A DNA stretch of 64,000 bases, taken from Hyaloraphidium curvatum SAG 235-1 (Eukaryota > Fungi > Monoblepharomycota). Under the pieces are notes generated by a model. The model worked only from the letters and a program-made list of their open reading frames with translations, made no database searches and had not been told where the DNA came from. How positions within the stretch are numbered: position 1 is the stretch's first letter; the number at the start of each line of letters is the position of its first letter. The translations under genes and the position numbers were made by a program. The stretch covers positions 248,001 to 312,000 of the forward strand of contig JAIVFI010000017.1 in NCBI GenBank assembly GCA_025558095.1, in the 5' to 3' direction. This document shows, in pieces, positions 1 to 64,000 of this stretch.

Positions 1-1021
1 GGATCTATCCGAGGGCCGTCCAGTGAGTTCGACGCGGGAGAGGATGGGCAACGGGCTTTGACCGGGATGGGCAGCCTTTCGTACCAGAACATGTTCCTCT
101 CTTGCGTCATGGCTTTTGCAGTATGCTGCTGGCGAGCATCGTTCGTCACCGACGTGCAGTACATGCTTCCGTTGCTGGAGTTTGGTGCCTACTTTTACAT
201 CGCACTGGGTAGGTCCCGCATGCCGCCCGATCTCGAAGCCACGACGCTCACTCCGTTGCCGCGCACGCCGCTCAGTCGTCACCCTGTGGCTCTACACCTT
301 TGGTTTCGCGAAGACCCTCCCGCCTCCCGACCAGAGCATCTCCCTGGCCCCGTACGACGGCCTCGGCATGGTGTTCTCCTCCCTCTACGTCACCGTCCTC
401 GCCCTCCTTACGACCTTGCTCCGCTTCCCCAACCCCCCTCTCTCCCTCGTCCGCTCCCTCCCCTCGCTCCCCTCCTTCTTCGCAACCTACCCGCGCCGCC
501 TGCTGTCCGGACGCCCCCTCTTCCCGCGGCTCTTCGGCCTCGGCGTCGTGCTGCTCATCTTCGTCCCCGTCGTGGGGTACCTCCTGGGGCCCGCGGCACC
601 GGGCTACCGCTGGTTCCCGTACGGCCACCCGGAGGAGTCGGTGATGGCCGCCTTCTTCGCGAGCTTCTCGGTCGTGGCCGCCAAGGCCGTGCCGGACCTG
701 TACGGCGGGTACGTGCTCTTTGCCGAGTTCTGGGCCGCCATGGTGGGTTCCCCGGCGAAGCCACGCGCCCGATCGTGACCGTCCGCGGCGCCAAGGGGTT
801 CTTGCACGGGTTCGCGATGTCGCTGGACTCGATCAACGCGACGCAGGGCAACTCGGGATGGGAACACGTCATGGTCGGCGACGTCCTGCTCATGTGGGTC
901 GCGCGCCGTACGGTGGACGCCTGCGCGAGAAATAGCATGCTCATCCGCTTCCTGCAGGTGGTGCATAGGGCTGGTTCTCTCGGCATACCATCCCGCGATA
1001 GGGAACCTAGCGACGTCGTAA
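1..1021 (+). CDS. 3' part of a multi-exon polytopic membrane protein of unknown function
   Basis: Hydrophobic segments join across GT-AG introns (about 209-276, 743-794, 894-957): ...FGAYFYIAL|VVTLWLYTFGF...FWAAM|GFLHGFAMSLD...VLL(M)|WCIGLVLSAYHPAIGNLATS*, TAA at 1019-1021. The start lies upstream of the window. Confidence 0.55.
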
Positions 1022-1377
1022 GATGCGGAAGACGATGGGGGTGGGCCCTGGCCAGCGCTTTGGTCTTTGATGCGTATCCCGTTGCTGTATCATCGTTATA
1101 TCCTGGGCTCTGTCTTCTTGAAGAGTTTATTCTCTGCCTTGTTAACTTCCGACCGTTATCACGGCCCGCGCGCGCGGATCCCGGGAGGCAACGCGGCGAC
1201 AGCGGGTCGCCGACATCAGAACGTACTTCAGCAGCCGAATTTGAGCCCCGTTTCGTTCCTTTGCCCTTCGCGAACCCACGAGTCTTCCGGAGCGAGCTGG
1301 ACGGGTCGCGGCAACCAGCGCGCCGGACAAAATCGCGTGCCAAAACCCACTTGTCCGCCGTCCCCCTCCCCGCCGCG

Positions 1378-2751
1378 ATGCGGTTCATCGACGACGAGGG
1401 CCCGCCCGCGGAGCTCCTTGGGCCGCGGCGCCGCCCCGCCGCGCGCCGGGCGCCGCCGCCGCTGCCGAAGCGCGCGCGGGAAAACGAGCGCGAAGGGGAG
1501 GAAGACGCGGCGCGGGGGGAGAAAAGGGACAATGGCGCGGGCGGTGCGAAGAGGGCGAGGAGGGAGGGCGGCGGCGGGGTGGCGGACGCGCCGCCGGACG
1601 TCGGGGGGATGTCGGACGCGGGGGACGGCGGGCGCGGGTCGGAGCCCTCGTCGGACGCGGCGGACGGCACCGAGGACAGCAGGCCGCCCGACGGCCCCGA
1701 CGGCAACGCCTCGGACGGCTCCGATGCCGGCGGCGGCCGCGTGCGCTGCCAGTGGCCCGGCTGCGTGCAGACGTTCGCGTCGACCAACAAGCGCTCGCGG
1801 CACGCAAAGACCGCGCACGACGCCGAGAGGCCGCACAGGTGCCGCCGCTGCGGCAAGACCTTCGCGCGGACCGGCGCGCTGGCGACCCACGCGGCGGTGC
1901 ACAGGGGCGGCGGCGGCGACCCGCTGGGGTGCCCCGAGGAGGGGTGCGGGAGGCTTTTCCCGGACGCCAACGCGCTGGCGGCGCACGTGCGCGCGCACCG
2001 CGCGGGCATCTCGTTCCCGTGCCCCGTGCCCGGGTGCGGCAAGGTGTTCACGCGCAAGGTGCACCTGGTGCGGCACGAGCGCAACCACGACACCGAGCGG
2101 CCCTTCATGTGCCCGCGCGAGGGCTGCGGCAAGTCGTGGGCCACCGCGGCGGACCTGGCCTCGCACGAGCGCAACCACGGGGAGCGCAGGTTCGCGTGCG
2201 CGTTCGAGGGGTGCGGCAAGGCGTTTCTGGCGCAGTCGCACCTCGCGGCGCACGAGCGGATCCACACGGGCGAGCGGCCCTTCGTCTGCCCCGTCGAGGG
2301 GTGCGGCAAGTCGTTCGTGCAGCAGGGCAACCTCATCACGCACCGGCGGCGGCACACGGGGGAACGGCCCTACGCGTGCCCGATCGAGGGGTGCGGGGAG
2401 GCGTTCGCGGCGTCGAGGGAGCTGGCGCGGCACAAACTCCGGCACGACAACGACCGGCCCTACGTGTGCCCCGAGGAAGGCTGCCCCAAGACCTTCACCA
2501 CGCCCGAGGGCCTGGCGATGCACGCGCGCAAGCACACGGGCGAGCGGCCGTTCGCGTGCGAGCACCCGGGGTGCGGCAAGACGTTCGCGGTCTCGGGGCA
2601 CCTGTCGCGGCACAGGCGCGTGCACACGGGCGAGCGGCCGTACCCGTGCCAGCAGCCGGGGTGCGACAAGTCGTTCTCGCGGGCCGAGAGCCTGGCCGTG
2701 CACATGCGCAGCCACGAGAGGGAGGAGGGGGAGGAGGGGGAGGACGAGTGA
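1378..2751 (+). CDS. C2H2 zinc-finger protein with 11 tandem fingers (Kruppel-type linkers), intronless
   Basis: ATG at 1378 (MRFIDDEG...). Eleven C-x2/4-C...H-x3/4-H fingers, several HTGERPF/Y linkers, acidic/basic disordered N-terminus. Confidence 0.92.
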   Translation: MRFIDDEGPPAELLGPRRRPAARRAPPPLPKRARENEREGEEDAARGEKRDNGAGGAKRARREGGGGVADAPPDVGGMSDAGDGGRGSEPSSDAADGTEDSRPPDGPDGNASDGSDAGGGRVRCQWPGCVQTFASTNKRSRHAKTAHDAERPHRCRRCGKTFARTGALATHAAVHRGGGGDPLGCPEEGCGRLFPDANALAAHVRAHRAGISFPCPVPGCGKVFTRKVHLVRHERNHDTERPFMCPREGCGKSWATAADLASHERNHGERRFACAFEGCGKAFLAQSHLAAHERIHTGERPFVCPVEGCGKSFVQQGNLITHRRRHTGERPYACPIEGCGEAFAASRELARHKLRHDNDRPYVCPEEGCPKTFTTPEGLAMHARKHTGERPFACEHPGCGKTFAVSGHLSRHRRVHTGERPYPCQQPGCDKSFSRAESLAVHMRSHEREEGEEGEDE

Positions 2752-3000
2752 GAACCAGATGAGCGAGGGAGTGCCAACGATCCGACGATACCCGGGGCCG
2801 AGTTCCCTGCCGATCAGATGGATACCCCGTGTACCCTGCGTCTGATGCAATCTTTTGGGCCACCTCATCCGATCGCTCGAGTCCAGGTGCGGGCGGTGAC
2901 GGCGCCGATCACCCGTCGATCGCCAGCCCTCGCCAATCGAGCGATCGCCCAATCTCCGAGGCGGCGCCACACCCACCAGCGGCCCCGCATCTCGTCCTCA

Positions 3001-5428
3001 ATGCCGTCGAGCGACGCGGGCGACCCGTCCGCGGTGTCGTACGGGGAGCGGTTCCGCGTGCGCGGCGGCGGCGCGGTTGTGCTGCCGCTGTCGGCGGGCG
3101 ACCGCATCCGCGTCGTCGACCCCGAGGGGCGCCAGGCCGCCGAGGTCGCCGCGTGGCTGGGCGGCTCCCCTTCGCTGAAGGCGCTGCCGTCGCTGTCGGG
3201 GCTGCCGGCCCGCCCGTCCGCCGCGCTGCCCGCGCTGGCCGCCGACGCCGCCGAGGACGCGCGCGCCGTCGCCGCCGGGCTGAAGCAGAAGGGCATCGAC
3301 GCCGACGCGCCCGCCGACGCATACGCGGCATTCGGCGGCGACTCGCCCGCGGGCGCCGCGGAGCTGTTCGGCCCCGCTGCGGGCGACCTCGTGCTGCTCG
3401 TCGCCGCCCCCGGCACGGACAAAATGGGCCTCGACGACGCGCCCGCGGACAGGTCGCCCGCGACGGAGCTGTACGTGTACGTGCACCGCGCCGCCGGGTC
3501 CGCGGGGAAGCAGCGCGACGCCGCGCCGCCGCCGCCGCTGGCCGAGCCAGTGCTGGACATCCGCGTGGACCGCTCGTCGGCAAAGTCGTACACCGTCAGG
3601 GCCGGCGAGTACATCCAGATCGTCGACATTGCCGGCAGGCAGTGCTCGGACTTTCTGGCGTTCGCGAAGAAGGACCTGGAGGAGGGCAAGGAGCTCGACC
3701 TGGACCCCACCGTGACCCGCACCGTCAACTCGTCGTCCTACCCGGGGCCGGGGCTGTACGCCAAGTACTTTGACAAGAACTTCCGCGCGCTGGTCGAGGT
3801 CGTGCGCGACACGGTCGGGCGGCACGACACGTTCGCGCTGGCCTGCACCCCGAGATGTTCGTCTCCGCCAGCATGCCGTCCTTGCCTCGACGATACTGAT
3901 CTCGTTTTGTCCCACCACGACAGACTACGCCGACATGGGCTACCCCGGCCACCCCAACTGCACCGACAACTTCAACGCCGCGCTGGCCCCCCACGGCATC
4001 GCCCCCCGCAACTCGTGGCAGGCCGTCAACCTCTTCTACAACACCGGCATCGACGCCGCCAACCAGATCTACCTCGATGAGCCGTGGAGCCGCCCGGGGG
4101 ACTACGTCCTCTTCCGCGCCCTCTCGGACCTCGTCTGCGCCTCCTCGGCCTGCCCCGACGACATCGACCCCGCCAACGGGTGGGACCCCTCCGAGATCCA
4201 GGTCCGCGTGTACCCCTCGGCGTGCGACTTCGACCCGGGGGTCGCGCTCCGCGTCACCCCGGACGCGGACCCGGTGCTCACCCGCCGCTCGGGCTTCCAC
4301 CCGCGCACCTCGGCGCTCACGCGGAGCTTCGCAGAGTACCGCGGGTTCTGGCTGCCCACGTGCTTCACCTCGCACGGGCCCGTGGAAGAGTACCACGCGT
4401 GCCGCACGGCCGCGGCCATCATCGACCTCTCGGCCCTGCGCAAGTTCGAGGTGTTCGGTCCCGACGCGCTGCAGCTGATCAACGCGTGCGTCACCCGCGA
4501 CATAAAGAAGCTCGCCATCGGGCAGATCGTGTACACGGCGCTGTGCGTCGAGACGGGGGGGATGCTGGACGACGCGACGGTGTTCCGGCTCGGGGAGGCG
4601 GACTTCCGCGTGGTGTGCGGGGACGAGTACGTGGGCAAGTGGCTGCGCGAAAGGGCGGAGCTGATGGGGCTGCGGGGGGTGTGGGTCAAGAGCTCCACGG
4701 ACAGGGTGCACAACGTGGCGGTGCAGGGACCGAAAAGCAAGCAGATCCTCGCGGCGTGCTTCGAAAAGACCGAGGGCAGGCCCGACGTCTCGGAAATCGG
4801 GTGGTTCAAGTTCACCACCGGCAAGGTCGGCGGCCGCCCCGCCATGGTCAGCCGCACGGGCTACACGGGCGAGTTCGGGTACGAGGTGTGGGCGCACCCG
4901 GCCGACTGCCCCGCGGTGTGGGACGCGCTCTGGGCGGCGGGGCAGCCGCACGGCCTGGTCCCGCTGGGCCTGACGGGCCTGGACGTGCTCCGGATCGAGG
5001 CCGGCCTGGTTTTCTTCGGGTACGAGTTCGACGACCAGGTGGACCCGTACGAGGCCGGCGTGGGGTTCACCGTGCCCCTCGTGAGCAAGGCCGACGACTT
5101 TGTCGGCAAGACCGCGCTGCAGCGGCGCAAGGCCCACCCCAACCGCGTCCTCGTCGGCCTCGAGCTCGAGGGCAATGAGCCCGCGGGCCACGGGGACTGC
5201 GTGCACGCCGCCGGCGCGCGGGCGCAGGTGGGCGTGGTCACGAGCGGGTGCAGGAGCCCCGGGCTGGGGAGGTGCATCGCGCTCGCGAGGGTGGCGGTGG
5301 AGTTTGCGGCGCCGGGGACGAGGCTCGAGGTGGGGAAGCTGGACGGGCACATGAAGAGGATCGGGGCGGCGGTGACCAAGCCCATCTTCTACGATCCGGA
5401 GAAGAAGAAGCCGAGGGGGGTGGAGTGA
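3001..5428 (+). CDS. tdm: Trimethylamine N-oxide demethylase-like protein (DUF1989 + GcvT/aminomethyltransferase THF-binding domain), 786 aa, one intron 3857-3923
   Basis: Splicing GTTCGT...CTGAT...CAG joins ORFs 2818 and 3770 in frame to give GRQCSDF...RHDTFALACTPRYYADMGYPGHPNCTDNFN...SACPDDIDPANGW, followed by GcvT motifs (DLSALRKFEV, SRTGYTGEFGYE, LRIEAG, FYDPEK). Confidence 0.88.
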
Positions 5429-6452
5429 TCCGGGGGGGCTCGACGATTTGGATGTGAAGGAGCGATTTGCCAGCGATGCAATAGACCATGCTTTGGAATG
5501 CTGCGCGCGTCAATGCCCTAGGCGATCGGGAGGAGTACCGACGCAACGGGCCCGCTACGTCCCTTGGGAGGAGCTGGACCGTTCCCCTCTGATGCCCTTC
5601 CCGAATCCACGGCTTGCGCGGCCGGCGACGCCGAAGGATGTTTGTCCCTGTGCGAAAAAGGTAATCGCTGGCCCGATCAGATCCGTCGATGGGGTCGAAG
5701 GCGGGGACCGGCGGGGAGTGAGTGGACCCGAAGAACGGGTCCAGGCCGACCCACCGTCCCTGTGCGGTCCTCCCGGACCGGCCGGCGGCGGGGCCCGCTC
5801 CCGGCGGGAAACGAACGGCGTGCATGGAACGCGGAGACCAGCAGCCCGTATGGTAAGAGGGACGGGCCGGCGATGGGTCGGAAGGGCAGCGGGCGGCGGG
5901 AATGGCGGGAGCGGGCTCGGCACGCGGTGGAAGGGCTTCCATTGCCGGAATCCCGGGCAGAACGTCCCGGCAAGGGCCTCGCGGGGCAACGGACGCGTTT
6001 GAGGATCGGCGGATGCGCAGTGGCAGGCAACGAGGGCGTCGGACACGTATCTCGCTCACAGGGACACACATCCGGCGCGGTCTTGGAACCCTTCCTGATG
6101 GCCGCCGGCGCCGGGAGAAGCCGGTCGAGGTGGATGGAGCGCCGCGGGCGCCGGCGGAAGCGACGGCGGGCCGGAATGGCGGTGGGTCGGGGCCGCGAGG
6201 CGGCGGTGGCTGGGGTGGGGAAGGCGTGGGCGGCCGACCTGCCCCGGCGAATCGGGGTCGGCCGGCCCCGGGGCTATCGGCACCGAGCCTGCAGCGTCCT
6301 TGAAGGGGCACGGAGGCCGCCCCGCGGGATCTCTGCCTGGTTCGCAAGTCCCGATCGTCCCCAGCGGGCGTGTGATTGTCCCAGCCCCTCCCCAGCGTCC
6401 CCGTTTTGCCGAAGCCCATCCGCCACCGACGCGTCCCGGGCGCCGACCAGCG

Positions 6453-8045
6453 ATGCGGCTCCCGGCGGGACTGCGGTTGCCGCCGTGGACGCGGCGGCCG
6501 CCCGCGTGGGCGGCGCGGCCCGTCATCCGGTGGGCGCTCGTGGCGGCGGCCGGCGCGCTCTTCTTCCTCGCGCACTCGGCGGGGCTGCTGCCGCCGCCGC
6601 CCGCGCTGCTCTCAGCCGGCGGCGCGCCGCCTCTGCTGCACGGCGGCGCGCGCATCGCGTCGGCCGTCGGCCCGCCCGCGCTCGCCGGCGCGCGCTGGAC
6701 AGACCTTTCCCGCACGCTCGCGCCGCCCGGCCGCGGCGAGCAGTTCGAGGCGTTCGACCTCTTTGCCGGCGTGTGCATCGACGTGCCCGACTCGCCCGAG
6801 CCGAAGAACCCCGTGGCCGCGTGGTTCGTCGGCGACGTGCCAAACAGGAGGCGCGCCGAGCGCGCCCTCGCGCGCGCCCTGGGCGGCCCGCGCGAGCCGC
6901 TGCCCGTGCTCCGCGGCGCGGACCCCAGGGCGGCCGGCCGTGCCGCAACGCGCTACCCCGGCCGGACCTACCTCCCAAACTGCCTGTGGTCGACCGTGCC
7001 CGGCGCGGGCCACCTGATGTTCGGCGCCAGCATGGCCATGGAGCTCGGGGAGCGCCCGCCAAAGGGCATGCACGCCCTGGACCGCGTGTCGATGGTCTGG
7101 TGCCCGCTGTGGCGGCGCTGGGAGGGCAAGATCTACTGGGACTTTGCCCGCAACGGCTGGGAGTTTGGCCGCACCGTGCTCGACCTGGTCTTTGCCCGGT
7201 GGCCCGCCGCGGGGCTGATCCCGGACCTGCGCGCCGAGCGCTTCCCCATCATGCGCGGCGTCTCGTGCTTCGACGAGCTCCTCGTCTCCCGGCGCGAGGG
7301 CGTCCTCCTCGCTCGCGCCGACTCGCGGCCCTTCCTGGAACGCCTCGCCGCCGCCGTCCCGGGCCACAACACCACCCTCCTCCCCGACCCCGGCAAGGCC
7401 GCCCGCCGCCTCGACGAGCGCTGCCGCTCGCGGCGCCTCCGCGCGGGCATCTTCCAGCGGCACCAGTTCCACCGCCACGTCAAGCTCAAGGAGCGGCGCT
7501 TCGTCAACCTCGACGACATCATCGGGCTGCTCGCCGACTTCACCTCCTCCCCCGTGGACGTGTTCGACGTGAACCACACCGTCCCCCTCGGGAGCCAGAT
7601 CGACCGCTTCGACGCCTACGACGTCCTCCTGACCCCCGTCGGCAGCCAGATGTCGGGCATGGTGCTGGTCGGCCCGCGCGCGCAGCGCGCGGTGGTCGAG
7701 ATCGGCGCGTGCGTGAGGGACACGTTCTGGAAGGAGAACGGGGACCGCCTGGGGTACCGCGCCTACGTCCTGTCGACGGGCCACGTGCCGGACGTGCCGC
7801 AGCTGGCCGACGCCATGGTCGGCTGCAGGTGGGCCGCGGTGGGGGACAACCCGGGCCCGGCGCTGTTCTGCCCGGCGCGGTGCGAGGTGACGGACGGGGA
7901 CCTGATGGTCAACACGACGCTGCTGCGGGCGCACCTGGAGTGGACGTTCGGGAGGATGTGCGACGAGGGGTGGAGGCCGCCGAGGGCGGCGCCGGACTTT
8001 TCGCGGGTGGGGTGCGCGGCGAACAGGGGGATGTGCGGGTGCTAG
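6453..8045 (+). CDS. Type II membrane glycosyltransferase, GT61/DUF563-like
   Basis: N-terminal TM (WALVAAAGALFFLA) and Pro-rich stem. C-terminal RRFVNLDDI...SQIDRFDAYDVLLTPVGSQMSGMVLV...VVEIG resembles the GT61 signature. Intronless. Confidence 0.6.
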   Translation: MRLPAGLRLPPWTRRPPAWAARPVIRWALVAAAGALFFLAHSAGLLPPPPALLSAGGAPPLLHGGARIASAVGPPALAGARWTDLSRTLAPPGRGEQFEAFDLFAGVCIDVPDSPEPKNPVAAWFVGDVPNRRRAERALARALGGPREPLPVLRGADPRAAGRAATRYPGRTYLPNCLWSTVPGAGHLMFGASMAMELGERPPKGMHALDRVSMVWCPLWRRWEGKIYWDFARNGWEFGRTVLDLVFARWPAAGLIPDLRAERFPIMRGVSCFDELLVSRREGVLLARADSRPFLERLAAAVPGHNTTLLPDPGKAARRLDERCRSRRLRAGIFQRHQFHRHVKLKERRFVNLDDIIGLLADFTSSPVDVFDVNHTVPLGSQIDRFDAYDVLLTPVGSQMSGMVLVGPRAQRAVVEIGACVRDTFWKENGDRLGYRAYVLSTGHVPDVPQLADAMVGCRWAAVGDNPGPALFCPARCEVTDGDLMVNTTLLRAHLEWTFGRMCDEGWRPPRAAPDFSRVGCAANRGMCGC

Positions 8046-8423
8046 GCTGCGCCGGGACGGGGACGGGACGGGGGCAACGGGGAGTGAGCGCGGTCGATGG
8101 GGTCGGATGGCTTGTAGGCGGCCGGACCAGCTAGAAAAACGACCGTGCGAAAGCGTGCGTTACACGGCCATGTTCTACTCGGCATTCCACGGCGAACACG
8201 GCGGGGAAGCGGTATCGGCATCAAGCCGTGTAGATAACTGCGCCCGCCCCGACCGGACGACGTGCAGGGCCATCGGATGTTCCGACCGGCCCGATGGTGC
8301 ATCGGATGCGACGGGCTGTCCGTGCCGTGCGCCACTCCGATCAGCAGCGTGCCCTGCGCGGAAGCGTCCAATCCGCCCAAGGCCAGTGCCTCCCGATCGC
8401 TTCCGAATCCGCCCGCCACCGAG

Positions 8424-9959
8424 CTACGGCCTCGACGGGCACACGTAATCCATCGTCAGGAACACCCCCAGCCCCCGCAGGATGGACCACAGCGCCACGA
8501 CGAGCGTCAGGATCGTCACCAGCACCGTCCGCACGATGCCGTACGTCACGGGGAACCCGAGCACCTTGGAGCGGTACCGGTCCGTGTCGGTGTAGCTCCG
8601 GAGCACCTCGGCGTCGGCGTCCATCGCGGCCAGCAGCGCGGGGTCCGGTCCCGGGTGGGGGGCGGAGGTGACGAGGCAGCGCCGCAGCTCCCCGAGCTCC
8701 TCCAGGGCGTCGAGGTACAGCTCACGGATGTCGGAGATCTGGGCGTTGGCGGCAGAGACGTTGAGCAGGTCGACGAGGAAGTTGGAAGTCCCAACGTAGA
8801 GCAGGTAGATCGGATACATCGCGGGAAGGCACGAACAGAACACCACGTTGAGCAGGCCCGATACGACCGCCGCCGAGACGCCGATCAGCATCGGAGAGCT
8901 GGCATTGTACTGCGCGGCGGCCTGCCGCCATAGGCACGCGAGGAGCCGGTGCAGCGCCATGTATCCGTCCCGTCCCGGTAGGAACCCTTCCCCGCCTCCA
9001 GATGCGCCTCCAGATGCACATGCAATCCTGTACCGTTCCATGGTGCTTCCTAGAGCGAGCCGCATCGCGCGCCGGTTGACGCGGCGGGAGAGCTGGAGCA
9101 GCGGGATGTTGGTGCTGAAGCGCACGCAGACGATGGGCACGAAGAAAATGAGGTATCCGACAATGAAGAAGACGGTGACGATCGCGGACCACGCGTTGCT
9201 CCACGTGCGGGGCAACGACACCGCGACGATCCAAATCTCCGAGAGAAAAAGCAGTGCCGTCAGCCCGCCCTTCGTGAGCAGTTCCGCGACGCGGGCGAGA
9301 CCTGCTTGCCGGGGCAGCTTCCCGGCGCACCGCGGGCCCGCACAGGAGCAGAGGGGATCCTTGTCCTCGTGTACGAGCAGGACGGGGTCCGTCGGGCCCG
9401 GGAGGGTTCCAACGAGGAGCTGGCTCCAGCGGGCTAGCCTCGCGGCGCCATGGGAGGAAAAATCCCGCGGCGGCGGGGCGGTGACCACCGTTCCGGCCCC
9501 AGCAGCGCGTCGCACGACGCTGAAGGAGCCCTGGTAAGCCGCGAAGAGGGAGGGCACGACGCCCGCCACGGTGCAAAAGAAGACCCAGCCGACCGTGCCA
9601 ACCGCGAGCTGCACGGTCCCGTACGCGTCCCGACCCAGGATCCACGGGACGACGGGCAACGCTGCGGCCGAAAGCCACATCCAGACGTTGCGTAGGATGA
9701 AACTGCGCGCCAACGGCTCGAGGGCGACCTGCAGCCGCACTGTCGCGGCCAGCACGCCCGAGCGGCGCGACAGCGCGCCGACGAAGGCGTCGAAGCCCAG
9801 CGGCGATTCGGCGCGCGCCTCGGCGGCGGGATCGGGCGGCGGCGGGGCGCCGGGCACCCCGGGGGACCACGACACGGGCGCGGGCAGTACCACGAGCCAT
9901 TCCGCGCCGTCGAGCCGAAACGCGGCGGGCGCAGCGTCGATCTTCACGTCGTCCGCCAT
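8424..9959 (-). CDS. 7-TM protein, putative gustatory-receptor-like / DUF3537-like 7TM ion channel (paralog A), 511 aa, intronless
   Basis: Seven hydrophobic segments. C-terminus YRSKVLGFPVTYGIVRTVLVTILTLVVALWSILRGLGVFLTMDYVCP is clearly paralogous to the gene at 10106-11772. Confidence 0.7.
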   Translation of the reverse strand: MADDVKIDAAPAAFRLDGAEWLVVLPAPVSWSPGVPGAPPPPDPAAEARAESPLGFDAFVGALSRRSGVLAATVRLQVALEPLARSFILRNVWMWLSAAALPVVPWILGRDAYGTVQLAVGTVGWVFFCTVAGVVPSLFAAYQGSFSVVRRAAGAGTVVTAPPPRDFSSHGAARLARWSQLLVGTLPGPTDPVLLVHEDKDPLCSCAGPRCAGKLPRQAGLARVAELLTKGGLTALLFLSEIWIVAVSLPRTWSNAWSAIVTVFFIVGYLIFFVPIVCVRFSTNIPLLQLSRRVNRRAMRLALGSTMERYRIACASGGASGGGEGFLPGRDGYMALHRLLACLWRQAAAQYNASSPMLIGVSAAVVSGLLNVVFCSCLPAMYPIYLLYVGTSNFLVDLLNVSAANAQISDIRELYLDALEELGELRRCLVTSAPHPGPDPALLAAMDADAEVLRSYTDTDRYRSKVLGFPVTYGIVRTVLVTILTLVVALWSILRGLGVFLTMDYVCPSRP

Positions 9960-10105
9960 TGCGGCCAGGTTCTGCGGCGGCGGTGTGGGCGGGCGGGATT
10001 ACGGGATCCGGAGGCAGCCACGCGCCGAGTGCGATCTTCCGCGAGGAAACTTCACTGGCAAGGCGCCTTTGCCGCGATAGGACGAGCTTCTGTCGATCCT
10101 TTACA
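9960..10105. promoter_or_regulatory. Putative bidirectional promoter between the two 7-TM paralogs
   Basis: Only 146 bp separate the divergent ATGs at 9959 and 10106. Confidence 0.5.
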
Positions 10106-11772
10106 ATGAGCGGAACCGAGAAAACCCACGACGCCACCGCCGGAACCGATGCCGTCGCGCCCGGCGTCCCAGCTTCCTTTGCCTCACAGGCCGACTCGCG
10201 CGTCCCGGACGCCGACTTCACCCCCGAAGAATGGGTGTGCCTATTTCCCGCCGCGGCGCCGCCCTTCCGGCCTCTGCTGCCCGACGAGGAATCCGGGGAG
10301 GCGGGGCGCGATCCCTCCGAAGAGTTCCGAAAAGCGAACCCAGTGACGCTCGAAACCATGCTGGAAGAGTTTGACAACCCAGTGCTTCGCTTCTTTGCTT
10401 GTCTCGGCGCGTCTCGAAGTGCGAGCTTTTTGGGCTGGAGGATGGCTTGCCAGACGGGACTCGGGTTCTGCATGATGCTGGTCTTCCAGGGGCTGGCCTG
10501 GTCTTGGAACGATGGCCTCTTCGGGACGAAGCAGATGATAGCAGGTGTGACTTCCCTGACAGCGTTGGCTTTTGCCGCCGTTGGCACGTTCGTGCTCGTC
10601 GCGGTGAACATGCCCAAAGTGCCGAAGGTACTGGATTTTGCCGCGCCCGCGGTGCTCTGCAGATGGCTGCAGGTGGGCAAAAAGACAGAGCAAGAAGGAC
10701 AGAAGTCTGGCTCGACGCTTGAGGGAACCCAAAGCCTCCTCGCGCACGAAGAGGGCGACCGATTCTGTCCGTGCTCCAGCTGCATCGGCAACGTGCAGCA
10801 GCTTGCGGGTTTCATGACCTTCTTGGACATCACATTGAATTTCGTGCTCAACTTTCTTTTCACCTGGACCGCAGGATGGACCGCGTGGGTCACGTACGGC
10901 TCCAAGCTGTGGTCCACGTGGTGGGGTTGCGTTCTCGCGGCAATCGATGGTCAGGCAACCGCACGTCCTTCGCAGGGAGCATTTACTCTGACATATTTGC
11001 CTTCCTTCCGTTTGCAGTTTGTGCTGCTGTGGCCTACATAATGAACTCTGCCTGTCGCTTCGTTGGCATCGCCAACATTGCATACGCGAGGCTGGAAGCA
11101 AGACTCCACCACCGCGCCGTCGTCCTCTCCATGAGATCTATGCTGGAAACTGTGCTCAGCGGCCGTTCGGCTAGCCAGGCGCCGTGGCTGTACGTTCGAC
11201 AGCACCGCAACTTTGCAGCGTGGTGCAAGATCCGCGAGATTCAGGACCAGACCCTGCTCAGTAACTCCGTGTTTGTCATCCTGTTCCCCTTGGCCATCGT
11301 CGCTATCATAGTCAATGTTGTGAGTGAAAACTGGACGGGTGAGCGTGAAACGGGTGCTGACTCTGGTGCCATCCTGCAGGCCGTCGGGTCCTGCATCCCG
11401 GCGTGGCTTCTCTTTCTCACTTGTACCATCATGCTCTACATGCTGGTCAACGCCGTCAACCTCACCTCGCGCAACAACCTCATCTCCGTGGTCGCATCGG
11501 CGTACCACGACGGCCGCCGCGACCTCCGCACCGCGTGCCTCAAACTCGGCCCGACCCCGCTCGCTGCCTCGCTGGAGCAGCACGACCGGGTCATCGGTTC
11601 GTTCCTCGAGGTGTCGCGATACAGCGCCAAGATCCTGGGGTTCACCGTCTCGTACGGGGGCGTGCGGACGATGCTTGTGACGCTGGTCACCCTCATGGTG
11701 GCCTTGTGGAGCGTGTTCCGGTCGCTGGGGGTGTTCTTCACCATGGAGAGCTTCTGCCCGATTGTATCGTAG
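10106..11772 (+). CDS. 7-TM protein, putative gustatory-receptor-like / DUF3537-like 7TM ion channel (paralog B), introns 10950-11017 and 11320-11379
   Basis: Splicing joins ORFs 9959 and 10771 in frame. C-terminus YSAKILGFTVSYGGVRTMLVTLVTLMVALWSVFRSLGVFFTMESFCP. Removing the 60-nt intron gives IIVNV|AVGSCIPAW, matching LLNVVFCSCLPAM in paralog A. Confidence 0.7.
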
Positions 11773-12028
11773 GGTTCGGGCCTTGGAACGATAGTAGTAG
11801 AGCACGGGCTACCGTCCGATCGTGCGGCTTCCCTAATCGGCGACAAAGGACGCCGCCAACGGAGGAGGACCGCAATATCTACCAGGGCATGCAATTGTTG
11901 TCGCTCTCAAAACAGATCTGGCGTCCTCCGATCAGCGCTTCTGCTGCTAGAGGCGCTTGATTCGCGGCCGGCTCGCAAACAATCGACAACAGATCTGCAA
12001 CGTCAACATCGACTCTAATCGCCTCGCG

Positions 12029-13106
12029 ATGACCAAATCGCTGCTCGTCGTCGGCGGCACGGGCTTCCTCGGCTCGCGCATCTGCCGCGAGGCGGCGCTC
12101 CGCGGCCTGCGCGTCGCGTCGCTGTCGCGGCGCGCTCCGAGTCCCGCGCTGCTCTCGCACGCGTGGGCGCGGTCGGTGGACTGGAGGACGGGCGACGTGC
12201 TGCGCGGGGACGCCGACAGCGCGGCGGCGTTCGACGGGCGCGACGCGGCGGTGCACTGCGTCGGGCAGCTGCTGAGCGACGCGGCGTACAAGGACGCCCT
12301 GCAGGCTGGCGATCCGGCGGCGCTGGCACGTGCCGCGGCGGGCGCAGTGGGGGGCTCGCTCGCGGGCGCGGCAAAGTCGGTCGCGGGACTGGCGATGGCG
12401 GTCGCGGGAGGGCTGGCGGAGGCTGCAAAAGGGAGGCCGGCCTTCGCCGCGGGAGGCTACGGGGCAGGATCGGGGACGGGCTTCGGCAGCGGCTTCGGTG
12501 GAGTTTTCTCCAGCTCCGCATCATCCGCCTCGTCTTCGGCATCGATATACACCGCAAACCGGGACTCTGCTCTGGCGGCCGCGTCGGCAGCCGCAACCGC
12601 CAAAGTGCCGCAGTTCGTGTTTGTGAGCGCTGCGGATCCGCTGCCGTTCCGGACGGACTACGCCGACGCAAAGCGGCAAGCAGAACGGCTGCTGCTGGAT
12701 CCCGCAGCGTTTACGTTCGAGACGGTGGTTCTGCGGCCAGGTGGGGGCTAACTTGGGCCATCATTCCTGGGCTGCAAAGCTGACGTGTCCTGCCGTTCCC
12801 TCACCGCGATCTCCAATTCCGTGTTTGCCTCGCTGTATTCGCTTCTTCTCCCTTCACCTCTATTCTCATCCAGGCCTCATGTACTCGGACTCCCGCCCCC
12901 CGACCCTGCCCATCGCCGCCGCCCTCTCCGTCCTCTCCTCCCTCTCCACCCCGCTCCGCGCGCTGATCCCCCGCGCCGCCGATTTCCCGCTGCCCGCAAA
13001 ACCGCTGCACGTGGACGTGGTCGCGCGGGCGGTGGTGGAGCTCGTCGTGCAGGGCGGCGGGAGCGGGATCAGGAACGCGGACGAGATCGAGGAGCTGGGA
13101 GAGTAG
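12029..13106 (+). CDS. COQ11: Atypical SDR / NAD(P)-binding protein, Coq11/NDUFA9-like, intron 12741-12873
   Basis: LLVVGGTGFLGSRICREA Rossmann motif, VHCVG, FVFVSAA, Y...KRQAE, VVLRP|GLMY, PLHVDVVARAVV. Confidence 0.72.
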
Positions 13107-13335
13107 CGGGGTTGCGGACACGGGCGGAGCGGCGGATCGTGCGCATGGAATTCAGCGCTTTCTTTTGCGCTGGCATAGAACGTTGGCTGACCGAGCTATG
13201 TTGCGTTCAAGACTCCGGTGTTGCCATCTCTGTTTGGCCCAAACACAAGCTCGGCCCGACCCCTGTTGACGCTTACAACGTCCCTCCGCCGCCGCATCGC
13301 GCCTTCCCTTCCGTGCAGACCGCGTCCGAATAGCG

Positions 13336-14035
13336 ATGCACTTCAACCCAAACTCGCCCCGGCGCCAACAGCGCCCGCCGGCGGCGCGCGACGCCGGGAA
13401 CCCGCGGCAGCCGGCGAGCGCCGCGGCGCAGTTCAAATCGAAGGTGGGCCCCGTCCCGTCCCCGGAAACCGACCCTTGCCGACCTTTGCCGCCTCCCGGA
13501 ACCCCGATCCCCCGCCTGCCACCCCCCTGGACCCGCGCCGGACCCTCGCCCCGGATCCCTAACGCACCCCTCCGCCGGGCCCCGCAGGTCGTCTGCGACC
13601 TCTCCTGCTCCTCCTGCTCCCTGCACATCTGCCGCCGCGGCATGCGCGCCGTGCTCCTGGGGGACCACCGCGTCGAGCTCTACTCCACGGACCTGCCGCC
13701 TGCGCAGGCGGTGCAGGTCGGCGGGTGCTACCGGACGCGGTCGTGCGAGTGCCGCGTGGGGGACGTGGCGTGCACGAGGTGTGGGGGGGTGATCGGGTAC
13801 CATGTCACGGCGCCGTGCTCGAGGTGCTTGGAGGGAAGCAACAACGGACACTTTTGGTGGGTGCCTCGGCTGCTTGCTGGGGTTCGTTCCTGACGAGCGG
13901 GATAGGATGTTTCTGCCCGATGCCGTGCGGGGAACCGAGCGGCTGGACGCGAGCGGGAGGAGGTTCTTGGTTTGGAGCGAGCTGGGCGATGCCGAGGAGG
14001 ACGAGCCGGCCCAGGCGGAAATCGTGTGCCGGTGA
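13336..14035 (+). CDS. FAM72: FAM72 family protein, introns 13444-13587 and 13857-13905
   Basis: C-x2-C...RGMRAVLLGD...ELYSTDLPP...CECRVGDVACTRCGGVIGYHVTAPCSRCL...NNGHFW|MF matches the FAM72 signature. Confidence 0.88.
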
Positions 14036-14405
14036 TCCCTGCGGCCCGGGGATGTTTGGGACAGGACTGCGAACCGACTATTCTCGCGTCTTGAGACGCA
14101 CACGGTGGCGCTTTTGAGCGTCGGGAGTTTTTCGGAGGGGAGGAATCAAGGAGGCGCGAGGGCATGGACATCGCTGGAGGAATCGCAGCGGTGGAGGATG
14201 GTAGGCACTGTCGCGGACCTCCGTGCCGCTATCACCACTGCCTGTACTTGCTAGACGTTGATTGATCTATCGCCTCTGCCGCCATTCCTGCCCCCGTCCA
14301 CGCGCTACACAGCAAAGCCGCATCAGAGGCCGTGGCCCCTGGCCGTGCGCAAGAGTCCACACCCCTCCTCGTCGACCTAACCTCACGAAAGCGCCGCTAT
14401 CTGCA

Positions 14406-15008
14406 CTAGTCCCGCTTGTCCTTGGCCGGCTCAGACGACGCGCCAATAAAGTCTTCGAGCGAGCCCCGGATGGTCTCGGAGGACAATCCAGGGATCAGTG
14501 GCGCCCTTTCCACATCCCCTTCGGCCTGCCCCTCGACATCTTGCGAGTCCCCACCTTGCACTGTGGGAATCCAGCAAACGTCCAGCCCCGGAGGCGCCTC
14601 CACCGTATCCCCGCGCAGGTAGAGCCGCCATCCCTCAGCACTAAGCACGTCCGTGGTGTCCCAAAACCCCAGGTTCCCAAAATTGAGCCTGCCGACGATG
14701 TATGCGCCGGCCGCAAGCTTCTCGGGCAGTGGCTTTTTTCGGTCCCACAGAGGATCCCCTTGAATGGCCGCCCGCACCTCGTCGTCCCCCGGGGCCCGGC
14801 CGGGGTCGGCGCACCACCAAAGGTCGATACACGAGCGTCCGCGCGGAGTCAACTCAAGAGCATCGGCGACTGCTTCGTGGAGGGCGCGGAGGTGCGGCGC
14901 GCGGGCGAGCGGGATGTGAATCCAGAAGGCGCGGGGGAGCAACCGCACAAAGAGGCCAGGGGTCGAGAGCCATTTGGCGGGGGGCTGCGCGGACTTGTAC
15001 ATTGGCAT
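14406..15008 (-). CDS. Hypothetical (orphan) protein, 200 aa
   Basis: Intact ATG-initiated ORF with globular composition. Coding status is supported by a degenerate paralog at about 15995-16660. Confidence 0.6.
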   Translation of the reverse strand: MPMYKSAQPPAKWLSTPGLFVRLLPRAFWIHIPLARAPHLRALHEAVADALELTPRGRSCIDLWWCADPGRAPGDDEVRAAIQGDPLWDRKKPLPEKLAAGAYIVGRLNFGNLGFWDTTDVLSAEGWRLYLRGDTVEAPPGLDVCWIPTVQGGDSQDVEGQAEGDVERAPLIPGLSSETIRGSLEDFIGASSEPAKDKRD

Positions 15009-15114
15009 GGCGGGGTCCGCAATATGCTGGCGTGCTGCCGTCCGGCGGTTCTGTCTTTTGCTGGTGTTCTCGCGGCCGCTGGGGGAAGAGGGCGACGTGG
15101 CCTTTTCGTCTCCG

Positions 15115-15883
15115 ATGGCTTCCGCTTCCCTGCCCCCAGCTCACGACGAAAATGTTATCTCGCCGACGACGCCGCAGCCGTCCGTGCCATTGCTTGCGCT
15201 TGGCGCCAGCGCGGCAACTGGAGGCGGCGGCACCGCAGCTCAGAGCATTGAGCCCGCTCAAGAAGCGCCAAGAGCGCCCTCTATCGAAGTGCACTGGGTC
15301 AATCTTGGGAAGCTTGTAGATCGGACTATTGCTCTGGGACGCGGACCATCTCATGGAGCGGATTTGTACCGACGCTTCGCTGCTGAGGCAAAAATCTTCT
15401 TCGGTGCTGGGAAAGTCACCCTGTTCGTTCTGCCGGCCAACAGTCTGGAGTTGCCGGAGGGGAAGTTTGCCTATGAGGCAAAGGACGGAGGAAAGCTGCT
15501 AGCTGCCTTCGCCAAGGGCAGAGGAACGCTTCTCTTGTGGTCCGATTACATGGACACCGACCTGATTGCGGACAAGGTCGTCGTGGCCCAAATTGGTCTC
15601 ATATCATATCTTTGGAACTGTTGTGGGCTTTTGCTTACGTTGCTCTGGTCATTTTGTATCTCACTCCGCCCCATGAGACGATGCAGCAACGCTGCACTTC
15701 AAGAGAGATGAAATCCTGAAGATGACGTACAACTTCCTCCTCTTTGCGGGCTTTTTCGGCGCGCTGATCCGGATCATCGTGGTGGGGGACATTGTGGGCT
15801 TGATCGTGTCTGGTTCCATCTTTGCTGGATTCTTCGTCATCCGTGTTCTGTACTCCTTGTGGCAGTACTACCACTTGCCGTAG
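15115..15883 (+). CDS. Hypothetical membrane protein, possibly frameshifted or degenerate
   Basis: ORF from ATG 15115. Hydrophobic C-terminal segments (...YNFLLFAGFFGALIRIIVVG...YHLP*) lie in a different frame, and no convincing intron joins them. Confidence 0.35.
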
Positions 15884-15994
15884 ATCCCTCGTGGGAGATG
15901 ACGATGGTCCCTCTAGTCCTCATGCGGATCGAAAGGCGAGCCAGCAGGCCCAGGAGGTCCTCGAGCAGGCCGCCGTTGCTTTCCCAGGACGGTT

Positions 15995-16660
15995 TCAGGA
16001 AGCAGCCACGCCCTTTCCCCTCATCCCCTCGTCCTCGGCCGGGTCCTCCTCCTCCCACGGATCACCGTCCTCGGCGGGAATCCAGACGTCGTCCAGGTAC
16101 AGTGGGAGCTCTGCCGTGCCCCCGTGAAGGTGCAACTTCCATCCTGCAACCGAGAAAAGAGGTAATTGGACTTCCAGATGCTGTAATAGTCGACCAGGTT
16201 GACCCGGTCAAAACCTTCTGTTTCCTACTCCGCAGATGTGCCACCGCCGTCCATACGGTCGTATAGCACCGCCACGTGCTTCCGCACGGACAAGCTGCTC
16301 CTGCGCCTAAGGATACCAGGCCTGCTTGAGTCTCAAGGACGACTCTCCGAGAGCGATACATCCATGCAGAGCCTCCTCTCTTGGGCTTACGGGCTGAAGG
16401 ACTCTTCGCCGACGAAGTTAGACGACCTCGCGAAAGTGGCGGCCGCGGAAACAAACGATGGGGCGATCGGTTTCAGAGATGATCTCGCAAGCTTCCTGAG
16501 AAGCTCATTGAATCGAGTGACACTTCCGATGGCGATTTCGTGCTGCTTGCCGCCCGCCATGCGGTGCTGCGCGTTGAAATGGCCGAAAAACTCGAGAACC
16601 ACTCGGACTCGGATCGGTTCGAGAAGCTTGCGAGAGACCTCACAGCCTTGGATGGGAACG
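15995..16660 (-). pseudogene. Decayed paralog of the orphan gene at 14406-15008
   Basis: Colinear motifs in different frames: ERRLCMDV vs RGRSCIDL; VRAEARG/VLYDR vs VRAAIQGDPLWDR; WKSNYLF/SVAGWKLHLHGGTAELPLYLDDVWIP vs WDTTDVLSAEGWRLYLRGDTVEAPPGLDVCWIP. In-frame TAG at 16225-16227 and a frameshift at the A-run 16155-16158. Confidence 0.65.
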
Positions 16661-17145
16661 CTTCTGCCGCCATGCGCACGGCCAGGATCACAGTCATGCC
16701 GCAGCAGAGTGAGTAGATGAAGCGGGACGCTTCCGCAGCTGTGAGGAGAGCTGCTGAGGCGACGCAGGCTCTTCAGCGGGCGCGTAAAGGTGCTCAAGGC
16801 GACATTAAGGCTGAGAAAGGCGACGACCGTTCCACGCGGTTGATGGAGCCGGACCTTCTGAGGCGTCGAAGCGGCAGCGGACGGAGTAGCGCGAGGAGAC
16901 CACGGATCGTTGAAGCTCTGTACGAGCAGCTCGACTTGGAATGAAAACATCTTCTCACAGTCTCGATCTTCCTGTTTTCCGATCTCTCCTTCAGCTTTTC
17001 GTGACACTCGGTTTGGTGTGACGGCAACCGTCCAACTTCGCTGGGGACCACAAAGCACCCAGACTGGAACACAAATCCTACCGCAGACATGCAAATGAAG
17101 ACCCAAGAGCCCTTTGCGCTGTCGTTAACCAGCCGATCGCGAGGC

Positions 17146-18367
17146 ATGCGGCGCCCCGTGGTTCGCTTCGTTGCCGCGATCATCGCCCTCGCTTTCATTC
17201 CCCTGCTCCTCCGGACACGTGGCCCAACCGATCGGCCCTTTCTCGAGCTCAAGTCCACCACCGGCGTTATCTCGTCGCCCGTCGACGAACACATTAGTTT
17301 TCTTGCCCCGACCCCGCTCGTGGTCTCGATGGCCCGCGAGAGGCTGCTTTTGACCATGAAGGCAGCGCTCGCTGGTGTCAGCAAGGTCGCCCTTGTCGGC
17401 ATTCCACTGCACGGCAACAAAGGAGACTCGGCTATCACAGCGGGGGAGCTGGAAGTGCTGAAGCAGCTTGGGATCAGCGTGGTTTACTTCGGGGTTGAAC
17501 ACGACGAAGCGGAGAAGCAAGCCACCGAGATTGAGGAAGCTCTGCCTCCAGGACCTTCCTCCGGTGAGTCCTGCCATGTTCGCATGACTTGACCGCACTG
17601 ACGACTGTGTGATTGCAGCTGTGCTGTACCACGGAGGCGGAAACTTCGGCTCGATCTGGAAGAACGAGCACGGCTTCCGGCTCTTCCTCGTGCGACGCCT
17701 CCTGCACCGCCGGATTGTGCTGCTCCCCCAAACCATCCTTTTTTCCGGCTCGGATCGCCTGCTGCAGGAGACTGTCGATACCTATGCTCTTGCGAAAGAC
17801 CTCACGATCATGGCACGGGACCCCCGATCTTTCGACATCCTCGCACATCGGTTTGCACAGCACAAGATCTTCCATTGCCCGGACTCGGCTCTCGCTCTCG
17901 GACCCAAGAACTCATCGCTGGTGCTGGAGGCGGCCGGAATGGTCCAGGACATCGACATTCTCTACCTACTGCGTGTCGACCACGAGTCCCGATCGCGCGA
18001 CTGGAGCGCCGATACCCTCCGCGCGAGGCATCCGGGCCTCAAAGTGGAGGTCGCGGACTGGCTTTTCTACGGGGAACCCGTCAAGGACCCGGACCCGATC
18101 GCCGCCAACCTCCGCCGCACGGAGCTCGGCCTACGCTTCCTTGCGCGCGCCAGGGTCGCCGTCCTGGACCGCCTCCACGGGCACATTCTCGCCAGCATCT
18201 TGGACGTGCCACACGCCATCATCGACAACTCTTACGGCAAGCTCACTGGGTTCCACGGGGCGTGGACGTTGGGCGCAGACAATGTTGTGGTGGTGGCGGA
18301 CGTGGACGAGGCGTCCGATGCGGCGGAGCGGCTGCTCGTCGAGGCGCCGGCTGGGAGGGTTCAATAG
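17146..18367 (+). CDS. pvg1: Polysaccharide pyruvyltransferase, Pvg1/EpsO-like, type II membrane, intron 17564-17618
   Basis: N-terminal TM; HGNKGDSAI, HGGGNFGSIW, LPQTI, ARDPRS, CPDSALALG and DRLHGHIL...DNSYGKL motifs. An alternative ATG lies at 17089. Confidence 0.85.
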
Positions 18368-18408
18368 TGCTCTAGTACGAGTGCCGTGCCCGATAGATTA
18401 CCGCCTGC

Positions 18409-20793
18409 CTACTTCTTCTCCTCGCCCCCTCCGCGCTGCGCCAGCGAGATGAACACCTCGGGCTTGACCGAGATGTTGCCCGCCAGCGCCTTCATCCGCT
18501 TCTTGCCCTCCTTCTGCTTCTCCAGGAGCTTCATCTTGCGCGTCACGTCGCCGCCGTAGAGCTTCGCAAGGACGTTCTTGCGGTACGGCCGAATGCTGGG
18601 CCGGGCAAGGATCAGCGTCGATCGAGGCGGCGACGCGGCGGGGCCCACGTCTCCCTGGCAATGATCTTGCCGCCGACCGCAGCCTGGATCACGATCTCGG
18701 CGAGCTGCCGCTCGATCAGCTTGCCCAGCTTCCTGACCATGTCCTTGGCCACGCGCTCGGAGAAAGACCGGTGCAGGACCACCGAGAGCACGTCGACGGG
18801 GTTGCCGTTCAGGAGGATGTTGATCTGCAATGGGCAGTGGATCAGGAACCGCTCATCGGCGGAGGACGGCAGCCCACCTTGACGAGGTCGGCCGACCGGT
18901 ACCCCATCTGCTCGTAGTCGAACGACGCGTACCCCGACGACAGGCTCTTGAGCCGGTCGAAAAAGTCCGTCATGACCTCGTTCATGGGCAGCACCTGCTT
19001 CATGATGATCCTCCGCTCGTCCAGGTACGAGTAGTCCCGCAGCTCGCCCCTGTGGTCTCCGCACAGGGACATCATCGCGCCGAGCTGCTCGGCGGGGAAC
19101 ACGAGGGTGGCGAGGATCATGGGCTCGCGGATGTCCTCGACCTTGTTCATCTCGCTGGCGTCAGGGAAGCCCAGGGGGGTATCGAGGAGCTTGGTGGTGC
19201 CGTCGCGGTAGATGACTGGGCACGAAGCGTCAGAAGGAAGGCGCGACGCGTGTACGAGGGGGCGGACCTTGGTAGGAGACGGTCGGGGTGGTGAGGATCA
19301 CCTCGGCCGAATACTCGGCCTCCAGCCGCTGCCTGAAGACGTCCATGTGCAAGGTGCCCAAGAACCCGAGTCGGTACCCCTGCCCCAGCGCCACCGACGT
19401 CTCTTTCTTCACCGTCACGCTCGCGTCGGTCAGCATCAGCCTCTCCAGCGACTCGGACAGCTTCGGCAGCTCCGACGGGTCGATCGGGTACAGCCCCGCG
19501 AACAGCATGGGTTTGGCGGGGCGGAAGCCGGGCAGCGGTTCGACGGGCGCGCCAAGGTGGTGGAAAGTGTCGCCAACCTGGGATTCAGCGGTGGACTTCA
19601 TCCCCAGGACGACGTAGCCGATCTGCCCCGCGTACCTGCGGCGCACGTCAGCCCAAATGCAGATAACCAGGCCGCAGAACGAGGAACCCACAGAGCTTCC
19701 GCGGGCACCCGGTCGGGGCTCAGGATCCCGATCTGCAGCACCTCGTACCGCTCCCCCGTCCCCGCGCTCTGCACCCTGTCCCCCTTGCGGAGCACGCCGT
19801 CGACCAAGGCCAGCAGGCACACGACGCCCAGGTACGTGTCGTAGGAGCTGTCGAACAGCAGCGCGCGGAGGGGGCGGTCGCGGCTGCCCGCGGGGCCGGG
19901 CACGTCCCGGATGATCCGGGGGAGAATGGATCCGACGTTCAGGCCGGTCTTGGCCGACACGCGCAGGGATTCGTCCCGCTCGAGGTCGAACAGGTTCTGC
20001 AGCTGCCCCGCGACGGCGTCCGGGTCCGCCGTCGCCACGTCCACCTTGTTAAGCACGGGCACCACCCTGAGCCCCTCGGTGAAAGCCAGCCAAAAGTTGG
20101 CGACCGTCTGGGCTTCCACGCCCTGCGCGGCGTCGACGAGGAGCAGCGCGCCCTGGCACGCGGCAAGGCTGCGGCTGACCTCGTAGGAAAAGTCTACGTG
20201 GCCGGGGCAGTCGACCAGGTTCAGGAGGTAGTCTTCGCCCCCGTGGCGGTAGAACATGGAGACGGTCTGGGCTTTGATCGTGATGCCCCGTTTCCGCTCG
20301 ACCTCGAGCTTATCGAGCACCTGGAAGTTCTTGCCGGTGGCGGGGATCTGGATGGACGCCGGTCAGGGAGGGAACCCGGGGGGATGGGCTAAACCAACGG
20401 TGCCCGTCAATTCAAGCAGCCGATCTGCGTGGGATCCGCGTTAGCTGCAGTACGGTGCGCGAGAAGGATGTGGCGCACCTGCCAGCGTGCTCTTGCCGTG
20501 GTCGATGTGCGCTGGACGGTCCCATTGAGCAAACGGACCTCGACGGCCCCCTCCTTGGCCCTCCTACCGATGATGGAAAAGTTGCGTATCCGCTCCGGGG
20601 GAAAGTCGCCCAGGTTTCGGTCCGCAGCGGCCGTGGCGGCCTTCGATCCGCCGGCGGCGCGCCTGGGCGTCGTCGCGCCAAATGTCCGCAAGGAGCCCCT
20701 GGGGGCGCGAACGAAGTCCGGCCTGGCATTGATCGGCTCGAAACACGAGTGCCAGGCCCTGGAGCGGCGGCTGAAGGTCGAAAAGACCCGCAT
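18409..20793 (-). CDS. GUF1: Mitochondrial translation factor GUF1 (EF-4/LepA), multi-exon
   Basis: RIRNFSII|[11 protein letters not shown]|[59 protein letters not shown]. Presequence-like N-terminus. Confidence 0.95.
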
Positions 20794-20869
20794 TCGCGGG
20801 CTCCAAGTGGACGGTTCACTGGCGACTGAAACAACAAACACACAAACCACCAACCGGCAGACGGCCAGG
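20794..20869. promoter_or_regulatory. Putative bidirectional promoter GUF1/DIP2
   Basis: 76 bp between the divergent ATGs, with an AC-rich tract (aaacaacaaacacacaaaccaccaacc). Confidence 0.5.
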
Positions 20870-23800
20870 ATGGTCAAGTCCTACCTGCGGTACGCCGAGC
20901 GGGCGGCGTTCGGCGTCATCGCGTCGCCCGACGGCAACGCGGTCTTCCTCGGGCGCGGCGGGCGGCTGGTGGTCGCGCCGGCGCTCGAGCGGTGCGTCGT
21001 GTGGGACGCAAAGACGGCGGCGCGCGTGGCCGAGTGGGCCGACGCCGACGTGCGGCGCGCGCACGTCACCTTCATTGCCGTGGCGCAAAGGGGCGACGTC
21101 GCCGCCGTCGGCTACTCGGACGGCGCGGTGCGGCTGTGGGACACCGCATCCCATTCCCTGAAGGTCGTGCTCAACGGCCACCGCGCGGCAGTGACCGCGC
21201 TGGCATTCGACGCCTCGGGCGGCCGGCTGGCATCGGGCGCCCGCGACACCGACGTCATCGTGTGGGACACCGTGGCGGAGACCGGCGTGGTGAGGCTGCG
21301 CGGGCACAAGAACCTGGTGTCGGGCCTCGCCTTCGTGCCGCACCGGTCTCAGGATGGCGCCGAACCGCGGCCGGAGGACTTCCTGATCTCGGCTTCGACA
21401 GACTCGCTGCTGAAGCTGTGGGACCTGCGCACGCAGCACTGCGTCGAGACCGCCGTCGCGCACCGCTCCGAGCTGTGGGCCATGGCCTACAACCCGGCGA
21501 CGGGTTTCCTGTATACCGCCGCCGCGGACCCGGAGCTGAAAGTGTGGCGGGTGGACCTGGACCTGGTGGCCGCTGAGGCGCCCGCTGCGCAGCCCGCGGG
21601 CGAGGACGGGGAGTCGGCCGCCGCCCGGCCGTCGCCTTTTGTCCCGCTGGGCTCTATTGCTCGCCGCTCTAAGGAGCGCGCCGCCATGCTCCGCCTCGAC
21701 CCGACCGGCACCGTGCTGGGGGTGCAGGCGGCGGACAAGACGGTCGAGTTCATCCGCCTCCTGGACCTCGACGAGGTCAAGAAGCGGCTCGCGCGCAAAC
21801 GCCGGCGGCAACGCGAAAAGGAAAAGGCGGGCAAGGGCAAACCAGCCGCTCCGGACGCGGACGACGACATGCCCGACCCCGGGGCCGGCGACCCCGAGCT
21901 CAACGCCGGCACGCACTTCCGCCCCGCGCACGTGCTCACCCTCCCCGCCAAGGTCCGCTCCTTCGACTTTGCCCTACCCAAGCAACCCGTCCGCGGCTCC
22001 GAACCGTCACTGCTCCTCGCCGCGACCCTCTCCAACAACACTATCGAGCTCTACAACATCCGCACCGAGCAGGGCGCCGAGGAACCCTCCTCCCTCGCCT
22101 ACTCCATCACCCTCCCGGGGCACCGCTCGGACCTCCGCGCCCTCGCTCTCTCGTCCGACGCCGCCCTCCTCCTCTCCGGCTCCTCGGACGGCGCCAAGGT
22201 TTGGAACCTCGCCACCGGTGCCGCCATCCGCACCCTGGCGTCGGGCTACGTGACCTGCTGCGCCTTCGTGCCGGGGGACAAGCACGTCGTCTTGGGGACC
22301 AAGGAGGGCGCGCTGGAGCTGTGGGAGCTGCCCGGTAGCAGCATGCTGGAAAGCCACGAGGCGCACGAGGGGACGCTGTGGGCGATGCAGGTCCGGCCGG
22401 ATAGGAGGGGGCTGGCGACGGGGGGGCAGGACAAGGCGGTCAAGTTCTGGGATTTCGGGTTCGTCGAGAGCAACGGGGTACGTTTGCTGCTCGGTTTCGT
22501 GGTGTTGCGATCGATGTGCTGACTCCGCGCAGACCAAGAAGCTCACCCTCAACCACGTCCGCACGCTGCTCCTCTCGGACCCCGTGCTCGCGCTGTGCCA
22601 CTCCCCCTCGCAATCCTTCCTCGCCGTCTCCCTGCTCGACAGCACCGTCAAGATCTTCCGGCACGACACGCTCAAGTTCCACCTCTCGCTGTACGGCCAC
22701 AAGCTCCCCGTCCTCTCGCTCGACATCTCCTCGGACAACGCGCTCATCGCGACGGGGGGCAGCGACAAGACCGTCAAGATCTGGGGCATGGACTTCGGCG
22801 ACTGCCACCGCAGCCTGATCGCGCACGAGGGCGGCGTCACCGCCCTCAAGTGGGTCTGGGGCACGCACTACCTCTGGACGGTCGGCCGCGACGGCATGGC
22901 CAAGTACTGGGACATGGACGCCAAGGAGATGGTGCAGCAGATTCCCGCGCACCGCTCCGAGGCGTGGTGTCTTGCCGTGGCGCCGCACGGGCGGTTCGTG
23001 GCGACGGGGTCGCACGACAGGAGCGTGAGGGTGCTGGAGCGGACGGACGTGCAGCTGTTCCTGGAAGAGGAGAGGGAGCGGGAGATGGAGGAGGCCGAGG
23101 AGGCGGAGCTGGCCAAGGAGCCGAGGAACGAGGGGGCGATCGGGAGCGGGGTGCCGGACGAGCTGGGCAACCTGCCCGAGAGGGAGGACGGGCCGGACCG
23201 CGCGGGACGCAAGACGGCCGAGGCGCTCAAGGCCGGCGAGGAGATCATGGAAGCCCTGGACGTGTGGGAGGACGACAAGGGCAAGGAGGAAGAGGCGCGC
23301 CGGACCGGGGGCGTTCGCTCGCGAAACCCGTACATCGCCGAGAGCAGGGACCCGGAGATGGAGGCCGAGAAGTACGTGCTCGGCGTCGTCGAGGGCATCC
23401 GGTCGGCGGAGCTGGAGGACGCGCTGCTGGTGCTGCCGTTCGCGAGGGTGACGATGCTGCTGGCCGTTTTGTGCGTCTGGGTCGAGAGGGTGAGTTGTCC
23501 GAATCGTGCCGTGGGGCGGCAAGCACACAGTGTGTACAACGCGATCCTTGCCCATGGGTCACCGTTGAAGTGGAACTCGTGCGAGATTCTTGGCGGCTCT
23601 GCAATTTTGGGCAGCTTTGCTAACCTGATGGCTTGCAGGGATGGAACGTTCCTTTGACTTCACGGATCCTACTCATCCTGTTGCGGACCCACCACAACCA
23701 GCTGGTCGCAACACGCCTGCTCAGGCCTACCTTGGGCAAGATCCAACGTTGGATGCGGCAGAACCTCGAGAAGCAAAAGGTGAGGGTTTGCTTCGTCCAG

Positions 23801-24009
23801 CGGTCTTGTTCGGCGGAGCTGACGGCGTCGGTCAGTCTATGCTCGGATTCAATCTCGCGGCGCTCAAGTTCATCAAGGGCGATTGGATCGCGGCACATTC
23901 CGGGATCTCGGACCTCGTGGACGGCGAGCAGCCGGAACCGGAGAAGGAGGCGCCGGTCGGGAAGGCTGGCAAGCGGAACAAGCGGAAACGGGTAGTGATC
24001 AAGAGCTGA
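20870..24009 (+). CDS. DIP2: U3 snoRNA-associated WD40 protein Dip2/Utp12 (WDR3), multi-exon
   Basis: MVKSYLRY start, many WD repeats, LSLYGHKLPVLSLDIS, DFGDCHRSL, and the C-terminal Utp12 domain (LEDALLVLPF, GFNLAALKFI). Confidence 0.95.
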
Positions 24010-24102
24010 TGAGAAAGGAGTATCTACGGATACTGTGTGACAATGTACAGCATGAGGAGTTGATCTGAGGCATGGTCATCAATCGTCAGAGTTTGTGCGA
24101 AA

Positions 24103-27100
24103 CTAAACCCGAATCCGCTTCTTCCGCTGCTCAGCGAGGAAGTCGAACATGTCCTGCTTCCGTTTCGCGACAACGGGAACGTTCGGAGGCTCCCGGGGCC
24201 CCACACGGCAGGTAGAGTTCAGCGAGTACGTTTTGCCGCCAATGACGGCGTGGAGGAGGTTCTTGCTGAGCCGCGAGCGCACGTCCTTGCCAGGAAGTCC
24301 GCGCTCCTTGAGCAGCAGGCGCAGGTTGATCTCGATGTACTCGAGTCCTGCGCCGGCGATGGTGTAGTGGTCCGTCTCGCCGTGCCGGCAGAGGATGACG
24401 TCCGAGCTCGGTGCCACAACGGGACCTTCATCGCACGGGGTCGGTGCTGCGCTCGCGGACTCGCCGAAAGAGCACGGGACCTGCTCGCTGGCATGCAGCG
24501 AATCCCACGTGCGGCTGATGAGGGCCTTGGGGAAGCGGGGGAACACGCGGTCGACCACGTTGCGGAACGCAGGTCCGTACTCGCGCACGCCCTGGGCAAG
24601 CGGAGCGTCGTCAGGCGGGCTATGCACACGGTTATGGCAGCTCGACGCACAGTAATGAGCAGTTCCTTCTCGATCAGCTTCAGGGGCTGGACTTGGTTCA
24701 AGTGCATGCGCTGCGAGCCTTCGTAAGCAAAGGCAGCTGCAAGACTTCGGCTACAAGGCGCACCTTGACCTCGTTGTCCGGGCCTCGGCGGCAAACCAGA
24801 TTCTTGTGCCGGGCTTTGAGCTGCTTGCTGGTCCTCGTGGGCAAGCAGTAAGCTGCACCGCCGTTCAAAGTCAGCCGATCACAGGACGACCAACGCAGCG
24901 CGTCCAACCTTGTATCTCGTTCCAGTCATCCGATCCGAACTTGAAAATGCCGAGCGCAAGCAGAGAGTCCTCCTCGGGCATCATGATCAGCCGGCCCTTG
25001 CGCATCCTGATGATCTGCGGCACAAGCTCCGGGACGAAAACGCCCTTGCACATGTCTATCGTTTTCTGGACCGACTCGGGGAGGATGAGCTCCTTCCTTC
25101 CGCCCCGTGCCTCCTTGGTCTTGGCCCCCTCCGCCTCCTTCTCCAGCTTGGTCCGGTACTTGGCGATCTCTTTCCGCGTGTACGGGTACGCGAACTTCTG
25201 GATGAAGACCGCCGCCTTCGGGGCCGCCTGGTCCACGGGCATCTGGAGAATCTTGGGCACGAGCGCCAGACCCGGGAGCCAGAAGTGCGAGTTTTCGCGC
25301 TGCTGCGTGCGCGCCAGCTTCTGGGCCCATTCGCCGTCCGTCTTCATCAGTTGCTGCGCGCAAACGACCACGGTCAGCAGGCAAAGGAAGGCAGGCTCAA
25401 CGAGGCTCTTACCAGCTGGTGGCGCCAAATGCCGGCGTCGTTCGACTGCGGTCCATGTAGCGCACTCTGGATCGCGTAAGCCTGCGTGACGATCTGGAAG
25501 TTCTGGGTCATCTGGGTCTTGAGCGTCGCAATCTGCTGCTCCGTGAAGATCCTGGCAACGCATGTGAGGATAAGGCTACAAGCTGGGCGCATCAAGGCTT
25601 ACTTCTGTCCCGTGGAGCCCGCCCAGGCGTTGCTAGGAACATTGTCGACGACGGATTCGAGACCGAGGCTGGCCAAGAAGTCGGCATTCTCGCGCAGAAG
25701 TGCCTCGATTTCATCCCCTGCAATGAGGTGTTCAGCAATGATTCGTGTGGCTGCGATGACACAACTCACGGGGAACGGCAAAGTTCTCCACCTCCGCCTC
25801 CTCTCCCTCGGCAAGGTTCTCGGGGTTGTCAAACTCGGCGTCGTCGTCGTCCATGGGCCACGGCGACGGCGCTCGCTGGCTGGCCGCGTCGGCGGTGGAG
25901 CCGCGGACGGTGTCCTGCAGGGACTTGACGAAGGAGTTGTAGCGAGCCTGGTCGACATCCATGTGCAGGCTGTTGAGCAGGGAGTACGGGAGCAGATCTG
26001 GAGGAGATCGATGAGACGGGTTCCTCGGTCGGGCCAAGGCGACAACCTTCGAGCGTCTGAAGATCGAAGTTCTCCAGGGAAAGCCTCTGCCGGGTGCGCT
26101 TGAAAATGGGGTCGTCCGTGGGCAGCACGGCATCGATGGTAAGCTGGGGCTCGGAGTTGAGGAGCTTGGAATCGTCCTGAAGCATCAACTCGATCTCCTC
26201 GTCCAGAGAAATGTCGCCGCTGCGGGGACACGGGTCAACAAAACGAATCAGCCCAGCGGCGCGGCAGCTCACGGGTTCGGCCCTGCGGAAGAAGGCGGTT
26301 CATCGTGCGCAGTGTCCGTCTGCGGAACAACGTCCTCGGAGAAGAAGGCCAGGCCTTCCGAGCCTTCGAGCAGCGCCGACAGGGCCGCCGTAACATCGTC
26401 GTGCTTCTCCTGCAGGGAGCTCCCCAGCTCGACGTGCGGTTCCGACTCGGCAGTGCTCAACAGGGGGAAAACATAGGGCGAGAGTATGTCATTGTCGAGC
26501 TGCCTCCCGAGGTCCTCGCTGCCGGGGATCAGGATCGGAGGCGGCGCGGCCTTCCTGCGCGACGGCGGTGGCATCGCTGCCGCTTCCCGCAGAATGTCGT
26601 CGAGCTCCAGGATTCCTGGTGTCGAATGATCCATGCCATCCATGTTCAGGGCTTGCGATCCGCCGTCCGCGTGCATCTGGGTGGATTGAAACTCCACACC
26701 GAGGAAGCTCGACAGAAAGTCATTGTCCCACTCCGCAACGGAAGACGGCTCCGCCTGCTGCAAACCCTCCACGCCGAAGAGCTGGTGGTCCATGCCAAAG
26801 TCCGCAAAGTCGGACGGAGTCTCGGCCACAGACATGAGGTCGAACTGGATGTTGCTGTCGACAACTCCAGCCGGCTTATGCTCGTTACCGACGGATGTCG
26901 AAGCTCGCCGCGCTGGCTTCTTGGCCGCCGGTACAGCGGGTGCGCTGGCGCGCTTCGCACGCGACGGGCGCTTCTTGGGAAGGAGACCTGGCTTGGCCGA
27001 CTGCAAGTGCGTGGCGAGGCCGACGCGGGCTGCCGACAGGAGCATGTCGTCTTCGAAAGCCGTCTGGAACGACGGCGTTTCCGATTGCGGCGTCGAAGGC

Positions 27101-27960
27101 GTTACGGAGCGCGGAGATTGGACCGCGTGGCGATCCGTAAGAGATTGCGTAGGCTTGGCCAGCGGTCGAGGCACGTTGGCCGGCATAGGGATGGCCAGAG
27201 GGGTGGGGAGCGAAGCAGGCCTCGAGATCTGAGGCGGGGGCTTGATAAGAGACATGAGAGTCATCCTCGATGCACCCTGCTGGTTGTCCTTGGGGGCAGC
27301 TGGTGCTGGTGCGGCCGGCGGTGGTAGCTGTGCGGCCGAAACCGTCGCAGCCGAGCTCGGCCGATGCGCCGGGACAAAGTGCTGGGAGGCACTTCCGCCG
27401 AGTTGAGCCCCGTTCGGTCTCTCCTGCAGTGCCTCGCGGCTCCCTTGGGCGGGGATGGGCCCCGAAAGCGGCCGTGGGACGGCCGACACAGGCACGTTCG
27501 GAGGCCGAGATCCGTCCTTGCGCGACGAATCCAGGACGACGACCGGCGGGGTGTTCGATCCGGAAGACGAAGATCCGACGGAAGCGGCGGCCGGAGGGCG
27601 CTGCTGCGCGGGCGGCGAGCCCTTCTCCGATGGCACGTTCTCGGCGTCGGCCTTCTTGGCGGCCTTCTTCTTCTTCTTCCGAGCCGGGCCCTGGTTGCCG
27701 AGCGGCGGACCGATGCGCTGCTCGGCGATGATGCGCAGCCGCAGCTCCTCGTGGCGCTGCTTGCACTGGTCCAGCGTGCGGCCCGACAGGCCGTGGGCGA
27801 CGAGGTTCCACTTGTCGCCGTGCTTCTCGACGAGGTCGAGCAGCATGTGGTCCTCGAACGCGCTCCACGGGCCGCTCTTGGCCACCTTCGAGCCGCGGCG
27901 CTCGGCGGTGCCGGCCGCGCGGCCCGCCGGCCCGGCGGACGACGACGCCGGCGAGCCCAT
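24103..27960 (-). CDS. Myb/SANT protein with a GON4L/DUO3-like conserved region, multi-exon
   Basis: N-terminal Myb (GPWSAFEDHMLLDLVEKHGDKW...GRTLDQCKQR). FTEQQIATLKTQMTQNFQIVTQ and PEEDSLLALGIFKFG...LPTRTSKQLKARHKNLVCRRGPDNEVK resemble GON4L-family motifs. Confidence 0.7.
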
Positions 27961-28168
27961 GCCGTCCACGCGAATCTTGGCCCGCGCTCGCCCTGCGCCG
28001 ACGCCTCACTCGCCCCGCAGCGCCGCCGTCACAGTGTCGGCAGCCTGCTGGACGAGGTACAGGTCAGGGGACGTGGTGAATTCGCGGTGTTGAACCGCGG
28101 TTGAATAAAGGCAGCTCTCATCAACCGCACTTCGCCGACCTCGCTCGACCTGCGCCGGGCAGCAATTG

Positions 28169-29770
28169 ATGGCGGAGCAAGCGGACGATGACAATTTCGG
28201 AGATTTCGGCGAGGTCGAACCCGCGGCGGACGAGTTCGACGCGTTTGAAGAGCCCGTCCACGCCGAGTCGCGTGAAGTGCCGGACCGCCCCGAGTCGACG
28301 CAGAAGGACGAGCCCGGAGCTGCGGAACACGCCGAGCCGAAATCTGCCTCGAGCTCTGCCTTCGATGACCTCTTTGATTTCCGGGACTCTTTCTCCGCGG
28401 TGCCCCCGGAGGGCGCGATTGTGAACGCGTCGAAGCAACTCGAAGCAGACGCTGCTCCGAGCCCCGCTGTCTTTTCCGGAGAAGCTCAGGACGCTGGTAG
28501 TCTGCTTCGGACGGACTCTGCTGCCGAGGGCGAGTTTTTCGGTCAAGGGGAGACCGAGGTCGTGGGCTCCAGCGCGGAGGCACCGGCGGAAGACGGGACG
28601 GTCTCGGCACCTCTTGAAGACGGGACCCTTTCCGTTCAGAGGGCACCAGTAGCAGACCTAGCTTCTCCATCCCTTCCAAATAGCTCTCCTGAACTCGGCG
28701 ACGCCGTCGCCGTTGTTGAGGGCGAAGAACAACTTGGGAGCCCTCGGACATTTGCTTCCACGGCATCGCCCGTTATCCCCAATGTGGAAGCGGGATATTC
28801 GTCAGCAGCATCGGCACCCATTGAGGCAACTGATGGCGGCGATGTTGACGACGATTTTGGAGATTTCGGAGAAGTGGACGAAACGGCCTCCGCGGGCCCG
28901 GCGTCTCCGATAACCGCGAGAGCACCGCCTGCCGAAGCCCCCGAAACTCTTGGTGCAGCGCCTGACGCGATTGAAGATCGCCAGCAAGCGAGAACATTCG
29001 GCCGTGTGGACTTTTCGTCTGCGGGGGCCATGGCGACTTCATTGAGTTCCCTTTTCGAGGCACTATTTCCCGTCCAGGACGACACGCCTCCGGCAGCGGG
29101 CGATTCGGAACCGTCGAGGCCGCTCCTTGTGGAACGCATGGACGGCAACGGACGCCTTTACCTGGCACCGAATCCGGAGCGCAAGGACGAGGAGTGGTAC
29201 GCGGATTGGCAGCGCCTGGTGGACGCGCCGACGTACGACGAGGAGACGGGTTTGCCACTGTTCCAGTGGCGAAGGAGCCAGATCCGCAAGACGTGGCTGA
29301 AGGCGCTCCAGGTGCCGGTGAATCTGGACGACGTGGGTTCAAAAATCCGTTGGGCGCGAGCACCAGGACTTACGTCCATTGCTTGTTGCCCCAATGCCGC
29401 AGATCTACGCGCCTCCAAAGTCCGTTCGGTCAAAAGCACCATCCGAAGCGAACGTCGAGCAGCCGAAGGCATCATCGGCAGACCCCCTCGCCGCGCGAGC
29501 CTTGGGCATGGACGAGACCGATCTGCGCCAGCTCAGTGTTCTCCAGCTGCGCGACATGGTGAACGCGTTGACCAAGGCCGTGAAGGAGGAGAGCAACGGC
29601 TACAACAAGCTGTTGGACCGGAAGCAGCGGTTGGCTGACGGTGACAGTCTTCGCGGCTTCCCGTACGCCCACCTCTGACGCCGCCTCATTCAGAATCCGA
29701 TCGACACAACAAAATGATCGCAACGCTGGTACAGATCGCTCAGGCTCAGTCTGTAAAGGGCAAAAGATAG
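28169..29770 (+). CDS. AP-1 accessory protein, Laa2/YBL010C (DUF5102)-like
   Basis: Two acidic FGDFGEV gamma-adaptin-ear motifs, FQWRRSQIRKTWLKALQVPVNLDD, and a C-terminal coiled coil over two further exons. TAG at 29768-29770. Confidence 0.7.
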
Positions 29771-29956
29771 ATCTGCTTGTGTGGTGATCAATTTCCACCC
29801 CTATGGTGATACTCGCGAGCTCACGCCGCGCAGGGAGCAGAGCGCGTTCCCAGTTCGCCCTTTCCTTGCCGCGGCTCGGCCGCCCGCAGCGAGCTATACG
29901 ACGTGATCTTCATTCTTCAAACGACCCCTTGCCATCTCGTCGCGCCGGCTCCCGTC

Positions 29957-32900
29957 ATGATGGCGAGGGCCATGGAGAACGGCTCGGAGGACGCGCCGCC
30001 GTCGGGCGCTCTCCCGCCGCTCCAGTGGAAGCAGCTCCAGGAAAGCTTTGAGAGAGGGGAAACGGGAGCTTCCGACGCGAATCTGCCCGCTCCCCGGCAC
30101 GGCCACCGCTGTGTGCTCATGAATCTCGACGGCGGCGGAAAGGAGGACGCGGTTGAAAACGGCGAGGGGCCGGCGGAGGGCGGACTCCCGCCAGGCCCGC
30201 AAATGCTCTCCCTTTTCGGAGGTGACAATGGTCTTTTCAACGAGTTTTGGAGCTACGGCCTCGGTGCGGACTCGCGGTGTGGGCGTCGCGACGCTCGAGT
30301 AACGGTTCCCCCCGCAGAAACGGGAAAGTGGCAGAAGCTCGTTGCCCACCCCGAAGACGACGTGAGCCCGACTGCTGCCTTTGCCGTCGCCACGGCGGGC
30401 AGCAAAGTGTACATGTACGGCGGCGTTCAGGAGGGCGAGAAGCACGACTACATGATCAGCTCGGTTCGTGCTGACCGGACGCAACGTACTGCAATGCCTC
30501 TAACCGCGGCCATCACAGCTTTTCGAGCTGGATGTTTCCACCATGGAGTTCCAAATCCTTTACGAAGAAGCCGAAAGCTCCGACGAGGAAAGGAAGCCTC
30601 TGCGCGACGCCCCCGATTCGTGCCTTGGTGCCGCCATGGTCCACGTTCCGCCGCGCGACAGCAAAGTCAAGGACCAACCTGGGAAGCTCTACGTGTTTGG
30701 TGGTCTCAATGCAGACCACGCGCCGTTGGATCAGCTCCTCTCGTTCGATCTCGCGACCAGGAAATGGGCCACCATCGACGCCAAAGGCGCTGAGCCCGGC
30801 CAATTGCCTCAGGCTAGGGAATCGGCTTCAATGGTGCTTTGGGACAATGGCAACAGCAGGAGTCTCATTCTGTACGGAGGCATGGTCCGGGAGGAAGCTC
30901 ACTCACGACAAAGGCGGGCGAATGACGTCTGGGCGCTACACATTGGCACGTATCGCGCCTCTCTCGATGTGCTGGCGGTCTCCTGATCGGCTTCATCCAT
31001 CTTCTAGATGAGAATCCTCCACGCTGGGAGGAGCTGACGCCACGAGGGAAGGTCCTCCCGAATGGTCGATCCCTGCACACAGCGCACATCCAGGAAAACA
31101 AGATGATCGTGTTCGGCGGCTGGACCGAGGTCCTCCTTCAGACGGGCGATTTTCAGTGGGAAGCGGAGGGCTCGACCTGGATCTTGGACCTGGAGACCAT
31201 GGAATGGTCGGAGCGGAAGGCGGTCGATGGACCCAATCCTCGTGCTGGACACGGCTCCGTGCTGGTGAGGCCGCTCCGTGCCGGCAACCTTGTGCGCCTC
31301 ACACGCCTCACATGGTCGCTTTCAGCACGGGTGCGAACTCACCGTCTTCGGCGGCAACATCGTTTGGGAAATCGGCCTACTTGCCGAGTGCGGCAACGAC
31401 CTTTGGCAAGTGCGAGTGGCTCCGCCGCTCCCCGCGGTGGACGTTGCCGTCGATGCCGGCCCGGATTCGGCGCGCATCACGTGGTCGGATCGCTATCCTT
31501 CTCAAACGGACGGGTATCAGGTCCAAGTCACGGACGCTGTCACGGGCGAAAGGTTCAAGGGCTTCACCACCGGGACCGAACTGACGGTCTCTGACTTGAA
31601 TCCCACGACCTCTTATTTCGTCGAGCTTTTCTCTTCGAACGAAGTCGGCAAGAGCGACTGGTGGGGTCCATCGAAACGTGTGGAATTCAAGACGGCCAGA
31701 GGTACGTGCGCCGGCTGCAGCTCCGGTCCTTTGGCTCAAATTCTCACAGCCGAGCAAGCGCGGCCCAAGATCATTGCCGTCGAACCTTCCGGCAAAGCTG
31801 TGCGCATTCAGTGGCAAGTAGTCGGAAAGCAGCAACCCGGCCAAACCAAGAAAGTCAAGGTGTCTGCAGCACTTGCTTCCGTCCGAGGAGCGAGCGCCGA
31901 CGACGATGCGGCGCCAAAGAAGGCACGCAAGTCGGTCGGAGACAGGGTGACTGCGAGTGCGGGCTTTGAGGCCGAAGGCGAGCGCGTCTGGGTCACTGTC
32001 GACGAGGCTTCTGCGCAGGGAGAACTCTCGGTGGATCTGGACAGGCTTTGGGACAAGCTGCTCGTGAAATCGCATTCGTGGCATCTTGCCGAGCGGTATC
32101 TGTCGGACCAGGTCGGTGCGGTTCACGCGAAGCGGACCGCCGAGGCTTCGACAAAGATTGGCCACAAGAGGCCGAGGCCCGACGAGGAGAACGGAGAGGT
32201 TTCGATCGACTTCACGCTCGGCGTCGAATTCCGCATCGAGCTCCTCGACAAGTCGGGAGCCGGCGAGCCTTCGGATACGGCCGCATGCTCCCTCACGCGT
32301 ACACTTTCGAAGGCCATTCCGGAAGTGGACGTTGTCCCTCCCACGGACGAGAGGGAGTTGCTATCTCAGACCGTGCAAAGCGCCGGAGACGCCATGGACA
32401 CCGCAGAAGCTTTGGAAATCGCCGTCGACGAGGTTCCTGCGGAGTCGAAAGGCGCAGAACCTTTGGAAGTTCCTGAAGCTTCGGAAGAGCAAGCAGCCAC
32501 GGCAGGAACTGTCGAGCCGCCAAAGAGGAAAAGAGGCCGCCCGTCCAAGGCCAAGGATGCCGAGGAAGAGCCCCTCGCAGCGGACCAGGCAGCGCCCGAG
32601 CAGAAGCCCGTCGTCGCCGAGCAGCCGGCGGCAGAAGCTGAAGCGACGCCGACGGTCAAGAAAAAGCTCGGGCGGCCTCCGAAGGTCAAGCTCGAAGACG
32701 GCGCTGTGGCGGAACCAACTGCGCGCCAGAGAACCCCGTCGGCCGGTCACCCGAAGCCTCAGATCGACGAACAACCGAAAGATGAATCCGGAACGTTCGA
32801 CCCGCTCGCGCTAAAGTATGGTACCGAGATCCGAATCTTTGCTGAGGAGTTCGACGAGTGGTACCGGTATGCGGCTCTATGGTACGCGAACGCCAATCTC

Positions 32901-33350
32901 ATGGACGGTAAAGGGAACGTTGCCGAGACGGGCCTCGTTCTTTTTGCGCATCCTCTCGGATGGGACGTGAAGGAGGACGTTTACGTGTTTTTGAACGAAG
33001 ACGGCAGGAACATCATCCGGGCGAAGGAGAAGAAACCCGCGCCTTTCACGGACAAGCGGCAGCTTGAGCTGGAGGGAAAGCAAGCGTGCTGGTTCGAGCC
33101 GGATGCAACATTATTCGTGGAGAACGTGAAGCCGTCGGGCTGGGGCATAACGTTGGCGGACGTCGACGCCATTCGCAGCGGACCGTGGATCAGGACCGTC
33201 TGGAAGGTCCCCCCCCTCAAGCCCAAGAACTGCGCATGCGGTGCGCAGAGAGGACTGGTCGAGTTTCTCGTGGAGAAGCCGCCGGCGGGCAAGCGCAAGT
33301 CACGCGGGGGCGCCCGGGCGGATACCCCCGAGAGCATCGAATCAAAATGA
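29957..33350 (+). CDS. Host cell factor (HCF)-like Kelch + Fn3 protein with AT-hooks and a C-terminal Tudor/chromo-barrel-like domain
   Basis: Kelch repeats PAPRHGHRCV...LFGG, ARESASMV...LYGGM, GRSLHTAH...MIVFGGW, PRAGHGSV. Fn3 (ITWS...DGYQVQV...VSDLNPTTSYFVELFSSNEVGKS). KRGRPSK and KLGRPPK. Confidence 0.75.
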
Positions 33351-33436
33351 GGAGCCTTGGGACTTTGAGGCCCACCGATCCGCGCAATACCCGGACACAG
33401 GCGTAGGATGGGCAATGTCTTGATGGAAGAGCCGAA

Positions 33437-34557
33437 CTAGTAACTACCCTTTGTTGCAACGCACCGATACACCTTGTACCTATGATTGGTCCCCTTGAGG
33501 CAGTGCACTTTCAGGTCTCTGGTGTACCCGGCCGATCTCCTGCCCTCCTCGGGGAGGTCGTCGAAGGGCTGGATGAAAAACACCCTGCTGACACGCGAAT
33601 GCACGAGCGCCATCGCGCACATTATGCAGGGTTCGCGGAAGGTGAACACGTCGTACGTGGTGCAGAGGTATGGCTGCACGCTCCGGTCCTCATCCAAGCC
33701 GGCCGCCCGGATCTCCGCCCTCCGCTTCCTCTCCGCGGCAGCGACATCCTCAACAGCCTCCATGACGGCATGCCGTAAGGGCCGGCCGCTCGACTTGCTG
33801 CGGTCGATCCCCCAACCCATGAGCCTCCCTCGGCCGTGCTCATAAGGCACGAGGCCCAGTATGCCCTGCGCCGTCGGCTTTGTCCCCACCGGGAACGGAT
33901 CGACGATCAATGTCGCAGATCGGACTCCCTCCAGCTCGCCCTGTTCGGCTCTGGATAGGCATTCGCGGACCCATTCCGAAAGGACCGCGGCTTGGCCCTC
34001 GTCGATCACATCATCCTGCGCTTGCGAGCGATCAGGCTGCAGGTAGTCCGTCGGCCAGTGCGTCCGCCATTCGTCCCTTTCCTCCAAGGATTGCGGGGCC
34101 CACCGCGGCACAGGACAGCGGAGAAGGTCCGTCGCAACCCCGTCGAGCGGCAAACCCAGCAGCTCGGGCAACGAGCTCCTCAAGTCCTCCTCGGTGACCA
34201 GGTCCGACTCCGGGGCGACGAGGATATCCACGGCAGGAGGCGTCACGGCGGGTTTGCGCACCCGTTTCAGGTGGGCAAATTCGTCCAGGGGGTACTGCGC
34301 GTGCAAGTGCCTGCGGAAGCGGGTTTGAGGACATGGCGCCGGAAGAGGCAATCGCACTTGCTTCAGCAATCGGCTGCATTCCTTTGGCGAAACCCTAACT
34401 GCGAAGACGTCGACTAGAAACGTTGGAAGGCGCGATCGACGGGGCAACTCGCGTCAGACGCGGGAACGCCGCAGAAAACGGGCATGCAACACTGACTAAG
34501 CTCAAGGCCCGTCGGACGTTCATCAGCTGGCGCGACGATGGGCTCGAATCGGTACAT
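33437..34557 (-). CDS. TAD3: tRNA-specific adenosine deaminase subunit Tad3/ADAT3
   Basis: First exon MYRFEPIVAP...LEL spliced to IDVFAVRV; HLKRVRK, WP, RHAVM (catalytic Glu replaced by Val), YLCT...EPCIMCAMALVHSR, NHRYKVY. Confidence 0.92.
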
Positions 34558-34687
34558 CACGCACGGGCCTCGAGGGTGGAACCCCGAGAACTCGTCTCAA
34601 ACGTCTTGTCGCGCGTCGCAACGGCGCGATCTGCTCCCACGGCGCCGGGCACCGCAGCGTAGCGACCGATTCGCTTTCGTCAACGAA

Positions 34688-35717
34688 ATGCCCGCCCCAG
34701 CGGCACTGCGGAAGGCGCTGCCCGACGAACTGTTTGCGCAGGCGGAGAAGATCGCGAGCTTCATCGCCGCCGCTCGCGGCAAGGTCACCGTCCTGAGCGG
34801 AGCGGGCCTGAGCACGGAGAGCTCGATTCCGGATTATCGGGGCGCCAATGGCATCTACAGACAGAATGGTGGGCGGCACGGCGCTCCGGCAGGCCGGCGC
34901 GGGCTAACGTGAGAGGATAGCGACATACAAGCCAATCACATTCCAGGAGTTCTCGTCCAAGCACGCCTTCCGCCAGCGGTACTGGGCGAGATCATACTAC
35001 GGTTTCCCGCGGATCTTGGCTGCGCGCCCGAACGACGCCCACAAGGCGCTCCGCCACCTCCACGCGGCCAACAAGATCCACCCGAAAGGACTGGTCACGC
35101 AGAACGTGGACGGACTGTTGCAGCGGGCTGGCACTCCGCCGGATGCCGTCATCGAACTGCACGGAACGCTTTCCACGGTCGAGTGCCTGTCTTGCCGGCA
35201 CGTCGTCGATCGCCACTGGATGCAGGAGCAGCTCGCGGACATGAACCCAGCCTGGCGGGACGGCGTGCCTCTGCGCAGCTCGACCGAGACCCTGATGGGG
35301 GCCGAGGAAGTCTTGCCAAAGGACCGGCGGGACCAAGGGACGGGCCGAGTGAACCCCGACGGCGACCTAGATCTCGTCCGCGACTTTTCCAGCTATCACT
35401 ATCCGGACTGTCCCAACTGTCGGACAGGCGTCCTTAAGCCGAGCGTCGTCTATTTTGGAGAAAATGTGCCGTTGGAACGCAAGCTCCTCATCGAGGACGT
35501 CGTCTCCGCCTCCGAGGCGCTACTTGTGGTCGGCACTTCCCTGGCAACTTTTTCGTCGCTGAGGATCGCGAAACAGGCCGCGAAGGAGGGCAAGCCGATC
35601 GCGATCGTGAACATGGGGGAGACGCGCGGGGACGAGCTCGCGTCGTTCAAGGTGGAGGCCACCCTCGGGTCGGTCCTGCCTTTGGTGGCCGACATCCTGG
35701 GCGCGGCGAAGACGTAG
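34688..35717 (+). CDS. SIRT4: NAD-dependent deacylase, SIRT4-like (class II sirtuin), one intron near 34869-34920
   Basis: GAGLSTESSIPDYRG, RQRYWARSYYG, TQNVDGL, ELHG, CxxC...NPDGD...CxxC, LKPSVVYFGENV, VGTSL. Confidence 0.9.
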
Positions 35718-35738
35718 AGGCGGTATGGGGCATAGAAT

Positions 35739-36296
35739 TCACGGATTCGCGTCCGGATAGAACAACGTTGCCAGCCACCGCGCCTCCCGCTCCATCTCCT
35801 CGGCACTCCTTGGCTTCCGGGACTCCTCCGCATCCATCTTTATCGAGCTCCGATGCGTGGTCTCCTTGAAATGCTCGCCAAGCGCCTCGTACAGCTCGTG
35901 CTTATCGAGCTCGTCGTACACCCGATCGTTTGGCTCGAAATCGCCGATCCTCCGCGGCAGGATGTGGCAGTGAACGTGGGATACGGTCTGCCCAGCGGCA
36001 ACTCCGTCCTGGATCGAGACGGTGAGCGCTTCGGCCCCGTAAGCCTTTTCGATGACACGTCCAATTTGCTGGGCCGAAAGGAAGAGGTCCGTCGCTTCCT
36101 CGGCCGACAGGTCCTTCAACCGCGGCACCACCTTGATGGGGCAAACGAGAACGTGGCCCGGCACAATGGGCTTCAGATTGGTGATCGCGAACGTGAGCTT
36201 TGTCCGGTAAAAAGCCTGGCGCGTCACGTCGAACGTGGAAAAGAGCAGCTTCGGGCTCGAAGCGAGCGGGAGGAGCGAAAGGGGTCCGGCGTTCAT
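35739..36296 (-). CDS. HNT2: Bis(5'-adenosyl)-triphosphatase, FHIT/Hnt2
   Basis: NLKPIVPGHVLV, QDGVAAGQTVSHVHCHILPRRIGDF..NDRVY, RSAEEMEREA. Confidence 0.93.
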   Translation of the reverse strand: MNAGPLSLLPLASSPKLLFSTFDVTRQAFYRTKLTFAITNLKPIVPGHVLVCPIKVVPRLKDLSAEEATDLFLSAQQIGRVIEKAYGAEALTVSIQDGVAAGQTVSHVHCHILPRRIGDFEPNDRVYDELDKHELYEALGEHFKETTHRSSIKMDAEESRKPRSAEEMEREARWLATLFYPDANP

Positions 36297-36620
36297 CGCG
36301 GGCAGAAACGCGCGGATCGCGAGGGGCGGGACGCGTCGATCGCGAGAAGAAACGCGTGGAGGGGGGAAAAAGGGTTGAAACTCTTTCCACGGCACGAGGA
36401 CGGCGTGAAGTGCTCCTCTGCTTTGGCGAGTCCGGGGCGCTGCGTCAACATGCAGTCAACACCAATGTCCCAAATCAGTTGTGGTTGTTCGACCGTGGAG
36501 CTCGTCTAATCATGCCTAGTCGCGTCGAGACTCCGAGAGCGATACCAATAGAATACATGCGAAAGCCCGCCGGCTTCCCACGCCAATGCCCGACCAATCG
36601 TCACCAAAGAAGTTGCTCGC

Positions 36621-39134
36621 TCAGTCGTCCCCGAGGAAGTTGTCCATCTCGAGCTCCTCGCGCCTCGACCTGCTCCCGCCCGGTCCGCCCAAGCTCGTCG
36701 CGCCCGTGAATCCCTCCAGGTCGCTGCCCAGGCCCTGGTACTGCGCCGAATAATCTTCCTCGTCCTCCTCCTCCTCGCGTTCCAGCAGCTCTTCGCTCAT
36801 CTGCTTCCGCATGCGCTGCGCGATGGCGCCGACGAGCACCACCCACGCCATGCAGATCATGGCCGCGGCGACGTAGATCTCGGCGTACCCGATCGAGTCC
36901 ACGTCCGCGAGCCAGGCCCAGCGCGGCGGCGCGCCCGACGAGGAGCCGATGAACAGGGTGCCGGCGATGAAGATGAAGAAGAGGGAGAGGAAGGCCGGGA
37001 CGGACTCCCAGCGCACGATCGGCGGGGGCCGGCGGCGGCGCGGGCGGCCGGACGGCTTGACGAGGCGCGACTGCGAGCGCACCGAGCCGGGGCGCGAGTT
37101 GGGCTTGGTGCCGTTGGCGCCGCCGAGCCCGGCGTTGGCCATGGCCGAGGTCGAGGGGTCCATGTCGGCGGTGAAGCCGGGATGGCCGACGTCCTCGTCC
37201 AGGTCCGAGTCCTCATCGTCCTCGTTGATGGTCTGCGACGACGAGGCCCCGATCGCGCCCTCCGAGCCCGTGTTCAGCACGTTGGTCATGGGAGGTGCAG
37301 CTGCCTGCGCCGGGCCGGGGTTGCCGAACTCTTCGTCCTCCTCGGCGTAGATCACCGCCGGGGGTTTGCGCACCGCGACCTCCACGATCCTGAACAAACC
37401 GCCCGCGGCCAGAGCATAACCGACATAGAGGAGGATGACCGCCGAGTAATCATTCTCGGCTGCGCTGAAGGGGTCGACGTTGGTAGAGAAGGCGGCGGCG
37501 AACCCGAGGGTCAGGATGATCAGGCCGGGCACCGGGTTGCGCCCCTTGAAAACCTTGCTCGCCTCCACCGTGATGCCGAGAACACCGCCCGCGACGAACA
37601 GGAGCGAATGGGAGAACGGCGGGTCGCGCGTGAGGATGGAGGAGATGAGGGCGGCGATGCCGGTGCCGAGGATGAACAGGCAGGCGTAGAACTCTTCCGA
37701 GCGCGCATTGGGCGACCGATCGGGCTGAGGATGAAGCAGACGGAGCAGGAAAAAGGCCGAGTACCACACGAGGGCGGATCCTGGGAGTTGTGTGTGAGTT
37801 TCGAACCGGGGGGTGGCGGCGACCGCCAAACCCACCGGCAATAATGTGCCCCAGGCAGCCGCCAACGCCGTCCCAGAGGCAGGTTCCGCTCAAGCTCGTC
37901 ACCCCGACGGCGGATTCGATGTACGCGGCGCCCAGGATGACCCAGGCATTGGCCTTATGCATCTCGCCGACCACCTTCTTGAGCCCGCGGTACCAGCGGA
38001 TGTGCGCGGACCAGCCCGTCTTTTGCCAGCGCACGATGAGCATCTTGAGGGCCCCCAGCACGCCGGATTGGAGCACGACGAGGGTGAGGATGCCCCAGCC
38101 GAGGCCCTTGTGCAGGCGGGTCGACAGGTCGTACTTGGCCGAGATGACGATCTGGATCTTGCCGTCGCGCCAGCTGGTGCCCGTCCAGCCGAGCTTGCCG
38201 AGGAAAACGCCGATGATGCCGATGATGGCGCCCACCACCTGGAAAACGATGTGCGCCACGCGGTAGCGGCGCGCAATCGCCATTCCAAGGGGGAAGATGA
38301 CAAAGAAGGCAACGAGGCTCATGACGGCGTGGGGGATCAGGAAGGGCGAGGCCTTGGGCGTGGGCGTCGGCGTCTGTTCAGAGGGTGATTTCAGCGACCG
38401 TAGCGGTGGCCAGGAGCGGGATCACCCACATCATCATCGTCGTCGTCTCCGTCACTGGCCGACACGGAACCCCCGCCGATCAGCGGCGTGGGCGACGACA
38501 GCACTTGGCTCGTGAGCGAGATTGCGTTTGCCGTGGCGACGGTGAGCACCACCGAGGTGGTGTGGAGGAAGGTGTGCTTCCTGCGCGACGTGCGGTGCGT
38601 GGTCGTGTGCCGCACGTGCGAGGTCGCAAACACGGGGATCGGCGTCGGCGTGGGCGTCTCGGTCGATGCGGCCAGCGTGGCGAGCAGCTCGGCGGTCGAG
38701 GTGGCGAGATCGGAGGTGGGGATCGCGTCGACGGTCGAGGTGGCGAGCCCCTCGACGGACGACGTGGCCAGCTCCTCTGCGGTGGTCGCCAGCTCCGCGC
38801 TCGAGGACTGCAGCGCGGCGGGCGTGGTGCGGTGCGAAGAGGCGCGGTGCGTGGACGTCGCCAGCAGCGCGGTCGCCGAGCTGAAGTCCAGCGTCGTGGC
38901 GGGCGCGGTGGCGAGCGCCGACGACTCCGCTTCGGCCGGTGCCGCGTCGCCCTCCGCGGCGTCGTCCGGCGCTGTTTCTTCGCCCTCGGCCGGTGCGTCC
39001 TGCGGCGTGTCCTCGCCGGGCGTCTCGTCGGCGAGCGTCTCTTCGGCGGGCGTCTCGTCGGGCTGCGCGTCTGCCGGCTGCCCCTCCTGCTGCACGTCGG
39101 CCGCCGCGTCGGCCTCCTCCTGGCGCCGCCCCAT
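36621..39134 (-). CDS. YTP1: Ytp1-like membrane protein (cytochrome b561-like N-terminal domain) with an acidic and Ser/Thr-rich N-terminal extension, multi-exon
   Basis: HAVMSLVAFFVIFPLGM, HIVFQ, HKGLGW, GCLGHIIAG|SALVWY, SEEFY, RNPVPGLII. The start codon is uncertain. Confidence 0.75.
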
Positions 39135-39284
39135 CGGATTCGCTAGCGGCGCGACCGCAGGCAGAGGGAAGGCAACTTGCTGGCGGGCTGGACTCACAGG
39201 GCTGGAGCGCGCTCCCTCTTTTCCGGCGGCGACAACGAATCACAGGCACGATCACCTCCTTGCATTGAGATCCACGAACTACAT

Positions 39285-41478
39285 TCATTGCGGGCTCTTT
39301 TGCCGCAGCTCCAGGTCCACTGCCATCAGCGACGCGACAAAAGTGAGGATCAGCTTCGCCCGCACTTCGAAGATGTCCTCGGGCAGTAGGAAGATGGTCG
39401 CGCCGAGCTTGCGCGCGATCGAGATGGCGTACTTGGCGTTGTCCTTGGCGTCCTCGTCCGTACGCCCGGCAGTGACGATCTCGTAGTTGACTGGCAGCCG
39501 GTCAGCCGCAAAGCTCCCGATACGGACGCGGCACACCCACCGATCCCTGGCCGGATCCCGTGCAGCAGGTCCAGGAAGAAGGTGCCCGTCTTGAGCGACG
39601 GATCCCGGAAGCTGTCCATCTTGCTGGATTTCCCGCCCCGCTTCACCGTGTCGTTTGCCCACCGCACCATCTCGGCGTCGTCCGGCGCCCGCCCGTTCTT
39701 GCTCAGCGACTGGATCGTCTGCGTGACGTGGTCCCGCATCATCTGCCACACAAGGCCGAGGGTGAGCATCTTGTTGCCGTCCGTGATGTCTGCGGGGCAC
39801 GATCAGGCGACGTAGACCAAACGTGGGCGGAAGCCACCCACCGAGGCCGGAAATGTTGACGAGCGAGTACTTGTTCTGCTTCCCGAGGTCCACGGCGTAG
39901 TTGGTGTTCTCCACCTTCTTGAACCGCGAGCTCGGGTCCTTGTTGACCCGCTTCCATTGGACCTGGTACAGGGTTGTCAGTCGCACGGGACTTGCCGCTC
40001 GCCCGAAAAGCCCACCTGGCCGGGGTGGATCTTGTCCACCGTCTGCAGCAGCACCAGCCCGTCCTTCAGGTCCTCGTACAGGTCCGACACGAAAGGGTCC
40101 ACGCCCAGGCTGTTCATCCACAGGGAGTAGGCGCGGGCCTCGCGGTCCCCCTGCGAGTTGAAGAGCCACGAGTCGATGTCGGCCTTTTCGGCCTCGGTGA
40201 GGGGTTCCAGGCCGGGCATCTTGTTGAAGAGGTTGGCGACAAAGGCAAAGTTGAGCTTGTTGTTGCCCGACACCATCGCTTTCGGGGTCAGGTACTTGCG
40301 GCACCCGATCTTGTCCGCGTTCTCCAGCACCCTCTCCGCCCGCTCCATCAGGTCCTGCACCTTGAGCGGATCCCGGCTGCAGGACGAGGGGGCCAGCTGG
40401 TTCAGCAGGACGGTGTAGTTCTCGCCGTCCTTGACGTCGCCCGAGAGGTTGGACACCTTGCGGGGCCAGCCCGCCTTGGCGAGGTGGTAGTTGAACCAGC
40501 GGATGAGGATGGCTTCGGGGGGGAGGCGGCGGAGGTCGTCGAGGGTCTCGCCGGGCTGGAGGAGGCGGAAGAGCTCGGGGTGGAACTGGAGGTCGATCTT
40601 GGCGGAGAGGCCTGGGAGCCGTCAGCGGAGCCAAAACACCCGCCATGGCGAGAGACACCGACTTGCTTTGATGATCTGCCACAAAAGACCGAGGACAAGG
40701 TGGGGCCGGCCCTCGATCAGGTCCTGGGCGCCGATGTTGACCACCGAAAGCCCGATGGCCTTGGCCGAGTTGATGCACACGTTCTGGTTCTCCGTCATCT
40801 GGTAGATGGAAAGTTTGGGGCCCACGTTCTGCCGAGGAAGGCCCGTGAGCGGTCATCGGCGCCGCGCGTGGCCGGGATCACGGACCAGCACGCGCTCGTC
40901 GATGGTCCCGTTCACGGCGTCGTTGATGAGCTTGCAGAGCACCAGGCCGTCCTTGACCTCGTCAAAGATCTGCATCGTCGTCGGCTCGATCGGGATCCGC
41001 TTCCCCAGGTCCTTGTCGCCCCCCAGGGCGGCGTTGATGTGCTCCACGAACTGCTCCTTCTCGTCCTCGTTGAAGGTGTGCTGCGACGTTTCGGTGGAGC
41101 CGCCGATGGTGACGACCTTTTTGCTCCCCTCGGGCTCCATCTTCCCCACGCGCTTCTTTTGCCGGAGGCCGTTGACGACCGCCACGACATCCTCCAGCTG
41201 GACCTTGGCTGCTCCCGCGCCGGGCGTCAGCGGGCGCGTCCCACGCGGGGCGGGGCGCGCAACGCACTCGGATCCTTGAGCCTCATCTCGCCCAGCTTCG
41301 CGGTGACCTCGTCGAGCGCGAGCTTCTCGTCCAGGACGTCCAGCACGCCCTTGACCTCGCCGCGCTCGATGTACCCCGACCCGTTGCGGTCCGCGTGCTC
41401 GAACTCGTCTGCGAGCTTCGTGATCTCATCTGCGCGCAGGGTCGTGTACTTGTTGGCGAGGAGGAAGGCGTTCACCAT
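39285..41478 (-). CDS. SAC6: Fimbrin/plastin (EF-hand + four CH domains), multi-exon
   Basis: [82 protein letters not shown]. Confidence 0.96.
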
Positions 41479-42374
41479 CGTTGCGGCCTGCGGGGCGGGC
41501 GGAGGTGAGCGGGTCGGAGCTTCCGCGGCGGGCGGGGCGGCAAGCGGGCCGCCTACGGAGGTGCGCCACGTGTGTCTGGAGCTCCGCAACGCGAGCGCGC
41601 GCGCCGACGGCTTCGCAGCCCCGCGCGGGGCGTGAGACGTCCGCCGCGGGCGACACCCCGGTCTGCGGCGGCCCGCCCTCCGCCCGCACCGCGCGAGACT
41701 CACGGTGCGCTGGGAAGGACAACAGGCACGCTGGAGCGCCGGCCGAATCAAACTCCGGCGCGGGCGATGGGCAGTGGACGGTCCGAGAGCGAATGCTGAT
41801 CCGGCCAGCTCCGCCGCGTTGCGCGTGCTGTGTCTCCGCCCGCGAGTCCGAGGCGCCCCCACCAAGCCAATCCCCGTGTCAGGGGTAAATCTCGCCGGGA
41901 TCGACGCTTCAAATCAAGCTGGCCCACTTGATGGAACTTTGGCATGCCCGGCATCCGACTAGTCGACGATTGGCGGCATGCCCCGTAACTCGTTTGACCC
42001 ACAACCATTTACAAGAGCTCAGGATCATCGGTGATAAATGGAGCCTTTGGACACTCTGAAATGATTTGGATGATGTGCTTGTAGCAGCAATGAGGTTCTA
42101 TATGTGTCTGCGTAGAAGCTAGCGACGATCGATCGTCCGCGAACGGCGTGGTACTCCGGGGTCGGGCTGGCCCGGGTCAAAAAAACAACGGATCTGGATG
42201 CCGGGAAGAGCTTGACTCTAACAGGGCCAGGAATGTCGCGATGCACCCAGATTTGCCCTGGGGCAGCGGGGACCGCGCCTCGCTCGGTCACTCGTCTCCT
42301 TGACGCTCGATCACCTACATTCGCCGAACTCGCAACACGCTCCCTCCGAGCAAAGCCCGCTGCATCTCGCCATC

Positions 42375-44205
42375 ATGGCGACGACTATGACGTCGCTCGA
42401 CGACGACGGGGACTTTGAGACCGGCGGCGGCAGCCGGTCGGTGCAGCGGCCCGACGCGAACGGTGCCGCAGAAGACGACGAACGGGCAGCCGCCGAGGCA
42501 TCTGGAGTCATAATTCCACCGCGTGATCTACGTGCAGTGGCTGATAAGACTGCAAGCTTCGTGGCGAGGAACCCGCCGGAGTTCGAGGACCGCATCCGCG
42601 AGAACGAGCGCGCGAACCCGAAGTTCTCGTTCCTTAACCCGCGCGACCCGTACCACGCCTACTACCAAATGAAGCTCAAACGGGCGCGCGAGGGCAAGTT
42701 CGATGCGGCCCCGGACGCGCCCGCTGCCGCCGTCCCGGACGCCCCGGGCGGGGAAAAGGTCAAGGAGCCCCCGAAGGAGCCGGCCCCGTTCGAGTTCGTC
42801 CTGCCGCTTCCCAACATCTCTGCCCAGGATCTGTGGGTCCAACGCGCGTCTCTGCACCTTGTCGGACCCTCTGACCTGCGCCTTTTCCGCCAGGGACGTC
42901 CTACTGCACACTGCGCAGTTCACTGCCCGCAACGGCCGGCAGTTCCTCACCTCCCTCGCCCAGCGCGAGTCTCGCAACTCCCAGTTCGACTTCCTCCGCC
43001 CCAACCACTCCCTCTTTCCCTACTTTACCAAGATGGTCGAGCAGTATACCAAGGTGCTTATACCCGGCAAGGAGCAGACGGCCAAGCTCGAGGACAACTC
43101 GGCCGACGTCTTCAAGGTCGGTCCGACAGGCTGCTGCCCCTTTGTACTTTGCTGAACAGCGGCCGCTGCGCAGATAATGGAGCGCGTCATGACGCGCGTG
43201 GAATGGAAGCTGTATGACGAGGAGCGGAAACGGCAGAAGGAAGAGGAGGAGGACGCTGAGCGACGTGGGTGGCTTCCCAGCTGGTTCCGTCACGTCGTTC
43301 AAGCCTTTCACTCCGCAGTGGCCTTTGCCGAGATCGATTGGCACGACTTTGTCGTCGTGGAGACCGTCGAGTTTACCGAGGCCGACGAGCTCCTGCCCCT
43401 CCCCCCGCCGACCAACAAGGCGGACCTGGAGAGCATGAGTCTGGCGCAAAAGAACGCTGCGCTTGTCGTCAACGTCGGTGGCGCCGATGCCGTCGAGGAG
43501 GATGGCGAGGGCGAAATGGAGATGGATGAGGACGAGGACGACCGGCCGCCGGTGAGGCCGGCCGCCGCGGGCGCCCCGGCGCCGGTTATGCCGCCGCCAC
43601 CGCCGGCCATGGTCCGGCCACCCCCCATGCCGGGCATGATGCCGCCTCCCATGCCTCCCCCCGCCCGGCCGATGATGCCGCCTCCGATGCCCATGCCCGG
43701 CAGGCCCTTCCCCGCACCCCCGCTGATGATGCCGCCCCCGATTCCGGGGGCGTTCCCCCGTCCCGGGATGCCGGGGATGCCGCCGATCCCGCCGCCGCCG
43801 TTCGGGAGGCCGCCGGGCTTCCACCCCAGGGACGAGACGCCGGAGGACGCGGAGGCTGCGAAGCGGAGAAAGTTGTTGGAGGAAGGGGTGGGCTTCCGAT
43901 CTCGCTCTCCCCGCGTTTTACTTTGCTCATCGGATTCGCAGATCACGATCCAGATCGAAACGGCGAAAGTACCGGACAAATCGGCAGAATGGGGCCTGGA
44001 CGGCTCGACCTTCCCGCTCGAGGCTGTCCACCCCAGCATGACCGTCGGCCAGATCAAGGAGAAGATCCAGCAGGCGGTCAAGATGCCCTCGGGCAGGCAG
44101 AAGCTGTCCACCGCGGCGGGCGTGGTGATGAAGAATACCTCCACGCTGGCGTCGTACAACATCAAGGCGGGGGACAAACTGATGTTGGACGTGAGGGCGA
44201 AATAG
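42375..44205 (+). CDS. PRP21: Splicing factor 3A subunit 1 (Prp21/SF3A1)
   Basis: Two SURP modules (DKTASFVARN...PYHAYY; TAQFTARNG...QFDFLRPNHSLF), IDWHDFVVVETVEF, a Pro/Met-rich linker and a C-terminal ubiquitin-like domain. Confidence 0.95.
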
Positions 44206-44255
44206 GGGCGGTTGATAGACAAAGGCGCCCTCGCATCTCACGCCGACCCTACATA

Positions 44256-46551
44256 TCATGCGTCCGTCACGCAGCCCTGCGAAGCTGAGCTCACAAGCTT
44301 GACAAACTTGTAGAGGGTGCCCCCGCTCACGCGCAGCGGAGGCGCTTTCCATGCTTTCCGGCGCTCCGCCCACTCGGCATCCGTCAGGTGCGCCGTGATC
44401 TCCCTCTTCTTCGCGTCCACCGTGATCTTGTCGCCGTCCCGGATGAGGGCGATCGGGCCGCCTTCCTGGGCCTCGGGAGTGATGTGTCCAACAATGAAGC
44501 CCTGCCGCGGAATAGCCAATTAGAACGATTCGAGTCCTTGCGCCGAGGAAGAACCCACGTGGGAGCCGCCAGAGAACCGACCGTCGGTCAGCAGAGCGAC
44601 GTCCTTGCCGAGACCCGCACCCATGATGGCGCTAGTAGGTGCCACTGGCGGAAACGACAAAGTTGACCTAGTCAGAACTCCGCCCGCCGTATCGGATGCC
44701 GACGCGGCACTCACGCATCTCGGGCATGCCCGGGCCTCCCTTGGGACCCTCGTACCGGATGACAATGACCTGGCCCTTCTCGATCTCACCCCGCTGGAAC
44801 GCGTGGAACATGTCGTCCTCGCTGTCGTAGACCTTGGCCGGGCCCGTGAACACGAGCCCTTCCTTGCCCGTGATCTTGGCCACGGCCCCGTCCGGGGCCA
44901 GGTTGCCGCGCATGATGGTGATGTGGCCCGTGGGCTTGATGGGCTTGTCGAACGGCTTGAGCAGGTCCTGCTCCGACGGCAAGTCGGGCAAGGACTCGAG
45001 GTTCTCAGCGAGGGTCTTGCCGGTGCAGGTCATGATATCGCCGTGTATCAAGCCCCGGTTCAGCAGGAGCTTGAGGACGGCGGGCGTGCCTCCGACGCGG
45101 TGCAGGTCCTCCATGACAAATTTGCCACTGCGCCAGATGGTTAGCGGTTGCCTGCAATAGCCCAGGGATTGGCGACTTGCCTGGGTTTGAGGTCCGCAAG
45201 GAACGGGATCCGGTCGCTGATCTTCTGGAAGTCGTCGATTTCCAGCGGCACCTTCATCGTGCGCGCGATGGCCAAGAGGTGCAGCACGGCGTTCGTCGAG
45301 CCGCCGAGGATCATCGTCAGGACCATTGCGTTCTCGAGCGCCTTCCGCGTGATGATGTCGCTGGGCTTGATATCCCTCTCCAGCAGAGTCCGGATCGCGA
45401 AACCGGCGGCGATGCACTCCTCCTCTTTCAGAGGGTCGACCGCGGGCGTCGAAGAGCTGTAGGGAAGCGACATGCCCATGGCCTCGATGGCCGAAGCCAC
45501 TGTACAGCACACGTAAGCATAGGACCTTGCTGCCACCGCGGAAACCCACTGGTGTTGGCAGTGTACATGCCGCCGCAAGCTCCCGGCCCGGGGCACGAAT
45601 TCCGGATCACGTCCATACGTTCCTCCTCGGTGATCTTTCCCGCCATAAACTCCCCGTAGGATTGGAACGCCGAGATGACATCCAGGGACTCTCCCGGCCG
45701 CGACTGGCAGGACCCGGGCTTGATGGTGCCGCCGTACACCATCAACGCGGGCCGGTTCAGCCGGGCCATGGCCATGATACAGCCGGGCATGTTCTTGTCG
45801 CAGCCCGGGAGGGAGATGTTGGCGTCGTACATTTGGGAGCTCATCGTCTGCCGGGACACTTAAGCTAGCGCACGACGTTCGCTTGCCACGCCACTCACAG
45901 TCTCGATCGAGTCGGCAATGATTTCCCTCGACTGGAGCGAGTACCGCATGCCAAAAGTGCCCATGCTGATACCATCGCTCACGCCGATCGTGTTGAACCG
46001 GTACCCGATCAGGCCCGCCTTCTGAACGCCCTCCTTCACCTTGAGCGCCAAGTCGTTCAGGTGCATGTTGCAGGGGTTGCCCTCGTACCAACTGCCGCGT
46101 CACGTCCGCATCAGCGGCGTCACACGGAAGCCCACGCGCTCCACCTACACGCTGGAAATCCCAACCTGGGCCTTGGACAGGTCCTCCGGTTTAAGGCCGG
46201 TCGCAAACACTGTGTAGGCACTCTGTGAGCTAATGTGGCCGGAGAGCGTGGAGGTGACCTACACATAGCCTGGGCCGCACCCGACGCTTTGTTCTCCGTC
46301 AGTATCGAGCTGTACTTGTTGAGCTTGCTAAGCGCAGGCTCGCCGCCTGACGCCGCGGCATAGCTAAAGGGGCAGGGATCTCGCAACCGCGTCCATCACG
46401 GTCTACGACGCAGGGCTCACGTTCTCCGGGCTGCCTCATGGTAAATTGGGGCAGCCGTCGACCTGTTTGCCGCGAGGGACAATGGAGCGTAGAGGGTGTG
46501 GGAGCGAGGCGACGCGGCGGAACGCCGCAACACGGCGGCGAGCATGGTCAT
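44256..46551 (-). CDS. ILV3: Mitochondrial dihydroxy-acid dehydratase, multi-exon
   Basis: Presequence [11 protein letters not shown]...; [79 protein letters not shown]. Confidence 0.96.
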
Positions 46552-46889
46552 GCACGACTAGTGAGGGGTCAATGCCAACATCTAGTGGCGATACGCGCTC
46601 ACGACCGTGGCGCGCGCTTCCAGGCGGGCTCGGGCGGGGAGACAGCTCGCCAGGAACGATTCTCACCTGCTCAACCGCGGAGGAGCGACAAGACGGTCAA
46701 CGCCGCGGAAAGACAACACGAGCGCTGCAAATGTACCTTGCGGTCACGAGGTCTTCGATGTCCACTCCACGTCCCTCTGCCGACATGCGGGATGACTGGA
46801 TTTGTTTGTGGACCGTGCCACCCACGGACCGACCATTTCAGCGCACTGGGAAGGGTTGGTATGAACGACTGTACATGCTATCCTAGTCA

Positions 46890-59729
<12,840 letters not shown>

Positions 59730-59890
59730 CGTTTCAGGCGGTCCCTGGTCCTGACATAGCGTCCCAGGAAAGAACTGTTGGTGCGCGCGCAAAGACGCCT
59801 CTCAACCGACCGAGTCCGAGCTAGCGTAGCTACGAACGGCCCAAACGAGAGCCGGCGCCTCGAAGTGTTCGCGAGACCTGGCCTTTGCCT

Positions 59891-61525
59891 ATGGCGGAGG
59901 CGGAGCCGTCGCCCGTGACGGGCGGCACGGGCACCGAGGAAAGGACCGCGACGAATCCGTCAATCTCGGGGGGGCAACCGGCGAGCGCAGCGTCTCCGAA
60001 GCTTGCGCGCCATAACGTGAGGCCGGTGATCTATCTTTGGAACTGAATGATAAGTTTCTGTCTTTGGGGGTCGGTCTTGGCCGGCAGACGGAGACGGGCT
60101 GGCGAACAGCACTCGAGGCGACGGGGGAGGAGCTCGAGGCCGAGCTACGACAAGGACTTGTCTACGAGTACATCCAGGGGGAGTTCGAAACGCTGCCGAA
60201 CTTTTCCCAAATCGTTCCGAACGCGACGGGCGTGGTGTCGTCGATCGCGATAGGTAGGAAGCGAGTCCCACGCCCTCCAATCCAGGGGGAGCAGTAACCA
60301 GACGGAAACAGATGGAGAGACAGAGCTCACGCAAATGCAGAGGGAGCCAAACTTTCGGCGTGAGTTCACTTTGACGGGAACTCGCAGTCTGCTCATCGCC
60401 GGCCAGCAAATGAGCTCTTGGCCCTCGGGGATTTCGCAGTCCGCTTCAGCGGCTTTCTGAAGGTTCCGCAGGACGGCACCTGGACCTTCTTCCTCACGAG
60501 CAACGACGGGTCGCGGCTGTACATCTCCGGCAAGGCCGTCGTGGACTTGGACGGTGTCGTGAGTGAAGCCGATCCGGTCTGGGGCAATCGCGCCTGACAT
60601 AAAGTGCCTCAATAAGCATTACTCGACGGAGAAGCAGGGCAGAGTCACGCTGAAGGCTGGAATCCATCCGATCCAGGTGCTTTACTTCCACCGCAATGGC
60701 AAAATGCTCGAAGGGATCCGAGTCGGCCCGCAGCTGAGCGTGGCGTGGTACCTGCCCGGCAGCTACGGCTTCATCGGCTCGGGGAGCAAAGGAGTGCCGA
60801 AGCAGATCATTCCGGAGGAGAGCATTCTCTACAACCCGAACGATGTTCACACGCAGCACCTCCTTGCGACCGGCGGCGATCCTATGCAGTCGCCACCAAT
60901 CCCTCCGTCGGTCGCCAAGAGGATCCAGATCCTGGAGAACGCGCTGGAGGAGCAGGACAACCGATTGGAGGCCATGCGCCTTGCCTTTGAGCGCATCCGC
61001 GCCATTCAGATCTTCGACGATATCCGGAAGGCGTCGCGCATAGCTGAGGATCGCGACGACACCTACACCATCCGGGACACTGTCGGGGGCGATACCGTGG
61101 ACGGGCGGAGAACTGTCGACGGCACAGAACCGGAAGGCGATGCCGCTGCCGCAGTCGGGGGCCCCAGAGAACTGGAAGAAATCATCGACGCGCACATCGA
61201 GGAGATTTCGAAGCTGAAAGAGGCAAGTCAGGCGGCCGCGAGGATGCGTGGCTCTCCCTTACGCGAAGCCCGCCAGCTTTACTTCTTCCACCTCGGATTG
61301 CAGATCAAGCTTCGTGCGCACGCAGTGTATCCTGTCCGCGCTGCAGCCGCTCAGAAGGGGAAGGCAAAGGCGATTCCGCCGAAGCCGCCCGTTGTTTCCC
61401 TTCAGGACACGTGGGAGGAGGTGCAGGAGAAGAAGATCTCGGTCGATCGGTGGCCGTATTTCATAGCTGCAAAGTTTGGTCTGAAGGAGAGGGGCGGTGG
61501 CAGCAGGCCGTCTGGCCCGCTGTGA
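59891..61525 (+). CDS. PA14-domain protein with a coiled coil and a C-terminal helical motif, multi-exon
   Basis: Spliced product GLVYEYIQG...FAVRFSGFLKVPQDGTWTFFLTSNDGSRLYISGKAVVDLDGV|HYSTEKQGRVTLKAGIHPIQVLYF is a PA14 signature. No signal peptide is visible. Confidence 0.8.
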
Positions 61526-61608
61526 CACGGTCGTGGTGGAGTAATCGGACTGGGCCTGGGGTACCCGCGCATAGGATCTGTTCATCTGTCAGAGTTTAAT
61601 TTAGCACT

Positions 61609-64000
61609 TCACATGCGACCATTCGCGCCGTTGCCGTCCGTGAGGAAAGTGGAAAAGAGTGAGGCATAGCCGTAATCCGCCGGTCCGTACTGAGAAGGTT
61701 GCCCAACGGCCTGGCCGTTGAGCGCCTGGGCGCCAAGAGCCTGCATGCCAAGTGCCTGCCCGCCCATCGCCTGTCCACCCAAAGCCTGTCCGCCCAAGGT
61801 CTGTCCACCAAGGGTCTGTCCGCCCAAAGCCGCGCCTCCCAGAGCGTGACCGCTCAGCAGCTGGCCCCCGAGGATTTGCCCTCCCAAAGACTGTCCGCCC
61901 AGAGCCTGCGCAGTCAAAGGCGACAGGCGCGTGTCCATGTTTAAGTGCAGGTTGGGATACGAGTAGGTTTGAGGAATGACAACCGTCGGCCGGTCATTGA
62001 ATCGCAGGGCGTTCGGGTCCACCGAAGGCTTCACAAGCCCCAGGTTCGCAAACTTGGCGTTCACCAAGTTTCGAATCGCAACCGCGTCGCTGTACACTTC
62101 GGATCCCTCCTCGTTGTACGTGCACGCGTTTTCGCACATCGTGTCCAAGTCCTTCTTGAACTGGCGAATGTCGGAGTAAAAGGGGTAGCGTACGCGCGTC
62201 CGAATCATCTCCAGCGATATCGGATTCTTGATTTCCCGATAGTAATCTGCCCAATCCTTGCGGGCCGGGAGCGACCAGAAAGCTTCGGCTCGGCGGCGCT
62301 GGGATCCGTCACTGCGGGACCAGGCAATAAGTGGGCGCCAGGACCGGTAGAAACCACAAAAACCACGCACCTTTCGGGCACAGTCAAGTCCTCGATAGCT
62401 CGCAGAACGTCCTCCATGACGGCGTTGAACTTGGCGCGAAGATCGGGCCGCAAGTTGTCAGTCACCGCCATCGGATCTTGCCCGTTGAGGTGGCCGCTGA
62501 GCTGCTTGCGCTGCTTCTTCGTCAGCTTCTCCTCCCCGTCCGTCGACTCCCGCGTCGATCTCGGCCGCTTTCTCCCGCGAGTGCCGACCGACGAGACGTC
62601 GTCCTCCGAAGGCTGCTGGCTCTGGGAGGCGTGGTCGTCCTCGTCGTCGTGGCCCGAGTCCGATCCAGCATCAGCAGGCTTCCCCCCTCGCTTCACTTTC
62701 CGCCGCAACCTGGCCTGCGCCTTTTGCTGCTTCACAGCGAGCTCGCCCTTCTCCACTGCGTTGACGAACTGCTCCTCCGTCATCCCGTCGTCGTACGTGA
62801 CGTCCTTCCGGATCCTCTGTCCCCGTCCCGTGTCGAAAAGCTCGTCAATATCCTCCCTCAAGTGCTCCCGGCGGTAGATGTCGGGCAGCTCGTCGTCCTG
62901 CATCAGCCGTTCCTGCGGCCCGCTGGTCCTCACGTCAACCCCCGCTTCCAGCCAGTCGACCGCATCCTGCTGGATCCGCTCCTGGTCGATCTGCCGGAAA
63001 AGCTCGCGCTCCCAGTCCGAACGGGCGATGACTTCGTTAAGCTCCTCGTCGTTGAGCTCCGGCTCGTCAGCATTCTCCTCGTCCACCTCGTCGTCCGCGC
63101 CTTCGATGAGAGCCCGCAAAAATGCCTCGCGCTCCTCCGCGCTGGACTTGTTGTCGAACTTGCCGGCTTGGATGACCTTGCCGTCCATGTCCAGCTTGAA
63201 CTGCGCGCGCTGCAGAATGTTCTCCTCGATGGAGCGGGAGGTGATGAGCCGCAGGATGCGGACTTCGTTCTTCTGTCCGATGCGATGGGCTCGGTCCTGC
63301 GCCTGCAGGTCCTGGTGCGGGTTCCAGTCGCTGTCGAAGATGATGACCGTGTCGGCGACCTGGAGGTTGAGGCCCAGGCCGCCGGCGCGGGTGCTGAGGA
63401 TGAAGAGGTTGTAAGGAGAATCGGGCGCGTTGAACTTGGTCAGCATGTCCTGGCGGGCGTCGGCCGTGTTGCTGCCATCCAGGCGCAGCCAAGTGTGCTT
63501 TCTCCAGCGGAGATAGTCCTCGAAAAGGTCCATCACAAGCGTCTGCGTTGGGCGTCGGTGAGGCGAAGCACAGCGGGCGCGGCATTCACAGAGACGCACC
63601 ATCTGGAAAAAGATGAGCACCTTGTGGCCTGACCTAAACAGCTTGGGCAGGATCCGATCGAGCAGCTCGAACTTGCCGCTCGCGCGGAAAATGTGAAGGT
63701 TCAGCTTGCTCGCGACGTTGACGTTCTCCTCCACCTCGCCAAAGACGTAGGGGTGGTTGCAGACTTTCCGGAGGTGCATGACGGTGTTGTTCAAGCCCCT
63801 CACGCCGCCCTTGGGACTGCCGAGGCGCTCGATCAGTCGTCTGTCGCCATGCACACCGCCGCAAACCCACCCCTTGTCCTTCTCCGAGACCATGGGCAGG
63901 AAGCCGTGCTTCCGGATCTGGTCGTAGAGCCGCTGCTGGAGCGCCGACATCTTGCACTTGACAACGGTCTCGACCTTGTCGGGCAGCTCCGACTCCACGT
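61609..64000 (-). CDS. SNF2: 3' part of the SWI/SNF-RSC ATPase Snf2/Sth1 (helicase C, SnAC, bromodomain)
   Basis: ELPDKVE, LRKVCNHPY, SGKFELLDRILPKL, LSTRAGGLGLNLQVADTVIIFDSDWNPHQDLQAQDRAHRIGQ, QAGKFDNKS, bromodomain DYYREIKNPISL...NACTYNEEGS. Confidence 0.95.
61702..61911 (-). repeat. Coding 15-nt tandem repeat: 14 x GQxLG pentapeptide in the Snf2 C-terminal tail
   Basis: AQALG GQSLG GQILG GQLLS GHALG GAALG GQTLG GQTLG GQALG GQAMG GQALG MQALG AQALN GQAVG. Confidence 0.9.

Follow-up and report, generated by a model that had tools for sequence, protein, structure and literature searches.

An intron-bearing, probably functional gene of the TMAO demethylase family, most likely of bacterial origin, in the fungus Hyaloraphidium curvatum

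Does the freshwater fungus Hyaloraphidium curvatum SAG 235-1 carry a working TMAO demethylase (Tdm), and how did the gene come to be there? Tdm is a known enzyme family, found here in an unexpected host. The tdm-like gene occupies 3001-5428 of the window (the whole 64,000-nucleotide stretch of contig JAIVFI010000017.1 that was analysed) on the forward strand, as do all features described below, and it encodes 786 amino acids in two exons (285 + 1 + 500). Exon 1 (3001..3856) opens with an ATG at 3001, contains 285 complete codons and one base of codon 286, its first, and encodes a DUF1989-like N-terminal domain followed by the first half of the catalytic DUF1989 domain (D217, H275, F278, C282). 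Exon 2 (3924..5428) ends in a TGA stop and supplies the remainder of the catalytic domain (H295, C298, Y324, C362, D364) and then GCV_T and GCV_T_C, which make up the C-terminal folate-binding domain. The exons were searched, scored and treed as separate pieces, and full-length residue numbers were obtained by arithmetic. Between them lies a phase 1 intron of 67 nt (3857..3923) with GT..AG ends (GTTCGT at the 5′ side, ACAG at the 3′ side), a branch-like CTGAT at 3895-3899 and a GC content of 58%, against roughly 70% in the exons. Counted from the sequence, the active-site codons span 3649..4159 and the intron falls within them: D217 (3649-3651), H275 (3823-3825) and C282 (3844-3846) precede it, while H295 (3950-3952), C298 (3959-3961), Y324 (4037-4039), C362 (4151-4153) and D364 (4157-4159) follow it. 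Without splicing, reading from exon 1 would continue out of frame and end at a stop codon at 4080.

RNA data confirmed the intron that had been predicted from the letters alone. A 1929-nt transcript contig from run X1 joins 3482-3856 directly to 3924-5465, skipping exactly those 67 nt with their GT..AG ends. Nearby intergenic bins have zero depth in this run, indicating that it behaves as RNA. The contig leaves a short 3′ untranslated end (5429..5465) and runs into sequencing adapter after 5465; read depth is zero over 5497 to 5718. Transcript support is thin across the first 480 bases, where two colinear pieces have a depth of 4-7 compared to 167 over the remainder. In addition, the main contig has an 11-nt gap at 3516, within a GCC repeat, and a second RNA run spans 3502-3683 without this gap. 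Upstream of the gene, three copies of a CCGATC motif were seen at 2810-2910; the enrichment of this motif is too weak to call (87 copies in the window versus 67 expected, a count reached in 2 of 100 shuffles).

The public annotation of this gene needs correction. Its NCBI entry (KAI9021162.1) is named "glycine cleavage T protein" and has a wrong N-terminus. The underlying model uses the identical 3857-3923 junction. It starts at 2818 and jumps from 3000 to 3451 over a non-canonical AT..AC junction, so that the N-terminal domain is lost. Bacterial Tdm can be aligned to the dropped stretch, and so can the second eukaryote copy described below, which shares the exon 1 start MPSSDAGD. The in-frame upstream extension (2818..3000) probably does not belong to the protein, and the transcript contig of the upstream gene extends to 2860. 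The name GcvT is itself a domain-level mislabel. The C-terminal 370 residues do have the GCV_T and GCV_T_C fold of GcvT, but the protein carries an extra DUF1989 part of 410 residues where a GcvT would be a single-domain protein of about 360-400 aa, and its GcvT model scores are below their cut-offs (TIGR00528, 213 versus 235.85; NF001567, 256 versus 300).

To which family does the protein belong? Pfam DUF1989 is split by the intron, with profile positions 3-92 in exon 1 and 103-168 in exon 2; GCV_T and GCV_T_C come after it. Structures are available for the Tdm of Paracoccus sp. DMF (PDB 9q59, 9q5l and 9q5a; eLife 2026, PMC13619132). Residues 13-284 of exon 1 align to residues 30-287 of 9q59 (E 4e-52) and residues 1-498 of exon 2 to its residues 290-787 (E 1e-186). 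Since these alignments meet at the junction, removing the intron restores the bacterial protein without gap or insertion, and the 786-aa fusion of DUF1989 and GcvT first read from the open frames stands. The chain has the four parts of a Tdm (DUF1989-like N-terminal domain, catalytic DUF1989, GCV_T, GCV_T_C) and lies within the expected length of about 760-800 aa; it is 786 aa compared to 793 in Paracoccus and is colinear over residues 30-787. Unlike its Paracoccus counterpart, the fungal gene is nuclear and intron-bearing, and similarity is far lower in the N-terminal domain than elsewhere in the chain.

Counting on the translated exons upheld the residue spacing claimed earlier: D217, H275 (+58), F278, C282, H295, C298, Y324 and C362. 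In the alignment, D217, H275, C282, H295, C298, Y324, C362 and D364 correspond to Paracoccus D220, H278, C285, H298, C301, F327, C365 and D367, and Paracoccus H278, F281, C285, H298, C301 and C365 are all kept; no catalytic mismatch was found. Assigning roles from the Paracoccus work (PMC13619132), the three-cysteine zinc site is retained as C282, C298 and C362 (Paracoccus C285, C301, C365; Methylocella silvestris C263, C279, C343). Among the substrate and product contacts, D217 and D364 are identical to D220 and D367, and Y324 replaces F327, aromatic for aromatic. All four folate-site residues (R480, F582, F672 and K782 in Paracoccus numbering) are identical, whereas W476, a contact between the N-terminal and folate domains, is Ala in the fungal protein. 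The spacing of D198, C263, H276, C279 and C343 in the M. silvestris BL2 enzyme, described by Zhu et al. 2014/2016 (cited in PMC12560246), is exactly matched by D217, C282, H295, C298 and C362. Across 179 bacterial Tdm, 111 columns are near-invariant (at least 98% conserved), and 108 of them are kept in the fungal protein; the exceptions are two R>K changes and one P>I change. The remaining matched positions of M. silvestris Tdm are, we presume, H256, F259 and Y305. The M. silvestris enzyme was proposed to be a hexamer with an iron site, and its use of folate is itself disputed. The Paracoccus structures contest the iron site and the hexamer: cryo-EM revealed a single three-cysteine zinc site and no iron site (PMC13619132). 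Of the "Zn/Fe" enzyme in the original prediction, zinc thus remains and iron is disputed.

For both exons the best NCBIfam match is the equivalog model for TMAO demethylase, NF053776, with 230 bits for exon 1 and 833 bits for exon 2. Nine bacterial relatives tested against this model scored 1170-1260 bits, all above its whole-protein cut-off of 1100. The two fungal pieces sum to about 1063 bits, a simple addition of exons scored separately.

The remainder of the host genome was searched for partner enzymes. Two intron-bearing genes for bacterial-type trimethylamine monooxygenase (Tmm) were found elsewhere, on contigs 34 and 32. The protein from contig 34 (P0241 of G000) is 74-79% identical to bacterial Tmm and scores 809.6 bits on NF058570, the Tmm model, above the cut-off of 675. 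Of the downstream enzymes, no DmmA (PF22290) was found in the host genome, DmmC and DmmD proteins gave only weak or self matches, and no bacterial-type DMA monooxygenase was found. A GmaS search of the genome returned only weak glutamine-synthetase-like matches of 27-43% identity, and copper amine oxidase was not detected there. Several haem N-demethylase-like (PF11927) proteins are also present in the host. The expected partners were therefore recovered in part: tmm in two copies, with neither bacterial-type dmm nor close gmaS found. Given the two Tmm-type genes, the cell is probably able to convert TMA to TMAO and then to DMA plus a C1 unit, and the gene content supports a route of TMA → TMAO → DMA + methylene-THF that would favour C1 gain. 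With the Tmm genes and an expressed Tdm gene, the bacterial way of degrading methylated amines is probably open to this eukaryote. A full nitrogen route is not evident, since bacterial-type DMA monooxygenase, close GmaS and copper amine oxidase were not found. The original prediction offered nitrogen or C1 scavenging; C1 capture is the better supported benefit, and nitrogen is not backed by downstream genes.

An alternative with a modest claim on our attention is that the protein, although of Tdm descent, now acts on another substrate (another N-oxide or a methylated amine) or works without folate coupling. Some functional drift is possible, as the summed model score is just under the cut-off and the stem of the eukaryote pair is long (0.45-0.48 substitutions per site). 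The change of W476 to Ala and the missing bacterial-type downstream DMA or MMA genes in our searches of the host genome fit such a shift as well. Against it, the residues reported to touch zinc, TMAO, DMA and THF are kept, with Tyr for F327, and so are nearly all of the near-invariant columns. The host genome also has Tmm-type genes, and Tmm makes TMAO. On balance we consider a change of substrate or the loss of folate coupling improbable, and retain the reading of a TMAO demethylase.

Where did the gene come from? Its nearest relatives among the matches listed are bacterial (63-68% identity), with one exception, an intact orthologue of 77% identity on a eukaryote contig (L001, from Logan SRR26194948). 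This orthologue has two introns, at other positions than the H. curvatum intron, and the two loci share the same downstream neighbours. A FAM72/YPEH2ZP-family gene (13336..14038, Pfam name) anchors the synteny, with L001 11014-11502 matching window positions 13585-14038 at 63-70% amino-acid identity; a pyruvyltransferase gene (PS_pyruv_trans, Pfam name; 17146..18367) gives the second anchor, with L001 12263-13249 matching 17296-18295 at 44-55% identity. Order and strand are kept in both. About 15 billion proteins were searched, in collections that cover fungal genomes in part, and L001 was the only other eukaryote-type copy among the best 120-150 matches listed. A word-indexed search of 5.8 billion clusters with exon 1 and an exhaustive search of 1.84 billion representatives each yielded no eukaryote-type copy but L001 among the matches listed, and a JGI metagenome scan gave no further eukaryote copy. 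Atlas clusters with the DUF1989 and GcvT architecture are 100% bacterial.

Both trees join H. curvatum and L001 as a pair with support 100 and place the two within the diversity of bacterial Tdm. They fall among Tdm genes located in tmm/dmm/gmaS clusters: a Hyphomicrobium relative has the order dmmA-dmmB-dmmC-dmmD-tmm-tdm, and a Bryobacterales relative the order gmaS-mgsABC-tdm. These contexts indicate that the bacterial relatives are true pathway genes. Nesting in a prokaryotic clade, together with rarity in other fungi among the matches listed, is the pattern of a prokaryote-to-fungus transfer, and the gene was most likely gained from bacteria. Such an event is unsurprising in kind, as fungi often carry genes of prokaryotic origin (20,093 reported in 750 genomes; PMC11708051). 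The earlier proposal of horizontal acquisition is thereby supported, along with its premise that orthologues are not broadly spread in fungi. The donor need not be a proteobacterium: the pair groups with Pseudomonadota in a 113-row tree (SH-aLRT 85) and with Actinomycetota in a 51-row tree (support 80), and both placements are weak. GC3 of the gene is 0.96-0.97 compared to 0.98 in a neighbouring host gene, and from this match in codon usage we infer that the transfer is old.

Ancient vertical inheritance, with loss almost everywhere else among eukaryotes, could also place the same gene with conserved neighbours, introns and fully host-like codon usage in two eukaryotes. We regard this as very unlikely. 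At about 65% identity, the pair branches from within bacterial Tdm and is not sister to all of them, and both the cluster searches and the wholly bacterial Atlas clusters speak against a once widespread eukaryotic gene. It is a shade less likely still that what we see is the decaying or silent remnant of a transferred gene, with no function. The weak RNA support over the 5′ third and the 11-nt gap in one contig might be read this way. However, the 786-codon frame is open although there has been time enough to reach host GC3, the orthologue in the second lineage is intact too, the near-invariant columns are kept, and the spliced transcript is present at appreciable depth. Bacterial contamination or misassembly, to which the bacterial identity of all closest named relatives among the matches listed and a domain fusion otherwise known only from bacteria might point, can be dismissed, since the spliced transcript and the synteny with L001 refute it. 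The gene's host-like GC3 and its setting within a contig of 732 kb, flanked by a C2H2 zinc-finger gene and by further eukaryotic genes, agree with the original prediction on this point.

Taken together, we hold it likely that this is a nuclear H. curvatum gene, derived from a bacterium, for a predicted working TMAO demethylase of the Tdm family. An ancestor common to H. curvatum and at least one other eukaryote would have taken the gene from a bacterium, after which it would have adopted host codon usage while each lineage gained its own introns. By homology to the solved Paracoccus enzyme, we infer that C282, C298 and C362 of the central DUF1989 domain coordinate a single zinc, and that the TMAO oxygen binds this zinc with the aid of D217, Y324 and D364. 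TMAO would then be split to dimethylamine and formaldehyde, and the formaldehyde would move to the C-terminal GcvT-like domain to be bound by tetrahydrofolate, giving 5,10-methylene-THF. Assembly would require the N-terminal domain.

The original prediction knew of no such pathway in fungi. This holds for the Tdm route, which is new for fungi, but methylated-amine catabolism as such is known at the physiological level in budding yeasts, which convert choline to TMA, DMA, methylamine and then ammonia (PMC5816127). As in the route proposed here, TMA-type compounds are demethylated and formaldehyde is released. In contrast, the yeast route does not pass through TMAO, it demethylates TMA and DMA by CYP-like activities whose enzymes are not identified, and it ends with a copper amine oxidase, an enzyme not detected in H. 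curvatum. A literature search combining "TMAO demethylase" with fungi or HGT gave no match among those listed, and neither of two surveys of HGT in fungi mentions Hyaloraphidium, DUF1989 or aminomethyltransferase in the main text.

These findings bear on both the annotation and the biology of the family. The database entry can be corrected, as the gene is not a GcvT and its N-terminal domain is spliced away in the current model. The locus also offers a eukaryote-expressed Tdm for biosensor and TMAO-lowering work, which is now done with bacterial enzymes. More broadly, the chances seem evenly balanced that H. curvatum and at least one relative sharing the tdm locus run the bacterial Tmm and then Tdm steps with bacterium-derived enzymes, as the first eukaryotes known to do so, passing methyl groups to the folate C1 pool and DMA to the PF11927 proteins or out of the cell. 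This would give a clean, datable case of two consecutive pathway enzymes passing from bacteria to an early-diverging fungus, with different introns in two descendant lineages. If the two-step reading is true, the methyl groups of a common aquatic osmolyte feed the folate C1 pool directly. Turnover of TMA and TMAO in water has so far been attributed to bacteria and their enzymes Tmm, Tdm, Dmm and GmaS. If a fungus expresses genes of both the Tmm and the Tdm type, these climate-relevant amines would have a eukaryotic sink as well.

Our analysis has confirmed that H. curvatum carries a bacterial-type trimethylamine N-oxide (TMAO) demethylase (Tdm) gene with an intron. Exon 1 (3001-3856, + strand) is an open frame from the ATG at 3001, the 67-nt intron (3857-3923, +) starts with GTTCGT, contains a CTGAT branch-like site and ends in ACAG, and in exon 2 (3924-5428, +) the frame resumes and runs to a TGA at 5426-5428. 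The gene was searched exon by exon with the pieces unjoined; its length of 786 aa and all full-length residue numbers are arithmetic. By Pfam, DUF1989 is split by the junction, exon 1 holding profile positions 3-92 and exon 2 positions 103-168, and is followed by GCV_T and GCV_T_C. The predicted splicing was demonstrated by a 1929-nt contig from transcript run X1, which joins 3482-3856 straight to 3924-5465, leaves out the 67 GT..AG-bounded letters between them and enters sequencing adapter after 5465. The label of X1 is a guess, but the run behaves as RNA, since its depth is zero at the intergenic bins flanking the gene. Alignment places exon 1 residues 13-284 on residues 30-287 of the Paracoccus TMAO demethylase and exon 2 residues 1-498 on 290-787, so that at the protein level the junction is exact. 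The intron had been taken to argue against bacterial contamination, which is ruled out by its splicing, the flanking eukaryotic genes and synteny with a second eukaryote copy on L001, a Logan contig.

The public annotation of this gene looks wrong in both model and name. Translated exon 2 matches KAI9021162.1, listed as "glycine cleavage T protein" of Hyaloraphidium curvatum, at 100% identity, and the 67-nt intron is present in that NCBI model as well. However, the model starts at an upstream ATG (2818) and passes from 3000 to 3451 over a non-canonical AT..AC junction, dropping 3001-3450 and thereby deleting ~150 residues. The N-terminus originally predicted from the ATG at 3001 is the better model, because bacterial Tdm and the L001 copy both align to the part that is cut out, and because removal of the equivalent residues 1-150 causes the Paracoccus enzyme to aggregate (PMC13619132); a conserved domain would otherwise be lost. 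In X1, 3068-3511 is represented by two colinear pieces only, at a depth of 4-7, against 167 over the rest of the gene; the first 480 bases are 77-81% GC, which may be the cause of this poor coverage. The main X1 contig also has an 11-nt gap at 3516 that would shift the frame. It lies within a GCC repeat (3510-3530), and the low complexity there makes an assembly artefact likely; a 182-nt contig from X2, a freshwater poly-A metatranscriptome (2025), spans 3502-3683 with no gap. This contig differs from the window at one position (A>G at 3549), a match that hints at expression in nature by H. curvatum or a very near strain. Ahead of the start codon (window 2770-2950), three CCGATC motifs fall within a span of 100 nt, and similar words occur upstream of the L001 gene; over the window, enrichment of CCGATC is marginal (87 observed, 67 expected).

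For both exons the best NCBIfam model was the TMAO demethylase equivalog NF053776, with 230 bits for exon 1 and 833 bits for exon 2. With the exons scored apart, the pieces sum to ~1063 bits, just below the 1100-bit cut-off, and nine bacterial relatives score 1170-1260 bits. Since GcvT models scored below their cut-offs on this protein and NF053776 was best, the public name mislabels it at the level of a domain. Residue roles were taken from a cryo-EM study of the Paracoccus enzyme (PMC13619132). In the alignment, C282, C298 and C362 correspond to its zinc cysteines C285, C301 and C365, D217 and D364 to its substrate/product residues D220 and D367, and all four folate residues (R480, F582, F672, K782) are identical; Tyr324 stands at F327, and W476, part of an N-terminal contact in Paracoccus, is Ala in H. 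curvatum. The residue spacing originally proposed to equal that of Methylocella silvestris Tdm proved exact; of the Methylocella residues, D198, C263, H276, C279 and C343 are confirmed by PMC12560246. As to the description as a Zn/Fe enzyme, the iron site proposed for Methylocella Tdm is disputed by both PMC12560246 and PMC13619132. In the exon 2 region, 179 bacterial Tdm sequences have 111 columns with conservation of at least 98%; the fungal protein matches 108 of these and departs from the other three by R>K, R>K and P>I. By sequence, the gene encodes a Tdm-family member that is probably active. The genome also holds a stand-alone DUF1989 gene (contig 38, 35500-35757), 44% identical to the Tdm core over 84 residues and probably of the urea-carboxylase-associated type.

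Horizontal transfer from bacteria is supported by both searches and phylogeny. Self and the L001 product aside, the best 120 matches came from bacteria or metagenomes and were 63-68% identical, the named ones including Actinomycetes, Carbonactinospora, Streptomyces, Acidobacteria and Alphaproteobacteria; 74 matching loci lie in genomes of named bacterial species. These relatives sit in classical methylated-amine clusters, ordered permease, dmmA, dmmB, dmmC, dmmD, tmm, tdm in Hyphomicrobium zavarzinii and gmaS, mgsA, mgsB, mgsC, tdm in a Bryobacterales genome. In two exon 2-region trees the H. curvatum and L001 sequences pair with support of 100, and the stem of the pair measures 0.45-0.48; with GcvT-like outgroups as reference, the pair falls within the bacterial Tdm radiation. 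The expected nesting in Proteobacteria was borne out only in part, as one tree groups the pair with Pseudomonadota (85) but the other with Actinomycetota (80); no donor is therefore named.

The L001 orthologue (6591-9170 of a 14.9-kb contig from run SRR26194948, 53% GC) is 77% identical to the H. curvatum protein in the exon 2 region and 66-69% in exon 1, and both start with MPSSDAGD. Its two GT..AG introns (7493-7596 and 9037-9115) are not at the H. curvatum position; the first is displaced from that site by 22 nt in the downstream direction of the coding sequence and interrupts the same metal-binding motif. Downstream are a FAM72/YPEH2ZP gene and then a pyruvyltransferase gene, whose counterparts in the window (13.3-14.0 kb and 17.1-18.4 kb) have the same order and strand, indicating that tdm was at this locus in the common ancestor of both organisms. 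On its upstream side, the L001 gene is closely flanked by an MFS transporter gene (4655-5749). GC3 is 0.96-0.97 in the H. curvatum gene, 0.98 in a neighbouring zinc-finger gene and 0.63 in the L001 copy; each copy is fully adapted to the composition of its own host, suggesting that the transfer is old. Further eukaryote copies were sought with exon 1, the less conserved exon. No third eukaryote-type copy was found in a word-indexed search of 5.8 billion clusters (L001 product 66% identical, all others ≤49% at comparable coverage) or an exhaustive search of 1.84 billion representatives (L001 product 389 bits, next match 218), and a JGI metagenome scan found nothing. In these searches L001 is thus the sole other eukaryote-type copy, and broad distribution of orthologues in fungi was not seen.

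With Hyphomicrobium Tmm (trimethylamine monooxygenase) as query, two bacterial-type Tmm genes were found in the H. curvatum genome: one on contig 34 (L082 and L084, 479983-481467; NCBI model P0241, 454 aa) with two introns, and one, interrupted about four times, on contig 32 (L083 and L085, 390428-391999). Two intron positions are common to both copies, so the duplication of these paralogues came after intron gain. P0241 scores 810 bits on the Tmm equivalog NF058570 (cut-off 675) and shares 74-79% identity with the Tmm proteins of Rhodobacteraceae, Gemmobacter and Burkholderiales; a second gain from bacteria within this pathway is thus probable. Other genes of the anticipated pathway are not evident, as the genome gave no match for DmmA (PF22290), only weak or self matches for DmmC and DmmD, and only glutamine-synthetase-like matches (27-43% identical) for GmaS. 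Copper amine oxidase likewise had no match in the genome. Four to five genes belong to the haem-dependent oxidative N-demethylase alpha-like family (PF11927), those on contigs 12 (172108-172851), 32 (403963-404721), 4 (85669-86565) and 11 (44319-45211) scoring well above cut-off, and one lies 12 kb from the contig 32 Tmm copy. Their resemblance to bacterial DmmC is weak (27-32% identity), and they are possible candidates for dimethylamine (DMA) demethylation. The supported route would run from trimethylamine (TMA) through TMAO to DMA plus a C1 unit. Of the proposed nitrogen or C1 scavenging, the C1 part fits this route, but no nitrogen-release genes are evident.

The original prediction knew of no such pathway in fungi. 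Among the literature matches listed, none reported Tdm from a fungus or any other eukaryote; however, budding yeasts do draw nitrogen from choline, TMA, DMA and methylamine, their TMA and DMA demethylases being CYP-like activities without assigned enzymes (PMC5816127). The yeast route differs in that TMAO is not an intermediate and an amine oxidase performs the last step (PMC5816127). Judged from its sequence, the H. curvatum gene is a new Tdm-family member in a host where none was expected; it is accompanied by bacterial-type Tmm genes and is common to one related eukaryote.

Follow-up and report, generated by a model that had tools for sequence, protein, structure and literature searches.

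Two divergent genes of Hyaloraphidium curvatum belong to a large sequence-orphan family predicted to adopt the 7TMIC fold

Gene pair, splicing and transcripts

The window analysed here, a 64,000-nucleotide stretch of the Hyaloraphidium curvatum SAG 235-1 genome, harbors two genes, A and B (Table 1). Open reading frames and sequence agree with an earlier note on this DNA in identifying them as divergent paralogs with start codons 146 bp apart. Gene A is 33% identical to the C-terminal half of B (E 6e-26), and the family profile matches both parts of B (E 1e-32 and 8e-38); in these comparisons, the exons of gene B were used piece by piece and not as a joined protein. Similarity peaks at the C-terminus, as previously noted, with the highest identity over the last ~70 residues, and the C-terminal motif quoted at that time is present in both proteins. 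Both genes are transcribed. An unspliced RNA contig over gene A spans 8300-9797, and a contig over gene B starts at 10062 or further upstream and runs to 10948/9, with no RNA contig depth at 9873-9993. The 146-bp spacer must comprise a bidirectional promoter and 5'UTR region.

Gene B does not consist of one or two open reading frames; the RNA contigs resolve it into three exons instead. Intron 2 contains no stop codons and keeps the reading frame, and is therefore invisible to ORF reading. Its site, at approximately profile position 365 and directly before a GSCxPA motif, is common to other family members, exon breaks at profile positions 365/366 being seen in other family loci, and a 20-aa gap in the profile alignment of gene B coincides with this intron.

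Table 1. Genes, exons, introns and notable regions of the locus (window positions)
Feature	Position	Strand	Description and evidence
Gene A	8424-9959	minus	intronless CDS, single ORF, 511 aa; coordinates include the stop codon
Gene A, TM7a/linker/TM7b	8472-8642	minus	residues 440-496; by AF2 model secondary structure, TM7a 440-456 (cytosolic), hairpin-like linker 457-472, TM7b 473-496 (membrane; candidate pore helix)
Gene A, H-x3-D-x2-C-x-C-x4-C motif	9327-9371	minus	residues 197-211, in the long TM2-TM3 loop
Spacer between start codons	9960-10105		146 bp; sequence
Gene B	10106-11772	plus	ATG at 10106, stop at 11770-11772; three exons, 512 aa
Gene B, exon 1	10106-10949	plus	N-terminus to start of TM4; profile match (E 1e-32), RNA contig
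Gene B, variant motif H-x3-D-x2-CPC-x2-C	10745-10783	plus	within exon 1
Gene B, intron 1	10950-11017	plus	68 nt, GT..AG, phase 1; skipped in RNA contig
Gene B, exon 2	11018-11319	plus	TM4, its cytosolic extension, TM5; RNA contig, profile match
Gene B, intron 2	11320-11379	plus	60 nt, GT..AG, phase 0; skipped in RNA contig
Gene B, exon 3	11380-11772	plus	TM6, TM7a, hairpin, TM7b, C-terminal tail, stop; profile match (E 8e-38), RNA contigs
Gene B, TM7b region	~11626-11769	plus	within exon 3

Membrane topology and predicted fold

Hydropathy of gene A, of the pieces of B and of a 72-member profile bears out the seven hydrophobic segments reported earlier, and helices are found in two AF2 models. 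The described alternation of short and long loops is also present across the 72 paralogs, with mean lengths of 11.6, 7.9 and 7.0 aa for TM1-2, TM3-4 and TM5-6, compared with 80.5, 74.8 and 65.9 aa for TM2-3, TM4-5 and TM6-7; the loops assigned as intracellular are thus longer than those assigned as extracellular. Lysine plus arginine counts in the same paralogs average 3.6 at the N-terminus and 8.6, 9.6 and 7.9 in loops 2, 4 and 6, but 0.9, 0.3 and 0.1 in loops 1, 3 and 5 and 0.5 in the C-terminal tail. By the positive-inside rule, the N-in orientation of the earlier note is predicted over the 72 paralogs, showing at this level of prediction an N-in, C-out protein with short outer and long inner loops.

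The AF2 model of gene A reached a pLDDT of 91.9 and a pTM of 0.91, and that of P0142, a paralog 27% identical to A, reached 89.4 and 0.89, with one alignment and one method common to both. In the Foldseek check that the earlier note had called for, all matches with a probability of at least 0.84 are odorant or gustatory receptors (OR or GR), with E-values of 0.012-0.3 and TM-scores of 0.27-0.48, and the full-length structural matches of both models are exclusively insect OR/GR/Orco channels. A protein language model search returned DUF3537 as the first neighbour with a name. In addition, an ESM Atlas shape search gave TM-scores of 0.53-0.54 to two unnamed clusters, one of them mainly arthropod, which is suggestive but without clear interpretation.

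The two models show long predicted TM4, TM5 and TM6 helices that continue into the cytosol (residues 256-315, 331-375 and 381-432 in A; 259-318, 331-374 and 379-426 in P0142), and in structural alignments of both models these cytosolic stretches align with OR/GR chains. They also show a TM7 divided into a cytosolic 7a and a membrane 7b, the P0142 model containing a helix at 433-452, a linker and a helix at 464-487. In the N-terminal region, where an S0 helix or TM0 re-entrant element would be expected of a 7TMIC, the structural alignments begin at model residues 52-70, corresponding to receptor residues 1-16, and helices 56-66 and 68-85 lie ahead of TM1 in the gene A model.

Sequence searches did not recover these relationships. 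No Pfam match at E≤1 other than noise was obtained for A, the pieces of B or any of the 72 paralogs, including to 7tm_7 (PF08395), 7tm_6 (PF02949) and DUF3537 (PF12056); a profile search of PDB chain sequences returned nothing relevant, and HMM searches of the H. curvatum genome with PF12056 and PF08395, run without a positive control, gave no matches. The GR signature TYhhhhhQF is missing from the family TM7b, for which the consensus is R-T-x2-V-T-x2-T-V-x-V-G-L-W-S; of the signature, a threonine alone is retained, with no match at the Y, Q and F positions.

Family size and sequence variation

The 32-Mb H. curvatum genome contains more than 300 loci of the family to which A and B belong. A DNA motif census found 313 loci for the His/Cys motif pattern versus 1 for the control, 318 cluster representatives were collected at E≤1e-3, and each genome search returned at least 86-151 family matches. 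The family is also present in a second fungus (sequencing run SRR26194948). A word-indexed protein search with A, the alignment and the foreign homolog P0068 as queries brought up nothing beyond the query or its nearest paralogs, and so did not inform on taxonomic range. In one paralog pair (C12:253718/255794), one copy is frameshifted.

Column entropy is lowest in TM7b (1.68 bits), where R477, T482, T485, G/A489 and W491 are conserved and threonine and small residues follow a helical periodicity, and highest in the membrane parts of TM1, TM2 and TM4 (3.04-3.09 bits). H197, C204, C206 and C211 are invariant across the 72 paralogs, and D201 is retained in 69 of them. This histidine and the three cysteines, in the predicted cytosolic TM2-TM3 loop, are a candidate zinc site. 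C377 (TM5-6 loop) and C507 (tail), predicted to be extracellular, may form a disulfide. Young paralogs are under purifying selection, with an overall dN/dS of 0.31 and 0.41 in two pairs, peaking at 0.89 and 0.70 in the TM3-TM4 membrane part.

Proposed function and related receptor families

The seven-transmembrane ion channels (7TMICs), a superfamily defined at the level of fold (PMC9998090; bioRxiv 10.1101/2023.08.30.555482), include the OR and GR proteins of insects as well as GRLs, DUF3537 and PHTF proteins. With a probability of about 0.7, A and B, both transcribed, represent a sequence-orphan family with more than 300 loci that has the 7TMIC fold and is predicted to act as ligand-gated sensors. 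Such proteins would assemble as tetramers held through cytosolic anchor helices, around a cation pore lined by TM7b, where the conserved T478, T482, T485, G489 and S492 on one side of the helix may form the pore face and an aromatic residue at 491 would lie close to the outer end. A ligand pocket formed from the variable membrane parts of TM1-TM4 would have diversified through gene birth and death, the invariant histidine and cysteines of the TM2-TM3 loop probably bind zinc, and the outcome would be a large set of ligand-gated sensors for dissolved compounds. Anchor packing, zinc site, disulfide and pore face are all read entirely from secondary structure, periodicity and topology.

The proposal that A and B are seven-TM chemoreceptor-channel candidates therefore stands with respect to TM number, N-in orientation and OR/GR/Orco fold matches, whereas its heteromer does not and its chemosensory part was overstated. 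As to the accompanying claim of an undescribed system in a zoosporic lineage, the literature search found no paper describing the family; however, H. curvatum is a monoblepharid fungus described as non-flagellated (PMC8371127), so that zoospore chemotaxis is not an obvious role, and single 7TMIC genes are known from chytrids (PMC7746228). A more far-reaching version, to which we give somewhat less than even odds, holds that several hundred ligand-gated 7TMICs are present in Hyaloraphidium and in one or more related fungi. The OR/GR fold would then have expanded independently, on an insect-like scale, in a non-motile unicellular fungus, with a cytosolic zinc-binding loop as an additional regulatory module, and the channels would sense dissolved nutrients, algal exudates or kin signals.

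An unlikely alternative is that the family shares the fold but does another job, its members being membrane scaffolds, constitutive channels, or proteins resembling scramblases or transporters; such roles are also conceivable for PHTF and DUF3537 proteins. The fold match is silent on activity, the GR gating motif is missing, OR/GR proteins have nothing equivalent to the His/Cys3 loop, and the non-flagellated host (PMC8371127) also fits this reading. However, more than 300 diverging copies keep the predicted pore and anchor while TM1-4 vary, and protein change is fastest in TM3-TM4, a pattern indicative of a receptor repertoire rather than of housekeeping proteins. Counting against the main reading, the Pfam and PDB profile searches show no sequence-level link to any known 7TMIC, the Foldseek E-values and TM-scores are modest, both models share an alignment and a method, and, the organism being non-motile, chemoreception has no evident behavioural output. 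It is improbable that this is simply a new fungal 7-TM family without homology, its likeness to OR/GR arising from convergent helical packing or AlphaFold bias.

It is very improbable that A and B encode the subunits of a heteromeric channel and are co-expressed from the shared 146-bp promoter, as in OR plus Orco. Consistent with such pairing, RNA contigs of both genes occur in one run, the two genes come from distant subfamilies (33% identity), and an A-like gene adjoins a B-like gene on contig C30. However, that pair is tail-to-tail and thus has no common promoter, at least one other head-to-head pair arose as a young inverted duplication (80% identity), and no single conserved co-receptor is evident. 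Moreover, in a sample of 29 loci, 22 lack another family member within 1.5 kb, the other seven being divergent (3), convergent (2) or tandem (2). Divergent, tandem and convergent pairs number 5, 6 and 2 among the first 100 motif loci listed, which fits a random 1:2:1 ratio. Divergent pairing is therefore not a family trait, and the shared promoter, which had been regarded as the mark of an OR/Orco-like heteromer, loses that meaning, pairing being rare and orientation random; as head-to-head pairing is not a family rule, the heteromer idea is unsupported. For A and B, local duplication in a compact genome best accounts for the head-to-head arrangement, which would then be a by-product.

Identity as GPCRs, or as any other class of classical 7-TM receptor, is suggested by the TM count of seven alone and can be dismissed, since the positive-inside rule places the N-terminus inside and the C-terminus outside, no GPCR Pfam family was matched, and with neither model does a GPCR, rhodopsin or PAQR chain rank among the best 50 of 48,161; topology and fold matches exclude GPCR and transporter identities. 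Thus, the TM count is seven, the predicted orientation is N-in, and no credible GPCR or transporter fold match was found, leaving the initial fold assignment in place.

If the predicted ligand-gated channel reading is true, the family represents a very large repertoire of insect-type receptors outside animals, and a massive, insect-like diversification of the 7TMIC fold would have occurred there as well. A culturable unicellular system with hundreds of natural variants could then be used to ask what ancestral 7TMICs detect and how their gating works, and the invariant His/Cys3 loop would be a testable addition to the fold. Such families escape Pfam and BLAST, and structure-based detection is needed to find them.

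The fold comparators are the solved structures of insect OR/GR/Orco proteins (AaegOR10 8v00/8v02, MhOR5 7lic, BmGr9 8vc1, DmGr43a 8jm9 and Orco 6c70). The Hyaloraphidium family differs from them in its 7-12% sequence identity, with no Pfam 7tm_6 or 7tm_7 match, in lacking TYhhhhhQF, the GR TM7 signature (PMC11100771), and in its fungal host, where a channel role is predicted only. Beyond the insect proteins, it has ~50 additional conserved residues at the N-terminus, and its TM2-TM3 loop, ~85 aa long, contains the invariant His/Cys3 motif. The unicellular GRLs and plant DUF3537 proteins (Benton et al. 2020, PMC7746228) are likewise non-animal and have the same predicted topology and fold, and chytrid GRLs, like the Hyaloraphidium family, keep one of four TM7 motif positions. 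However, the DUF3537 HMM matches neither the Hyaloraphidium proteins nor, in the genome search without a positive control, the genome. In the literature consulted, non-animal 7TMICs form small families, and no ligand is known for any (PMC7746228): Spizellomyces punctatus and S. palustris have one GRL each, Thecamonas and Vitrella six each, and plants 4-12 DUF3537 genes (PMC7746228), giving 1-12 members per genome compared with more than 300 loci in H. curvatum. PHTF-like 'Class-B' 7TMICs are reported from Chytridiomycota, Blastocladiomycota and others by Himmel et al. 2023 (bioRxiv 10.1101/2023.08.30.555482), where neither a comparable expansion nor a His/Cys3 loop motif is described in the text consulted; within fungi they occur, as here, in early-diverging zoosporic lineages only.

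Gene structures and transcription of the divergent pair

The earlier note described genes A and B as divergent paralogs 146 bp apart with similarity peaking at the C-terminus. The ORF of A, the ATG of B and a pairwise identity of 33% between A and the C-terminal half of B (E 6e-26) bear out this arrangement, and identity reaches ~70% over the last ~50 residues, where both proteins carry the motif quoted in that note. Intron 1 of B was predicted first from a frame change and afterwards matched exactly by contigs of X1, a public sequencing run covering both genes. Intron 2 is in frame and lacks a stop codon, and was therefore not revealed by ORF reading; it is exactly the 20-residue insertion left unaligned by the family profile, which falls in the TM5-TM6 loop when the intron is read through, and an intron at this profile position (~365) is shared by several further members of the family. 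B was compared with the family exon by exon, and structure models were made from A and the paralog P0142.

Features of genes A and B, the nearest paralog of B, and conserved positions of the last membrane helix (window coordinates unless a contig, C17 = JAIVFI010000017.1, or a genome stretch, L034, is named; TM7b residues in gene A numbering)
Feature	Position	Strand	Description
Gene A	8424-9959	-	uninterrupted ORF, 511 codons
Spacer between A and B start codons	9960-10105		exactly 146 bp
Gene B start ATG	10106	+	
Gene B exons	10106-10949, 11018-11319, 11380-11772	+	three, encoding 512 aa
Gene B intron 1	10950-11017	+	68 nt, GT..AG; skipped in RNA contig
Gene B intron 2	11320-11379	+	60 nt, GT..AG; skipped in RNA contigs, in frame, stop-free
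Nearest paralog of B	C17:245404-247074 (L034:2404-4074)	-	~1-2.6 kb left of window start
TM7b residue	477		R in 68/72 paralogs
TM7b residue	478		T in 40/72 paralogs
TM7b residue	482		T in 59/72 paralogs
TM7b residue	485		T in 71/72 paralogs
TM7b residue	489		G in 47/72, A in 23/72 paralogs
TM7b residue	491		W in 52/72, F in 11/72, Y in 4/72 paralogs
TM7b residue	495		R in 64/72 paralogs

The public protein model of A (418 aa) begins at Met94, inside TM1. We argue that the true start is Met1 at 9959, because the X1 RNA contig extends to codon 55, no further ATG besides Met1 lies upstream of Met94, and residues 1-93 are conserved in paralogs and modelled with high confidence by AlphaFold2; the deposited gene model is probably truncated (window 9678-9959, minus strand).

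Because its contigs are spliced, X1 must have been read from RNA. Contigs cover B from 10062 onward and A, unspliced, from beyond 8300 to 9797, with no contig depth over 9873-9993; both genes are transcribed in the same sample, the contigs showing transcript presence and splicing, not levels or true 5' ends. The untranscribed stretch between the genes is at most ~260 bp, making a bidirectional promoter unavoidable. On its other side, the RNA contig of A continues 938 nt left of 8300 (window ~7362-8300) into the 3' part of a convergent plus-strand ORF ending at 8045; the two transcripts probably meet or overlap at their 3' ends.

Topology and fold of the encoded proteins

Seven hydrophobic segments, as noted earlier, are found in A, in the pieces of B and when 72 paralogs are averaged into one profile, and the alternation of short and long loops holds across these paralogs, with mean lengths of 11.6, 80.5, 7.9, 74.8, 7.0 and 65.9 aa for loops 1-6. 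Lysine and arginine are concentrated in the N-terminal flank (3.6 per protein) and in loops 2, 4 and 6 (8.6, 9.6 and 7.9), with 0.9, 0.3, 0.1 and 0.5 in loops 1, 3, 5 and the tail. By the positive-inside rule, this distribution supports the proposed N-in topology, predicting a cytosolic N-terminus and an external C-terminus, the reverse of the GPCR orientation.

None of the 72 family members matched Pfam, and a profile search against all PDB sequences gave no match. The AlphaFold2 model of A, built with the 72-sequence alignment, reached a pLDDT of 91.9 and a pTM of 0.91, and a replicate model of P0142 (27% identical to A) reached 89.4 and 0.89, the two sharing one method and one alignment. 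Both models contain long helices TM4 (256-315 in A numbering), TM5 (331-375) and TM6 (381-432), and the split TM7 anticipated in the earlier note appears in both, with a hairpin-like linker joining a short cytosolic helix (440-456) to the last membrane helix (473-496). This matches the layout of long TM4-6 and split TM7a/7b that defines seven-transmembrane ion channels (7TMICs) in PMC11100771 and in bioRxiv 10.1101/2023.08.30.555482. The 7TMIC-like fold also emerged from Foldseek, by match rank and by probability, with values of 0.84-1.00 for OR/GR only, these matches being weak otherwise (E-value 0.012-0.3, TM-score 0.27-0.48); structural comparison gave an rmsd of 5-6 A, and the first annotated neighbour in a language-model search was DUF3537. 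All fold-level features of 7TMICs that could be tested were found, and we put the probability that the modelled fold is of the 7TMIC kind at about 0.85. At the sequence level, the family is placed outside 7tm_6, 7tm_7 and DUF3537.

Conserved segments and candidate mechanism

Column entropy across the 72 paralogs is lowest in TM7b (1.68 bits), next lowest in the His/Cys loop (1.91), then in the TM5-6 loop (1.97) and in the tail (2.03), and highest in the membrane-embedded stretches of TM1, TM2 and TM4 (3.04-3.09). ORs and other 7TMICs are described as having this same pattern, in which the pore helix and anchor are conserved and the outer bundle varies (bioRxiv 10.1101/2023.08.30.555482). The hydroxyl or small residues at 478, 482, 485, 489 and 492 are spaced 3-4 apart and thus lie on one helical face, and TM7b recalls the hydroxyl ring and aromatic gate of BmGr9 (PMC11100771). 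The GR motif TYhhhhhQF is absent from TM7b of the 72 paralogs.

Overall dN/dS in two young paralog pairs (0.31 and 0.41) indicates purifying selection on both copies. Within this sample of two pairs, indicative at best, the ratio is highest in the TM3-TM4 membrane region (0.89 and 0.70), low in TM6cyt-TM7a (0.26, 0.19) and variable in the TM7b region (0.18, 0.39).

H197, C204, C206 and C211 never vary among the 72 paralogs, 69 of which also have D201. The N-in topology would place the four invariant residues on the cytosolic side, where the His/Cys3 cluster most plausibly forms a candidate zinc-binding site. Outside, C377 of the TM5-6 loop is invariant and C507 of the tail is present in 70/72 paralogs. 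A C377-C507 disulfide is plausible, since both models predict two short strands, one containing C377 (377-379) and the other followed by C507 (500-502). That the proteins serve as ligand-gated channels used as chemoreceptors is a tentative reading, which we rate at even odds or slightly below.

Family size, gene turnover and relation to known systems

The closest proteins are all annotated 'hypothetical protein DFJ74DRAFT' of Hyaloraphidium curvatum, an unusual fungus that lacks flagella and is assigned to Monoblepharidomycota (PMC8371127). In a full HMMER scan of 1.84 billion representatives, 318 family proteins reached E<=1e-3, of which 246 also reached E<=1e-10; 17 of 20 looked up came from H. 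curvatum. Profile searches of this genome, each starting with 554-897 first-look candidates, gave at least 87, 93, 151 and 86 matches. The genome-wide paralog count suggested earlier was run with the invariant loop motif H-x3-D-x2-C-x-C-x4-C written as a DNA pattern, which matched 313 times in the 31.9-Mb genome versus once for the reversed-pattern control. This is a lower bound (B, with a two-residue deletion in its motif, is uncounted), and the family thus comprises >300 loci. The remaining three proteins came from Logan assembly SRR26194948, whose family contigs (L031, L032, L033; ~54% GC) gave no meaningful DNA match to the H. curvatum genome. They carry at least four family genes, two in tandem on L031, and the assembly's YVC1-type channel gene is 57-66% identical to that of H. 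curvatum, showing that the family is present in at least one related but distinct fungus.

The proposal that A and B form a heteromeric pair with a common promoter gained no support, as nothing marks the two out as obligate partners. When the 29 distinct loci closest to A in sequence were scanned with 1.5-kb flanks, a family neighbour turned up at seven (three divergent, two convergent, two tandem). Among the first 100 motif matches listed, pairs within 5 kb (counted by eye) comprised five divergent, six tandem and two convergent, no different from 1:2:1, and about three quarters of the loci were solitary; divergent pairing is accordingly not a family habit. A head-to-head pair on contig C14 is 80% identical and therefore a young inverted duplicate, an A-like gene adjoins a B-like gene tail to tail on C30, and the closest relative of B (78.6% DNA identity, same three exons) lies 11 kb away, just outside the window. 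The A/B layout is what would be expected where genes in a compact genome duplicate locally by birth and death.

Several copies bear marks of decay or recent copying. The nearest paralog of B has an apparent frameshift in its last ~12 codons and could be a pseudogene of recent origin, or the assembly may be in error here; a further family fragment lies nearby (L034:132-362). Profile matches of the copies at C12:252300-257300 (L036) and C11:616300-618900 (L041) are spread over two or three different frames, these copies being either frameshifted pseudogenes or genes with unannotated introns, and several B-like copies contain in-frame stops; such copies fit birth-and-death turnover. Convergent loci 4.2 kb apart at C10:808980-809024 (+) and 813173-813217 (-) share identical 45-nt motif sequences and, in the stretch L039, the same partial profile match on both strands, as if a partial copy had been duplicated in inverted orientation very recently. 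B-like copies at C17:638628-639278 and 659809-660559 and at C47:84097-84747 and 105280-106030 have identical scores and identities and the same spacing; C47 seems to duplicate part of C17 or to be its haplotig.

Our literature search found no paper on this family, or on Hyaloraphidium in a 7TMIC context. In the literature found, one source being available in part, fungal 7TMIC-type proteins appear only as GRLs, reported from two species of Spizellomyces with a single gene each (PMC7746228), and as PHTF-like Class-B proteins, reported in Chytridiomycota and Blastocladiomycota (bioRxiv 10.1101/2023.08.30.555482). Non-animal 7TMIC families have 1-12 members (PMC7746228), in contrast to the >300 loci of the H. 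curvatum family, which would represent a new, very strongly expanded variant within the 7TMIC kind.
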